DNA from: Candidatus Omnitrophota bacterium
GTDB lineage: Bacteria; Omnitrophota; Gorgyraeia; Gygaellales; Profunditerraquicolaceae
DNA: 59,192 nt
Assembly: GCA_035402765.1 (NCBI GenBank)
Contig: DAONDX010000008.1
Span: 1-59,192, forward strand
Direction: 5' to 3'
Program-made: the position numbers and the translations under genes
Shown: in pieces, positions 1 through 59,192 of the stretch
How positions within the stretch are numbered: position 1 is the stretch's first letter
How the letters are laid out: every line of letters starts with the position of its first letter
The notes under the pieces: generated by a model
The model's input: only the letters and a program-made list of their open reading frames with translations
The model's database searches: none
Told to the model about the DNA's origin: nothing

Positions 1-1090
1 TAATTAGTGCTCTTTTTTTATCTATTCCCGACAACATAACCAAAAACTCTTCTCCGCCGAACCGGCATAACAAAGGGTTAAACTGCGCCAGCGTCTCTTT
101 TAATAATAATCCCATCTTCTTTAAAACTAAATCCCCGACGATATGCCCGAATTTATCGTTGTATTGCTTAAAAAAATCTATATCCAGCATCATTAATGAT
201 AAGTGCTGGTCTAAGCGCTGACAACGTCTAGTCTCGTCTCTTAACCGGTCGATAAAATAACCCCGGGTATATAGGGAGGTCAGATCATCATGAATAGCTA
301 AATCCTGTGTTTTTTGAAAAAGCAGGCTGTTTTCCAGAGCCACCGCCCCCAAGTCAGCGACCAAAGATAGAAATCTTAAATCATCCTGATTAAAAAACCC
401 GGATTTTTTACTTTCCAGGCGCAAAAGCCCCAACAAAGAATTATTGCTAATTAAAGGCGAACTGATTAAAGAGGAGATTGAACGCAGATCCTGACGGCTA
501 ATGCTATCGGAATCAAAACGAAAATCATTTTTTAAATTCTCAATGATCAACTGGCTGGAATGCCGCAAAACCCACTGGTCGAATATATCCCCCTCCTTAG
601 TCATCACCACTAAATCACTTTCGTCTTTTATAGAATGCGCCAGACTAAGTTTTTGGTACTGATTATCAACTAGATAGAAAAGGGCTACCCCGGTGCTATT
701 TGAAAGCAGCGTATAAACCGTTGAACTTAAAGTATGGATCAGGATATCCAGCTTCAGCGTATGATTCAGGCTTTCAATTAATTTTTTTAAATTATCGTAA
801 CGGGTAATTTTTAATTTAAGCGCTAAATTATACTCTTGGTTCTTTTTATTTTCCGCATCAACAATATTTATTTCTTCCTGTCGATGTTCGGCGCTTAATT
901 GGATAAGCAGGGTTTTGTTGGAATAAAGTTTAAACAGGCAGGCAACAATAATAAGATTGAGCAGACTAAAGCTAAAAAAAACTAACCAACTGGTCTTTTG
1001 ATGGAAAAAGAAAATATTTATTATCAGCAGAACAAGCGCAAAAAATAGTAAATAAAACCAAATCTTTTTCAGGATTTTAGTTTGTTGCAT
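1..1090 (-). CDS. Membrane-anchored GAF + GGDEF diguanylate cyclase (3' end runs off the window; absent from the ORF track)
   Basis: Manual translation from ATG at 1090: MQQTKILKKIWFYLLFFALVLLII (two hydrophobic segments), a GAF-like region, then HDDLTSLYTRGYF...MMLDIDFFKQYNDKFGHIVGDLVL...CRFGGEEFLVML. The frame is open to the window edge. Confidence 0.9.
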   Translation of the reverse strand, partial: MQQTKILKKIWFYLLFFALVLLIINIFFFHQKTSWLVFFSFSLLNLIIVACLFKLYSNKTLLIQLSAEHRQEEINIVDAENKKNQEYNLALKLKITRYDNLKKLIESLNHTLKLDILIHTLSSTVYTLLSNSTGVALFYLVDNQYQKLSLAHSIKDESDLVVMTKEGDIFDQWVLRHSSQLIIENLKNDFRFDSDSISRQDLRSISSLISSPLISNNSLLGLLRLESKKSGFFNQDDLRFLSLVADLGAVALENSLLFQKTQDLAIHDDLTSLYTRGYFIDRLRDETRRCQRLDQHLSLMMLDIDFFKQYNDKFGHIVGDLVLKKMGLLLKETLAQFNPLLCRFGGEEFLVMLSGIDKKRALI

Positions 1091-1121
1091 AGAACTATTT
1101 AGTTAGGAAGTGTATTAAACG

Positions 1122-2225
1122 TTAGCAAATAGTTTCTTCAGTGTTTTTTTCAAAGAAGTGCACTTTGCTCATATCAAAAACTACGTCCATTTCCTGATTG
1201 ACCTTAGGACGGTCATGCGCGCTGACCCGGGCAATAAAGGTATGCTTACCGGTGTTTAGGTATAGGTAAACTTCTGAACCCATAGGCTCAAATACCTCGC
1301 AATTAACCCGGACAATATTTTCCGGCGGGGCTTGCGAAACGAATAATTTATCATAGATATCTTCGGAACGGATACCGAAAATCACCTCCCGATCCACATA
1401 ATTAGCCATCTTTTTATGCATATCTTCGACCAGCTTTACCTGGAGTTTGCCTTCATCAAAATAAAGCTTTCCTTCTTTTTTAATGATTTTGCCCTCCATA
1501 AAGTTCATCGGTGGCGAACCGATAAAGCTAGCCACAAATTTATTCTTCGGATGATCATAAACATCAATCGGATCCCCTAATTGGGCAACTACTCCGTCTT
1601 TCATTACCGCGATACGATCACCCATAGTCATAGCTTCCACTTGATCATGGGTAACATAAATAATCGTCGTCTGCAGGCGGATATGAAGCTTGTGGATCTC
1701 AGTGCGCATCTGCACGCGCATCTTAGCATCCAGGTTGCTTAAAGGCTCGTCAAACAAAAAGACCATCGGCTTTCTAACAATCGCTCTGCCTACGGCCACC
1801 CGCTGGCGTTCTCCACCGGAAAGTTCACGCGGTTTACGTTTTAATAATCTTTTAATCCCCAGAATCTCAGCGGCTTCGTTAACCCGCTGCGCGATCTCCT
1901 GTTTAGAAATATGTCTTAAGCGTAAACCAAATGACATATTTTCTTCAACCGTCATATGCGGATAGAGAGCGTAATTCTGAAAAACCATAGCGATATCCCG
2001 GTCTTTAGCCGGAACATCATTAACCCGCTTATCTCCGATATAAATATCTCCGGAGCTAATCTCCTCTAAGCCGGCGATCATTCTTAAAGTGGTAGATTTA
2101 CCGCAGCCGGAAGGACCGACTAAAACCATAAACTCTTTGTTTTCAATGCCTAAATTTACTTTATTTACCGCGGTAACATTACCCGGAAAAACTTTGCATA
2201 CATCCCGCAAACTTACTTGAGCCAT
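1122..2225 (-). CDS. Sugar ABC transporter ATP-binding protein (MalK/UgpC/MsmX family)
   Basis: Walker A GPSGCGKS, signature LSGGERQR, Walker B FLFDE, VTHDQ H-loop, C-terminal TOBE/OB-like region. Confidence 0.93.
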
Positions 2226-2330
2226 TTAATTGTCTCCTGTGCGCTTGCTAACTGAAAATTATCAGAGCAGCCGCTTTATTATCATTATTAAATTAAGTGG
2301 TGCGATACCAGGGTAAAAGAAACTTTAATT

Positions 2331-2358
2331 ATTATACAAAATTAAACAAAATAGTCAA
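2331..2358 (-). promoter_or_regulatory. Sigma70-type promoter for the ABC ATPase
   Basis: TTGACT-16 bp-TATAAT on the minus strand. Confidence 0.6.
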
Positions 2359-3181
2359 GCAATTGGCTTAAGGTATCCTTTAAATTTTTACGATGCACAA
2401 TCATATCGATCAACCCGTGGTCCAACAAAAACTCTGAACGTTGAAAACCTACCGGCAATTTTTGCCTGATAGTTTGTTCAATTACTCTGGGCCCGGTAAA
2501 ACCGATCAAAGCATTAGGTTCAGCCATAATTATATCCCCTACTCCGGCAAACGAAGCCATAATCCCGGCCATTGTCGGATTAGTCAACACGGAAATATAG
2601 GGCAGCTTTGCTTTACGGTGATAGGTTAAAGCCGCGCAGGTTTTGGCCATCTGCATAAGGCTATATAAACCTTCGTACATACGCGCCCCGCCGCCGGAAC
2701 CGGAAACAATAATCACCGGCAGCTTATTTTTAGTAGCGTACTCGATCGCCCGGGTGATCTTCTCTCCGACTACCGAGCCCATTGAACCCATAATAAAACG
2801 TGAATCGGTTACCGCCATAACCGAGGCTTTAGAATTAATTTTACCTTCACCGGATATCACGGCATCCTTTAGCCCGGTTGCCTCCTGGTCCTGCTTTAAT
2901 TTATCCTTATAAGTCTTGGGACCTTTAAAATCAAGCGGATCAGCCGAAATCATATCCTTATCAAATTCATTAAAAGTATCTTTATCAAATAACAAATTTA
3001 TTCTTTCATATGCCGTCAGACCGAAATGATAATTGCATTTGGGGCAAACCCGGAGATTTTCTTCCAAGGTTTTATTATAAAGAGTCTCCGAACACTCCTC
3101 GCATTTTGTCCACAAACCATCGGGAATTTCTTTTTTCTTCAAACGCACAATGGTGTATTTAGGTTTACCGAACAAAGCCAT
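2342..3181 (-). CDS. accD: Acetyl-CoA carboxylase carboxyltransferase beta subunit
   Basis: CxxC...CxxC zinc finger (WTKCEEC...VCPKC), GSMGSVVGEKI, GGARMYEG, GFTGPRVIEQT. Confidence 0.96.
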   Translation of the reverse strand: MALFGKPKYTIVRLKKKEIPDGLWTKCEECSETLYNKTLEENLRVCPKCNYHFGLTAYERINLLFDKDTFNEFDKDMISADPLDFKGPKTYKDKLKQDQEATGLKDAVISGEGKINSKASVMAVTDSRFIMGSMGSVVGEKITRAIEYATKNKLPVIIVSGSGGGARMYEGLYSLMQMAKTCAALTYHRKAKLPYISVLTNPTMAGIMASFAGVGDIIMAEPNALIGFTGPRVIEQTIRQKLPVGFQRSEFLLDHGLIDMIVHRKNLKDTLSQLLDYFV

Positions 3182-3183
3182 AT

Positions 3184-4473
3184 TTATTCCTTTTCAAATT
3201 TATTAACTACCAGCCCGGAAAGCACCTTGGGATAAAAATAGGTGGATTTAGGAGGCATTTTATTACCGCTTACCGCGATATTAATAATCTGCTGGATCTT
3301 AACCGGGTTTAGAAAAAAGGCGACATTTAAAGGGTCGCTATCTACCTCATCCATTAATTCATAGGGATCCGGGCTATACTTAATAGTCGATAAATTATTT
3401 AAATCCAAATTAAGAATGCTCTTCAATACCAAATAATTCAAAATCGCCACATCCAGGATGCGGTACTCTTTAGGCTTATCCGCAATTAATTTATCCAGCA
3501 TCTTAACGTTTTTAAGCCTTAAAAGAAAATATTTTTTATCTTTATACAGTCCCAACAAATGCTCTGTGCAACCGGCTTTTTCCATTAAAAAGAAAAAGCG
3601 TGCCCGGTCTTTCAGCTGGTCAACATCAAAATATTCTTTGGCCTTTACGATAAAATCATCTAAATTCAGGCGCGTATCTAATTTAAGCAAGCGGTGGATT
3701 GGTAAAATAGACAACCCGCGATAATCAGTATTCGTAAAATATGCCAGGCAAAAATTAAAATCTTCATCACCGGTAAATTGGCTACCCAGTTTTTCCCGCA
3801 TTAAATCCCGGTAAGCGCAGGAAACCTCATAGCGATGGTGGCCGTCGGCAATAAACATATTTTCATTATTCATACTGGATTCAATGGTCTTAAGCAGATC
3901 CGGATCAGTCAACCGCCACAACTTATGCACGGTTTTTTCATCATCAACAACTTCGATAAAAGGCTTAAGCGCCGGGATTTGCTTTTGGAAGATACGCTGA
4001 ATAATGCGTTTTTTATCCAGAAAAATTATAAAAATCGGGCTCAGGTTAGCTTTGACCTGTTTGACCAGCTTAAATCTGTCCAGTTTTGCGGCATTATGGG
4101 TATTTTCATGCCCAAAAACAGCAGAACTTTTTTCATCTCCAAGCCGCAGCAAAGAAATAAACCCCAGGCGTGTTTTCTTCTCACCCCGGATAACATATTG
4201 CTGGCTGTAAAAATATACAGCCGGCTGTTCATCCTGGATCAGCACATCCTCTTTAAGCCAATCCCTAAAGATCATTGCCGCCCGGCGATACTTATCATCA
4301 GCCGAAGAATCTTTAGCTAAAAGAATATGGATAAAATTATACAGTGAGCGCTCATGGAGGATATCCTGAGCTTGAGAGGAAATTACATCATATGGCGGGC
4401 AGATCACCTGCTTAAAATCCCGGATCTTTTCCGGATTATACACTACTGCTTTAAAAGCTTTTGTTTTGCTCAT
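3184..4473 (-). CDS. DUF1015 family protein (ParB/Srx-like fold)
   Basis: PPYDVIS, GHENT, NLSPIF, FIADGHHRY, ILPIHR, KMPPKSTYFYPKVLSGLV motifs typical of DUF1015. Confidence 0.88.
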   Translation of the reverse strand: MSKTKAFKAVVYNPEKIRDFKQVICPPYDVISSQAQDILHERSLYNFIHILLAKDSSADDKYRRAAMIFRDWLKEDVLIQDEQPAVYFYSQQYVIRGEKKTRLGFISLLRLGDEKSSAVFGHENTHNAAKLDRFKLVKQVKANLSPIFIIFLDKKRIIQRIFQKQIPALKPFIEVVDDEKTVHKLWRLTDPDLLKTIESSMNNENMFIADGHHRYEVSCAYRDLMREKLGSQFTGDEDFNFCLAYFTNTDYRGLSILPIHRLLKLDTRLNLDDFIVKAKEYFDVDQLKDRARFFFLMEKAGCTEHLLGLYKDKKYFLLRLKNVKMLDKLIADKPKEYRILDVAILNYLVLKSILNLDLNNLSTIKYSPDPYELMDEVDSDPLNVAFFLNPVKIQQIINIAVSGNKMPPKSTYFYPKVLSGLVVNKFEKE

Positions 4474-4593
4474 GGAAGTTGCTGGCTAAAAAGTTGAATT
4501 TAAGACTTGAGGAATTAGTTTATCATAAAATAATCTAAAAACAATCAAATAAAACAAATTTATTTACGCAGGAAACCCATTTCTACCGGATGA

Positions 4594-4854
4594 TTAATGT
4601 CCTGAACAACCCGTACATCCGCCATGGGCTTTAGGGCAAGCGCTAAGCGCAGCACTGTTGTGCGGTTTGCTAACTTTCTTATAATCCGTAGCGTAAAAAC
4701 CTGGCCCCTTAAAAATAAAAGCGCCCGCGCTACTAATTAATTTTTTTAGTTTTTTACCGCATTTTGGACACTTAGTTTTAGGCTTTGAGGTAATGCTCTG
4801 CAAAACCTCGAATTTATGTTTGCAAGATAAACATTCATACTCATAAGTAGGCAT
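4594..4854 (-). CDS. FmdB family zinc-ribbon protein
   Basis: MPTYEYECLSC...CPKCG...FIFKGPGFYATDY pattern, plus a Cys-rich C-terminus. Confidence 0.9.
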   Translation of the reverse strand: MPTYEYECLSCKHKFEVLQSITSKPKTKCPKCGKKLKKLISSAGAFIFKGPGFYATDYKKVSKPHNSAALSACPKAHGGCTGCSGH

Positions 4855-4866
4855 TTCTTCCTCTCT

Positions 4867-6030
4867 CTAACGAAATGATTTTTTAAATTTATCCGTAAAA
4901 CTTTCCCGGTTACCTAAATTTTCACCATTTAAGCGGGCAAATTCCTCGATGAGCTGTCTTTGCTGGGCCGTCAACTTTGCGGGAATTTCAATATCCACTC
5001 TTACCAGTTCATCACCGATATCCCGGGAATGCAAATCCGGCATACCTTTACCTTTAAGGCGGAAAGTTTTGCCGCATTGAGTGCCCGCGGGAATTTTCAT
5101 CATTAACTTGCCATCTAAAGCCGGAACCTCAACCTCGCCTCCCAAGATCGCCTTAGCTAAACTTATCGTTACCGCTGTAGCGATATCATTGTGGTGACGC
5201 TGGAAAATATCATGCTCTCTTACTTCGATCACTACATATAAATCACCCCGGCTATTCAATCCCGCCTCGCCTTCGCTGCGCACGCGAAGCTGAGAGCTAT
5301 TATCCACTCCGGCAGGAATCTTAACCTTTATTTTTTTAGTAACCTTAACCCGCCCTTCGCCCCGGCAATCCGGACAGGGAGATCCGACAATGGAACCCTC
5401 TCCGCCGCAACGCGAACAAGTTTGAGCCAATTGAAAGAACCCGTTAGAAACCACGGTTTTGCCCTGCCCTTTACATTGAGAACAAACCGTTCTTTTAGTG
5501 CCGGGCTTAGCTCCGCTGCCGGAACAAGTAGGACAAGTTTCATAACGCGGCACGGTAATAATTTTCTCCACGCCCTGCGAGGCTTCCTCCAGCGAAATTT
5601 CAATGGCGATTTGTAAATCCCGGCCCCTTCGGCGGGAACCTGACGGCCGGGCCTGCCTTGAACCGGAGACATCAAATCCTAAATCACCGAAAAGTTCTTC
5701 GAAAATACTCCCCCCGCCGCCGGATCCGCCGCCCATCCCCCTGAAAATACTGCTAAAATCGGCCCCCTTAAAGATATCTTCCTGAGCATATTTCTGGTCG
5801 ATACCGGAATGCCCGTATTGATCATAGAGATCGCGTTTAGAAGAATCCGAAAGCACAGCATAGGCTTCCGAAATTCCTTTAAATTTTTCTTCCGCGGCTT
5901 TTTTTTCACTTTCCGGCACGCGGTCCGGATGAAACTTCATCGCCATCTCACGATAGGCCTTTTTGATTTCATCCAGACTTGCGCCCCGGGGAACCCCCAG
6001 TATCTCGTAATAATCACCCTTAACAGACAT
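4867..6030 (-). CDS. dnaJ: Chaperone DnaJ
   Basis: J-domain with HPD, G/F-rich region, four CxxCxGxG repeats, C-terminal domain. Confidence 0.97.
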
Positions 6031-6032
6031 GT

Positions 6033-7931
6033 TTATTTTTTACCGCCTTGGTCTTCTTCCTTATACTCCGCGTCAATGATGTCTTCATCTTTTTTTCCGG
6101 TTTCCTTAGGCTCCGCAGCATCATCCGGCTGGCCAGCGGGTTCCGCCTGACCGGCATTTTGAGACTTTTGCTGTTTAGCCGCTGCCTGTTTATAAATTTC
6201 TTCCGCCAGCTTATGGGAAACTTTGGTCAACTCTTCCATACCATTCTTTATACGGTCAATATTTTTATCTTTGATCGCATTCTTTAAATCATTGACCTTA
6301 GCTTCAATATCAGCACGTTCAGTTTGACTAACTTTATCCCCGTAATCCTTTAAGGATTTTTCGGTGGCATAGATCAAATTATCCGCTTGATTGATCGTTT
6401 CAATTTCTTCTTTTTTCTTGGCGTCATCAGAAGCGAATTTTTCTGCATCCTTAACCATTTTATCAATCTCTTCTTTAGACAATTTTTTAGGAGCGCTAAT
6501 GCGGATAGATTGTTCCTTACCGGTGCCCAAATCTTTGGCGGAAACATGCACAATCCCGTCACGGTCAATATCGAATTTGACTTCGATCTGCGGCACGCCG
6601 CGCGTAGCAGCAGGAATTCCGACTAAATCAAATCTTCCTAACTCCACGTTATCATCGGCTAAAGGTCGCTCACCTTGAAGAACCCGGATAGTGACTGCGG
6701 TCTGATTATCCGCCGCGGTTGAAAATATCTGGCTTTTTTGGGTAGGAATCGAAGCGTTCCTCTCAATCAATTTGGTATTAACTCCGCCTAAAGTTTCAAT
6801 ACCTAAAGAAAGCGGAGTAACATCCAAAAGCAGTACATCTTTAACTTCTCCGGTAATGATCGCTGCCTGGACTGCCGCCCCTAAAGCTACACACTCCATC
6901 GGGTCGACTCCCCGCTCAATTTTCTTACCTACATATTCTTCCACAAATTTTTGCACAATCGGCATCCGGGTAGGCCCGCCAACCATGATAATCCGGTCAA
7001 CCTCTTTAGAGGTCAGCTTGGCATCATTCAACGCCTGCTCCATAGGATGTTGGCAGCGCTGGATAATCGGACCGACCAGATCCTCCAATTTTGCCCGGGT
7101 AATGGTCATCGCTAAATGCTTGGGCCCGGTAGCATCTGCGGTAATAAAAGGTAAATTGATATCTGTACTCACCGTAGAAGATAACTCAATCTTGGCCTTT
7201 TCCGCTCCTTCACGCACCCTCTGCACCGCCATTTTATCATTCATCAGGTCGATGCCTGTTTCACGTTTAAATTGCCCGACAATATATTCAAGCAAAACCC
7301 GGTCCATGTCTGTTCCGCCCAACTGTGTATCTCCGCTGGTTGACTGCACATGGAATACCCCCTGGGCCATCTCCATGATCGTAACATCCAAAGTACCGCC
7401 ACCTAAATCAAAAACCATAATTTTTTGTTCTTTATCCGCTTTCTCTAAACCGTAAGCTAAACAGGCAGCCGTAGGCTCATTGATAATACGCAAAACTTTT
7501 AAACCCGCGATCTCACCGGCATCCTTGGTCGCCTGCCGTTGATTATCGTCAAAATACGCCGGGCACGTAATTACCACATCTTCCACCTTATCTCCCAGAT
7601 AAGCCTCCGCATCCTGTTTTATTTTTTGCAGGATAAAGGCGGAAATCTGCTGCGGGGTATATTCTTTACCATGGGCTTTAAATTTAAAATCTGTACCCAT
7701 TTTACGTTTAGCCGCCTGAATTGTGCCTTCGGCATTAATCGCTGCTTGGCGCCTTGCCGGTTCTCCCACCAAGCGCTGGCCATCTTTAGTAAAAGCAACA
7801 TAAGATGGAAAAGCTTTACCTGAAGCAATTCCCGCCCCTTCAGCTGAAGGTATAATTACGGGCCGACCGCCCTCCATAACCGCAGCTGCCGAGTTGGATG
7901 TTCCTAAGTCAATCCCGATTACTTTTGCCAT
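6033..7931 (-). CDS. dnaK: Chaperone DnaK (Hsp70)
   Basis: [50 protein letters not shown] tail. Confidence 0.98.
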
Positions 7932-8012
7932 TTTAATTTCCTCCTCATTTTCTCCTGCCTCCGGCGTTCGGGGAAAAATGATCCCGAACTCCTGCGAGTG
8001 GAGAAGTTTAGT

Positions 8013-8576
8013 TTAAGTTGTCTTTTTAGAAACTTTTACCTTAGCGGTTCTCAATACCCGCCCGTGAATTAGATATCCTTTTTGCAACACCTCGATAATT
8101 GTATGTTCCGGCAGTTCTTTGTCTTCAACCTGCATCAAAGCTTCATGAAAATTAGGGTCAAACATTTTACCTTCGGCTTCAATTAACTTAACTTCATGAT
8201 TCTTAAGCATTTCATACAAATGTACCAAAATCATTTCCACGCCTTTTATAAAAGTAGACAAATCCTCTTTGCCGGTCTCTGCTAAATTCACCGTACGCTC
8301 CAGGTCATCCAGAACATTAAGTAAATCCAGGATCAGGCTCTCATTAGCAAATTTTACAAACTCCCGTTTTTCCCGGTCCAGGCGTTTACGGGTATTTTCA
8401 AGGTCAGCCTGATTACGCAGCATCTTCTCCCAACCATCTTTGCCTTTTTTAACCTCATCCAAAAGAGACAAATATTCCGCTTCCCGCAAAGTAATCAACT
8501 TTTCTTCCTTTTTCGGATTATCTTGATGCTCTTTTTGCTCGGCCGCGTTTTTTTGATTATTCTTATTTTCTTCCAT
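8013..8576 (-). CDS. grpE: Nucleotide exchange factor GrpE
   Basis: RNQADLENTRKR, FDPNFHEAL, LQKGYLIHGRVLRTAKVKV. Confidence 0.96.
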   Translation of the reverse strand: MEENKNNQKNAAEQKEHQDNPKKEEKLITLREAEYLSLLDEVKKGKDGWEKMLRNQADLENTRKRLDREKREFVKFANESLILDLLNVLDDLERTVNLAETGKEDLSTFIKGVEMILVHLYEMLKNHEVKLIEAEGKMFDPNFHEALMQVEDKELPEHTIIEVLQKGYLIHGRVLRTAKVKVSKKTT

Positions 8577-8581
8577 ATCCC

Positions 8582-9331
8582 TTAAAAATCCTCCAAAATT
8601 TGGTTCAAAACATCTGCAATATATTCCATCGTCGGAATAATATGATTATACTCCATACGCATCGGCCCTAATACCGCCAATCTGCCGGAAGGTTGATTTT
8701 TCAGTTTAAAACCCGAAACAATCAAAGAGCAGTTTTCCATCTCCGGAAATCCCAACTCGCTTCCGATATATACCTTGACCTTGCCCGAAAAATCCCGGTT
8801 AATAATATCCAGCAGCTTTCCTTTGTCTTCCATTAATCTAACCAAAAGGCGGATCTTATCAGCATCCTTGAACTCCGGTTGATCAAGTATGCGGCTAATA
8901 CCCTTATAGAATATTTTATCCTGCCACTGTAGAAATGAAACAATCCCGGCATAATGAGTAATTTCAGAGATCACCTCAGAAGTATTCTCTAAAGCTTCAT
9001 CCAGCCGGCGGATCTTTCTTTTACAATCCTTAAGGATACGCTGTTTCTCATCATCTAAAAGCTCCATCTGTTGAATAAGAAAATCCACGTAATAACGATA
9101 ACCTTTATCCGTAGGAATTCTTCCTCCCGAAGTATAAGGATGCTTTAGATAGCCTGATTCATCAAGTTCAGAAAAAATATTGCGGATAGTCGCCGAACTT
9201 AAATCGAACTCATCAGCAATATCATCTGAAGCCACCGGAAGCGCGTTTTTAATATAACGGTTAATTGCCGCGTTTAAAACCGACTTCCTTCTCGAATTAT
9301 AATCTACAGTACGCACTCGCTTGTCTCCCAA
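8582..9331 (-). CDS. hrcA: Heat-inducible repressor HrcA (short form, 249 aa)
   Basis: wHTH with SSATIRNIFSELDESGYLKHPYTSGGRIPTDKGYRYYVD; C-terminal DQPEF and VLGPMRMEY; upstream CIRCE; precedes grpE-dnaK-dnaJ. Confidence 0.92.
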   Translation of the reverse strand: MGDKRVRTVDYNSRRKSVLNAAINRYIKNALPVASDDIADEFDLSSATIRNIFSELDESGYLKHPYTSGGRIPTDKGYRYYVDFLIQQMELLDDEKQRILKDCKRKIRRLDEALENTSEVISEITHYAGIVSFLQWQDKIFYKGISRILDQPEFKDADKIRLLVRLMEDKGKLLDIINRDFSGKVKVYIGSELGFPEMENCSLIVSGFKLKNQPSGRLAVLGPMRMEYNHIIPTMEYIADVLNQILEDF

Positions 9332-9363
9332 TTACGTGTTTGCCGCTTCAACGCCAAGCCGTA

Positions 9364-9391
9364 ATTCTAACACAAACTACTATTTTGTCAA
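9364..9391 (-). promoter_or_regulatory. Sigma70-type promoter of the hrcA operon
   Basis: TTGACA-16 bp-TAGAAT with TGn extended -10. Confidence 0.7.
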
Positions 9392-9396
9392 CTAAA

Positions 9397-9423
9397 TTAG
9401 CACTTAAATCACCAGAGTGCTAA
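9397..9423. promoter_or_regulatory. CIRCE element (HrcA operator)
   Basis: TTAGCACTT-AAATCACCA-GAGTGCTAA, one mismatch to consensus TTAGCACTC-N9-GAGTGCTAA, just upstream of the -35. Confidence 0.93.
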
Positions 9424-9441
9424 CTTATAGCCAAAAAAAAT

Positions 9442-9699
9442 TCAGACCTCCTTTCCTAGAATAATTTTTAATCCGGCAATATTTACCCGTTTGCGCACCA
9501 TCAGATAATGCACATATTCCAACCTCTTTAAATCTTTCAACGAATAAAGCCGATTTTTTTTGCCCACGCGTTTAGGCCGTACCACTCCGGCTTTATCTAA
9601 CTGGCGTAAAGTCCATACCGGTATATCTACCAGCTTACAAACTACGCTAATAACGTACACCGGCTCTGAAGGTGCGATTCTCAAACCTAATGCCGCCAT
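9442..9699 (-). CDS. MerR-family HTH regulator, HspR-like (85 aa; start moved to ATG 9699 after AGGAGG)
   Basis: PVYVISVV..L..TLRQLD..G.V.PKR...NRLYS.KD...VNIAGLKII resembles the HspR/GlnR N-terminal domain. Confidence 0.8.
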   Translation of the reverse strand: MAALGLRIAPSEPVYVISVVCKLVDIPVWTLRQLDKAGVVRPKRVGKKNRLYSLKDLKRLEYVHYLMVRKRVNIAGLKIILGKEV

Positions 9700-9718
9700 C
9701 TTGCCTCCTGACAAAGTA

Positions 9719-9747
9719 ATGTTAACATACCTATTTTAATTTGTCAA
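9719..9747 (-). promoter_or_regulatory. Promoter of the MerR/HspR-like gene
   Basis: TTGACA-17 bp-TAACAT; the -10 lies in a perfect palindrome ATGTTAACAT (9719-9728). Confidence 0.65.
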
Positions 9748-9774
9748 GTAAAATAATTAATTTTGTTAGGTAAT

Positions 9775-11034
9775 CTAACAGATGACCGTGATATCTTTAT
9801 CTTTTTCAAGACGGCTGAAAAATGCCCGTGAGATATCCAGGCTGATCTTAATACCCTTTTGTAAATAATCGATCTTCTTAACCTTGGCTTGACGATAGAA
9901 AAGATCAACCAGCTCCATCCGGCGATGCGGGATAATGATCTGCAGGCTAAGCATAAAACCGGCGAAATGATCGGAAATTTTGCCGATCAAGGCATCCAGA
10001 TTTTCCCCGGTTTTAGCAGACAAAAAAATAGAATTGGGAAATTCTTTCCGGGAAACTTCCAGCCAGCTACGGTCTGAAACTAAATCCATTTTGTTTAATA
10101 CTCCGATGGTTGGCTTATCCTGGACCCCCAGTTCCTCCAAAACAGCTTGCACCGCTTGGTTATGCTGAACTAAACGCTGATCAGCCGCATCTAAAACATG
10201 GACTAATAAATCAGCGCAAGTGACCTCCTCTAAAGTAGCTTTAAAGGCTTCGATAAGATGATGCGGCAAATCGTGTAAAAACCCAACCGTATCAGATATA
10301 ATAATATTTTGCCCGTTAGGCAAAACCAGGCTTTTGGAAAGCGGATCAAGCGTAGTAAATAGTTTTTCTGAAGTGGTCTGCTTAGATGCGGTCAGCAGAT
10401 TTAATAACGTTGATTTACCGGCGCTGGTATATCCCACCAAAGCTACAAGCGGCAGATTATTATTCTCTCTTTTTTTACGGATTGTTAAACGATGCTGCCG
10501 AAACGCCTTGATATCTTCTCTTAATTTATCAATTTTTTTTCTAATTTGACGCCGGTCTATCTCTAGCTTAGTCTCTCCGGGACCGCGGGTACCTATCCCT
10601 CCCCCTAGGCCTGAAAGCATTATCCCTTTGCCGGTCAGGCGTGGCAGTAAATACTCAAGCTGAGCTAATTCCACCTGCATCTTGCCTTCCGGGCTTTTGG
10701 CCCGCTTGGAAAAAATATCCAGTATTAGCTGAGTACGATCAATAGTTTTCTTACCCCAAGCCCCCTCCAGATTGCGCTGCTGTGTCCCGCTTAAATCATG
10801 GCTGAAAATTATAACCTCAGCCTCCACTTCGTTAGCCAAAAAACCGATTTCCTCAACCTTACCTTTTCCGATAAGAAAATTAGGCGTTCCCCGGTCACAG
10901 ATGCAGATTACATTTTCTACCACTTCAACGCAAGTTGAAGAAGCCAGCTCTTCCAGTTCTGAAGAGATATCTTCAATACGCCAGTGATGTTGATCCGTTT
11001 TTAATTGCACGCTTACCAGGAGAGCTTTTTCCAT
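9775..11034 (-). CDS. hflX: GTPase HflX
   Basis: [27 protein letters not shown]1 [24 protein letters not shown]. Confidence 0.96.
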
Positions 11035-11936
11035 AATTTAAGTGCGGTTTCCGCAGGTGACCCCATTTTAGTAATATTGATCCATTGAATACGTTTGTCT
11101 TTTCTAAACCAGGTTAACTGCCGCTTAGCATAATGCCGGCTGTTACGCTGCATAAGCCGCCTGCCTTCAGCTAAATCATATTTACCAGCCAAATAACCTT
11201 TTATTTCACTAACCCCGATGGCGCATTTAGCCGTTTTGCTTAATTTAAGCTTAAGCAAACATTTTACTTCCTTAATCAAACCCAGGTTAAACATCTTATC
11301 AACCCTTTGATTAATAGTATCATAAAGAACTTGCCTTGGGGCGTTTAATCCAAAAATCTTTACTTCGTACTCGCTTCCCAGACCCACTCTGTTTTTCTGC
11401 AGTAGCGAAATGGGTTTACCGGTTTTTAAATAGACTTCCAGAGCCCGGACAATCCTTCTGCCGTCATGAGGATGAATTTTTTTTGCCGCTGCGCTATCCA
11501 CCCTGGTTAAACGGCGGTAAAGATATTCATTTCCCTTGGTTTTAAGCTGCTTTTCTAATTTAGCGCGAATCAATTTATCCCGGGGAACTGCCGGAAATAA
11601 TCCATCAACAATGACTGAATAATAAAGCCCGGTTCCTCCTACAAATAACGGGGTTTTACCTCTGGCCAACAACTTATCACAAATTGCTAATGCCGCCTTA
11701 CGGTATTTAGCCGCGTTGTATTCCTGATTGGGATTGATCTCTCCCAATAAATGGTGTCTAACCTGCTTTCTTTGTTTTAGAGAAACCTGAGAGGTCAGAA
11801 TATCCATCTTCCGGTAGATCTGCATGGAATCACAAGAAATAATCTCGGCGTTGATCTTTTTGGCCACACTTATAGCTACAGCAGATTTACCTATAGCAGT
11901 AGGGCCCAGAATAAAAATTATTCTTTTTTTTAACAT
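11013..11936 (-). CDS. miaA: tRNA dimethylallyltransferase
   Basis: [45 protein letters not shown]. Confidence 0.96.
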
Positions 11937-11943
11937 AGGAACA

Positions 11944-12732
11944 CTACGGGCAGATCTTGGTTTGGAAACCTTCTCGGGAAAGCTTAGTTTCTAATTCCAG
12001 GGCTTCTTTCTGCTCCTTAAATTTTCCCACCCTGACCCTATACCCTGAACCGAAACTTTCTACGTAAGCCGGGTAATTTTTGCTTAACAATTTATCTTTC
12101 AGGTTATTAGCATTAGCACTATTGGAAAAAAATCCTATCTGCACAGAATATTCATCTTCATTTCGCCCCGGTCCGCAAAATATCTCAGGAATCCGGGCCG
12201 GAGTATTAATAAATGTGATATCTTTATTTACCTTCAACTCCGGACTCAAGGGAAAATCTCTTCTCAATTTAGACAAATAGTCATTGCCTTTTTGATGGTT
12301 CCCCCGCTTAAATTCCAGTTGGCTTAACCGGTACCAAATGGCAGGCTTCTGGTCGCTGTTAGGATTATCATTGATCAATTTATTATACGCATCTTCTGCC
12401 TGTTGAAATTCTCCGGAGATTAAATAAGTATCCGCCAGGGCCAGGCTTGCTTCTGCTTTGAACCTGCTGTTGGAAGTCTTTAAGATGCGCCGGAAACAGG
12501 CTTGCGCCGGTTCGATTTTAAATTCTTTGAGATAACTTAAGCCTAAAATATAGTTTAAATCATCCGCATTGCCCAAATGCGCCCGCTCGGCTTCGGGTTG
12601 TCCTTCGAAAATGACCCGCCGGTAATTACCTTGCAAAAAATCGGCTTTTAAGGACTCCAGGTCCAGCGCCAGAGCAGGCCGACAGATAACCAAAAAAACC
12701 AAAACTATCAGAATAAATTTAATTTTTTTCAT
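11944..12732 (-). CDS. Exported TPR + SPOR domain protein
   Basis: Signal peptide, TPR-like helices (EASLALAD..., AIWYRLSQL), C-terminal YSVQIGFFSN...YRVRVGKF SPOR motif. Confidence 0.85.
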   Translation of the reverse strand: MKKIKFILIVLVFLVICRPALALDLESLKADFLQGNYRRVIFEGQPEAERAHLGNADDLNYILGLSYLKEFKIEPAQACFRRILKTSNSRFKAEASLALADTYLISGEFQQAEDAYNKLINDNPNSDQKPAIWYRLSQLEFKRGNHQKGNDYLSKLRRDFPLSPELKVNKDITFINTPARIPEIFCGPGRNEDEYSVQIGFFSNSANANNLKDKLLSKNYPAYVESFGSGYRVRVGKFKEQKEALELETKLSREGFQTKICP

Positions 12733-13922
12733 GTTCGCTTACCGCTTAACTCTCTAGAAATATTTCTTTGTAAATCCAGGATTTTTTTATGCCGTTTTTC
12801 TTTCTCCTGCAGCTTAAGTACATCAACTATTTTAGCCGCCTCAGTACCCGGACGAGATGAATATTTAAAAATATAAGCAGCATTAAACCTGACACTCTTA
12901 ACTAACGCGCAGGTTTCCTGAAATTCTTCGGCGGTTTCAGTAGGAAATCCCACAATGATATCAGTAGTTAACAAGCCCTGCTTAACAATTTTACGATAAG
13001 AATCAATTAATGCCAAGTAATCTTTTACGGTATAGCCCCGACGCATCAATTTCAAGATCCTGTCTGAGCCTGACTGTAACGGCAAATGCAGCCGTTTGAC
13101 TGATTTTTCCAAATCTCTGATCGCCTTAAAAAAATCAGGATTCGCATCCTTCGGATGCGAGGTAAAAAAATCAAATTCTTTTAAACCATCCAAGGCGTTA
13201 ACCTGCTTGAGCAATTTAGTAAAATTGACCTGTTCGTCCCGGTAAGCATTAACATTTTGCCCTAAAAGAGTCACCTTAGTAACTCCCTGCCCTATAGCTT
13301 GCTCTATTTCAGCTAATATATTTTTATACTTGCGGTGGCGTAAAGGACCGCGCACATAGGGCACAACACAATAAGAACAAAAATTGGAACAACCTTCAGA
13401 GATCACAACATAAGCTTGTTTTTTATCCTGATAGAAACCGCTGTGATAAACCTCCTCCGGCCGCTTCAAGCCGTCTGTCTCCCATATCTTACGGTCATAT
13501 AAACTTTTCGCTGAAAGTTGCCGCTTGTCCGCGGATAACTGGCCGATGATCCCCGGTATTTTTTCGATATCTTGAGGCCCGACTACAAAACTGATATGGG
13601 AATCACGCTCAAAAGCCTGCTGCTTATAATTCTGGGCCATGCAGCCTACTAAACCGATGATTTTAGAACCCTTATAACTGCCGATTAAGCTCCAAACCCT
13701 TTCTTCGGCGTGTTTACGCACTGAACAGGTGTTAAAAATTACGATATCTGCCTCCTGATCGGTACCGCTAAGCCGATAGCCGGACTTCTGCAACAAACCG
13801 CAGATTACTTCCGAGTCCCGAACGTTCATCTGACAGCCAAAAGTACGCACATGGAAACTCATAGCTAAATTACGAATTTTTACTAATTCCTTAGCGGTCG
13901 ACATTTTTTTGTTTTTTAGCAT
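12729..13922 (-). CDS. miaB: tRNA methylthiotransferase MiaB (no TRAM domain apparent)
   Basis: TFGCQMN, NTCSVR..AE, GCMAQ, radical SAM CSNFCSYC, TDIIVGFPTET, FKYSSRPGT; adjacent to miaA. Confidence 0.88.
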   Translation of the reverse strand: MLKNKKMSTAKELVKIRNLAMSFHVRTFGCQMNVRDSEVICGLLQKSGYRLSGTDQEADIVIFNTCSVRKHAEERVWSLIGSYKGSKIIGLVGCMAQNYKQQAFERDSHISFVVGPQDIEKIPGIIGQLSADKRQLSAKSLYDRKIWETDGLKRPEEVYHSGFYQDKKQAYVVISEGCSNFCSYCVVPYVRGPLRHRKYKNILAEIEQAIGQGVTKVTLLGQNVNAYRDEQVNFTKLLKQVNALDGLKEFDFFTSHPKDANPDFFKAIRDLEKSVKRLHLPLQSGSDRILKLMRRGYTVKDYLALIDSYRKIVKQGLLTTDIIVGFPTETAEEFQETCALVKSVRFNAAYIFKYSSRPGTEAAKIVDVLKLQEKEKRHKKILDLQRNISRELSGKRT

Positions 13923-13932
13923 TAACTGAAGC

Positions 13933-15234
13933 TTACAATCCTTCTTCTTTAATCTTATTAAATATATTCCTGGCCATTAATCCATACCCTTTGGCCGTAC
14001 AGTGGCCATCCGGAACAAAAATTTTTTCCCGGGGTTCTCCCTGGTCCAATATTTTTTTAAAAATAGCGTTATTGTCCACAAAAGGTAAATCCAAATCCCG
14101 GGCAATTTCAGGCAAAAGAAAGTTATTAAAATAGTGCGCTCGATGGCCTGGCGACATGCTGTCAATAGGAGGAAAATTCTGCAGGAGCACTTTTATCTTT
14201 CTATTTTTTATTACCTCAACCATCTCTCGAATATCTGAATCAACCCATTGGTAGATCTCCTGATTACTCAAAGATAGAAAATTAGCCGATTGCTGCGGGT
14301 GAGTCTTTTTAAACTCCGCGATAAACTCATCAATTAATTTCTTTAGCTGCGGATCGCCGGAAAGCTTAAGAACTACCCTAAGAAAAAAATAATTCCGATT
14401 CTCTTCCTCCTTCCGATATCCGGAATCTGCTTTTATGCCCCGGATAAACCATTGCGCGGCTTCTTTATATTTTTTTTGAAAAAGGCAGATTTCACCCAGA
14501 TAGCGATAGTTATTTACATCGGCTGGGCGTAAAGCCAGCAATTCATTAAAAAATTTTATTTTTCTTTCAACTTCCTCGTCAATAGTCAATACTTGATTAT
14601 TCATATAGTAGTTTGTTTCCAGGCGCCTGAACCATTCCACGGCTTCGGTATAACGCGCATCATTTTCCATTGCCAGCGGATCCGGCTGTCTTACTTTTTC
14701 CCTTAACTCGTCAATTAACAATAAACTTAACCGATAAACACGACAAGAATATAAAAGGTCATTTAAATAAAAAATAAATTTCTTACGGAAAGCGCCTTTT
14801 TTATTTACTTTCCGCAGATACCTTGCATATTGATATTGATTCCAAAAATTAGGTTGACCGGTTTGCAGAATGATCAAATCCGGCTGCCACTTCATGATGT
14901 CATATTCAATCCTATTTAATAACTCCGAAGAATTCTGATTACTGACACCGGCATTTATTACCACCGCATTTTTCTCCGGGAATTCCTGATCAAATAATTT
15001 CTGCAATTGATCCGGATACCCCTGGCCCGCAGGAGCGCCGGCTCCCAGAGTAAATGAATTCCCTAAACACAATATGATATACGGCTTATGCTTATGGCTG
15101 GATAAAGAAACCCGATCAAATACCGGATTATTTCTAAAAACTGTTCCGGCAATACGCAAACCTGCCTCCAGCAGGAATAAAGCCGTTACTAATCCGATAC
15201 CAAACGCCAGCATTCTTTGTTTTCGCCTATCCAT
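13933..15234 (-). CDS. Membrane-anchored SGNH/GDSL hydrolase with TPR-like insertion
   Basis: N-terminal TM (LLEAGLR), block I LCLGNSFTLG, INAGVS, C-terminal PDGHCTAKGYGLMA. Confidence 0.8.
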   Translation of the reverse strand: MDRRKQRMLAFGIGLVTALFLLEAGLRIAGTVFRNNPVFDRVSLSSHKHKPYIILCLGNSFTLGAGAPAGQGYPDQLQKLFDQEFPEKNAVVINAGVSNQNSSELLNRIEYDIMKWQPDLIILQTGQPNFWNQYQYARYLRKVNKKGAFRKKFIFYLNDLLYSCRVYRLSLLLIDELREKVRQPDPLAMENDARYTEAVEWFRRLETNYYMNNQVLTIDEEVERKIKFFNELLALRPADVNNYRYLGEICLFQKKYKEAAQWFIRGIKADSGYRKEEENRNYFFLRVVLKLSGDPQLKKLIDEFIAEFKKTHPQQSANFLSLSNQEIYQWVDSDIREMVEVIKNRKIKVLLQNFPPIDSMSPGHRAHYFNNFLLPEIARDLDLPFVDNNAIFKKILDQGEPREKIFVPDGHCTAKGYGLMARNIFNKIKEEGL

Positions 15235-16920
15235 TTAAACTCTCTTATTAATTATGTAATTTCCCAGCACCAGGCAATCCATCTGGCTTTGGTTAAAACT
15301 GTTAAGGGCATCCTGCGGCGAACAAACGATCGGCTCTCCTTTTAAATTAAAAGAAGTATTGATCAAAATCGGTAAACCCGTAATACTTTCAAAATCTTTA
15401 ATTAACTGCCAGAATTTAGGATTGGTTTCTTTATTTACTGTTTGCACCCTGGCTGTTCCGTCAACATGGACTACTCCGGGAATAGACTCACGTTTTTCGT
15501 TTCTAACCTTAGGCGCCAGCAGCATGAACGCGGATTTACCGGAAAGATTAAAAAACTCATCTTTTCTTTCTTCCAGTACTGCCGGGGCAAAGGGCCGGAA
15601 AGGCTCCCGGTGTTTAACTTTAGAATTTAGCAGCTCATTAATCCCCGGACAGGCGGGATGAGCCAAGATCGAACGATTGCCAAGCGCGCGGGGGCCAAAT
15701 TCCATCCTCCCCTGGAACCAGCCAATGATCTGGTTTTTAGCCAGTCTTACCGCAATATCTTTAGTCAGCTCGGTTTCACTGCATTCCTGGAAATTTAGAC
15801 CGGAATTTAACAAGATTGTTTTTATCCGCTCAGGCGAAAAATCAGGACCCAAATATGGATGCGTCATGACATAATTTCTATTTTTTTTAAAAATTGCGCA
15901 ATGGGCATAAACAGCTGCGCCGATTGCCGCGCCGGCATCACCCGCAGCCGGCTGGACAAAAAGCTCTTCGAATAATCCGTCTTCAAGGATCTTACTATTT
16001 GCGACACAATTCAAAAAAGTTCCTCCGGCAAGACAAAGTTTTTTAAGTTTCGTTTCATTAAAAATATTCCTGGAAATAGCAACCAGTGTTTCTTCAGTAA
16101 ACTTTTGAAGGCTTGAGGCTATATCGCAATGTCTTTGCTGAAGAGCCTCTAGGGGTTTTCTTTCTTCACCAAACAATTTTATAAACTTTCTGCTATACAT
16201 CCTGCGGCCTTGGTTAAAACTAAAATACCCAGGATCCAAAATAAAACTGCCATCCGGTTTGCTGGAAAAAATTTTCTTGAATTTATCAAGGTATGCAGGT
16301 TCACCGCAGCCGGCCAGCGCCATTACTGTTCCTTCATCTTTATTTGCGGAAAAACCCAGATAAGCGGTTAGTGATGAATACAGCAAACCTAATGAATTGG
16401 GATAGCGCAACTCTTTATAAATCTTTATATCATTGCCCCTTCCCAAACCACAGGTCAAAGTCGCCCACTCGCCTATTCCATCAGAAGTTAAAATAGCCGC
16501 TTGTTCAAAAGGCGAGACTAAAAATGCGCTGGCAGCATGCGAAAGATGATGGTTAACGAATAAAGTTTTTCCTTTAAAACCGGTTTCTTTTTCTAAGGTA
16601 AGCGGCAGGATCAATCTATCCTGGAGCCATTTCGGCATAGTCTTAAGAAAATTCGTGAATGAAAACGGCCAGGTTTTTAAATGGTCTAAAACCACACGGT
16701 GGAATTTAAGAAAAGGCTTTTCATAAAAAGCGACATAGTCGATATCAGAAAAAGCAATCTTGGATTCCTGAACACAAAAATTGATCGCGTTAATCGGAAA
16801 ATCAGCCGAATTTTTTATTCGGTTAAATCTTTCTTCCTGGGCGGCAGCCACAACTATTCCATCTTTAATTAAACAAGCCGCAGCATCATGGTAATAACAA
16901 GATATACCTAGGATATTCAC
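15235..16920 (-). CDS. Carbamoyltransferase (NodU/CmcH/SxtI family)
   Basis: ILGISCYYHDAAACL, HHLSHAASAF, DGIGEW, AGGTFLNCVAN, QPAAGDAG, GRMEFGPRALGNRSIL, REPFRPFAP, NTSFN. Confidence 0.95.
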   Translation of the reverse strand: MNILGISCYYHDAAACLIKDGIVVAAAQEERFNRIKNSADFPINAINFCVQESKIAFSDIDYVAFYEKPFLKFHRVVLDHLKTWPFSFTNFLKTMPKWLQDRLILPLTLEKETGFKGKTLFVNHHLSHAASAFLVSPFEQAAILTSDGIGEWATLTCGLGRGNDIKIYKELRYPNSLGLLYSSLTAYLGFSANKDEGTVMALAGCGEPAYLDKFKKIFSSKPDGSFILDPGYFSFNQGRRMYSRKFIKLFGEERKPLEALQQRHCDIASSLQKFTEETLVAISRNIFNETKLKKLCLAGGTFLNCVANSKILEDGLFEELFVQPAAGDAGAAIGAAVYAHCAIFKKNRNYVMTHPYLGPDFSPERIKTILLNSGLNFQECSETELTKDIAVRLAKNQIIGWFQGRMEFGPRALGNRSILAHPACPGINELLNSKVKHREPFRPFAPAVLEERKDEFFNLSGKSAFMLLAPKVRNEKRESIPGVVHVDGTARVQTVNKETNPKFWQLIKDFESITGLPILINTSFNLKGEPIVCSPQDALNSFNQSQMDCLVLGNYIINKRV

Positions 16921-16958
16921 CGTTTGATCTCTACTTTCTTAAGCTTGAAACTATTTTA

Positions 16959-17120
16959 TTAAAATCCAGCATAGATAAATGAAGTAATCACCGCGGGCCC
17001 GATGGAATAAACCAAAAAACCCAGCAGGATAAGCATAATAAATATCGGTGATAAAAACAATAATTTATGCTGTTTAATTAAATAAATTGTTTCCTTAAAC
17101 ATATAAATAATCTTGCCCAA
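16959..17120 (-). CDS. DUF5989/SxtK-like small membrane protein (53 aa; absent from the ORF track)
   Basis: AGGAGG RBS, TTG start; MGKIIYMFKETIYLIKQHKLLFLSPIFIMLILLGFLVYSIGPAVITSFIYAGF; position between an SxtJ-like gene and the carbamoyltransferase. Confidence 0.8.
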   Translation of the reverse strand: MGKIIYMFKETIYLIKQHKLLFLSPIFIMLILLGFLVYSIGPAVITSFIYAGF

Positions 17121-17136
17121 AGATTACCTCCTTTTT

Positions 17137-17379
17137 TTAAGACTGCCTGAGGCTGCGGTCAATATCTGCGGCATACCCTTTGGTTTTATGCCAATATGTG
17201 TCCTGAGCATGATATTCGGAGGTTAAGGCCCGCCGGTTAAAAATTACCAGCAAACATAAAGTAATCCCAAAACCGAAAAAATATAAAATAAATAACAAAA
17301 CCATCAGGAATATTTTTTGCGTTTCCCTGACAAAATTTTTAATACCAGCCCGGATGCTTTTAAAATAATGTTTTATCAA
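17137..17379 (-). CDS. SxtJ-like small membrane protein
   Basis: Hydrophobic LLFILYFFGFGITLCLLVIF followed by DTYWH and an RQS terminus, resembling the C-terminal half of SxtJ; context. Confidence 0.65.
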   Translation of the reverse strand: MIKHYFKSIRAGIKNFVRETQKIFLMVLLFILYFFGFGITLCLLVIFNRRALTSEYHAQDTYWHKTKGYAADIDRSLRQS

Positions 17380-17436
17380 TCCGTTTATCCTTTCGCCTGA
17401 TCCCGGGATACCTTAAAGTTAATACCTGTTTTTTAT

Positions 17437-18435
17437 TTAATCACTAAACCGGTAATCTAATTTAGCAGCAATCGAATTTAATAGATCATTAGAAAAATTA
17501 ACTTCCAGGTTTTTTAACGCTTCCTGCCGGCTTAACAATCCTTCCCGGATAAGCTTGCTCATCTCAACATGATAATGCGTATAACCGTAATGCTTCATGG
17601 AGTTATGCACAGAAATAAAATTCAAATAACAGTTAGTAGAATTTAACGGGTAACTTAACTTTGGTAATTTCCATTTCAGCTCTTCTGTAATTAATTTGAC
17701 GTAGGCCTGCGGGTCAAAAGGTAAAAACCAGTGCGGAGATAAAACAACGCATTTTTGCCGCAATTTGGCTCTTTTGAGCACCTCTTCCATATTTTTAGGG
17801 AAATTATTGTATTTAGGATTATTTCTGATATATTCCTCTAAAAATTCTTTCGTGGCTTGGCCCATTGACGAGAATTCGGGTTGGTGTATATTGCAGCCGC
17901 ACCTGGACATTAAGGGTTGCTTCGAAGATTGTCCTTTAGTCCAACCGGCAATAATTACCGGAATATTATAGCGGAATGCAGTTTTAAAAGCCAAATCCAT
18001 ATACCAAATACTGCAGGGATGGCAAATAACCGCCCGGGAATTTGTTTTCACCATCTCCCTGAACATTTCGTGCATAAAATCACTTTTAAAAAATAAACAA
18101 TCGACGCCTAATATTTCTACCGCATTCTTCACATTCTCCAGAGCCTCTTGGGTTTCGAAACCATGGTCAAAGGTGAAAGCCAGCGGATTTAATTTATACC
18201 TTTTCTTCATATAATAAAGGGCCGAGGTGCTGTCCTTGCCTCCGCTGCACATGACCAAGCAATCATATTCTCCTCTACTTTTATACATCTTTAACAATTT
18301 AATAAAATCCGTTTCTAGAAATTTAGCCTGATCAGATTTTTCTTTTTCATCTTCAAGACAGACGTTACAAACCCCTTGGGCGTTAAGCCAGATATCCGGT
18401 TTATGTTCCGGTAAAACACATTTCTTGCAAATCAT
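17437..18435 (-). CDS. N-acetyl sugar amidotransferase family (PP-loop ATP pyrophosphatase)
   Basis: CKKCVLP...GVCNVC, YDCLVMCSGGKDST, TFDHGF, CHPC, GYTHYHVEMSKLIREGLLSRQEAL. Confidence 0.85.
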   Translation of the reverse strand: MICKKCVLPEHKPDIWLNAQGVCNVCLEDEKEKSDQAKFLETDFIKLLKMYKSRGEYDCLVMCSGGKDSTSALYYMKKRYKLNPLAFTFDHGFETQEALENVKNAVEILGVDCLFFKSDFMHEMFREMVKTNSRAVICHPCSIWYMDLAFKTAFRYNIPVIIAGWTKGQSSKQPLMSRCGCNIHQPEFSSMGQATKEFLEEYIRNNPKYNNFPKNMEEVLKRAKLRQKCVVLSPHWFLPFDPQAYVKLITEELKWKLPKLSYPLNSTNCYLNFISVHNSMKHYGYTHYHVEMSKLIREGLLSRQEALKNLEVNFSNDLLNSIAAKLDYRFSD

Positions 18436-18478
18436 CTAAACCTCCGAAAAGACCGCTTTTTTTTAAACACGCTATTAG

Positions 18479-20155
18479 CTATATAAACTGCCGGAATTTA
18501 ATAAAAGTATATTTATGCAACAGATATTTAAACAGGGTTTTTATGATCCCTAGACCATACCAGAGACTCGGCCATAATTTTATGGTAGAAGCCTCTTCGA
18601 AGTAACGCGTCCTAATCGGTATTTCCTCAATCCGGAAATTATGCATAACTATCTGAGTAATGATCTCCGTATCAAAGATAAAACCATTATGGTTAGCATT
18701 AAAATCTATTGCTTTTAAAACCCGGGACGAATAAGCCCTGAAACCGGAATGATATTCGCTAAGGTATATTCCAAAAACAACATTCTCCAAAGCGGTGAGT
18801 AAAATATTGGCGTTATGTTTCCAGAGCGGCATCCCTCCCAAGAGAGCTCCGCCTTTCATCATCCGCGAGCCGAATACCGCATCCGCCCGGCCCTGCTTAA
18901 TCGGAGCAATAATCTCTCCGATAACTTTAGGGTCATATTGGTAATCCGGATGCACCATCACGACAATATCGGCTCCGGCGGCAAGAGCCTCTCGGTAGCA
19001 AGTCTTTTGATTGGCGCCATACCCTTGATTCTTTTTATGAACAAATACCTTAAGCCCTAAAGCTAAAGCCTCTTCTACAGTATTATCCCTGCTGGCATCA
19101 TCGACTAAAATTATTTCGTTAACTACATCCGCCGGGATATCTTTGACAGTCCTCTTTAAGGTCAAAGCGGCATTATAAGCAGGCAGGACCGCAACCACTT
19201 TTTCATTTTTATTTTCATTCGATAACTCCGGATTTTCTAATTCCTCAAGATATTCCAATTTTCTGGCCTTCCGGGCGTAAATTTCAATTTGATCACCGAA
19301 ATTAATTTTTAACAGCTGCGGCCGTTTTAAAAACCATCCGCCTAAAAATTTTACTAATTTAGAAAACCCGGAATTATAAATTTCTAATCTTTCCAGACAA
19401 TATCGAAAGCTAAAAAATCTTATGCTGTTTTCACACTTAACCGGCGCAAAACCGCAAACCCTCAGTATTTGATAAATTGTTTTTTTAGTAAAATAATACA
19501 AATGCTCCTGCTTGATTCCCCACCACCTGGCCCGCAGGATCCTGCTGGGTAAGCTGGCAATATCCGGAGTATTTATGCAAATCAATCCATCCGGCTTTAA
19601 TATCCTTCTTATCTGAATCAGAATATTCTTGGGGTCAGGTAAATGTTCAATTACATCTTTCAAAATTACGACATCAAAATAAGCAGGCGGAAATTGCGCT
19701 TCCTCTAAGTTTCCGCAAAAGATATTTTTTAGTTTTAAAGTGTCCCGGGCATAGTTTACCGCCCATTCCGAGATTTCCACGCCGTAGGCCTGAAAACCAA
19801 GTCCTTCGGCCTCGCTTAAAAGAAAACCTGTGGCGCAGCCAATCTCCAACAGCTTACCTGAAGGCTTAAATTTACGCAGCAATTTTAAACTGCAGCGGGC
19901 AGACCTTCTACGCCCCGCTTCTTCCTGCAGGTATAATAAATCCTCCATCTTTCTGTAATTTTCCAGGAGCCTGGATATCGGCGGTTGCGGATTAGCGTAA
20001 ATAAGCCCGCATTCCAAACATTTAACTATTCTTAAAGGGCAACCCACATTGCTGTCGGTGATATTATAAGAATCCTTGTTTAGATCTAAAATGTCCCCCC
20101 GATATGTCTTATAGAGGACCTTATAATTTAAACAACCGCATAGATTACATTTCAT
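18479..20155 (-). CDS. Class I SAM methyltransferase fused to GT2 glycosyltransferase
   Basis: CNLC...CLECG, LLEIGCATGF, DVIEHL, then VLPAYNAA, VDDASRD, VHPDYQYDP, SEYHSGFRAY, IPIRTRYF. Confidence 0.9.
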   Translation of the reverse strand: MKCNLCGCLNYKVLYKTYRGDILDLNKDSYNITDSNVGCPLRIVKCLECGLIYANPQPPISRLLENYRKMEDLLYLQEEAGRRRSARCSLKLLRKFKPSGKLLEIGCATGFLLSEAEGLGFQAYGVEISEWAVNYARDTLKLKNIFCGNLEEAQFPPAYFDVVILKDVIEHLPDPKNILIQIRRILKPDGLICINTPDIASLPSRILRARWWGIKQEHLYYFTKKTIYQILRVCGFAPVKCENSIRFFSFRYCLERLEIYNSGFSKLVKFLGGWFLKRPQLLKINFGDQIEIYARKARKLEYLEELENPELSNENKNEKVVAVLPAYNAALTLKRTVKDIPADVVNEIILVDDASRDNTVEEALALGLKVFVHKKNQGYGANQKTCYREALAAGADIVVMVHPDYQYDPKVIGEIIAPIKQGRADAVFGSRMMKGGALLGGMPLWKHNANILLTALENVVFGIYLSEYHSGFRAYSSRVLKAIDFNANHNGFIFDTEIITQIVMHNFRIEEIPIRTRYFEEASTIKLWPSLWYGLGIIKTLFKYLLHKYTFIKFRQFI

Positions 20156-20225
20156 TTTTAACTAAAATTAAGCAACAGATTTATAGAAAGTAAGCATATA
20201 GAATACAACTAATCAACTTTACCAT

Positions 20226-20262
20226 AAAAATAAACCCCCCGCCATTATTTATAGCGGAGGGT
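20226..20262 (-). terminator. Rho-independent terminator
   Basis: ACCCTCCGCTAT-AAATA-ATGGCGGGGGGT stem, fully paired allowing two G-U, followed by TTATTTTT on the minus strand. Confidence 0.8.
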
Positions 20263-20293
20263 CTATAATTTTCCTAAACCAATAACAATTGCA

Positions 20294-20971
20294 TTACTTC
20301 TTTTTTAATTTTTCGATCAGTTCGGCGACAAATTTGCCGGCGATTTCTTTACATCCTAAACCAAAAGCCAGAGCTAAACCTAAACCTAAAGAGCCCAGCA
20401 CGATCGAAATCGTCAATTCTGTAATCCGGATCCCGATCTGCAATTGCTCTAAACCTACAAAAACAGCAAAAGCAATAACGATTGTTTCAACAATCTGAGA
20501 CAGAAGTTTACCTTGGCTTAAACCTGCGTTATTGGCTGCGGTTTGCACAATGTTCTTCAATAAAGTTGACACAAACATTCCCAGGATCAAAATAAATAAA
20601 GCGGCAATAACATTCGGAATATAGAGAACAACTTTGTTTAATAAATCAGCGGCGATCGTAAGCCCCACAGAATTTACCGCTACCATAAACGTTATCAAAA
20701 GCCCCAGCCAATAACAAATTATTCCGACTAAATCGGATAAAGTGTAGCTTATGCCTCCCTTATTTAATAATTTGTCTAACTCGATACGGCTGGACAACTC
20801 ATTAATTTTAGCGGTTTTAAGGGTTTTACTAACTACCGATCTGATCACTTTAGAAAGCAACCAGCCGATGAGCAGAATAATAATCACCAGCAACGCATTA
20901 ACCATAAATTGGCTAATTTGCGCTAAAACCGTACGCGCGGGTTCAAGCAATACCACTTGCCAACTACTCAT
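20294..20971 (-). CDS. Small-conductance mechanosensitive channel-like TM helix repeat protein (CmpX-like)
   Basis: Multi-TM; LYIPNVIAALFILILG; GLALAFGLGCKEIA terminus. Confidence 0.8.
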   Translation of the reverse strand: MSSWQVVLLEPARTVLAQISQFMVNALLVIIILLIGWLLSKVIRSVVSKTLKTAKINELSSRIELDKLLNKGGISYTLSDLVGIICYWLGLLITFMVAVNSVGLTIAADLLNKVVLYIPNVIAALFILILGMFVSTLLKNIVQTAANNAGLSQGKLLSQIVETIVIAFAVFVGLEQLQIGIRITELTISIVLGSLGLGLALAFGLGCKEIAGKFVAELIEKLKKK

Positions 20972-21101
20972 AGCGACCTCCTTTTAATAAGTCCGTTATC
21001 CACCAAAATAACGGACAAATCAATCCCTTAACTTACTGGTAAACTAAAACAATATAAGGGATTCTTTTTATTAAACGATAACGCGGTCAGTTATTGTTAT
21101 A

Positions 21102-21130
21102 ACTTTATCATAACGAATAGGTTATGTCAA
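21102..21130 (-). promoter_or_regulatory. Sigma70-type promoter of the CmpX-like gene
   Basis: TTGACA-17 bp-TAAAGT with TGn extension. Confidence 0.6.
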
Positions 21131-21143
21131 GATTTTACCTTAA

Positions 21144-21629
21144 TTAAAGCCATTTTTTCTTAAGTTCAGCGTTAATTTTTTCCATCTTGGCATAGCTTAA
21201 TTTAGGATCATTATCGGACAATTTAGCCTGGGCGGCTAACCTGGCCTCCTGCTTACGGCCGATAAACTCTCCGACGCTGGAAATCTGCGCGTGAAGAAAC
21301 CTGCTAGACAATTGCACCTCTTTATCATCCGAAACCACAACGATATTTTTAGGGGAAGCCGAATCTTCGACTATTTTCTTGATCAGCTCATCCGCCTCTT
21401 GCGCCCGGGAAAACATGCAAAATAGATTAGTTGCATAGGGGATATCCTCGCCCGGCGGAGGATATCCGTCAAAAACCAAAATCACACGGTTGCTTTTACT
21501 TCCGGTTAGATCATTTAGCCTAATAAAATCCGCCAAGGTATGCTGAATGTTCCGGGCCGATTTGACGGCGGGTTTAAACGCAGGGTGATTTATTAGGTTG
21601 TAAGCGTCGATGATGTACTGTAAGGACAT
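21144..21629 (-). CDS. NYN (YacP/Rae1-like) PIN-fold ribonuclease
   Basis: YIIDAYNLI, ILVFDG, EADELI, VVVSDDKEV. Confidence 0.88.
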   Translation of the reverse strand: MSLQYIIDAYNLINHPAFKPAVKSARNIQHTLADFIRLNDLTGSKSNRVILVFDGYPPPGEDIPYATNLFCMFSRAQEADELIKKIVEDSASPKNIVVVSDDKEVQLSSRFLHAQISSVGEFIGRKQEARLAAQAKLSDNDPKLSYAKMEKINAELKKKWL

Positions 21630-22560
21630 AGATTAGTCCTCCCATGGCTCCGTATAAAATAAAAAATGAAAATGATAAAAGCGACATCGCTAAAGCCAAT
21701 TGCTTGACTACTCCGACTTTAGCAAAATAAACTACAAACAAACTCTCTCTTAAACCCAGGCCGCCGATGGCTACGGGTAAAAGAGTAATCGCTCCAATGA
21801 TCGGCAAAAAAATAAGAAAATAAACCAAACTAATCCTGACTCCTAAAGCCAGCCCGATAAAATAAACACTGATCGGCAAAGTAAGCTGGATAATAAAAGA
21901 AATTAGCAGATTCGAAACAATCATCCTTTTTTGATGGCGAAAAACGTGAATTTCCCGATGGATATTTTTAAGGGTTTCTTTTATTTTCCCGGAGCCGGGA
22001 GTAGAGAAAAATTTTGTAATTCTGGAGTAGATCGAATTATTGAATAAAACTAAAAGAATAACCGCCAGCAGAAGTATGATGGTCGATACCGAAGAAAAAA
22101 CAACTTTATCCGAAATTAAATCACCACCCAATAAAAGCGCCGGGAAAATCACTAAAACCAATCCAATGTAACCGCTTAATCTATCCAAAAAAACCGTAGC
22201 TACAACTTCTTTGGCTTTTTGAGTATGCTGCGCCAGATCCGCTACCCTGACTAAATCTCCTCCGATAGTGGAAGGCAAAAAAATACTAAAAAAAATACCG
22301 CCGGAAAAAGTACTGATTAGTTTTTTTAAAGAAGCCTTAATCCCTGCCCCCGCCAAGAGCATTTTCCAGCGTAAAAAACCTAAAATACAGGAAAAAATGG
22401 AAAATAAAAAACCCACAGCTAATAACCATTTATCCGCACCTTTAATATCATTGGTCAAAACCGCAAGATCGATTTTATTAAATTTGAACAACAAAACTAA
22501 AAGCAGGCAGCTTACGCTGAGTCTGGCTAAAAGCGAAATAACTTTTTTAACTCTAACCAT
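21574..22560 (-). CDS. Lysylphosphatidylglycerol synthase TM domain / UPF0104 flippase-like protein
   Basis: RWKMLL, FLPSTIGGDLVR, VFLDRLSG, LPVAIGGLGLRE. Confidence 0.88.
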   Translation of the reverse strand: MVRVKKVISLLARLSVSCLLLVLLFKFNKIDLAVLTNDIKGADKWLLAVGFLFSIFSCILGFLRWKMLLAGAGIKASLKKLISTFSGGIFFSIFLPSTIGGDLVRVADLAQHTQKAKEVVATVFLDRLSGYIGLVLVIFPALLLGGDLISDKVVFSSVSTIILLLAVILLVLFNNSIYSRITKFFSTPGSGKIKETLKNIHREIHVFRHQKRMIVSNLLISFIIQLTLPISVYFIGLALGVRISLVYFLIFLPIIGAITLLPVAIGGLGLRESLFVVYFAKVGVVKQLALAMSLLSFSFFILYGAMGGLIYVLTVHHRRLQPNKSPCV

Positions 22561-22575
22561 TCAAATTAAATTAGT

Positions 22576-23457
22576 TTAGGCGGTTAATTTACGGTAAGCT
22601 TCTAAGTATTTTTCTGTAGTAACCTTGATTATTTCTTCCGGCAAATCCGGCGCCGGGTAAGTCTTATCCCAATCCAAAGTCTCTAAATAATCGCGGACGA
22701 ACTGTTTATCAAAACTCGGCTGGGCCTGTCCCGGGCAATATTGGTTCAGCGGCCAAAACCGTGAAGAATCCGGGGTCAGCACTTCATCAATGATGATCAA
22801 CTGGTCTTGATATATCCCAAATTCAAATTTAGTATCGGCGATAATAATCCCTTTTTGCAAAGCATAATCACTGGCGCGCTTATAAATAGCGATGCTTGTT
22901 TCTTTTATGCGCCGGGCTAACTCGGCCCCTAATAAATTCTCGACATATTTTTGATCGATATTCTGATCGTGCCCCACCTCCGCCTTAGTCGATGGTGTAA
23001 AAATAATTTCCGGCAGCTTATCGGATTCCCTGAGGCCTTTAGGCAGCTTGATACCGCAGACCGACTGCGTCTTTCTATACTCCTTCCACCCCGATCCGGA
23101 AAGATAGCCTCTGACTACACACTCAACCGGCAAAGGCTTGGTTTTGAGAACCAGCATCGAACGGCCCGCAAGATCAGCTTGGTATTTCTTGAGTATCGGC
23201 GGGTATTTATCCAAATCCGTTGTAATTAAATGCTGGCCGATTATATCTTTAACAAAATCAAACCAAAATAAAGAAATACTGGTCAATACTCTTCCTTTTT
23301 CCGGTATACCGCAAGGCAAAACAACATCAAAACAAGAAATACGATCGGTAGAAATAATAAGCAGCTTATCATCCAGGTCATAAACATCCCTGACTTTACC
23401 CCGGCGAAAAAGCGGTACATCTTTAAAATCGGTTTTTAATAAAACATTACTTCCCAT
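22576..23457 (-). CDS. purC: SAICAR synthase
   Basis: [58 protein letters not shown]. Confidence 0.96.
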
Positions 23458-25243
23458 TTTTCTTTAATCTCTCCAGCAACGCGTCATGTTCCTGCCAAAG
23501 CTCATCGGGGAGGTCTTTCTTAAACAAGCTGAAAAATTTGCTGATACCTTTTAGTTCTTCAGCCCATTCCTCTTTGTTAACCTCAAGCAGTTTTTCTAAA
23601 ACCCCATTGCCGAGGTTAAGGCCGGTCATATCAATATTAAACGGGTAAGGCAAATATCCGATCGGAGTACGCATAGCAGTAACTTTATTATTGCAGCGGT
23701 CCAGAATCCATTCTAAGATCCTTAAATTTTCGCTAAACCCGGGCCATAAAAATTTACTTTGCGCATCCTTTCTAAACCAGTTGACGTGGAATATTTTCGG
23801 AGGCTTAGCCATCAATTTGCCCATATTTAACCAATGCCTGAAGTATTCCGCCATGTTATAACCGCAAAAAGGAAGCATCGCCATCGGATCCCTGCGCACC
23901 TGGCCCAGTTTACCTACCTGGGCAGCAGTTAATTCCGAACCCATAGTTGCTCCCACAAATACGCCATGCTGCCAGTTAAATGTCTCATATACCAACGGAG
24001 CAACATGCTGACGCCGGCCGCCGAAGATGATCGCCGAAATCGGCACTCCATGATGCTGCTCCAGTCGAAAAGATGCGGAAGGACAATTCACAATAGGAGT
24101 AGTAAAACGCGCATTAGGATGGGCGCCTTTGATCACCTTGCCTTCTGCATCCAAAGTATTCGGTTTCCAGGGATTTCCTTTCCAATCAATACCTTGGCTG
24201 GGCACTTCACCGTCAGCCCCCTCCCACCAAACCGTATTATCAGGTTTTAAAAGAACGTTAGTATAGATCGTATTCTTTTTAATGGTTTTCATCATATTTA
24301 AATTAGCGCTGAAATTTGTACCGGGGGCCACTCCGAAAAATCCTGTTTCAGGATTAATCGCCCAAAGAGAACCGTCAGTATCCACCCGCATCCAGGAAAT
24401 ATCATCACCCACCGTCCAAACACGATACCCTTTATTCTTAAGCCCTTCCGGAGGAATAAGCATGGCTAAATTCGTTTTACCACAGGCACTGGGAAAAGCC
24501 GCAGCGATGTATTCAACATGCCCGTCAGGATCTTCAATCCCCATAATCAACATATGTTCAGCCATCCATTTTTCTTTTTTGGCGACAAAGCTTGCGATAC
24601 GCAAAGAAAGGCATTTTTTACCCAAGAGGACATTACCGCCGTAGCCGGAACCTACGCTCCAGATGGTATTATCTTCCGGAAAATGTAAAATTAACCGTTT
24701 CTTAATATCCAGCTCCGCTTTAGAATGTAAACACCTGGTAAAATCATCATCTTTTTCAAGCTGCCTTAATACCATTTCCCCGCAGCGAGTCATAATTAGC
24801 ATGTTTAAAACTACATAAAGGGAATCCGTCAATTCTACCCCGATCTTACTAAAAGGAGATCCTACCGGCCCCATTGAAAAAGGAATGACATACATCACTC
24901 GCCCGGCCATCGCTCCTGAAAAAATTGCTTTAGCCTTTGCATAGGCTGCCGCCGGGGACATCCAATTATTAGTCGGACCTACATCATGTTTTTTCTTCGT
25001 ACAAATAAAAGTTAAATGTTCGGTCCGGGCAACATCATCATGAGCAGTACGATGTAAAAAACAACCCGGAAGTTTTTCCGGATTCAGGCGGATCAATTCA
25101 CCGGTACTTACCGCCTCCTTTTCCAATGCCAGTTTCTGCTCATCCGACCCGTTAATCCAGACGATCCGCTCAGGCCCGCAAAGCTTGGCCATCTTATTTA
25201 CCCAATCAATTAATTTTTTATTCGTGGTAGGAGTTTTTTCCAT
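23447..25243 (-). CDS. pckG: GTP-dependent phosphoenolpyruvate carboxykinase
   Basis: [66 protein letters not shown]. Confidence 0.96.
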
Positions 25244-25254
25244 TTTTTTACCCT

Positions 25255-26172
25255 CTAAATTACCGACTTACTTATAAATTTATAAGCTGAATCAGCTGCA
25301 ACCGCCCCATCACCGCAGGCATTAATTACCTGATAAAACCCTTTCTTGCGGCAATCGCCGCAAGCAAAAATTCCCGGGGCGGAAGTCGCCATATTTTCAT
25401 CCGTAATAATAAAACCGGTTTCATCCATCTTTATTTTATTCTTTGCAAATACCGTATCCGGCTCATAGCCGATATAAATAAAAACCCCATCGCAAACCAG
25501 ATCGCTCTCTTGACCGCTTAAAAGATCCTTAACCCGTACTGACTCAACTTTATTGCTTCCTTTAATCTGGCTGACAATGCTGTTCAAAATAAAATTAATT
25601 TTGGGGTTTTGCTTCATCCTCTCCTGTAAAATCGGCGAAGCACGCAAATCGCCACGCCGGTGAATTATACTTACCGAGCTAGCAAAACGGCTCAAGTACA
25701 TTGCTTCTTCAGCTACGGCATTGCCTCCGCCGACCACCACTACTTTTTTAGCTTTAAAGAACGGCGCATCGCAAGTGGCACAATAAGAAACGCCTCTGCC
25801 TGTATACTGCTCTTCTCCGGGTACATTTAATTTTCTGGGACGGGCGCCGCTGGCGATAATGACCGCACCGGCGGTGAAATCACCGCCGGCGGTATTGACC
25901 CTGATACCGTCACCATCTAAACCAAGCACTTCCTCGCTTACAATTTTTAATCCCAGCTCTTTCACCTGGCTTTCCATGCGCGACATTAACTCCGCGGTAG
26001 AAATCCCGCCGGGAAAACCCGGATAGTTTTCGATAATTTCACTCGTTAAAATCCTGCCGCCAAGGGCCATTTTCTCAATAAGTAAAGTGTCCAGCCGGCT
26101 GCGCCCGGCATACAAAGCCGCGGTCAATCCTGCCGGTCCGCCTCCGATAATAATTAAATCATGTTTTTCCAA
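25255..26172 (-). CDS. trxB: Thioredoxin-disulfide reductase
   Basis: GGGPAGL, SYCATCD, GGGNAVAEEA, GIFACGD. Confidence 0.94.
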   Translation of the reverse strand: MEKHDLIIIGGGPAGLTAALYAGRSRLDTLLIEKMALGGRILTSEIIENYPGFPGGISTAELMSRMESQVKELGLKIVSEEVLGLDGDGIRVNTAGGDFTAGAVIIASGARPRKLNVPGEEQYTGRGVSYCATCDAPFFKAKKVVVVGGGNAVAEEAMYLSRFASSVSIIHRRGDLRASPILQERMKQNPKINFILNSIVSQIKGSNKVESVRVKDLLSGQESDLVCDGVFIYIGYEPDTVFAKNKIKMDETGFIITDENMATSAPGIFACGDCRKKGFYQVINACGDGAVAADSAYKFISKSVI

Positions 26173-26193
26173 AAGTCACCCTTTATTTAAAAT

Positions 26194-26706
26194 CTAAATT
26201 TTTGCTTCCTTGGCCAGCTTCTTTAATTTAGCTAATTTTCTTTTAATCCGTAACTTCTGCAAGAATGACGCATAATCAACGATAAGTTTGCCTTTAAGAT
26301 GATCGATTTCATGCTGCAAAACACAGGCAAAAAGATCACGCGCTTCCAGCTCCAAATGGCGGCCATCTTCATCCTGAGCCTGTAACCAAACTAACTTGGC
26401 CCGTTTGACTTTAATGGAAATTCCCGGAACGCTTAAACATCCCTCGCTAATCGACTGCTTACCCTGTCTTTTTATAATTTTAGGATTAATTAATTTATAA
26501 AGCCCTTCTCCGATATCCACAACAATTAACTGCTCGCTTAAACCCACTTGCGGAGCTGCCAGCCCGATACCGGAATCATCATACATACTCTTAGCCATCT
26601 GACTAAGAATCAAGCGGTGTTGATCGGTAATTCGCCCCACCGGCTTGGCTTTTTTTCTTAAGACAGCATCTCCAAATACTTTAATTTTTAATTTTGTTCC
26701 TGTCAT
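26194..26706 (-). CDS. def: Peptide deformylase
   Basis: [22 protein letters not shown]. Confidence 0.96.
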
Positions 26707-27031
26707 CGACTTTTATGATTTTTGGCTTAATGTTTTTAGCTTCCTTATCTTCGACCGCTACATAAGAAACAATGATTATTTGATCTCCCGGGCAGGAGCC
26801 GCGGGCAGCCGGGCCATTCAAACAAATTATACCGCTTCCGGCTTTTCCTTTAATCACATAGGTCTCAATACGCAGACCGTTATTCAGATTAAGCACCTCG
26901 ACCTTCTCATTCTCTAAAATATCCGCAGCCAAAATTAAATCGGCATCAACCGTGATGCTGCCTTCATAATAAAGATTAGCTTCAGTAACAGTAGCCCGGT
27001 GGATTTTAGATTTCAACATTGTCCTTAACAT
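26681..27031 (-). CDS. panD: Aspartate 1-decarboxylase
   Basis: [24 protein letters not shown] self-cleavage site, ICLNGPAAR. Confidence 0.96.
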
Positions 27032-27046
27032 TTTATTTTCTCTCCT

Positions 27047-27197
27047 CGTCTACGTAGACGACACCAACGCAATTCCAATCAGCGTTGGGTGTCAGTCTAC
27101 CATGCGACACCAACGAATTCTTTGCCACGCGAGCGGACATCGGCGTAACTTAAAATAAACGCCGGATGCTCCAGCAGCGTTAGGTGCCAATCTACCA
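27047..27197. repeat. Tandem, nested palindromic (REP-like) element
   Basis: GACACCAACG at 27060 and 27106; GCGTTGGGTGTCAGTCTACCA (27082) vs GCGTTAGGTGCCAATCTACCA (27177), 18/21 identical; inner inverted repeat GGACATCGGCGT/ACGCCGGATGCTCC; 14-bp palindrome CGTCTACGTAGACG. Confidence 0.7.
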
Positions 27198-27218
27198 CAA
27201 TAACATCTGCGTAATCCG

Positions 27219-28292
27219 TTAAGCGCCGATTATAGCCTTATTAGATATTAATCTATAGGTTTGGCGCGCAATCATTAGTTCTTCATTCGTAGGAATAACC
27301 AGGATCTTGGGCTTTTTACTCAAATAACCAAATAACCCTTTGCAGATACTCTTCCTGATTGAAGCCTTATTTTCACCGATCCCGGCCGTAAAAATTAAAG
27401 CATCTGCTCCTCCCAAAACCGATAAATAGGATCCGATATATTTCCGGATACGATAAACAAAGATATCCAAAGCCAGCCGGGCGCGCTTGTTCCCGGCATT
27501 AGCCTTTTCATCAAGCAGACGCACATCATTGCTGATCCCTGATATTCCTTTCAGCCCACTTTCTTTATTTAGGATCCGGTCCATCTGCCTGGTATCTAAA
27601 TTATTTTTATTCATAATATGCGTAATCAAAGCCGGGTCGACATCTCCGCAGCGGGTACCCATGACCAAACCCTCTAAAGGAGTATAGCCCATACTGGTAT
27701 CTATAGACCTGCCCTGATCAATCGCGGTAATACTGCAGCCATTGCCTAAATGGCAGGTAATTAATTTTAATTTGTTGAGCGGCTTTTTTAAAATCCGGCT
27801 GGCTTCAGCAGCAACATATTCATGACTGGTGCCGTGGAAACCGTATTTTCTTACTCTTAATTTATGATAATAATCATACGGCAGACCATAAATAAAAGCA
27901 TGCTCCGGTATGCTTTGATGAAAAGCAGTATCAAAAACCACCGCCTGTTTTATACCCGGTAAAAGTTTCTGACAAGCCAGTATTCCGGAAAGATTAGCCG
28001 GGTTATGCAAAGGGGCGATGGCGCTGCACTTCTTAATCCCTTTAATCACGCTGGCATCCACTAAAGCCGGTTTGTTAAAATCCTCTCCCCCGTGTACTAC
28101 GCGGTGGCCCACAGCTTCCACTGATTTAGCTTCTTCCAAAATAACCTTCAAGCCAGAATAATGATCGCCAAACTTTGAATTATCTTCACCGATATGTTCG
28201 ATCGCGCCTTTTTTAACCAAGTTCTCGGAAGGCATATCAAAAAGTTTATATTTAATTGACGAGCTTCCGCTGTTAATTACCAATATTTTCAT
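27219..28292 (-). CDS. ackA: Acetate kinase (start moved to MKILV at 28292)
   Basis: ILVINSGSSSIKY, GHRVVHGG, APLHNP, FDTAFH, YGFHGTSH, HLGNG, GTRCGD, FTAGIGEN, PTNEE. Confidence 0.96.
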   Translation of the reverse strand: MKILVINSGSSSIKYKLFDMPSENLVKKGAIEHIGEDNSKFGDHYSGLKVILEEAKSVEAVGHRVVHGGEDFNKPALVDASVIKGIKKCSAIAPLHNPANLSGILACQKLLPGIKQAVVFDTAFHQSIPEHAFIYGLPYDYYHKLRVRKYGFHGTSHEYVAAEASRILKKPLNKLKLITCHLGNGCSITAIDQGRSIDTSMGYTPLEGLVMGTRCGDVDPALITHIMNKNNLDTRQMDRILNKESGLKGISGISNDVRLLDEKANAGNKRARLALDIFVYRIRKYIGSYLSVLGGADALIFTAGIGENKASIRKSICKGLFGYLSKKPKILVIPTNEELMIARQTYRLISNKAIIGA

Positions 28293-29221
28293 TATTGAGC
28301 CCTGATCGCTGTAACCGCTACACAATCTACAATATCTTTAGCAAAACAACCGCGAGACAAATCGCTGGCAGGTTTATTCAATCCTAGAAATAAAGGGCCC
28401 AGCGCACGGCAGCCGCTTAAACGCTGCACTAATTTATAAGCAATATTGCCTGCTTCCAAATTAGGAAAAATCAGGACATTGGCTTGCCCGTTGATCGGGC
28501 TATCCGGGCATTTAATCTCGGCTACATCCGGGACAATCGCCGCATCTCCCTGCAATTCACCGTCAGCTAATATCGATGGAGAAAGTTGTTTAAGCGCAGC
28601 TAAAGCTTCAGCAATCTTCTCGGCGGATTTAGTCTTGGCCGATCCTTTAGTAGAATAACTTAAGAAAGCCACCCGGGGAGTAAGATTTAAAACTTTACCT
28701 GCTAATTCTGCGGCGGTAAAAGCAATACAAGATAATTGCCTGGCGTTCGGGTCGGGAATAACCCCGCAATCAGCAAAAATAAACGTGCCCTTATCGCCAT
28801 ACGGACAATTCGGAACATCCATAATAAAACAACTTGAAGCAATTGTAAAACGTTCATCCAAACCGATACAACGGATACAAGCCCGCGCCACATCGGCGGT
28901 AGTATGCGCGGCGCCGGCAACTAAACCGTCCGCCTCGCCTTCCCGGGTCATCATTGCTCCATAATAGAGGTTATCCGAAAAAAGTTTTCTGACCACCTCC
29001 AGGTTAATATCTTTAGACTGATAAAGCTCATAATATTGCTGGATATATTTTTCTTTCTTGTTTTTATCGATCATCTCCGGAGTTAGAACCAGCGGTTTGG
29101 CTAATCCTTCTTTACGAATAATCTCCGCCGCTTCTAAAGTACGCTCATCGTCATATTCCGGCAAAACAATCGTTTTAATTTTTACCGCCGCTTGTTTGCG
29201 AATCCTGCTTATGGCATCCAT
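28292..29221 (-). CDS. pta: Phosphate acetyltransferase (catalytic PTA_PTB domain only)
   Basis: IVLPE, ADC, AFLSYSTKGS, DGELQGDAAI, FPNLEAGNIAYK, SDLSRGC. Confidence 0.93.
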   Translation of the reverse strand: MDAISRIRKQAAVKIKTIVLPEYDDERTLEAAEIIRKEGLAKPLVLTPEMIDKNKKEKYIQQYYELYQSKDINLEVVRKLFSDNLYYGAMMTREGEADGLVAGAAHTTADVARACIRCIGLDERFTIASSCFIMDVPNCPYGDKGTFIFADCGVIPDPNARQLSCIAFTAAELAGKVLNLTPRVAFLSYSTKGSAKTKSAEKIAEALAALKQLSPSILADGELQGDAAIVPDVAEIKCPDSPINGQANVLIFPNLEAGNIAYKLVQRLSGCRALGPLFLGLNKPASDLSRGCFAKDIVDCVAVTAIRAQ

Positions 29222-29263
29222 TTTTAAAACCCTTTCCCCTCTAAAGGAATCGCCACCTGAAAA

Positions 29264-30352
29264 TTAAAGGTGGGCCAAAATTTTTTTAAAATCCACATTC
29301 TCTTTAATCAATTTAACTACCGCATCAATCTTTTCTGTATCACAAGGCCGGATCTTAACCGTAATATCATGCACGCATGTCGCCACGTCATAAGTATCGG
29401 ATTTAGATAATAAGACCGGAATCTCAGCCTTAGTTAAAAGGCTCATAATCTGCGGATCCGGAGTAATTCCGCAAGTCAAAACCATCCCGCAGATTTTCAG
29501 CTTTTTATTGGCGGAATCACGAAAGCAATTCAAAGCAATCATGATCATATCCTGGCGGTCTCCAGGAGTGATCATTAAACTATCATCACTGATATAGCTT
29601 GCCGCATCACGCGGCTCCATCGCCGCGACAATCACTTTAGCTACTGAACGTTCTAAATATTCCTTGCCGCAAAGAACCTGAAAATCCGTCTCCTCTAAAA
29701 TCTGTTCGATCGTCGGCCGGGCCAGCATCGGGTCAAAAGGAAGCACGCCTAATACCTCTATCCCTTTTCTTTCCAATCCCTTCCTTACTAACCGGTTAAT
29801 CTTATCAAACTTATTCGGTAAAACTTTATTTACGATTACCCCCAGGACTTTTACTCCCTCTTTTTCAAAAAGAGCTTTATTTAAAACAATTTCATCAATC
29901 GGACGCCCTACTCCGCCCGATGAAATAATAATTACTTTAGAGCCTAATAACCTGGCCACTGAGGCATTAGAGTGGTCAAAAACCGAACCTACCCCGGCGT
30001 GCCCGGTGCCTTCGATTATCACCAATTCTTGTTTTTTAGAAACGCGGCGGAAAGAATCTTGAATTTGTTTAGAAATATTTTTTTTATCGGGTTTGGCGAT
30101 ATATTTCTCTGTAAAACCCTTCTCTACCGCGATCGGGCTCATATCTTTAAGCCCGCTCTTTATTCCGCAGACTTCTTCAATCAGAATCGAATCTTCGTCA
30201 ATCTTTAAGCCCTCTTCCTCCAAATAACGCTGGCCGATCGGCTTAATAAAACCTACTTTACCAAATTTTTGCTGCAAGTTTCGAATAATTCCTAAAGATA
30301 CCGTAGTCTTACCGTCATTCTGCTTAGTAGCGGCAATAAAGATCTTACGCAT
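29264..30352 (-). CDS. BioD-like P-loop + DRTGG domain protein (stand-alone Pta N-terminal region)
   Basis: ATKQNDGKTT, FIKPIGQ, IIEGTGH, ITPGDRQD, DTYDVA; immediately upstream of pta. Confidence 0.85.
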   Translation of the reverse strand: MRKIFIAATKQNDGKTTVSLGIIRNLQQKFGKVGFIKPIGQRYLEEEGLKIDEDSILIEEVCGIKSGLKDMSPIAVEKGFTEKYIAKPDKKNISKQIQDSFRRVSKKQELVIIEGTGHAGVGSVFDHSNASVARLLGSKVIIISSGGVGRPIDEIVLNKALFEKEGVKVLGVIVNKVLPNKFDKINRLVRKGLERKGIEVLGVLPFDPMLARPTIEQILEETDFQVLCGKEYLERSVAKVIVAAMEPRDAASYISDDSLMITPGDRQDMIMIALNCFRDSANKKLKICGMVLTCGITPDPQIMSLLTKAEIPVLLSKSDTYDVATCVHDITVKIRPCDTEKIDAVVKLIKENVDFKKILAHL

Positions 30353-30416
30353 CAGGCCCTTTTCTTTTATCTATTCATAAAGCTTTGCGCATTTAAATTT
30401 AAAAATATGCAGCCGA

Positions 30417-30737
30417 TTAACAGTTTTCTTCGATCTTGCGCCTTAAATCCGCTTTGCTTACTCCGCCGACAAATTGCTCGCTTACCTTGCCGTTTTTAAA
30501 GAACATTACTGTCGGAATAGACATAACACCATACTCAGTAGCCACTTTGGAATTATTATCTACATCTACCTTACCGATCTTCATTTTACCGGCATACTCT
30601 TTGGCCAGTTCATCGATTATCGGAGCGATCATTTTGCAAGGCCCGCACCAAGTAGCCCAGAAATCCACTAAAACCGGTAAATCCGATTCCAACACTTCTT
30701 TTTTAAAATTATGATCCGTAAAATGCTGCGTGCTCAT
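30417..30737 (-). CDS. trxA: Thioredoxin
   Basis: VDFWATWCGPCKMIAP, VMSIPT. Confidence 0.97.
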   Translation of the reverse strand: MSTQHFTDHNFKKEVLESDLPVLVDFWATWCGPCKMIAPIIDELAKEYAGKMKIGKVDVDNNSKVATEYGVMSIPTVMFFKNGKVSEQFVGGVSKADLRRKIEENC

Positions 30738-30816
30738 TTCTTTAATCCTTCGCTTTCATTAGGTTAATAAGATGGGAGATTTCTTAAATTATCATAAACA
30801 CCCGGGAATTGCAAGC

Positions 30817-30863
30817 AAAAAACAAAACAGGAGAAAGTCTTCTTTTTAAAACTTTCCCCTGTT
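30817..30863 (-). terminator. Rho-independent terminator
   Basis: AACAGGGGAAAGT/ACTTTCTCCTGTT stem followed by TTGTTTTTT on the minus strand. Confidence 0.7.
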
Positions 30864-30886
30864 CTGTTGTTTTATCTACTTTAAGC

Positions 30887-32461
30887 TTAATTAAGTTTAA
30901 GCGCCTTCAGCTGCGCTGAATAATATCCGCAAGTAAGCGAATCCAATGAAGCGGTCAACTCCTCTAATTTCAGCTGTTTTTGGAACCTTTTATTCCTGTC
31001 TTCCAAGGCTAAATTATCCAGCTCGCTTCTGACTCTTAACCGCTCAAAATAAAGTTTGTTCACCTGATCTAAAATATCATCCCGCAGCTCCACCAACAGT
31101 TTCGAGCGCACATCAATGCTAGTCTGAGCGTCATTCCAAATTAAATCACTTAAATCCCAAGTTAACGAGATATCCCAATCGATATTATCCCGTCCCCGGT
31201 GCAAAACATCATCATCGCTTTTAGTAGTCGATCCCCCTTCCCAATGCCATAAATCAGTGCTATTTCTCTCCAGGCCCAGATTAACCTGCGGAAGAAATGC
31301 CTTTTTAGCAGCATCTTTACGCCATTGCGTTATTTTCTCCGGGCTTACTTCAGCATATCTTATTGCTGCTTCCTGAACATCTCTGATATTAGGTTCGGAC
31401 CTAAGATATTCCTCAAATAAAGTTGAACCTGTAAAGTTGCCAAGATTAGTTGAGTTTGATTTAAATATTCCTTCTTTACAACAGGCATAGATATTATTCG
31501 AATCATCCAGAACAAGATAATTCAGATTACTTGAGGCCAAACCAAAACTTATCTCTAACCAACGTTGATCCGAATAGAGAAAAATTCCTGATTCAGTAAG
31601 TGCGATCACCTGCGAATTATCGGTTAGACAAAACATCTTTATATCAGAATTTAATAAACCATATTCAGTTAACTTTTCCCAGCTTTTACCCTGATTAAGG
31701 CTTTTATACATACCTTTTGAGGAAGAAAAATACAATAGGTTAATATTCTTTCTATCCGATCCGACAAAACGAATACCAAACTTCTCTCCAACTGATTCCG
31801 ATTCCTCAATAACAACATCTGCTTCAGGTTCTTGCCCGGCAGAACTCACAAATATCCTTTCCCAGTTTTGTCCGTAATCATTCGATTTAAATATCCCGCT
31901 TGCGGCAGCTAAATAGATAATTTCATTATCGCTAAAAACAGTATCTATATTAAATATGCCGATTTTACCTATACCAGCTTCTTGCCTGTACCAACTGCGG
32001 CCGTTATCCCTGCTGATGAACAATCCGGCTTTGGTGCCCGCAAATATCGCTTTGGCGCTAATCCCCATAGCAATACACTGGTTTTCCTGATCGTTTTTAC
32101 CCTGAAAAATCCTTTCCCATTTTTGTCCGGAATCATTACTGCGATATACCCCGTTATCTGTAGCCGCATAAATAATCTTAGAATTGTTTTTATCAGCGGA
32201 CAATACGTTAATATTACGCCGCTGTCCCCTTATCGAAAAAACCCTGCGCCAGCTTTTACCGGAATTTTCACTCTTAAATATATTCCCGGATTGCCCCGCA
32301 AAAATAATTTTTCCGTCTTGAGAATTAACCAAAAGAGCCTGAAGGTTAAGATTCTCCCTGCTAATCTCCTCCCAAATAAAATCCTGCGCTAAAACCACTC
32401 TCGCCATAAAACTCAAACCAATTATTAATACGCCCATCTTAATTTTACGCATTTTTGCCAC
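30887..32461 (-). CDS. Exported Asp-box (BNR/YCF48-like) beta-propeller protein with helical C-terminal domain of unknown function
   Basis: Signal peptide; repeats KSENSGKSW, RSNDSGQKW, SRDNGRSW, KSNDYGQNW, KSLNQGKSW; C-terminal ...LTWDLSDLIW...VNKLYFERLR...LDSLTCGYYS. Confidence 0.75.
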   Translation of the reverse strand: MAKMRKIKMGVLIIGLSFMARVVLAQDFIWEEISRENLNLQALLVNSQDGKIIFAGQSGNIFKSENSGKSWRRVFSIRGQRRNINVLSADKNNSKIIYAATDNGVYRSNDSGQKWERIFQGKNDQENQCIAMGISAKAIFAGTKAGLFISRDNGRSWYRQEAGIGKIGIFNIDTVFSDNEIIYLAAASGIFKSNDYGQNWERIFVSSAGQEPEADVVIEESESVGEKFGIRFVGSDRKNINLLYFSSSKGMYKSLNQGKSWEKLTEYGLLNSDIKMFCLTDNSQVIALTESGIFLYSDQRWLEISFGLASSNLNYLVLDDSNNIYACCKEGIFKSNSTNLGNFTGSTLFEEYLRSEPNIRDVQEAAIRYAEVSPEKITQWRKDAAKKAFLPQVNLGLERNSTDLWHWEGGSTTKSDDDVLHRGRDNIDWDISLTWDLSDLIWNDAQTSIDVRSKLLVELRDDILDQVNKLYFERLRVRSELDNLALEDRNKRFQKQLKLEELTASLDSLTCGYYSAQLKALKLN

Positions 32462-32552
32462 CTCCTACGATAATTGACGTAAAAGGCTAAAAAATCTAAC
32501 AAAAAAAACACCTTTGGACAAAAGGCGCCTTTTGGTCTCCTAAAACCTAAAC

Positions 32553-33161
32553 TTAAAGCGAATTAATAACAAAATCCAACACTACATCCGCTTGTTTTGC
32601 AGCGGCGATATTTACGCGCGGAGATAAAGCCGGTTTATTACTAATATCAGATTTTAAATCACCCACCAACACAAATTTATTTTTTATTCTGTGGATTTTA
32701 ATCTCATCACTTGCACCAATCCCTCCCACTCCGGATACTGCCACTGTAAATTTACCTAAACCCAGCAGCTCCTCTACCAACATACTTTTATAATCTGCCC
32801 GGTCAAGGCATTCGACGACAACATCGCATTCGCCGAATAAATCTCTAACGTTAGCTTTAGTGATTTTTTTATTAATTAAACTAAGCTCAATGTCCGGATT
32901 TATTCTTAGTAAATTGGCCTCCAGAGCCTTCACTTTATCCATGCTGACTTGATCCAAAAAATAAAACTGCCTATCTAGATTCGCAGGAGTAACTTTATCA
33001 AAATCCACAATCGTTAATTTCCTAAAACCGGCCCTCACCAGATTTAAAGCGCAATTTGAACCTAAACCACCGGCACCGGCTAAACCGATCCTGGCAGCCT
33101 GTATTTTTTTAAAATTACTCCCGCCGACTTTTTTTATAAGATTGTCCTGAAACGAACTCAT
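32553..33161 (-). CDS. thiF: Sulfur carrier protein ThiS adenylyltransferase
   Basis: GAGGLGS, DFDKVTPANLDRQ, CLDRADYK, PRVNIAAAKQA; in the thi operon. Confidence 0.92.
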   Translation of the reverse strand: MSSFQDNLIKKVGGSNFKKIQAARIGLAGAGGLGSNCALNLVRAGFRKLTIVDFDKVTPANLDRQFYFLDQVSMDKVKALEANLLRINPDIELSLINKKITKANVRDLFGECDVVVECLDRADYKSMLVEELLGLGKFTVAVSGVGGIGASDEIKIHRIKNKFVLVGDLKSDISNKPALSPRVNIAAAKQADVVLDFVINSL

Positions 33162-33162
33162 A

Positions 33163-34275
33163 TCAGAAATCCAGCCAGTCCTTAAAAACCGGTTGGTACC
33201 CTTTCTTTTCCAGCATTATTTTAATTTCATTTACGCTTCTTTGGTCCTGAATCTGAAATTGCAAAGCTTCCTGCCTTGGCTTAGCATAAATCGCATGTCC
33301 GCCGACCGAGGTTACGGAACCGGCAGATATTTTTGTAACGCCGAGCGGAATAAGCGCTTCCCTAAAACCCGGGCTCTCCCGTGTAGACAATGCAATACTC
33401 AGGCGAGGCAAAAAAATCCTAAGCGCTAAAATGATCTGGGTAATATTCTTATCACTGACTTGTCTGGCTGCTTTAAAATCACCAGTCTGCGGCTGGATCC
33501 TGGGTACAGATACTCCTATCTCTATATCCGGGAAATTATCCTGAAGATATTTGGCGTGTAAACCGAGAAAAAACGCCTCCCTCCTCCAATCTCCTAGACC
33601 CAATAAAGCTCCAATAGAGATACTCCGCATTCCGGCTTTTGCCCCTCTTTCAGGAGCATCCAACCTGAAACGATAATCTTTTTTCGGCCCGCAAAGGTGT
33701 AATTTTGCATAAAGCCGTTCATCATAAGTCTCTTGATAGATCGTCAGGCCGTCTGCCCCGGCAAGAACAAGAACGGCATATTCATCTTCAGTCAAAGGGT
33801 AAACTTCAATAGCAATAGATGAAAATCTTTTTTTCAAAATACTAACGCAATCCCGAATGTAACTGACCGGGCTTTTACCTCTTGATTCACCGGTTAGAAT
33901 TAAAATATGTTTTAACCCCGAAGCAGAAATTAATTGCGCTTCTTTCTGCACCTCATCCAGGCTGAGTTTTTTTCTTTCGATCTTATTATTTAAGTTAAAA
34001 CCGCAGTAACTGCAGGAATTCTCGCAATAGTTCGATAAGTACAAAGGCGTATAAAGCTGCATACTCTTTCCGAAATTCCGCCGGGTAATTACCTGCGCCT
34101 TTTGAGCCATGCTTTCTAAGTTATTTTCAGCTTCAGGAGAAAGTAGAAAAATAAATCGTTTTAGATCAAGAATATCTCTTTCAAAAGCAGCCTTAACGGA
34201 ATTAGATGAAACGCTATTAAAAACTCTTTCTAAATCGAAATCTTTATACCGCTGACAAATATCATAAAAACTCAT
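33163..34275 (-). CDS. thiH: 2-iminoacetate synthase (radical SAM)
   Basis: [47 protein letters not shown]. Confidence 0.94.
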
Positions 34276-35048
34276 TTTTTCCCACCTAAAAATCCGGTTA
34301 AGGGGCTGGAGGCATTGGCAAATTTACTGGTAACCGGAATTCCCGATAAATAAGCTAATCTGCCTGCACAGACCGCTGTACTAAAAGCTTTAGCCATCTT
34401 AACCGGATCATCAGCAACAGCGATGGCAGTATTGACCAATACAGCCGCCGATCCTAGTTCCATACATTCGCAGGCTTGAGAGGGTTTCCCTAATCCGGCA
34501 TCAACGATTATCGGTACGTTAATTTCATTAATCATTATTTCAATAAGTTCACGCGTTTTAATCCCCCGATTGGAACCAATCGGGGAGCCTAAAGGCATAA
34601 CCGCGCTAGCCCCGGCTTGGGCCATTCGCCTGCCAATAGATAAATCCGGGCACATATATGGAAAAACTATAAAATTCTCCTTAACCAGGATTTCAACTGC
34701 TTTAAGCGTCTCTAAATTATCCGGAAGCAGATATTTATTATCCCGGATCACCTCTATTTTAATCCAATTCCCTGCGCCGGCTGCTTTTGCCAGCCGGGCA
34801 ATACGCACCGCCTCCTCAGCATTCCTTGCCCCGGAAGTATTTATCATAACCTGACAAGGTTTAGGAATATACTCTATAATATTCTTATCTTTCAGATCAG
34901 CATCAACCCTTCTTAAGGCAACCGTAGCTACTTCTGTTTCAGCTGCTTCCAAAGCCTGTTTCATTATTGGATAGCTGGCAAATTTACCGGTTCCGATAAA
35001 AAGCCTATTGCTGATTTTTTTACCTGCAATCTCCAAAAAATCTGTCAT
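34272..35048 (-). CDS. thiG: Thiazole synthase
   Basis: [46 protein letters not shown]. Confidence 0.96.
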
Positions 35049-35050
35049 AA

Positions 35051-35251
35051 TTAGCCTCCGCCGACGAAACTTACAATTTCAATAAAATCATTCTCTTTTA
35101 AAGCTATCTTTTGCCATTTATGCTTTGGCACAATAACAGAATTATGTTCGATAACCAGATTATCGGCGCACAACCCCTTGTTTGATATAAGCTCAGCCAA
35201 GTTTGATTGCATTTTAATTTCTTCTGGCCTGCCATTTATGCTTACAACCAT
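35051..35251 (-). CDS. thiS: Sulfur carrier protein
   Basis: 66 aa ubiquitin-like, ends EIVSFVGGG. Confidence 0.95.
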
Positions 35252-35262
35252 AAAACCTCCTT

Positions 35263-35300
35263 AAAATAAAAAACTCTTATACCAAGCAGATATAAGAGTT
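35263..35300 (-). terminator. Riboswitch-controlled intrinsic terminator
   Basis: AACTCTTATATC-TGCTT-GGTATAAGAGTT followed by TTTTATTTT, downstream of the TPP aptamer and upstream of the thiS RBS. Confidence 0.85.
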
Positions 35301-35314
35301 AAAAAATAAACATC

Positions 35315-35407
35315 TTTTCCTCCGCTGGCATTATCCAGATCAGGTAATTAGGGTAACCTGCTCACTACGCAAGACTCTCAGGCCGCTTTAGCGACCTCCC
35401 CTCTAAA
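35315..35407 (-). ncRNA. TPP riboswitch (THI box)
   Basis: GGGGAGGTCGC...GCGGCCTGAGAG...ACCCTAATTACCTGATCTGGATAATGCCAGCGGAGGAA upstream of thiSGHF. Confidence 0.93.
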
Positions 35408-35415
35408 TTTTCTTT

Positions 35416-35444
35416 ATTAAACCACTATCACCGGCAGCTGTCAA
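35416..35444 (-). promoter_or_regulatory. Promoter of the thi operon
   Basis: TTGACA-17 bp-TTTAAT just 5' of the aptamer. Confidence 0.6.
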
Positions 35445-35459
35445 TTAGTTTATACCGGG

Positions 35460-37190
35460 TTAACGCAAGACAGCAAAATGAAGCAAAGCTCCAACAATAA
35501 TACTAATCCCGACCATAATAGAAGTAGATTTAATTAAACCTTTCAAACCTAATTCTTTGCCCAAAACCACAAAACTGGCTACACAAGGAAAAGATATCGC
35601 TAGTAGTGTGGCGCCGATAAACAACTGATTCGCACTAAGGCCAAGCGGCATCAACATCCCTACCGCCACATCTTTTCTTAAGAAACCAATCGCTAAAGCT
35701 ACTACGGCTTCTTTGGGCAACCCGAACAAACCATGGATAACCGGAGCGAAAATAGCCGTTACAAAATCAAATAATTTAAAATAAATCAGGATATTAATAA
35801 AACAGACGCCCAGTAATACCACCGGTAAGGCTTCCACTAAAAATCCCTTAATACGGAAATATAGCTTTTTCCAAAGCATCAGTAGCGGCGGAAATCTATA
35901 AGGAGGAATCTCCAGAAGAAACTCCGGGCTATAGCCGGATAAAGTACGGTTCAGGATTACCCCTAATATAATTACTAAAGAAAATAATACCAGATATACA
36001 CCGCTGACATAAAAGCCGCCGAACTTTCCTAAGAGGCCAAAAATCATCGCTTGCAAAGGAATACAGGGCACGCCGATAGAAATAATAGTGGCGGCAATAA
36101 ATCTTTCCCGCTTTGATTCCAGAACTCGCGTCGATAAAATCCCGGGGACATTACAACCAAATCCCAAAAGCACCGGGATTACCGCGTAACCATGCAAACC
36201 TAAACGATGCAAAAGATTATCTAATAATACCGCCAAGCGCGGCAAATACCCGATATCTTCCAATAGGCTTAAAATAAAATAAAAGGATATTACATAAGGC
36301 AGGACCATCCCAAACTCAATATAAGGAGCTGTTGTTAAAACTCCTAAAGATTGTTTAAAATCTATCTTTCCGTTGATCAGATCGCCAATCAATAAATGAA
36401 ACCAAAAACCTTTTCCCTGCCAGGTTATAGAGAGCCTTTCCAATATCGGCTGATAAATATTCATAAAAACCGGGTCGGTAATATGATTGATTATTCCCTC
36501 ACCGATAAAACGCACAAATTTAAACGCCGCGTAAATAATCCCCGCGGCCATAATCATCCCGGTAACCGGGCGCACCGAAGCATCCTCCATGATTTCCCTA
36601 AAAGTATGGTGGCGATGCTCTAGATGCTGCACCTGCTCAATAATCTTACCAATCTCCAGCCAACGCTGCTGGTGGGTAAACTTGCCCCTAAAAGAAGAAA
36701 CCGCCTCTTTTATTCTCTGGGTTAACAATTTAATCCCCATACCGGTCAAGGCACAGGTAGAAATAACCGGAACTTTCAGGAGTTGCTCTAATTTAGAAAA
36801 ATCAATATGCACGCCGCGATGCCCGGCATCATCACACATATTCATACAGACTACTACCGGAAAACCCTCTTCGATCAACTGTAAAGTTAAAAGCAGGTTC
36901 CTCTCAAGATTAGTGGAATCAATGATATTGATTACCGCAATCTCATCGCGGGGGAGTTCTTTCAACAAAGATACAGCTACCTCTTCGGCTCCAGAAGTAG
37001 GATCCAGGGAATAGGTACCCGGCAGATCCACAACTTCTACCTTTTCGTTATCCAGGACTAAATACCCTCTGGCAATCTCAACCGTCGTACCCGGATAATT
37101 TGAAGAAATCACCTGCACGCCGGTTAAACGCGAAAATATCACGCTTTTACCGACATTAGGGTTGCCGATTAGATAGATCTTTCTGATCAT
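35460..37190 (-). CDS. feoB: Ferrous iron transporter B (compact, 576 aa)
   Basis: G1 GNPNVGKS, G2 NYPGTTV, G3 DLPG, G4 NMCD; LEDIGYLPR, LGFGCNVP, LEIPPYRFP. Confidence 0.9.
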   Translation of the reverse strand: MIRKIYLIGNPNVGKSVIFSRLTGVQVISSNYPGTTVEIARGYLVLDNEKVEVVDLPGTYSLDPTSGAEEVAVSLLKELPRDEIAVINIIDSTNLERNLLLTLQLIEEGFPVVVCMNMCDDAGHRGVHIDFSKLEQLLKVPVISTCALTGMGIKLLTQRIKEAVSSFRGKFTHQQRWLEIGKIIEQVQHLEHRHHTFREIMEDASVRPVTGMIMAAGIIYAAFKFVRFIGEGIINHITDPVFMNIYQPILERLSITWQGKGFWFHLLIGDLINGKIDFKQSLGVLTTAPYIEFGMVLPYVISFYFILSLLEDIGYLPRLAVLLDNLLHRLGLHGYAVIPVLLGFGCNVPGILSTRVLESKRERFIAATIISIGVPCIPLQAMIFGLLGKFGGFYVSGVYLVLFSLVIILGVILNRTLSGYSPEFLLEIPPYRFPPLLMLWKKLYFRIKGFLVEALPVVLLGVCFINILIYFKLFDFVTAIFAPVIHGLFGLPKEAVVALAIGFLRKDVAVGMLMPLGLSANQLFIGATLLAISFPCVASFVVLGKELGLKGLIKSTSIMVGISIIVGALLHFAVLR

Positions 37191-37420
37191 TCTTTTTCCA
37201 CGATTATTTTTTCTGCCACGCTATGGCCTAAAGCCAAAATACTTCTGCCGGCTTTAATCACCACCGGTCCCTTTAGCCCGATATGGCTAAGCTTAGCCAC
37301 GGATTTGCCTTTATATACACCCATGCTTAAAAGCTTTTCCTCTAAATTAGAACCTCCTAGAATCTCGAGGATCTTTACCTTTTCATTTGCTTTAATCTGA
37401 ATTAATGATAATTTTTTCAT
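37187..37420 (-). CDS. feoA: FeoA family protein (start moved to MKKLSL at 37420)
   Basis: SH3-like: KLLSMGVYKG...GPVVIKAGRSILALGHSVAEKIIV; overlaps feoB start. Confidence 0.9.
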   Translation of the reverse strand: MKKLSLIQIKANEKVKILEILGGSNLEEKLLSMGVYKGKSVAKLSHIGLKGPVVIKAGRSILALGHSVAEKIIVEKE

Positions 37421-37488
37421 TTTGGTTTTGATTAAATTTAATTTTCTAGCTAATTTACAACAGAGAGCGTTCAAAGACTAAGATAACT

Positions 37489-37527
37489 TAATAAGAGGGG
37501 GAAGATCACTCCTCCCCCCTCTTATTA
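37489..37527. terminator. Strong hairpin between the Cys-rich gene and feoA (terminator or mRNA stabiliser)
   Basis: Perfect 13-bp inverted repeat TAATAAGAGGGGG/CCCCCTCTTATTA; weak U-tract. Confidence 0.6.
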
Positions 37528-37533
37528 GTTACC

Positions 37534-37749
37534 TTAGCAATTACATTTATCGCTGCATTTACCGTCAGCGCATTTACAATTGCCCGCCGTACAGCAGTTT
37601 CCCTTGCAAGCGCATTGGCCATCCGCGCAACAAGCGCTTTTTGCGCATTTGCAGGATTGCTTAACACAGCAGGTTTGTCCAGCTAAAGCGTAGCTGCTAG
37701 CCATTAATACAGAGATAATCAAAGCAATAAAAAATATATAATTTTTCAT
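37534..37749 (-). CDS. Exported Cys-rich metallothionein-like peptide (71 aa; start moved to MKNYIFF after AAGGAG)
   Basis: Signal peptide ending ALA; the mature part has 15 Cys as CC-x4-CxC repeats. Confidence 0.75.
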   Translation of the reverse strand: MKNYIFFIALIISVLMASSYALAGQTCCVKQSCKCAKSACCADGQCACKGNCCTAGNCKCADGKCSDKCNC

Positions 37750-37793
37750 ATTGATTCTCCTTTTAAATAAAATTTCTATGCTGTTAAAAGGAT

Positions 37794-38102
37794 TCAACTT
37801 TTGGGAGGATGGAAAATATCTTCCTTAAAAAGATAGGCATAAGAAAATGAAAATTTATGCGCAAAAAATCCGGAAAATACAAGCTTAGGCAAGAAATCAC
37901 TCTTAAGCACATACACCTGAAGCGGTGCTGAATAACTGCAAAGACAAGCTTTGGTAGATTCATGGCAGGTTTTTGCCCCCTGGCATTTATTATTACAGCA
38001 AGCACAATCCTGATGCCTACTGGCGTAAACATACTCAAAGGAAAAACCCGTAACCAAAGCAAGAATTATGAATATACTTAAGATTCTTAAGAGAGTCTTC
38101 AT
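37794..38102 (-). CDS. Small exported Cys-containing protein with C-terminal IFHPP motif (DUF2946/CutF-like leader candidate)
   Basis: Signal/TM segment, CACCNNKC...C...CLC, terminus EDIFHPPKS. Confidence 0.6.
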   Translation of the reverse strand: MKTLLRILSIFIILALVTGFSFEYVYASRHQDCACCNNKCQGAKTCHESTKACLCSYSAPLQVYVLKSDFLPKLVFSGFFAHKFSFSYAYLFKEDIFHPPKS

Positions 38103-38108
38103 GGATAA

Positions 38109-38137
38109 ATTATACCTTATTCTTCTCCCTAAAACAA
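38109..38137 (-). promoter_or_regulatory. Promoter, possibly yielding a leaderless transcript
   Basis: TTGTTT-17 bp-TATAAT, with ATG only 6 nt downstream. Confidence 0.5.
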
Positions 38138-38143
38138 CCTGAG

Positions 38144-38323
38144 TTAGCCAAAAAACTTATCGCCTTTAGCCCAGTTCTCACCGCTAACTTCATCAATCAC
38201 CAGATAAAGGCTATCTTTGGATTTACCCGCTACTTTTAATAAGGTATCTGAGAATTCTTTGGCGATTTTTTCTTTTTGATCTTTACTCAACTTACCCACT
38301 AACTTTAGATTAATATACGGCAT
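38144..38323 (-). CDS. 4-oxalocrotonate tautomerase family protein (start moved to MPYINL)
   Basis: N-terminal (M)P catalytic Pro, LSKDQKEKIA, VIDEVSGENWAKG; AGGAGG RBS. Confidence 0.88.
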   Translation of the reverse strand: MPYINLKLVGKLSKDQKEKIAKEFSDTLLKVAGKSKDSLYLVIDEVSGENWAKGDKFFG

Positions 38324-38378
38324 CTTAGCCTCCTTGCGCAGAAGCGCATACCGGCGCAAATCCTTTTAGCGTCGGGTA

Positions 38379-38978
38379 CTATTTTGAAATCAAGAAAATT
38401 CCTACTTGCGCAAACAGGTTACGTAAAAACGGGATTTTATGATTCTCACCGATACAAACCTGCCGCTCAATAGTAATATTTTTTGTGTGGCAATATTTCT
38501 TAAAATCAAAGATGCTTAAAAAATGCAGGTTAGGCGTCTCATACCACTGATAAGGAAGCGCCCCGGTTACCGGAGCCCGGCCGTGGAAAAGCATCTGCAG
38601 CCTGGATTTATAATGCGCGAAGTTAGGAAAACCGACGATTACTTTTTTCCCCACGCGCAAAGCATCAGTAAGCACTTTATCTACGCGCAGGATCTGCTGC
38701 ATGCTTTGATTAAGTACAACATAATCAAAAGATTTATCGGCAAATTCGGCTAACCCGCTGTCAATATCGCCGTGAAAAACATTTAACCCCTTAGCTACGC
38801 ACTTATAAATTGCCTGGTCGTCAATCTCAATACCTTGCCCGCGGATCTTTTTCTGCTTAATTAAAAGGTATAAGAGATCCCCGTTACCGCAGCCTAAATC
38901 TAACACGCTGGCTTGCGGCTCAATCAAATCCAAGATTACCGAATGGTCTAATTGAATTTCTTTACGCGCCGTATTCAC
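38379..38978 (-). CDS. metW: Methionine biosynthesis protein MetW
   Basis: [39 protein letters not shown]; follows metX. Confidence 0.92.
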
Positions 38979-40122
38979 CCGTCACCTCATAAGCATAAAA
39001 CACTTTTTTAAGAAAGTGCTTAATTAAATGCGATTCTTCTTCAACCTCAAGCAGAAAAGCATCATGTCCATAAGTAGAATCAACCTCGCAATAAGTCGTC
39101 TCTATCCCCGCCAGCTTACAGGCCTTGACTATCTCTTTGGACTGATAAGCCGGATATAGCCAATCCGATTTAAAAGAAATAACCAAAACTTTAGCTGAAA
39201 CCCCCCGCAGAACCTCCGAGAGCGGGCGTCCGGCAGAAGCATCGAAATTATCCATTGCTTTGGTAATGTAAAGATAGGAATTGGCGTCAAAGCGTTTTAC
39301 GAAATTATCGCCGCGGTAACGCAAATACCCCTCTACCTCAAAATCCGCGGTAAATTTAAAAGGCTCACCCGCTTCTTTCTTCTGCCGGCCAAACTTTTCA
39401 GCCATGGATTTATCGCTCATGTACGTAATATGGCCGATCATCCTGGCTACCGCCAGGCCCTTACTAGGGGCAATACCAGCATAATAGTTTCCGGACTGCC
39501 AATTCTCATCAGCCATAATTGACTGCCTGCCTACTTCATTAAAAGCGATCTGCTGCGGCGAATGCTTAATGGTAGTGGCAATCGGTACCGCGCTGGCTAC
39601 ATTTTTAGGATAATTAACCAACCAGGATAAAACTTGCAACCCGCCCATCGACCCGCCGACTACCGATAATAATTTTTCTATACCCAAATGATCAATCAAA
39701 CGTTTCTGGGCATTAACAATGTCGTTGATAGAAATTAAAGGAAAATCTAAAGCGTAAGGCTTATTAGTTTTAGGATTAATACTGGACGGTCCGGTTGAAC
39801 CTTTACAGCCTCCCAGAACATTGGAACAAATAATAAAATACCTATCCGTATCAAAAGCTTTACCCGGCCCGATAAACGCATCCCACCAACCAGGATTATC
39901 CTGGCCGGCGTGGACTCCGGCAGCATGCGCATCTCCGGTAAGAGCATGCGTAATTAAAACCGCGTTGGTTTTTTCTTTATTTAAAGTACCATATGTTTCA
40001 TAAGCTAAGGTTACCGGGCCGAATTTCTCTCCGCTCTCAAGCTTAAAGATATCAAAAGCGAAAACTTGGGGCTGTACGATACCAACCTCATTATTCTGAA
40101 TTATATTTTTTTCTTTATTCAT
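38962..40122 (-). CDS. metX: Homoserine O-acetyltransferase
   Basis: [39 protein letters not shown]. Confidence 0.94.
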
Positions 40123-41054
40123 GTTTTTACCTCTTGAAAAAGCCAGGTCGTTAGATACCGCTCACCGGTATCCGGAAGAATAACCACGATAATTTTTCCT
40201 TTATTTTCTTTACGCTTAGCTACTTCTAAAGCTGCCCACAAAGCCGCCCCTCCTGAAATACCGGCCAAGATCCCTTCAGATTTAGCCAGCGCCCGGGCAC
40301 AATCGCCGGCATTATCATTAGCCACCCGGATTACTTCATCAATAATCTCCCGGTTTAAAACTTGGGGGATAAAACCTGCTCCGAGGCCCTGAATTTTATG
40401 CGGGCCGGGCTTTTCTCCGGACAACACCGCAGAAGCAGCGGGCTCAACCGCAATGACCTTAAAAGACGGCCGCCGCTTCTTAATTACCTCCGCAATCCCG
40501 GTAATTGTTCCTCCGGTACCGACTCCGGCTACCAAAATATCTACTTTTCCATCAGTATCACTCCAAATTTCTTCAGCTGTAGTCTTACGATGTATTCCGG
40601 GATTAGCCGGATTATTAAACTGCTGCAGAATGACCGCATTCGGAGTTTTTTTTGCCAACTCTTCGGCTTTATTAACTGCCCCCCGCATCCCTTCTGCGCC
40701 CGGGGTTAATACTAATTGCGCACCGAAAATCGCCAGAAGCTGTCTTCTTTCAATACTCATTGTATCCGGCATAGTCAAAATCAATTTATAACCTTTAGCC
40801 GCAGCCACAAATGCCAAAGCCACCCCGGTATTACCGCTAGTCGGCTCAATAATAGTACTATTCTTTTTAAGTACCCCTCTTTTTTCCGCATCTTCGATCA
40901 TAGCTACGCCGATACGATCTTTAACGCTGGAAAGCGGATTAAATGATTCTATCTTCACTAATATTGTAGCTTCCAAACCTACAGCCATGCGATTTATTTT
41001 TACTAATGGCGTATGACCTACGGTTTTAGTAATATCCGAAAATATTTTGGACAT
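40119..41054 (-). CDS. cysK: Cysteine synthase A
   Basis: [11 protein letters not shown] (PLP Lys), [40 protein letters not shown]. Confidence 0.95.
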
Positions 41055-41064
41055 ATTATCAACC

Positions 41065-42357
41065 TTAAACCTTTCCTAATGCCTGCTCTAGATCCGCAGT
41101 AATATCATCGATGTGTTCGATGCCTATTGATAAACGGATAAAATCCGGCGTTACACCGGTAGCCAGCTGCTCCTGCGTCGATAACTGCTGATGCGTAGTT
41201 GTTGCCGGATGGATCGCCAGGCTTTTAGCATCGCCAATATTAGCCAAATGCGAGATCAGCTCCAAAGAATCAATAAATTTCCTGCCTGCAACCAAACCGC
41301 CCTGAATACCAAACCCTAAAATAGCACCAGCTCCTTTGGGCAAATATTTTTTTACTTTATCTTTTTCCGGACTGTCATCTAAACCCGGATAGTTTACCCA
41401 AGCAACTTTAGGATGTTTCTTTAAAAACTTAGCCACTGCTAAAGCATTTTCAGAATGCTTGAGCATCCTTAAAGCCAAAGTTTCCAAACCCTGCAAAAAT
41501 AAAAAGGAGTTAAACGGAGACACTACCGGACCTAGATCACGTAATAAACAAACCCGGGCCTTAGTAATGTAAGCGATATTACCTAAAGGTTTTAGAGCTT
41601 CTACAAAATTAATTCCATGATAACTCGGATCCGGACCTGCAATTAATGGGAACTTACCATTGGCCCAATCAAATTTACCGGAGTCGACAATAACGCCGCC
41701 CAAGCTTGTCCCATGTCCGCCAATAAACTTAGTGGCAGAATAAACTACAATATCTACACCATGGTCAATCGGTCTCAACAAATAAGGAGAAACCGTGTTA
41801 TCTAAAATAAAAGGAACGCCGTTTTTACGGGCAATTTTAGATATACCTGTCAAATCCGCTACATTTAATTTAGGATTACCGACCGACTCAGCATACACGG
41901 CTTTAGTCTTAGAAGTAATGGCTTTTTCCAAGGCTGCCAGGTCGTTAGATGGAACAAAGTTAACCTTTATTCCTAATCGCGCGAAGGTATAATGAAAAAG
42001 ATTATACGTACCACCGTAAAGATTATCCGCAGATACAATTTCATCACCGGCACAAGCAAGATTAAGTAAGGCCAGCGTGATGGCTGACTGTCCGCTGGAT
42101 ACCGCTAAAGCCCCGATCCCGCCATCTAGCAATGCTACCCTCTTCTCGAATACATCGGTAGTCGGATTAGAAAGCCTTCCGTAAATATTCCCGAATTCAC
42201 GTAAGCCAAAAAGATTGGCCGCATGTTCAGTATTCTTAAACTGGTAGGCTACCGTCTGATAGATCGGAACCGCCCTTGATCCAGTCACCGGATCCGGCTC
42301 CTGACCACCGTGCAAAAGCAAAGATTCTAATTTTAATTTACTGTCGATTTTAGTCAT
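41065..42357 (-). CDS. metY: O-acetylhomoserine/O-acetylserine sulfhydrylase (MetY/MET17)
   Basis: [44 protein letters not shown]. Confidence 0.93.
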
Positions 42358-42377
42358 TTATCTTGCCCTCTCCATGA

Positions 42378-42818
42378 TTAAATTGTGTAAATCGGCGCAT
42401 CCTGCTTCTTATCAATTTGGCTGACCAGGTCGGCAAAATTAATTTTATCAATTATACCCGAAGTTGCCAGCGCCACCTTTTGCCAAATGTTTTTAAAAAC
42501 ACACCTGCGCAAATCAGTACAATTAGAATACCCTTTTTCCACGCAGCCAATCGGTTCGATCGGGCCGTCAATATACCGGATCACCTGCCCCAAAGTAATT
42601 TCTGCCGGATCCTTAGCTAACTGGTAACCGCCGACATTACCGCGCTTACTTTCCACAAAACCGCCTTTTTTCAGGTCTAAAAGCACCTGCTCTAAAAATT
42701 TTACCGGGGCATCAATATGTTTAGCCACATCATTGATCGTCAATAAGCCTTTTTCATAATTTAAGGCCAGGTCTAAAAGTGCTTTTAAAGCATAGTCGCC
42801 TTTATAAGTAATTTTCAT
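42378..42818 (-). CDS. Rrf2 family transcriptional regulator (start moved to MKITYKG)
   Basis: MKITYKGDYALKAL, FLEQVLLDLKKGGFVESKRGNVGGYQL, Cys triad C-x7-C-x5-C. Confidence 0.93.
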   Translation of the reverse strand: MKITYKGDYALKALLDLALNYEKGLLTINDVAKHIDAPVKFLEQVLLDLKKGGFVESKRGNVGGYQLAKDPAEITLGQVIRYIDGPIEPIGCVEKGYSNCTDLRRCVFKNIWQKVALATSGIIDKINFADLVSQIDKKQDAPIYTI

Positions 42819-42831
42819 TTTATTCTCCACT

Positions 42832-42863
42832 TACACTACTATCTCTATCAACATAGTAGAGTA
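42832..42863. promoter_or_regulatory. Candidate Rrf2 operator
   Basis: TACACTACTAT-N10-ATAGTAGAGTA inverted repeat (10/11) overlapping the -10 and transcription start. Confidence 0.65.
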
Positions 42864-42887
42864 TAACCTAAAAAAAATTATTGTCAA
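42860..42887 (-). promoter_or_regulatory. Promoter of the Rrf2-met/cys operon
   Basis: TTGACA-16 bp-TATACT. Confidence 0.7.
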
Positions 42888-42903
42888 GTAAATATTTCAA
42901 ATT

Positions 42904-45099
42904 TTAAAGGTTATCCAAATCCAGCAATTCCTTCCGGATATTTTCATATTCACCCGTATCTACAGATCTATATATTTCCTGCGCCTTGCGCCAGTATTCC
43001 CGGGCTAGGTTTTTCCTCCCTCTCTTCTTATATAACAAACCCAGGTTATAGTTCGCATTCGCCAAGTCCAGGCGGCTTTCAATCTGGCTAGCCAGCCCGA
43101 TTGATTGTTTAAAATAATCTTCGGCTTTTTCTAAATCATCAATTTCCAGATAAAGCTCTCCGATCATATTGAGCCCGCAGGCCAAATTTACTTTATTGTT
43201 ATGCTGTTGGTCTAATTTTAATCCCTTTGAATAATAATTTAAGGCGCTTTGGTACTGTTTTTGAAATAAGCAGATCTCTCCTAAATTAAAATAGCAATCA
43301 CTTAGTTCGTTATTCAATTTTAGCTTTTCGAATAGTTTTAAACTCTTACCGTAGAAATTTTTGGCTGCTTCATAATCATTCTTATTGGCAAAAACCAAAC
43401 CAATATCGAAATAATCACAGGCTAGATTCTTAATATTTTCATATTTATTCGGGTAATCCAGGTTAATGGCAACGCTCTTAGTTAACAAATCTAAAGCCTG
43501 ATCATAGTTGCCTTTATCGATATACCATACCGCTAATTTTCTCAAAGCCAAAGCCCGGTTTTGCTTATTGGGTAATTGTCTGCTTAAATTTATAGCTTTC
43601 TCATACAGCTCCTTAGCTTTTTCAAACTGCCCGTCATTCTGATAAAACCAACCTAATTTAATATATGCCTGAACAAGATGGGCCTGATTGTTAAACTTCT
43701 CGCTTTTAAAGACATAATCAAAATAATATTTGAGCGCTTTTTCCTTATTGCCCATACGCTCATAGGCATTTGCTATGATCGGATAAATTCCCAGATAATC
43801 CTGATCTTCATTAATTATCTGACGGCCTAAATCTATTACTTTCTGGTTATTGCCTTGGCGGTACTCTGAAGAAGCCTGAAGGAACAAATAAAGTTTAGTC
43901 GGGTTAATCTTGGGTAGCCAAAAGGCTAGAAAAATCAATACTCCCATAAAAATTAACGCTAAACCAATTTTCTGAGCGGCTTTTTTATAGATTAATTTCG
44001 CCTTAATTTTCGATTCTTTAGAATGCCCGAGCCGGAAAAAAATAAAACCGGGATCTCCATAAAGCAAATAATTTACCCAGTGTAAACTGGCCAGCCCTTC
44101 CTCTTTAACCAGCTTTAGCCTGGCTAACCGTAAAGACTCCCCCAGGCTTATTCCCGAAATAAGCCGAAAATAAAATTCCCGGGCAAATATCAAGCTGGCT
44201 TTATCTTCAATTTTACGGATCGCCCCTACATAATGCCTTACCCCGGCAAACAAAAAAGCACTGGCCATACCGTAATTAGTCCGTTGATATTCTGAATCGA
44301 TTAAAGCCGGGTTCACTTGCGCAGAATTGCAGGCATTAGAAAATACCAAGGCTGGCAGGGAACAACTTTGCCCCATCTTAAGTATGTCATCTGTCTTAAA
44401 AACCCCATCGCTTAATACCCAGCCGCATTCATTAATCTGGGACTTATCAAACTCACAATGACCGGCAAAATGCACAATATCGTAATCACAGATATTTTTC
44501 TTCACATAGTGCTTACCGATGTTAGTCGATTTAAAATCCAACTGAACTCTACGAGTTTTATGACTAAATTGATTTTTTATGTTTAAACCTTCAAGATAGG
44601 CGGATTTTAAATCACCGTTGGGATCGGCTAAAACCAGCATCTTTAAACTATCCGTTAAATTACGGTACTGCGGCGCGGTAGATTCACCTTTGCTGCGGAC
44701 TAACCTGCCCAGGCTAAATTTTAAACCTAAAAAATTTTCACCGTCGAAAATCAGCTCCCAGGGGATATGGATTAGCTCTTCATCTAAAAAGAGAGTTAAC
44801 GCGCAGGACTGGCTCTCCTTCAACTTTGTTTTAATTGAACGGCTCAGTAACTGATCCCAGAATAACTGGCCGGTTTTTTGCAGGTTCTTTAGCTGTTGCA
44901 GCTTAGATACCTGGTCTTTTGGTGAACAGTTTAAAACTCCCACCATCTCCAGGCTTAATTGTTTTAACTCGGCATAAGAAACCCCCACCTGGCTATAATG
45001 GCGCAAGGTGGGGGCGGTTTGCCCCTGATTAAACAGGCCCATTTTAAGCGAATCATCTTGTTGAAAAACTTCCAAGATTAGCGGATCAGGATGAAACAT
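42904..45099 (-). CDS. CHAT (caspase/HetF-like) protease + single TM helix + TPR array
   Basis: IPWEL, VHFAGH (His214), FSNACNS (Cys257), WVNYLLYGDP; TM about aa 378-395; many TPRs to the C-terminus. Confidence 0.9.
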   Translation of the reverse strand: MFHPDPLILEVFQQDDSLKMGLFNQGQTAPTLRHYSQVGVSYAELKQLSLEMVGVLNCSPKDQVSKLQQLKNLQKTGQLFWDQLLSRSIKTKLKESQSCALTLFLDEELIHIPWELIFDGENFLGLKFSLGRLVRSKGESTAPQYRNLTDSLKMLVLADPNGDLKSAYLEGLNIKNQFSHKTRRVQLDFKSTNIGKHYVKKNICDYDIVHFAGHCEFDKSQINECGWVLSDGVFKTDDILKMGQSCSLPALVFSNACNSAQVNPALIDSEYQRTNYGMASAFLFAGVRHYVGAIRKIEDKASLIFAREFYFRLISGISLGESLRLARLKLVKEEGLASLHWVNYLLYGDPGFIFFRLGHSKESKIKAKLIYKKAAQKIGLALIFMGVLIFLAFWLPKINPTKLYLFLQASSEYRQGNNQKVIDLGRQIINEDQDYLGIYPIIANAYERMGNKEKALKYYFDYVFKSEKFNNQAHLVQAYIKLGWFYQNDGQFEKAKELYEKAINLSRQLPNKQNRALALRKLAVWYIDKGNYDQALDLLTKSVAINLDYPNKYENIKNLACDYFDIGLVFANKNDYEAAKNFYGKSLKLFEKLKLNNELSDCYFNLGEICLFQKQYQSALNYYSKGLKLDQQHNNKVNLACGLNMIGELYLEIDDLEKAEDYFKQSIGLASQIESRLDLANANYNLGLLYKKRGRKNLAREYWRKAQEIYRSVDTGEYENIRKELLDLDNL

Positions 45100-45102
45100 A
45101 AA

Positions 45103-45807
45103 TTAGACCTTAACTTTTAAATCAATTACTGCCTCTCTTTGGCCTTGGCGGCTGACCTCGACTATATAATCGCCCGGTAGGACATTTTCAAAGAAACAAT
45201 CCCCGGAATCATTAACATAAGATTCCAGCTCCAGGCCTTCCTTAATTAAGGTAATCCGTAAATTTTTATCAATTTTCTGGCTTTGCTTGTCTTTGACCGT
45301 AATCGTCAAATTAAAACTCTGCGCGGATTTATTCTGAATTTTAGCTAATATCCTGATTTGCTGCAGGTCTTTTAGAATACTTATCTCTTCCTTAAACTCA
45401 TTGATCTTACGGCTACGCAGCACCGGAGCAGGCACCAGCTCCTGGCCAAGCAACACATCTCCGCTAGTCTGGATAATTTCCAAAGCTTTTTCTTTAAGCT
45501 TAATGAATATTTCTAATAAATTATCACGCCTATCCTGGCCGACTAACGCCTGGATCTTCTCAAGCAGCTGAGCAGGCACATCTAAACTTAAATGCGTCTG
45601 GATCTTAAGCTGGGTGGTTAAATACTCCGCACATAAATCGCAGCTTACTAAGTGCTTATGAATTAAATCTTTTTCGGGCAAAGAAAGCTTATCCTCAAGA
45701 AAACAAACCAGATCATCGGCATCCGGATGATCTTGGCCTTTAAAAAGGTGATCCGCCTTCCATTCCCGGTAAATATTTTTAACGATCTGCGCAAAATGAT
45801 CAGACAT
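45103..45807 (-). CDS. Zinc-binding (ZAS/zf-HC2) anti-sigma factor with soluble C-terminal beta-rich domain (start moved to MSDHF)
   Basis: H-x24-HLVSCDLC (HxxxCxxC); no TM segment; C-terminal FENVLPGDYIVEV beta-sandwich-like motif; downstream of an ECF sigma. Confidence 0.82.
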   Translation of the reverse strand: MSDHFAQIVKNIYREWKADHLFKGQDHPDADDLVCFLEDKLSLPEKDLIHKHLVSCDLCAEYLTTQLKIQTHLSLDVPAQLLEKIQALVGQDRRDNLLEIFIKLKEKALEIIQTSGDVLLGQELVPAPVLRSRKINEFKEEISILKDLQQIRILAKIQNKSAQSFNLTITVKDKQSQKIDKNLRITLIKEGLELESYVNDSGDCFFENVLPGDYIVEVSRQGQREAVIDLKVKV

Positions 45808-45849
45808 TTTTCTCCTTCTCACCTTAATAGACGTGTCACCTGAAGTAAT

Positions 45850-46449
45850 CTAACCTAAAAATCCTTTCTTTTTAAAACATTCTTGCAATTTCTGCAATAT
45901 CCTTCCCTTACGCATATCTACGGCTCCCCGGTTAATCTTTAAATATTCCTTGATCTGGTCTAAAGTTAACCCCTGGTTTAAAAACAGCTCCAAAAAAAAC
46001 TGCTCATCAGTTCCAAGCAAGTCGATACATTCACCCAGGGTTTTACGTTTATCCTGATCATTAAGGAACTCAATTGCCCCCGGGGCCAAATCCGCTATTG
46101 TGTCTCCTAAGCTAAAACCTTCCTCATTCTGGGTATCAATGGACAAAAGCGGCTTAAGTTTACGCAAATAATCAATGGTAAAGTTAATAGTAACTTGCCT
46201 TAACCAGCTGGCCAAAGAACAACCATTCTTGCCCCGGTAAGTAGCTAATTTCTTATAATTATCCTTAATTAAGACGTGAAAAATCTCTTGGAAGATATCA
46301 TCAACCTGCTCTGCGGAAAGGCTGTGGCCCTTAACCGATAAAACGCTATAGATATAGTTATAGATAAGGCGGGAATAACGCGAGATGAATTCAGCCCAGG
46401 CCTGTTGATCACCCTTCAGGCAGCTTTGCAGAAACGCTAGATCATCCAT
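45850..46449 (-). CDS. ECF sigma factor (start probably MDDLAF at 46449; the track gives 46488)
   Basis: Region 2 DIFQEIF...SWLRQVTINFTIDYLR; region 4 HTH LTLDQIKEYLKINRGAVDMRKGRI. Confidence 0.9.
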   Translation of the reverse strand: MDDLAFLQSCLKGDQQAWAEFISRYSRLIYNYIYSVLSVKGHSLSAEQVDDIFQEIFHVLIKDNYKKLATYRGKNGCSLASWLRQVTINFTIDYLRKLKPLLSIDTQNEEGFSLGDTIADLAPGAIEFLNDQDKRKTLGECIDLLGTDEQFFLELFLNQGLTLDQIKEYLKINRGAVDMRKGRILQKLQECFKKKGFLG

Positions 46450-46499
46450 CCAGGGCATTATAATACCAAAAACCCTGGAAATAAACAAAAAATTGACAT

Positions 46500-46549
46500 A
46501 AAACAGGGGGCGCTCCCTTTCCGCTTTGGATAGAAACGCCCCCTGTTTT
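46500..46549. terminator. Intrinsic terminator after hppA (T-tracts on both strands)
   Basis: Perfect 13-bp inverted repeat AAAACAGGGGGCG/CGCCCCCTGTTTT. Confidence 0.8.
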
Positions 46550-46566
46550 GGATTAATTACTTTATA

Positions 46567-48666
46567 TTACTTAAATAGCGAGTTTTTGATAATAAATGAC
46601 GCAAAAACAATAGAAACCATGGACATCAGCTTAATCAAGATATTCAAGCTGGGCCCGGAAGTATCTTTAAATGGATCTCCTACGGTATCCCCAACCACTG
46701 TAGCTTTGTGCGCAGCTGACCCTTTACCGCCATGATTGCCCTCTTCCACGAATTTCTTGGCATTATCCCAAGCGCCGCCGGAATTAGCCATCATTACCGC
46801 CAGGACAAAACCGGTAACCGTTGCGCCCATCAATAAACCGGCAACCGCATCAATCCCGATTAATAGACCCACGGCAATCGGAGCAACAATCGCTAAAAGT
46901 GAAGGCATCACCATTTCTTTTTGCGCTGCGGCAGTTGCAATCGTTACGCAACGGGCATAATCCGGTTTAGCCTTACCTTCCATAATACCAACGATTTCTT
47001 TAAACTGCCTGCGTACTTCCACCACAATCTTACCGGCTGCCCGGCCAACTGCACGCATCGTCATCGAACAGAATAAAAATGGCAGCATTCCGCCTAAAAA
47101 TAAACCTACCAGTACCGTAGGATTCATCATGTTTGCATTTATATCTCTTCCAAAAAGCATAACCTGATCCTTATAAGCCGCGATCAAGGCTAATGCTGTC
47201 AGAGCCGCTGAACCAATAGCAAAACCCTTACCGGTAGCTGCGGTAGTATTCCCTAAAGAATCTAAAGCGTCAGTTCTTTTTCTTACTTCAGGAGGTAGTT
47301 TTGCCATCTCCGCGTTCCCACCGGCATTATCAGCAACCGGGCCATAAGCATCCGTAGCTAGAGTAATACCTAAAGTAGAGAGCATACCTACTGCGGAAAT
47401 CGCAATCCCGTAAAGTCCGGCATTAAAATTCGCCGCACCGCCGGATAGATAAAAACTTGCCAAAATAGCAATACACACAATAATTACCGGAATAGCGGTT
47501 GACATCATCCCTACCGCAATACCACCGATAATTACAGTTGCCGGCCCGGTCAACGAAGCATCCGCGATCGAACGCGTAGGCTTATAACTACTGGAAGTAT
47601 AATACTCTGTACACAGGCCGATCAATACGCCTGCCAATAAACCTGCCAAGACCGACCAATAAACACCCAGATGCTCTACACCTAAAGTAGTTCTCACTAG
47701 AAAATACGAAATTATGGCTACCAGGATTGAACTACCGAAAGTTCCTTTGCGCAAAGCTGCCAGGAGCACTTTTTGGCTTGCCTGCTCTCCGCTTTTGACA
47801 AAAAAAGTCCCCACGATTGAAGCAATAACACCTACCGCTGCCATAACCATCGGCACAGTAACTCCAGCCACACCCAAACCGGCAGCAACACCTAAAGCCG
47901 AAGTAGCCACAATCGAACCGACATATGATTCATAAAGATCCGCACCCATGCCGGCAACATCCCCGACATTATCACCGACATTATCCGCAATTACCGCCGG
48001 GTTACGTGGATCATCCTCAGGAATACCCGCCTCTACTTTACCAACCAAATCCGCCCCCACATCAGCAGCTTTAGTGAAGATACCTCCGCCTACTCTGGCA
48101 AAAAGCGCCATAGAGCTGGCACCCATACCAAAACAAAGCATAGTCGAAGTAATGGCGGCGATTTTATCCGATCCCATCGGGATAGGATGACAAGAATAAT
48201 ACCAGTTTAGAAAATAATACCAAACGCTTAGATCTAGTAAACCTAAACCTACAACCGTAAGCCCCATGACCGCACCGCTTGAAAAAGCCACCCGCAGGCC
48301 TGAATTTAAGCTTTTACTGGCTGCCTGGGCAGTACGATTGGAAGACTGTGTAGCAATGGTCATCCCGATAAAACCGGATAAACCTGAAAAAAATCCGCCG
48401 GTTAAAAACGCAAACGGCACAAAAATAACCAAATAATTCTGTAAGGCCATCGCCAGGAGAATAAAGAAAACAACGATGAAAAACATAGAAACACCCAGGT
48501 ATTGCCTTTTAAGATAGGCTTGAGCGCCTATCCTTACGGCTTGGGCGATCTCCTTCATTTTATCCGTACCTTCATCCATCTTAAGGATACTTAAGGCGAA
48601 ATAAAACGCAAAACTTAAGGCTAAAATCGAACCTACCGGTGCTAACAACAATAAATCAAATCCCAT
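46567..48666 (-). CDS. hppA: Membrane-integral cation-translocating pyrophosphatase, K+-dependent type
   Basis: [66 protein letters not shown]. Confidence 0.96.
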
Positions 48667-48730
48667 TTTACTACGCTCCTTTCAACATTTGCCAACTTAT
48701 CCTGAATTTGAAGTTCCGAAAATTTGTAGT

Positions 48731-48759
48731 ATTATAGACACAACCGCATTATTTGTCAA
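48731..48759 (-). promoter_or_regulatory. Consensus sigma70 promoter of hppA
   Basis: Perfect TTGACA-17 bp-TATAAT. Confidence 0.85.
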
Positions 48760-48912
48760 CACTAATTAACTCAAACTATTACTATTTAACAGCATAGTCG
48801 TACGGCAAACACAAGTTTAATTTATCTGCCGTTTTTTATATTTTAAACAGTCTCAAACTTACCTATTTAGGCAGTTTGCAGATTATATCAACCACCTTAG
48901 TAAAATGTTATT

Positions 48913-50172
48913 TTAGCGCTGAGAAATTTTAAGAACTTTGGTAATTTTATCGGCAGTAGAATTTAAAAGCAGTTTAACTAAGTAATATAAGAAAAATAAA
49001 AATCTCAATCTGTACAATAATAAAGTTTTAAATCCATACGGGGTTAATTCAAAAAACTTAGCAAACTGCTCCTGGGGGATATTAATTATTATGCTTACAG
49101 GTTCCCGGAAAGTATCATAAGCCAAAAAGTGGTGCCTTAAGAAAATACTGCTTATTTTTCTGCCGGGATCCCGGAAAGTATCCTTCAGGATAAACCTCCG
49201 GATCAAGCCCTGTTGATAATTTGGGCGGCTTAATCCCTTTAATATGGAATCCGGAACCCTGAGATTAAAGAAATATTTCATTTGGATAAGCCTAAAATAG
49301 AAACTAGCGCAGATGCGCCCGGATCTTGCTTGTTTTAGGATATAATCCCAATCCAAATCTTTATACTTAATTAATATTCTGGCAAAATCACAGGCAGTTT
49401 TTAAAGCCAGCGTGTTCCCAAAGCGGCGCAAGTGCAAGGCTAAACAAAAAAGCGTATCTTCGGCAGACAGCTCGTTAACTTCATTTTTTAACCCCGGAAT
49501 TCGAATTGCCCTCTTCCAGAGATCCGGCAATAAAGGATTCTCTCTGGGGTAATCCAACAACCAGTGTATTTCCAAAATAGAAAATATTTTTTGATTTTTC
49601 TTTTTGGTAAAAATTAGATGGTAGTTTCTTTTCCTCCAATAATCTTCATTTAATCCGCAAAGCTCCTTATGATAGCCAGAAGCCTCCGCCAACTTTTCTG
49701 CCCGGGGAAGTTGTTCTTTTTTTACTAAAATATCGATATCCGCCATCGGCCTTAACCCGGACAGGTTGCCGTAGAGCCGATCAATTAAAAACGCTGTGCC
49801 TTTCAACGGCAGCAAATCCACCCCTTGATCAGCAAAAATATCCGCAATTTTAAAAAATTCTTTTTCCAACTCAATCAGGCGGGACAACATAAAAAGATGG
49901 TAATTTCTAAGTTCTTCGATCTGGCGACCGGGAATCAAATGCAAATAGTCTTTAAAAAAGCTGTGGGCAAATGAAGACAAATCATGATAGGCTAAAAGTT
50001 TATTAAACTTATCCCAATCAAGCTCCTGCCCGCTAAGCATCTTTTTGATCTTCGCGGCATCCTCTCTTTCGTTTACTATCCATTGCGCAATCAAAAGAAC
50101 TAATCTTGCCTGCCGGCTGGTTAAATATTTATTCGGAGCGATTATCAGGTTATCATCTTGCATTTTTATCAT
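48913..50172 (-). CDS. Uncharacterised nucleotidyltransferase family protein (NTP_transf_5-like)
   Basis: LPLKGTAF, RPMADIDILV, LEIHWLL, LALH. Confidence 0.85.
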   Translation of the reverse strand: MIKMQDDNLIIAPNKYLTSRQARLVLLIAQWIVNEREDAAKIKKMLSGQELDWDKFNKLLAYHDLSSFAHSFFKDYLHLIPGRQIEELRNYHLFMLSRLIELEKEFFKIADIFADQGVDLLPLKGTAFLIDRLYGNLSGLRPMADIDILVKKEQLPRAEKLAEASGYHKELCGLNEDYWRKRNYHLIFTKKKNQKIFSILEIHWLLDYPRENPLLPDLWKRAIRIPGLKNEVNELSAEDTLFCLALHLRRFGNTLALKTACDFARILIKYKDLDWDYILKQARSGRICASFYFRLIQMKYFFNLRVPDSILKGLSRPNYQQGLIRRFILKDTFRDPGRKISSIFLRHHFLAYDTFREPVSIIINIPQEQFAKFFELTPYGFKTLLLYRLRFLFFLYYLVKLLLNSTADKITKVLKISQR

Positions 50173-50319
50173 GATTATCTATCAATTCTACAAAGCATTT
50201 ATTTTTTGGGCAGGGATAAAACAGTATTTTGCCTAAAACTATTCTTTTAAGCTTATGAAACGGTTATTTGAGTTTCAAACAAATATATAATCCAGTCCTT
50301 AGGAAAATTGGGTTGCATA

Positions 50320-51165
50320 CTAATAATACGTAAGACTCCCCATAACCTTGGCTTTGTCTATGGCTTTCTTAAATACCCAAATGCTCAGCGGGAATAACAC
50401 TATGCAGAATAATAACAGCATCGCTATATCCGGCATTAACATTTTTAAATTATAACCCTGAAAAATAGCGTGCCTTAATCCTCTCAAAGAATAAGTAAGC
50501 GGAATAAAATAAGATACTAATTTTAAGCTTGCCGGGAGCATTTCAGCGGGGAAAAAAACACCCCCAAAAAAAACGGACAAACCGCTGATTATCCAATTAA
50601 TAGGATTACCCTTTTTCAATACTATAATAAATGCCGCTGATATTATTCCAATACTGCTAAAAGAAATAACCGTCAAAATTAAGATCACCAGGCTGCCCAA
50701 AAAATTCGCCTGGCTAAGGTCTATTTTAAAGATTAACACGCCGAATAACAAAGAGATAAACGCGGTGACCGAGGTAAAAATAAAATCCCATAAAGAAATA
50801 CCGACTACAATAACAGTTATGCGCGTAGGGCTCATTAACATCGCCTCCAGCGTACCCTGAAGTTGCTCACTTCTTATGTTAGAGGCAAAGCTTTGCAAAG
50901 ACGTATTGAGGTAACCTAAAAAAATTATACCGATCAGAACAAACGGAAAATAACCGGTTTGATATTCCGAAAGATAGGGCGAGGAATTCTGCCCGACAAG
51001 CTGAGCGACAAAATAAAATGTGGTAATGGTAGCCAAAGCGTTTGCCCATTCAAATATAAAACCCGCCTTATAGCTTATATGGATACAAAAATCCCTTTTT
51101 ATAAAGACTAGTAACTTTCGCAAAGTAGACACATTAAATATCTTAAATATTAATAATTTTTTCAT
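50320..51165 (-). CDS. ABC-2 type transporter permease
   Basis: EQLQGTLEAMLMSP, FGGVFFPAEMLP, IPLTYSLRGLR; about 6 TM. Confidence 0.9.
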   Translation of the reverse strand: MKKLLIFKIFNVSTLRKLLVFIKRDFCIHISYKAGFIFEWANALATITTFYFVAQLVGQNSSPYLSEYQTGYFPFVLIGIIFLGYLNTSLQSFASNIRSEQLQGTLEAMLMSPTRITVIVVGISLWDFIFTSVTAFISLLFGVLIFKIDLSQANFLGSLVILILTVISFSSIGIISAAFIIVLKKGNPINWIISGLSVFFGGVFFPAEMLPASLKLVSYFIPLTYSLRGLRHAIFQGYNLKMLMPDIAMLLLFCIVLFPLSIWVFKKAIDKAKVMGSLTYY

Positions 51166-51937
51166 ATATTTCTTCTAAAGTAGCCGCGGGAGAACCCAAA
51201 TTACTCCTCAGCTCTTCCAATGTTCCGATGCCCAGGATCTTTCCTTTACACATAATTCCTATCCGGTCGCTAAAATTTTCTGCCTCTTTAAGGTTATGCG
51301 AAACAAAAAGAATTGTTTTTTTCTGTTCTTTAACCAATTTATCTTTAATGATGGTTTTCAATCTTTTAGCGCTTGCGGGATCTAAGCTTTTAAAAGGTTC
51401 ATCCAGAAATAAAATTTCAGGATTATTGATCAGGCTTCTGGCTATCAACAACCGCTGCTTTATTCCGCTAGAACACTCTTGAAACTGCTTTTCCAAATAA
51501 CCCTCAATCTCCAAAAGATAACTGAGCTGTTCGATTTTTGCTCTAGCTTTAGAGCCAAAAAGATTACTCAGCGCGGCAAAAAAATAAAGGTTCTCTCTTA
51601 ATGTCAGCCTCCAATAAAAGCTGCGTTCATCTAACCCCACTAAGCCTATCACAGGTTTTATTTTATCCTCTTCCCCGGATACATCATAACCCCTGACCTT
51701 GACTTTTCCTTGAGTAGGCGAAATAAGACAAGACAATATTTTTATCAGGGTACTCTTACCGGCGCCATTCGGACCGATCAAAGTAAATATCTCCGCCTGT
51801 TTAATCTGTAAAGAAACGTCGTCAATCGCTAAAACCCTGTTTTTAGGCTTAGCATGAAGAATAAAATTATAGATATTTCCAACTGGGAAAAATTCTTTCG
51901 TTAACCCGGATATTTCTATAGGATAATAAACTCCCAT
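51143..51937 (-). CDS. ABC transporter ATP-binding protein
   Basis: GPNGAGKS, ERSFYWRLT, CSSGIKQR, LFLDEP, VSHNL. Confidence 0.92.
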   Translation of the reverse strand: MGVYYPIEISGLTKEFFPVGNIYNFILHAKPKNRVLAIDDVSLQIKQAEIFTLIGPNGAGKSTLIKILSCLISPTQGKVKVRGYDVSGEEDKIKPVIGLVGLDERSFYWRLTLRENLYFFAALSNLFGSKARAKIEQLSYLLEIEGYLEKQFQECSSGIKQRLLIARSLINNPEILFLDEPFKSLDPASAKRLKTIIKDKLVKEQKKTILFVSHNLKEAENFSDRIGIMCKGKILGIGTLEELRSNLGSPAATLEEIYEKIINI

Positions 51938-52041
51938 CGCTATGTTTCTCCTGAAATTTTTATTTTGAAATTTCTAAAACCAATCAGCTTTAGCCTTTGT
52001 GCGCTATCTATTTAATTCAGCTAAAGCTAGATCTTCAGTAT

Positions 52042-53538
52042 TTAAAGCTTAATATACCTATACACCCATAACCCGTCAAACTCTAAACTTAAATCCAACT
52101 TATAAATTTTACTCATTTCAGAGTTTACCTCTTTAGAATTCTCATTAAATTTTTTATTTCGTTCCCAACCGCAAGAAATTACCCATATCCTCTGAGAATT
52201 AATCGCGGCTATTCCTTCAATATTCAATACTTCTCCTCCGGATTCAAGCGGCCTGTTCCAATTAGTATCAATCATTTTAGGGGCAAAAAGAAGCTTATAC
52301 TTTATCGTTTTATTATTGGAATAAAATTTAAAAACTTCCCAAGATGCCGAATTAGTATGCATAACGGTATCGCCAGGTTTAAAATTATTTTCGACAAAAT
52401 TTACGGCCGCCTTAAAAGGTTTTTTTAAAACTACCCCCGGATGATGCTCAAATACAGTCGGCATTAAGTTTAAATAATATCCGGCCAGGCTAACCAACAT
52501 AACCAAAAAAATAATAACTACCATGACCTTTTTTAGCAACCTATTGGCTAAGCAGTCTATTCCTAAAGCTAATAAAATATAATAGTACGGGCTAAAAATA
52601 ATCATTGCCCGGCCCAGGTAAACCGGAAAGAATATTTTCGAAAAAATATAAGCTGTCCCGAGAGGAAAAAAAGACAATATAACAAAGAAAAAGATCTTTT
52701 CTCTCCATTCTTTTTTTCGCCTAAAAGCTAAAAAAACATAAAACAAAATTATTAAAACTACTAAATCCGATAACCAATATAACCATGTCCAAACATTGTA
52801 GCCTAAAGTAAAATTCTCGATGGTAAAAATTAAGGATTTTAAATGCACAGCGGAGATCCAAAAACCGTCCTTAACATATAGAAACTTTGAAATAAGATGC
52901 TCTGCGCGTAAAGAAAAAATTAAACAAATAAAACTAAAAGCAAATATTAACTTTAGACGAAGATGCTTCTTCACAAACAAGAACCCGCCTAACAATTGAG
53001 TAAATAATAAAACCAGATGGTAATAAGTTATATCGGAATATAGGCCTAAGATGGAAGATAAAACATAGCTAAGCCCAAACTTGAACCTGCCTTCGGTTAA
53101 AAAGCGATAGAAAAAATAAGTCGACAGAATGCTTAGAAATACGCTCAAACTGTAAGGACGCGCCTCTTGAGCATACCAAAGATGAAAACTTGATAAACAC
53201 ATTAACAGGCAGGCGGATATTCCGACCCGGCTGTTAAAAACCGTTTTACCGAGAAAGAATAAGCAGGGAATGCTGATAACGCCAAAAACTAAGGAAGGGA
53301 AACGCAAAGAAAATTCTGAAACACCAAACAATTTTATCCAATAATCCAAAGTTATAAAGTAAACCGGCGGGTTCCAATTATGCAAAGGATTTTTTGAAAT
53401 TAAAACGCTAAACACCTCATCATACCAAAGATCATTCGCCCCCAAGCGGTACAAGCGTAAAGCTAACGCGATAAATGAAATAATCAATATTACCCAGATT
53501 TCTTTTTTTTTGATTATTTTTGTTATTAAATCCCACAT
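52042..53538 (-). CDS. GT-C fold glycosyltransferase (GT39/PMT/ArnT-like)
   Basis: LWYDE, NPPVYF, EFSLRFPS, YAQEARPYS; many TM segments. Confidence 0.88.
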   Translation of the reverse strand: MWDLITKIIKKKEIWVILIISFIALALRLYRLGANDLWYDEVFSVLISKNPLHNWNPPVYFITLDYWIKLFGVSEFSLRFPSLVFGVISIPCLFFLGKTVFNSRVGISACLLMCLSSFHLWYAQEARPYSLSVFLSILSTYFFYRFLTEGRFKFGLSYVLSSILGLYSDITYYHLVLLFTQLLGGFLFVKKHLRLKLIFAFSFICLIFSLRAEHLISKFLYVKDGFWISAVHLKSLIFTIENFTLGYNVWTWLYWLSDLVVLIILFYVFLAFRRKKEWREKIFFFVILSFFPLGTAYIFSKIFFPVYLGRAMIIFSPYYYILLALGIDCLANRLLKKVMVVIIFLVMLVSLAGYYLNLMPTVFEHHPGVVLKKPFKAAVNFVENNFKPGDTVMHTNSASWEVFKFYSNNKTIKYKLLFAPKMIDTNWNRPLESGGEVLNIEGIAAINSQRIWVISCGWERNKKFNENSKEVNSEMSKIYKLDLSLEFDGLWVYRYIKL

Positions 53539-53549
53539 TAGTTTTGAGC

Positions 53550-54263
53550 TTATTTGCCACCAAATTTTAATTTAATAAGTTGAAACAAAAAAATAAAGTA
53601 TTGTTTCCAATCAGCCTTAGTCCGGCCGCCTTCTCTTATTCCAAAAGCATAAGGCAACTCGTAAACTTTTTTATAGCGACCTTTGGCTAAAACATCTAAA
53701 AGAATTTTATAACCCATCGGTTTAAGATGCTTATCGGCGATTACTTCTTTTCGCAAAATAAAATAACCCGACAGCGGATCTCTAATTGACCTAAATATTT
53801 TGGGCAGGAAAATTAAACCTAAAAATATAGCCAGCTGCGACCTAAAATTTTGCCATAAACTTTTGCTTAAAAACTTCCCGCCGGCAACATACCTGCTGGC
53901 CACTAAAATATCAATCTCCCGGTCTTTAACCAGCTGACTAACCATTTCTTTCAGCATTCCCGGAGGATGCTGCAAATCGGCATCAATTACGCCTAAGAAT
54001 TCACCTTGCGAAACCCTCCAACCGCTGACTACTGCGGAAGCCAGCCCCCGCTCATGCATCCGGCGCACTAATTTTACTCTTGCGTCATACTTTGTTAAAT
54101 TCTCAACGATCTTCCAGGTTGCATCAGGACTATTATCGTCTACAACAATAATTTCGAAATCAAAAGAGATTTCATCCAAGATCGAAACCACTGTTTGACA
54201 TAATTTCGCTATGTTTATCGCTTCGTTATAGGTAGGAATAACCAGAGAAAGTTTATTGGGCAT
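53550..54263 (-). CDS. Polyprenol-phosphate mannose synthase (DPM1-like GT2)
   Basis: IPTYNE, VDDNSPD, GLASAV, IDADLQHPP, DPLSGYF, GYKILL. Confidence 0.9.
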   Translation of the reverse strand: MPNKLSLVIPTYNEAINIAKLCQTVVSILDEISFDFEIIVVDDNSPDATWKIVENLTKYDARVKLVRRMHERGLASAVVSGWRVSQGEFLGVIDADLQHPPGMLKEMVSQLVKDREIDILVASRYVAGGKFLSKSLWQNFRSQLAIFLGLIFLPKIFRSIRDPLSGYFILRKEVIADKHLKPMGYKILLDVLAKGRYKKVYELPYAFGIREGGRTKADWKQYFIFLFQLIKLKFGGK

Positions 54264-54320
54264 GATTTTAAAAATGAATTCGGTTTTGATCTTTCATCCG
54301 TAAGATAAAATGGGCTTCTT

Positions 54321-54599
54321 TTACCTTAATTTAGGGTCGTCCTTAACTTCCTGCCCCTGAATATCAATTATTTTATCCGGCATGCCGTTCCTGGAAAAAT
54401 CTGCCGGCTTAAATTGCCGGCTGATTCCGGTAACCATTTGTCTGATTTTAAGAGTAAAAATTAAGATTAATAACGCTTCTACGCCTAGCCACAAACCAAC
54501 GGAACCAAAAATTATTTTACCAAAAAACAGATTAAAAATAATTAAAAAAGGTAATAAGCAGCCTGAACTACCCATCCATATATATCCTGATTGAGCCAT
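54321..54599 (-). CDS. Small hypothetical membrane protein (start probably MAQSGY)
   Basis: GCLLPFLIIFNLFFG, two hydrophobic segments, C-terminal IIDIQGQEV. Confidence 0.65.
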   Translation of the reverse strand: MAQSGYIWMGSSGCLLPFLIIFNLFFGKIIFGSVGLWLGVEALLILIFTLKIRQMVTGISRQFKPADFSRNGMPDKIIDIQGQEVKDDPKLR

Positions 54600-55102
54600 T
54601 AAAATTTCTCCCAATGCAACATTTCTTTCAGTTCTCTTTTAGGCATAATTTTAAAAACATTTCTTTCTTGCGGATACCCCAAAGCCACCATACTAACCAG
54701 TTTTAAATCAGCTGGGGCATTTAACAAAGCAGCAACCTGTAAACAATAAGGTTTTTTATCCCCGGCAACCCAACAGGAACCAATGCCTAATGCCGCCGCG
54801 GCTAAAAGAATATTGCAAGTAGCGGCACTTCCGTCTTCCAGGAAATATTTTGTGTCCACCGTAAAAACCGCTATACAGGCGCCTGCCTGGGCGATGAATT
54901 TCCCATGATCGGCGATTTCGGCTAACTGATTTAACTTAACCGGATCGGTAATCACCGCAAATTCCCAAGGCTGAAGATTTCTGGCCGTGGGAGCGAATCT
55001 GGCAGCATCTACGATTTTTTCTAATTGTTTTTTAGCGATTCTTTTACGTTGAAACACCCTGACACTACGTCTAATTTTTAGAAATTTTAATAAATTATCC
55101 AT
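54599..55102 (-). CDS. Nitroreductase family protein
   Basis: RRSVRVF, APTARNLQPWEF, LGIGSCWV, LGYP. Confidence 0.92.
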   Translation of the reverse strand: MDNLLKFLKIRRSVRVFQRKRIAKKQLEKIVDAARFAPTARNLQPWEFAVITDPVKLNQLAEIADHGKFIAQAGACIAVFTVDTKYFLEDGSAATCNILLAAAALGIGSCWVAGDKKPYCLQVAALLNAPADLKLVSMVALGYPQERNVFKIMPKRELKEMLHWEKF

Positions 55103-55131
55103 GTCATTACCTAAAATGATAGTTGGAAATT

Positions 55132-55509
55132 TTAGCTCAGTCTCTTTCGCAGGTCTTCGGGAATGGCTTGCGGCTTTAAGGTTTTGTCAACACAGACCAG
55201 AATGGTCCTGGCTTTAATAATTAAACGCTTATTTTGATTGTAAATCTCGTGCAGAAATTCAATACGTACACCGGTAATCTCTCCGATTTTAGTCTGGATA
55301 TCCAGCTCATCCGCGTAAGCTCCGGGAAATTTGTAATCAACCTCCTGCCGCGAAACAACAAACATAATCCCGGATTCAGCCAGCTGCTTAAGCGAAGCAT
55401 TCTTTTGGGCAAAATACTCCGTGCGCGCTTCCTCTAAGAAATTAAGGTAGTTAGCGTAATAAACTACGCCCCCGCAATCCGTGTGATGATAATAGATCCG
55501 CTGTTTCAT
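55132..55509 (-). CDS. YbgC/FadM family acyl-CoA thioesterase
   Basis: TDCGGVVYYANYLNFLEEARTE. Confidence 0.9.
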   Translation of the reverse strand: MKQRIYYHHTDCGGVVYYANYLNFLEEARTEYFAQKNASLKQLAESGIMFVVSRQEVDYKFPGAYADELDIQTKIGEITGVRIEFLHEIYNQNKRLIIKARTILVCVDKTLKPQAIPEDLRKRLS

Positions 55510-55533
55510 ATTGTTTTAAATATATCTTTAAAA

Positions 55534-56853
55534 CTAAGCTTTGTCAATATATTCCCCGATAAAACCGTCTTTGCGGATCAATTTAAGCCTGGCCGGCACG
55601 ACCACATTCTTCAAATCTGGCCTAAATGGCAGCCTGACAGACAGATAATTTTCTGTTAGCCCTTCGATAAAGGAAGTTTTGCCGGAAACCACCTTTTCAA
55701 TTAAAACCGGAAGTTTTTTATTCAGGAACTTCTGCATAAATTCTTTACGACATTCTTGCGCTACCTGCGCCAGCCTATCACAACGCAAACGGATTATCTT
55801 CGGATCCACTTTCCCCTTAAATTCAGCAGCTCTAGTCTGCGGACGGCTGGAATAGGGAAAAATGTGCACTTTTAAAGGCAGGATCTTTTTTACCAATTCC
55901 ACGGTATTACCGAAATTTTCTTCGGTTTCTCCGGGAAAACCAACCAAACAATCTGTAGTAATCGCAATCCCCGCGATTACAGATTTTAATCCGGAAATTA
56001 GATCCGCGTATTTTTTTCTGTCATATTTCCGGTTCATCAACTTCAGGATATGATCATCCCCGCTTTGGATAGGAATATGCAGATGCCGGCAGAATTTTTG
56101 ACTGCGCAACAAACATCTGATCAACCCCGGCGTAACATCGCCGGCTTCAATAGAACTTAATCTTATTCGCGATAACCCTTTGATCTTCTCTAAACTATCG
56201 ATCACATCCTCCAGGCTAAGTTTTTCTTTTAAATCTTTCCCGTAGGCACCCAGGCAGATACCGGTTAAGACTATCTCTTGATATCCGCAAGCAACCAGCT
56301 GATTTGCCTCCTGAAGCACTTGCTTGAGCTTTTTACTCCGCTGGCTGCCCCGGACTAAAGCCACCTTACAATAGGTGCAAAAATTGCTGCATCCATCCTG
56401 AATCTTTAAAAAAGCCCGCGTATGCTGGCTAAAACTACTTATTTTCTCGGGGAAAAAAGACTTTTTAACAATTAAACCGATCCCTTTAATTTTTTTTAAC
56501 TCCACCCAGTCTTTTTCCACTAAACAGCCGGTTACCACCATCTGCGACTTAGGAGCTTCCTGAATACATCTGCGGATGATATTGCGGGATTTCTGATCGG
56601 CTCCGGAAGTAACCGTACAAGTATTGACCAAAAAAATATCCGGCTGCTGGGTTACGGGCGCCTCCGTAAAACCTTTGCTTAAGAAACGTTCGCGAATACT
56701 CTGCGTATCATACTGATTAGCCTTACAGCCTAGCGTAAAAAATCTAACCGTCCGGCCAGATTTACCGTTATCTTTGAATAAAGTGGAAGGATTAACCATG
56801 GAATTAGATTTTTTATTAGTTTTAGATAAACGGCTGGATTTAATCCTCTGCAT
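55534..56853 (-). CDS. mtaB: tRNA t6A methylthiotransferase MtaB (start uncertain, may be shorter)
   Basis: TLGCKANQYDT, NTCTVT, LKIQDGCSNFCTYC, RIRLSSIE, HIFPYSSRPQT; follows rsmE. Confidence 0.9.
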   Translation of the reverse strand: MQRIKSSRLSKTNKKSNSMVNPSTLFKDNGKSGRTVRFFTLGCKANQYDTQSIRERFLSKGFTEAPVTQQPDIFLVNTCTVTSGADQKSRNIIRRCIQEAPKSQMVVTGCLVEKDWVELKKIKGIGLIVKKSFFPEKISSFSQHTRAFLKIQDGCSNFCTYCKVALVRGSQRSKKLKQVLQEANQLVACGYQEIVLTGICLGAYGKDLKEKLSLEDVIDSLEKIKGLSRIRLSSIEAGDVTPGLIRCLLRSQKFCRHLHIPIQSGDDHILKLMNRKYDRKKYADLISGLKSVIAGIAITTDCLVGFPGETEENFGNTVELVKKILPLKVHIFPYSSRPQTRAAEFKGKVDPKIIRLRCDRLAQVAQECRKEFMQKFLNKKLPVLIEKVVSGKTSFIEGLTENYLSVRLPFRPDLKNVVVPARLKLIRKDGFIGEYIDKA

Positions 56854-57577
56854 TTAATTTAATAAAGCTAACTGCGGCAATGGCCGCAGTATCAACTCGC
56901 AAAACCTGCTTTCCAAGAGTAACAGGCAGGAACCCCTCGGCGCATGCCAAGGCTACCTCTTGCGGAGTAAAATCACCTTCCGGGCCAATAAACACAATTA
57001 TTTTTTTTACCGGTTTGGTAGATAAGTCAAAAATGCTTTTAAGGCTCTTGCCTTCTGCCTCTAAAGTCGGGATTAACTTCAGATCAAAATCACCGGGATC
57101 GGAAATGGCATTTTTAAAATCAGTTACCGGTTTGATTACCACAAAATCGCTGCGCTGGCTTTGCTTAACCGCGCTTAAGGCAATTTTTTCCCAGCGCTGA
57201 AAACGCTGCAATTTCTTTTGCTTATCTAATTTAACCACCACGCGTTCTGTCTGAAGCGGGATTATACAAGCTACCCCCAGTTGAGTAAGTTTATCGATGA
57301 TATCATCCATTTTGACTTTTTTAGGAATGGCGCAAGCCACCGTTATCTGAATATCTAATTTATTAAACGGCCTTTTTTCTTTTATTTCAAATTTAACACT
57401 GGCTGTCTGGATTTCAGAAACTTGCGCCAGATATTCATTTCCTAAACGGTCAAAAACTGCCACCTTCTCCCCGAGTTTTACCCTTAGCACGTCTCTTAAA
57501 TGGTGTAATTGCGCAAGATCATTTAAAACAATATCTTTATCAAGCGCATTTATTTTTTCGACGAAAAAACGGTTCAT
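56840..57577 (-). CDS. rsmE: 16S rRNA m3U1498 methyltransferase
   Basis: HHLRDVLR, KLTQLGV, QSQR, FIGPEGDF, VLRVDTAA. Confidence 0.94.
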   Translation of the reverse strand: MNRFFVEKINALDKDIVLNDLAQLHHLRDVLRVKLGEKVAVFDRLGNEYLAQVSEIQTASVKFEIKEKRPFNKLDIQITVACAIPKKVKMDDIIDKLTQLGVACIIPLQTERVVVKLDKQKKLQRFQRWEKIALSAVKQSQRSDFVVIKPVTDFKNAISDPGDFDLKLIPTLEAEGKSLKSIFDLSTKPVKKIIVFIGPEGDFTPQEVALACAEGFLPVTLGKQVLRVDTAAIAAVSFIKLNAED

Positions 57578-59040
57578 TTCCCTGGCTCCTTTTCAGAAAA
57601 GACTTCGGCGGTAAATACATAAATCTCGGTATCTTTGTCCTTCCAGGCTCCGGCGGCTAATCCGGCTTTATGAGCGCAAAGATTATTCAGGAACTCCTCC
57701 TTGCTCCAACCGGTTTCCGTGGCAACCTGGGGGAGAAATACCCCGCTATGGCTTCCTCTGCGCACCAACACCCCGTGCTTGCCTAATTCGATATCTTCGG
57801 CCGAAGGCACTTTTTTTAGTTCGGAAAGAACCGAGATGTCAATTTGTACTTCACCAAGCTCCGGTAAACTAAGCGCAGCAAACCTGGGATCACCCACAGC
57901 AGCCTCCACTGCCATATCGCTTACCGTCAAATAAAGCGGTTGACTACCGATAAGATTACCAATACAGCCCCGCAACTCATTATGCTGATTTAAGGTTACG
58001 AAAGCTCCCATTTTTTTATTCAATACCGGATCAATTTCATTAACCGTCAATTTTTTTCCCGTTTGTAAATACTGCGAAATTGAATCCCGTGCGATCTTAA
58101 GCAGTTTCTGTTTTTGTTGAGGCGTTAGCATACCCCCTCCTTCTTGCCTTAGAACCGCACAGCTACTATAGCCTACGGTCCAATTACCTTTAGTTAACTG
58201 GCCGGATACCCGGGCAGAATTAGTATGATTTAAAACTTCCAGTGTTTGGGCGTTTAAATCTTTTGCCAGGCTCAAAGCAATTACCGCGGCAAATCCACCG
58301 CAAGCTTGAGCGTTTCCATCGCGTAAACTATAATATAAGCCTTGATAATCTAATTTTTTAAAGAAATCCAAAGTAATTTTATCAACCCGGTCAGCTTCTT
58401 CGAAATCATAACCATGGTACAAATCAGTAGATACTACCACCAAGACATCCCGGCGCTGGCCGATAGCTTCTTTAAACAAACCGGCTATTTTCCGGCAGGT
58501 TTCTAAAGAACAATCCCCCACAACTACCGGTACAATTTTATAATTGGTTAAAACTTTTTGCAGAAAAGGCAACTGCACTTCAACTGAATGTTCGTTGCTA
58601 AAAACAGAGGTATCCGCAAAAACATCAGCGGATCGATTAACGATCTTTTTAGTAAATTCTTCATCGATCTCAATTTTACCTAAACTGGTAACAAAATTAC
58701 CCGGGCCATAGAGCGCCGCTCCGTTGTACCGCTTGTGATGGCTAGTTCCCAGGATTATTACGGTTTTATAGTTTTTGTTTTCAATAAGCTTGTAGCCATA
58801 TGCCGCAGTTTGGCCTGAAAATCCATAACCGGCATGCGGACTGAACAATATGAGAACCTGTTCTGCTGCAGGCAAAGGATCAGCTTGCTCTAAAAAATTA
58901 TTGATCATTTTGGATAAATCTTCTTTTGCGGAAGGATAAAATTGATCCCCAAATTCCGCCTGCTTAACCGGGAAAGCAAAACAGTTAAAAAACGATAAGA
59001 AAATAAAACTCTGAATTAGGGAAATTATTTTATACGGCAT
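57574..59040 (-). CDS. AmmeMemoRadiSam system protein B (MEMO1-like) fused to protein A (AMMECR1-like)
   Basis: FYP, PHAGYGFSG, GTSHH, EHSVEVQLPF, ACG; then GAFVTL...LRGCIG, DPRF, GVFLPQVA. Confidence 0.92.
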   Translation of the reverse strand: MPYKIISLIQSFIFLSFFNCFAFPVKQAEFGDQFYPSAKEDLSKMINNFLEQADPLPAAEQVLILFSPHAGYGFSGQTAAYGYKLIENKNYKTVIILGTSHHKRYNGAALYGPGNFVTSLGKIEIDEEFTKKIVNRSADVFADTSVFSNEHSVEVQLPFLQKVLTNYKIVPVVVGDCSLETCRKIAGLFKEAIGQRRDVLVVVSTDLYHGYDFEEADRVDKITLDFFKKLDYQGLYYSLRDGNAQACGGFAAVIALSLAKDLNAQTLEVLNHTNSARVSGQLTKGNWTVGYSSCAVLRQEGGGMLTPQQKQKLLKIARDSISQYLQTGKKLTVNEIDPVLNKKMGAFVTLNQHNELRGCIGNLIGSQPLYLTVSDMAVEAAVGDPRFAALSLPELGEVQIDISVLSELKKVPSAEDIELGKHGVLVRRGSHSGVFLPQVATETGWSKEEFLNNLCAHKAGLAAGAWKDKDTEIYVFTAEVFSEKEPGK

Positions 59041-59135
59041 GGAAGTATTTCTGAATTAACCCTGCAAAATACTTAAAAAAGGCAAACTTGCGATGGCTAT
59101 TTACACTCTTTTAATTTTCGAATAAAAATTGAAAG

Positions 59136-59192
59136 TGGAGCTGAGGAGGATCGAACTCCTGGCCTCCTCGTTGCGAACGAGGCGCTCTCCCA
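59136..59192 (-). tRNA. tRNA-Ala(CGC), 5' end outside the window
   Basis: Anticodon arm CCTCG-TTCGCAA-CGAGG, T-arm AGGAG-TTCGATC-CTCCT, acceptor 3' strand CAGCTCC-A with U70 (Ala G3:U70); CCA not encoded. Confidence 0.92.

Follow-up and report, generated by a model that had tools for sequence, protein, structure and literature searches.

What does a membrane-bound caspase-like protein do beside an ECF sigma factor and its putative inhibitor? The question is raised by a three-gene locus, hereafter the triad, in a Candidatus Omnitrophota bacterium (contig DAONDX010000008.1), which we analyzed within a window of 59,192 nucleotides, that is, the whole stretch of DNA under study. A previous sequence-only reading of this window described linked genes for an ECF sigma factor, a zinc-binding (ZAS) anti-sigma factor and a CHAT-TPR protein, and suggested that the CHAT protease senses a signal through its TPRs and frees the sigma factor by cleaving the anti-sigma factor. 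Our analysis confirms the observation and partly supports the interpretation as a whole. We propose that the module works as an ECF sigma switch gated by a protease, with a HetF-like membrane caspase homolog at its core, a reading to which we assign roughly even confidence.

Gene order and conservation of the triad

Open reading frames and profile searches agree on the three linked genes, all on the minus strand where they had first been placed, and on two flanking signals:

45850 to 46449, minus strand: ECF (group IV) sigma factor of 199 aa, with the start revised to MDDLAFLQ; TIGR02937, Sigma70_r2/r4
45103 to 45807, minus strand: soluble anti-sigma factor, 234 aa, with an N-terminal ZAS domain, a conserved disordered linker and a C-terminal beta-sandwich
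42904 to 45099, minus strand: HetF-like membrane protein, 731 aa, with a CHAT domain, one TM helix and a TPR array
46500 to 46549, minus strand: intrinsic terminator of hppA, a hairpin followed by a U-run; upstream boundary of the module
42860 to 42887, minus strand: sigma-70-like promoter of the Rrf2 gene, TTGACA-16-TATACT; downstream boundary of the module

The sigma factor scores well above the cut-off of TIGR02937 (75.6 bits, cut-off 42.9) and matches Sigma70_r2 (E 1.6e-6) and Sigma70_r4 (E 2.4e-4). Two starts are set anew. The sigma gene, previously taken to begin at 46488, starts at the ATG at 46449 (MDDL..., 199 aa), given the alignment of 52 orthologs and a -10 box 7 nt upstream. The anti-sigma gene starts at 45807 (234 aa), and the CHAT gene starts 3 nt past the anti-sigma stop codon. 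The module is flanked by the H+-PPase gene hppA on one side and the Rrf2 gene on the other, and the boundaries named in the sequence-only reading hold, since the hppA hairpin folds at -34.2 kcal/mol (z-score -7.09 against 200 shuffles) and the Rrf2 promoter-like site has 11 of 12 matches. GC-rich hairpins analogous to the hppA terminator are visible in most orthologous loci; the downstream Rrf2 gene is absent from triad loci of more divergent species.

No exception to the order sigma, anti-sigma, CHAT occurs among the approximately 55 Omnitrophota species loci with upstream DNA, and the order holds down to 50% CHAT identity while hppA and Rrf2 come and go. Within Omnitrophota the triad occurs once per locus examined, is vertically conserved (50–79% identity) and, in about 40 species, keeps a syntenic position with hppA on one side and sulfur-amino-acid genes on the other. 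A TIR-CHAT-TM-CsgG lineage shares the gene order of the triad, its sigma and anti-sigma genes being homologous, and there the anti-sigma and CHAT genes overlap by 4 nt. Metagenomic loci encoding CHAT-TM proteins of the cyclase or CsgG type included 59 with enough upstream DNA; both genes are present in 39 of these and sigma alone in 8 more (at least sigma in 47/59), and the other 12 have neither gene nearby, so that the CHAT-TM core can evidently function with different partners. The triplet recurs in more than 100 independent loci, far beyond chance. These comparisons support the view that the three genes form one conserved unit with variable flanks.

A HetF-like membrane protein with a predicted cytoplasmic CHAT domain

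The third protein has more than 100 orthologs of approximately 731 aa (58–79% identity) and is divided as follows:

44053 to 44880, minus strand: CHAT caspase-like domain, aa 74-349 (PF12770)
43912 to 43968, minus strand: single TM helix, aa 378-396, N-terminus in, from hydrophobicity and K/R bias
42907 to 43902, minus strand: TPR array, aa 400-731, predicted extracytoplasmic sensor

The CHAT domain matches PF12770 over its full length (E 1.8e-26, 93.7 bits, cut-off 24), and its structure model is of low to moderate confidence. The proposed catalytic dyad is borne out: His214, which ends the motif VHFAGH (44458-44460), and Cys257 of FSNAC (44329-44331) do not vary among 29 Omnitrophota sequences or in a mixed alignment that includes TIR and cyclase types. 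The CHAT-TM family comprises 1,903 clusters at E <= 1e-30, and strict patterns recover both catalytic-type motifs in 63/80 metagenomic members. Invariance of the dyad and its flanking motifs over so large a family argues for retained catalysis.

The basic stretch KAKLIYKKAAQK precedes the sole hydrophobic segment, aa 378-396 (Kyte-Doolittle 19-residue mean 2.49), with five K/R in the 15 residues before the helix and two after it, and a single TM segment lies approximately 150–200 aa after the catalytic His in nearly all of the best 150 family representatives. The TPR array matches TPR_12, TPR_2, TPR_8 and TPR_1 (E 1e-27 to 1e-35), is modeled by AF2 at pLDDT mostly 81–97 (about 55 at the extreme C-terminus) and finds LGN/Pins-type TPR superhelices as its top Foldseek matches. 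Because the protein has no N-terminal signal peptide, because the N-side flank is K-rich, and because in relatives TIR or cyclase domains, which use NAD or NTP, lie on the CHAT side and CsgG/LpoB-like domains on the other, we infer that the CHAT domain is cytoplasmic and the TPRs lie outside, as had been proposed.

An invariant arginine in the linker of the anti-sigma factor

On its profile matches, the middle protein contains a ZAS-class anti-sigma domain. Pfam zf-HC2 matches 31/36 family members (best E 4.8e-7), and a profile search of a structural database returns DdvA-N, RsiW, RslA and ChrR, all weakly, the top match being the DdvA N-terminal domain (8rlz_A, E 0.016). No hydrophobic or TM segment (highest Kyte-Doolittle 19-residue mean 0.81) and no signal peptide were detected, in line with the earlier view of a TM-less protein. 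The AF2 model consists of a helical N-terminal domain, a region at pLDDT <50 (residues 68-132) and a beta-sandwich (141-232, pLDDT 76–90), which is probably, if speculatively, a docking domain. Two segments stand out:

45631 to 45654, minus strand: ZAS zinc motif HLVSCDLC, H52-x3-C56-x2-C59, with the fourth ligand H27 at 45727-45729
45364 to 45471, minus strand: anti-sigma segment aa 113-148, GDVLLGQELVPAPVLR followed by SRKINEFKEEISILKD, the most conserved of the protein, with a predicted cut between Arg131 and Ser132

In 60 diverse family members the zinc ligands are kept in 59 (C/H27), 57 (H52), 57 (C56) and 60 (C59). Residues 25-62 match ChrR 4-41, which by simple offset sets H27/H52/C56/C59 opposite ChrR 6/31/35/38, and both the ligand spacing H-x24-H-x3-C-x2-C and the layout of an anti-sigma domain plus a C-terminal domain resemble those of ChrR. 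The first ligand is His in the Omnitrophota anti-sigmas, whereas it is Cys in RsrA.

Conservation peaks in the linker. Column entropy is 0.93 bits for aa 113-148, compared with 1.6 in both the ZAS core and the beta-sandwich, and residues 106-132 are modeled at pLDDT <50 despite this top conservation. Arg131 (codon 45415-45417) is present in 60/60 anti-sigma sequences, the median identity of which is 20%, in the context [ILV]-R-[GS]; P2 is I/V/L in 50/60 and P1' is G/S in 52/60. In an alignment-free control, [ILV]R[GS] occurs 49–79 aa after the last ZAS Cys in 43/60 sequences, compared with 7.6 +/- 2.5 in shuffles. An invariant Arg in a predicted disordered, highly conserved linker lends comparative support to cutting of the anti-sigma by CHAT; a role of Arg131 in binding or structure is the alternative.

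Two predicted promoters and a candidate regulon

Promoter-like signals, both absent from the sequence-only reading, indicate that the locus is served by two promoters and not by a single operon promoter:

46457 to 46462, minus strand: sigma-70-type -10 box TATAAT, 7 nt before the sigma start codon
45828 to 45854, minus strand: ECF-type promoter GTTAGATTACTTCAGGTGACACGTCTA, overlapping the sigma stop codon; predicted driver of the anti-sigma and CHAT genes
32474 to 32500, minus strand: second ECF-type promoter copy GTTAGATTTTTTAGCCTTTTACGTCAA, with one mismatch, about 22 nt before the ATG at 32452
30887 to 32452, minus strand: secreted BNR/Sortilin-Vps10-like beta-propeller protein, 521 aa; candidate regulon member

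Of 52 orthologous loci, 50 have a TATAAT-like box that ends 6–9 nt ahead of the start codon (7 nt in 33 of them), and 40 of the 50 have an upstream TG; with so short a distance to the ATG, the sigma mRNA would be leaderless or nearly so. The ECF-type promoter is the single exact match of its motif in the window (0.00 expected). The motif, GTTAGAT-N14-CGTCTA with a fixed 14-nt spacer, is present at 51/56 Omnitrophota sigma/anti-sigma junctions, and the related G[TC]AAGAAA-N14-[CT]GTCTA at 24/46 non-Omnitrophota junctions compared with 0.14 in shuffles. This co-occurrence suggests that the triad's sigma factor reads GTTAGAT-N14-CGTCTA. When one mismatch is allowed, the window has two matches against 0.04 expected, and none of the shuffles reached two. 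The second precedes the BNR-propeller gene, the product of which matches Pfam Sortilin-Vps10 (E 6e-15) and BNR and has a signal-peptide-like N-terminus. Exact motif copies precede the orthologous gene where it adjoins the triad (L042, L048, L053 and L063), and the window protein is 45% identical to that of L042.

Comparison with known systems

The wiring of a sigma factor, a soluble zinc-finger inhibitor and a HetF-like membrane protease was not found in the literature that we searched, and several known systems resemble parts of it. The closest in architecture, missed by the earlier reading and drawn here from its described architecture and the Pfam CHAT match, is HetF of Anabaena sp. PCC 7120. 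Like the triad protein, HetF has an N-terminal CHAT domain with a His-Cys dyad, one TM helix and C-terminal TPRs described as periplasmic, and in soluble form this CHAT domain cleaves a particular cytoplasmic regulator, PatU3, between R117 and S118 (PMC8406250, PMC9457339), which matches the context of the invariant R131/S132 here. Its CHAT region is longer (aa 1-555 with Cys295, as against aa 1-377 with Cys257), no sigma or anti-sigma partner has been described for it, and PatU3 controls cell division and heterocyst differentiation. Because the substrate is no anti-sigma, the analogy transfers the specificity, that is, a cut after Arg, and not the target.

Signaling through a sigma factor is found in DdvS/DdvA of Myxococcus xanthus, in which an ECF sigma is paired with a ZAS-type anti-sigma coupled to a TPR-CHAT across the membrane. 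DdvA is one polypeptide with a cytoplasmic ZAS, a TM helix and a periplasmic TPR-CHAT; autoproteolysis followed by RseP cleavage has been proposed, and the system controls a CBASS-CRISPR-Cas island (PMC11506125; PMC6061681). Unlike DdvA, the triad has a separate soluble anti-sigma, a predicted cytoplasmic CHAT with only the TPRs outside, and no defense context.

The sequence-only reading suggested kinship with the output module of Craspase (Cas7-11-Csx29), in which Csx29 cleaves Csx30 and thereby relieves the inhibition of CASP-sigma (PMC10028731). The logic is shared, a CHAT protease cleaving a sigma inhibitor at a flexible loop and freeing an ECF-like sigma. As homology, however, the claim fails: with the type III-E sigma model the triad sigma reaches 28.9 bits, where the cut-off is 100, the CHAT domain matches Csx29 marginally in sequence (E 0.33), and the structural-database profile search with the anti-sigma gave no Csx30 match. 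Furthermore, in Csx29, a soluble protein activated by RNA-bound Cas7-11, the TPRs precede CHAT (the reverse of the triad protein), and Csx30, unlike the triad anti-sigma, is not a ZAS anti-sigma. These comparisons indicate that the link is analogy and not homology.

CalpL-CalpT-CalpS is likewise a trio of protease, soluble anti-sigma and ECF sigma, in which a signal-binding domain on the protease activates it (bioRxiv 10.1101/2024.05.08.593097). CalpL differs in that its protease is Lon-type, its SAVED domain binds cytoplasmic cA4, and the system is type III CRISPR-associated. Signal-dependent proteolysis of an anti-sigma is also the classical route to a free ECF sigma, as for RseA with DegS, RseP and ClpXP, and for RsiW. 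There the anti-sigma spans the membrane and is cut by a site-1/site-2 protease cascade, whereas in the triad the protease would span the membrane and the anti-sigma would be soluble.

Alternative explanations

The strongest alternative holds that the CHAT protein is an output and not a trigger. The sigma and anti-sigma would then be a self-contained pair, the anti-sigma being inactivated through a cytoplasmic cue sensed by its own beta-sandwich, through zinc or thiol chemistry or by the action of a general protease, and the CHAT-TM-TPR protein would be a regulon member cleaving other substrates such as envelope or cell-division regulators. With the ECF-type promoter placed ahead of both the anti-sigma and the CHAT gene, expression of CHAT probably depends on the sigma factor, and CHAT could be a mere output. 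The role of HetF toward PatU3, the existence of soluble two-domain ZAS anti-sigmas with a C-terminal sensor of their own (ChrR, itself a weak match) and the 12/59 distant loci without either partner gene are consistent with this view. It leaves unexplained, however, why more than 100 loci keep the anti-sigma gene next to or overlapping the CHAT gene despite swapped sensor domains and flanks, and why conservation in the anti-sigma is highest in a disordered linker, whose invariant [ILV]-R-[GS] fits an Arg-specific caspase-fold protease; the first zinc ligand, ChrR-like His and not the Cys of RsrA, also speaks against it. We regard this explanation as unlikely, but as one that deserves weight.

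A switch without proteolysis is considerably less probable. Here CHAT would bind the linker as a pseudo-substrate and sequester the anti-sigma at the membrane, so that the sigma is released uncut, or, in a variant, would keep the sigma/anti-sigma complex at the membrane. The conserved linker and the beta-sandwich could form such a binding interface, and separase held by its pseudo-substrate inhibitor securin is a precedent (cited in PMC11506125), but the preservation of the His-Cys dyad and its flanking motifs across the family weighs against it. Least probable, and very much so, is an anti-phage or conflict system, abortive-infection-like or defense-regulating, in which sensed infection switches on a defense regulon or a toxic protease as in an analog of Craspase, CalpLTS or DdvS/DdvA: although all characterized trios of CHAT or Lon protease, anti-sigma and sigma are CRISPR-linked or control a CBASS-CRISPR-Cas island, and TIR or nucleotide-cyclase domains are fused to the CHAT core in relatives, the defense role that the sequence-only reading had allowed for is unlikely because throughout the phylum the triad occurs as a single copy in synteny with housekeeping genes, the sensor is predicted to face outward and not toward cytoplasmic nucleic acids, the single nearby regulon candidate is the secreted BNR propeller, a PADLOC search returned no defense-family match other than generic TPR models, and a repeat search of the window, as earlier stated, found no CRISPR-array-like repeats.

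Proposed mechanism

We therefore return to the protease-gated switch, in which TPRs outside the cell membrane activate a cytoplasmic CHAT that cleaves the anti-sigma and frees the sigma; we consider this sequence of events about as probable as not. Judging from promoter geometry, a housekeeping-type promoter would give constitutive transcription of the sigma gene into a leaderless mRNA, and the zinc motif, anti-sigma-domain matches and gene adjacency suggest that the soluble ZAS-type anti-sigma holds the sigma inactive. The third protein would sit in the inner membrane in the orientation given above by its sequence and the domain fusions of its relatives. An extracytoplasmic cue acting on the TPRs would activate CHAT, which would cut the anti-sigma after Arg131, in the linker between the sigma-binding domain and the beta-sandwich. 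By analogy, the severed anti-sigma domain would be lost or degraded and the sigma released to read GTTAGAT-N14-CGTCTA promoters. The promoter before the anti-sigma and CHAT genes would provide negative feedback and reset the switch; the secreted BNR-propeller gene 13 kb away would be a second target, and others may exist elsewhere in the genome. If this proposal is true, one cut would carry the signal across the membrane.

A Conserved Three-Gene Locus

The sequence-only reading of this region described three tightly linked genes, for an ECF sigma factor, a ZAS anti-sigma factor and a CHAT-TPR protein, and all three are borne out, on the minus strand. The open reading frames that it delimited are present; two of the starts were revised from orthologues and called genes, that of the anti-sigma gene to 45807 (within an open reading frame at 45103-45822) and that of the sigma gene to 46449 in place of 46488. 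The genes are as follows:

45850-46449, minus strand: ECF sigma factor, 199 aa, beginning MDDL (open reading frame 45850-46488)
45103-45807, minus strand: ZAS anti-sigma factor, 234 aa, carrying HLVSCDLC
42904-45099, minus strand: CHAT-TM-TPR protein, 731 aa, with a CHAT domain and a C-terminal TPR array

The sigma factor scores 75.6 bits with TIGR02937 (cut-off 42.9) and 28.3 bits with Sigma70_r2 (cut-off 24), and no named ECF equivalog model reaches its cut-off with this protein. The flanks are likewise as first described: an H+-pyrophosphatase gene (hppA) upstream of the module, terminated by a hairpin of -34.2 kcal/mol (z-score -7.1), and an Rrf2 gene on the other side, whose promoter-like site matches the consensus at 11 of 12 positions. 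The window contains no repeat array, in agreement with that reading, and in a PADLOC search the three proteins matched no defence family apart from generic TPR models.

Upstream of hppA, the window encodes an uncharacterised nucleotidyltransferase (48913-50172, minus strand; NTP_transf_5, E 2.6e-37). Two related loci from other genomes, L001 and L003, have in the same position a small unannotated open reading frame and nitroreductase, thioesterase and radical-SAM genes, and the neighbourhood upstream of hppA is therefore variable. All plausible genes of at least 150 aa in the window (1-59192) are on the minus strand, the only two plus-strand open reading frames of that size (3835-4320 and 6772-7455) lying inside minus-strand ones, and GC skew is negative throughout (-0.07 to -0.24). 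Thus, a single replichore seems to contain the whole 59 kb, and its gene-strand bias is very strong.

Conservation and Spread of the Triad

The triad very probably has the character of a module. Relatives that match the CHAT protein over its full length (about 731 aa, 58-79% identity) number more than 100, and in a scan of one genome per species, which gave 64 loci with gene order read from ORF calling and phmmer, the order sigma (about 200 aa), anti-sigma (about 234 aa), CHAT-TM-TPR (about 731 aa) is found in every Omnitrophota locus that reaches upstream. The conserved triplet that the sequence-only reading had proposed to look for thus exists, and its order is kept down to 50% CHAT identity. 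The flanks vary: hppA is absent upstream in several loci (e.g., L042, L059 and L060), and Rrf2 lies downstream in the closer half of the species but in no others, so that conservation of the triplet does not depend on what flanks it. Two loci were left out of the counts. In L031 (1-5792) the hppA and sigma frames are fused in one 947-aa open reading frame and the CHAT gene is split into parts of 55 and 623 aa, and in L057 a run of N (about 5180-5290) occupies the sigma/anti-sigma junction; both are probably assembly errors or pseudogenes.

A related arrangement is found in a Desulfobacca-like lineage, in which a homologous sigma gene and a ZAS anti-sigma gene (HLVTCDLC) are followed by a gene for a TIR-CHAT-TM-CsgG/LpoB-like protein that overlaps the anti-sigma gene by 4 nt, and this arrangement is conserved over a series of 67-100% identity. 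A profile of the CHAT-TM core retrieves 1,903 representative clusters at E <= 1e-30. Among the best 150 of these, nearly all have one TM helix about 150-200 aa after the catalytic histidine; their C-termini vary between TPR arrays, short in some and very long in others, and CsgG/LpoB-like domains, and a TIR or class III cyclase domain is present at the N-terminus of some. Non-Omnitrophota members used as queries against metagenomes yielded 80 loci; upstream DNA reaches 1.3 kb or more at 59 of them, and these were searched with family-specific HMMs. Both sigma and anti-sigma genes are present at 39 of these 59 distant loci, sigma alone at 8 and neither at 12, and the linkage spans several CHAT-TM architectures. 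No sigma or anti-sigma gene occurs within 6 kb at L064 and L067, which encode cyclase-CHAT proteins, or at L068, a Planctomycetota CHAT-TPR locus; the coupling is therefore frequent but not universal. Taken together, gene neighbourhoods indicate that the coupling of the CHAT-TM core with sigma and anti-sigma is frequent and ancient but not obligatory.

Other genes accompany the CHAT gene in some of these lineages. In the cyclase-CHAT-TM-CsgG-like loci L064 (8134-10218) and L067 (8163-10145), the CHAT gene is followed by one for an exported protein with TPR, Glucodextran_B-like and CsgG/LpoB-like parts. The similarity of its C-terminal domain to the CHAT protein's outside domain suggests that it pairs with the receptor in the periplasm. 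In the TIR-CHAT lineage (L065, 1691-3493; L069, 774-2468; L072, 2641-4329), a gene for a conserved protein of about 560-600 aa directly precedes and overlaps the sigma gene, and in L065, L072 and L073 it follows a gene for a FadL/TodX-type outer-membrane channel. The protein has no Pfam match, and its C-terminal half contains several hydrophobic segments; the TIR-CHAT variant may have in it a fourth component.

A Membrane-Anchored CHAT Protein with a Probably Cytoplasmic Protease Domain

The order of CHAT domain, basic stretch, single TM helix and TPR array holds as it was first read. PF12770 matches aa 74-349 with 93.7 bits (cut-off 24) over profile positions 1-289 of 289, the TM helix is at aa 378-396 and the TPRs occupy aa 400-731. 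The catalytic dyad also stands, with His214 at the end of VHFAGH and Cys257 at the end of FSNAC, and both residues are invariant in an alignment of 29 Omnitrophota sequences and in a second alignment of 25 sequences that includes distant TIR and cyclase types. The invariant residues D207, D299 and E115 are candidates for a putative acidic S1 pocket.

Several lines of evidence suggest that the CHAT domain is cytoplasmic. First, the protein has no N-terminal signal sequence, and aa 378-396 is its sole hydrophobic segment (Kyte-Doolittle 2.49). Second, the helix is preceded by the basic stretch KAKLIYKKAAQK; the 15 residues on its N-terminal side include 5 K/R, compared with 2 on the other side. 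Third, relatives carry TIR or nucleotide-cyclase domains, which require cytoplasmic NAD or NTPs, on the CHAT side of the helix, and CsgG/LpoB-like domains, which are typical of the periplasm, on the opposite side. Based on these features the topology is very probably N-in, which would place the protease domain and the anti-sigma factor in one compartment. In sequence the CHAT core is remote from all solved CHAT structures, and a search of PDB sequences with CHAT profiles gave marginal matches only (8tl0, E 0.007; DdvA, 0.062; Csx29, 0.33).

The Anti-Sigma Factor Has an Invariant Arginine in a Linker Predicted to Be Disordered

The anti-sigma factor has no hydrophobic segment and no TM helix, as the sequence-only reading had stated. 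Among 60 diverse family members the zinc-ligand pattern is C/H27-x24-H52-x3-C56-x2-C59, with the ligands conserved in 59/60 (C/H27), 57/60 (H52), 57/60 (C56) and 60/60 (C59) sequences, and this ZAS-type motif, H/C-x(23-26)-H-x3-C-x2-C, sits in the helical N-domain of an AF2 model. Pfam zf-HC2 (PF13490) scores the window protein at 12.0 bits (E 0.24; gathering score 22.2 bits) and matches 31 of 36 family members at E <= 1, the best at E 4.8e-7. When the family profile is compared with PDB chains, only anti-sigma domains match in this region, DdvA-N (E 0.016) followed by RsiW, RslA and ChrR, matches that are individually weak and mutually consistent. Further along the model, confidence is low at 68-132, and a beta-sandwich is confidently predicted at 141-232; a Foldseek search with the model returned only generic Ig-like or YEATS/GAE beta-sandwiches, none at E <= 0.001.

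The best-conserved part of the protein is aa 113-148 (GDVLLGQELVPAPVLRSRKINEFKEEISILKD), which has an entropy of 0.93 bits compared with about 1.6 bits for the zinc domain and the beta-sandwich, and residues 106-132 are predicted to be disordered despite this strong conservation. Arg131 is present in all 60 aligned anti-sigma factors, whose median identity to the window protein is 20%, and it is preceded by I, V or L at P2 in 50/60 and followed by G or S at P1' in 52/60. Aligners can force such a column, and we therefore repeated the count free of alignment: [ILV]R[GS] occurs 49-79 residues past the last zinc cysteine in 43 of 60 sequences, compared with 7.6 +/- 2.5 (maximum 16) in 500 shuffles. 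A conserved and exposed aliphatic-Arg-small motif is what the substrate of an Arg-specific protease of the caspase fold would be expected to look like. For putative cleavage after Arg by the CHAT domain, this invariant [ILV]-R-[GS] of the adjacent anti-sigma factor is an indirect indication.

Promoters of the Module and a Candidate Regulon

The sigma gene appears to be transcribed from a promoter of housekeeping geometry that would yield a leaderless mRNA. In 50 of 52 orthologous loci a TATAAT-like box ends 6-9 nt 5' of the sigma start codon, at exactly 7 nt in 33 loci, and 40 of the 50 have an upstream TG; in the window the -10 box is at 46462-46457 (minus strand), ahead of the ATG at 46449. 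In the region 46447-46465 (minus strand), and in the same place in the related loci L001-L063, the sigma gene appears leaderless: a Shine-Dalgarno sequence cannot fit between the -10 box and the start, and the anti-sigma gene and the BNR-propeller gene listed below have ribosome-binding sites of the GGAG type. One metatranscriptome run contains just two perfect 151-nt contigs at the locus, one within the sigma gene and the other running from the last part of hppA into the intergenic region, which are too few to call a transcription start or co-transcription.

No ECF-type promoter is seen upstream of the sigma gene; such a motif lies at its junction with the anti-sigma gene. Of 56 Omnitrophota junctions, 51 have GTTAGAT-N14-CGTCTA overlapping the stop codon of the sigma gene, always with the 14-nt spacer, and allowing at most one mismatch there is one further copy in the window (32474-32500), a total of 2 compared with 0.04 expected:

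45828-45854, minus strand: junction motif, window copy GTTAGATTACTTCAGGTGACACGTCTATT, 0.00 matches expected by chance
30887-32500, minus strand: gene for a BNR/Sortilin-Vps10-like secreted propeller, with the one-mismatch motif copy about 22 nt before the ATG

Junctions of the distant family carry G[TC]AAGAAA-N14-[CT]GTCTA in 24 of 46 loci (0.14 in shuffles), the same -10 element and spacing with a drifted -35. A bipartite promoter with an AAGAAA-type -35 and a CGTC-type -10 is typical of ECF sigma factors (compare SigW). Since the motif travels with the sigma family, the window sigma factor is most likely its reader.

The window propeller is an orthologue, at 45% identity, of a gene that in L042, L048, L053 and L063 lies just downstream of the triad and has the motif, without mismatch, in front of it. 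The propeller may belong to the regulon, or might even partner the TPR domain in the periplasm. The orthologue directly follows the triad in the more divergent Omnitrophota, and in the window a terminator-like hairpin also precedes the gene. We infer from this layout that the sigma gene is constitutive, that inhibitor and protease are sigma-dependent, as in a negative feedback, and that the propeller gene is a regulon candidate.

Relation to Known CHAT Systems

The closest described architecture to that of the CHAT protein is HetF of Anabaena, not Csx29. HetF has a CHAT domain, one TM helix and a TPR region termed periplasmic (PMC8406250, Fig. 4A; PMC9457339), and the window protein shares with it the N-terminal CHAT domain, single TM and C-terminal TPRs; the kinship consists of shared membership of Pfam CHAT, the architecture being compared from the papers. 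The CHAT domain of HetF, in soluble form, cleaves PatU3 at R117|S118, and mutation of R117 blocks processing (PMC9457339). The predicted site in the anti-sigma factor, R131|S132, has the same P1/P1' pair.

The sequence-only reading had proposed a relative of the Craspase output module, and this did not hold. The window sigma factor scores 28.9 bits with the type III-E sigma family (NF041236, cut-off 100) in a partial match over aa 53-125, and neither a profile search of PDB chains nor Foldseek on the model found a Csx30 homologue, the matches being ZAS anti-sigma domains in the former and generic beta-sandwiches in the latter. Csx29 is soluble with TPRs before CHAT (profile E 0.33), whereas the window protein has the reversed order and a TM helix; Craspase stands with Cas7-11 and cas genes, whereas the triad is flanked by housekeeping genes in about 55 species. 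Given the low sigma score, the lack of a Csx30-like protein and of an array in the window, the reversed order and the TM helix, the locus is an analogue and not a member of that module. DdvA, in turn, has ZAS, TM and TPR-CHAT in one chain with a periplasmic CHAT domain, whereas here a 234-aa anti-sigma factor without a TM is separate from CHAT. We group the locus with the protease-gated anti-sigma/sigma switches. A literature search over about 8.4 million papers and preprints for CHAT or caspase with ECF and anti-sigma returned only papers on DdvA, Craspase and type III-B systems and one general review on non-canonical ECF sigma factors, and the main text of the ECF reclassification paper (PMC7826278) mentions neither CHAT nor caspase. 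An arrangement of this kind, split over a HetF-like CHAT protease in the membrane, a soluble ZAS anti-sigma factor and an ECF sigma factor, is undescribed in the literature searched.

Proposed Mechanism and Alternatives

As the best-supported reading, we propose that an outside cue would act on the TPRs and activate the cytoplasmic CHAT domain, that CHAT would cut the anti-sigma factor after Arg131, and that with the loss of its sigma-binding fragment the sigma factor would be free to read its promoters. Putative binding and inhibition of the sigma factor is suggested by the adjacency and co-inheritance of the two genes. That the anti-sigma factor is the CHAT substrate is argued for by the invariant arginine, by co-inheritance and by the precedents of HetF, Csx29-Csx30-CASP-sigma and CalpL-CalpT-CalpS. 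For the whole chain from cue to sigma factor, built from sequence and analogy, we regard the balance as even.

An ECF-type promoter inside the locus, together with a HetF substrate that is not sigma-related, would also fit a CHAT protein that is merely an output of the sigma factor and has other substrates; we consider this unlikely, because the linker site is invariant and the CHAT gene stays next to the anti-sigma gene so persistently. A partner switch in which CHAT acts non-catalytically is improbable given the invariant His-Cys dyad, and a defence system is very improbable given the core-gene-like vertical conservation and the housekeeping surroundings.

If proteolytic release of the sigma factor is combined with the spread of the family, we would tentatively suggest, as a possibility that we hold somewhat short of even, that the locus belongs to a large multi-phylum class of single-pass "receptor caspases". 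In these, one TM would join a cytoplasmic CHAT domain to an outside sensor that can be exchanged (TPR, CsgG/LpoB-like or other), and some would carry a cytoplasmic TIR or cyclase domain as well; their dedicated substrate would be a soluble ZAS anti-sigma factor, cleaved after a single invariant arginine. HetF, on this view, would be a relative whose target has become a cell-division regulator, and in Omnitrophota the module would be a core, phylum-wide switch whose regulon may be read from GTTAGAT-N14-CGTCTA. The hypothesis explicitly names a predicted site (R131|S132), catalytic residues and a target promoter, and is therefore testable.

ECF sigma factors are a major route of transmembrane signalling in bacteria, and are known to be activated by cascade proteolysis of a membrane anti-sigma factor, partner switching, phosphorylation, or a change in conformation or redox state. 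If the proposal is true, direct cutting of a soluble anti-sigma factor by a caspase homologue that spans the membrane would add a mechanistically simple mode, in which a transmembrane signal reaches the ECF sigma factor by one-step proteolysis and without a site-1/site-2 cascade. It would give the widespread bacterial CHAT proteases, of which the CHAT-TM core makes up a large family of 1,903 clusters, a routine part in signalling that has nothing to do with CRISPR or defence, and would join HetF, Craspase and DdvA in one functional theme. For the uncultured phylum Omnitrophota, it would provide a first handle on gene regulation.
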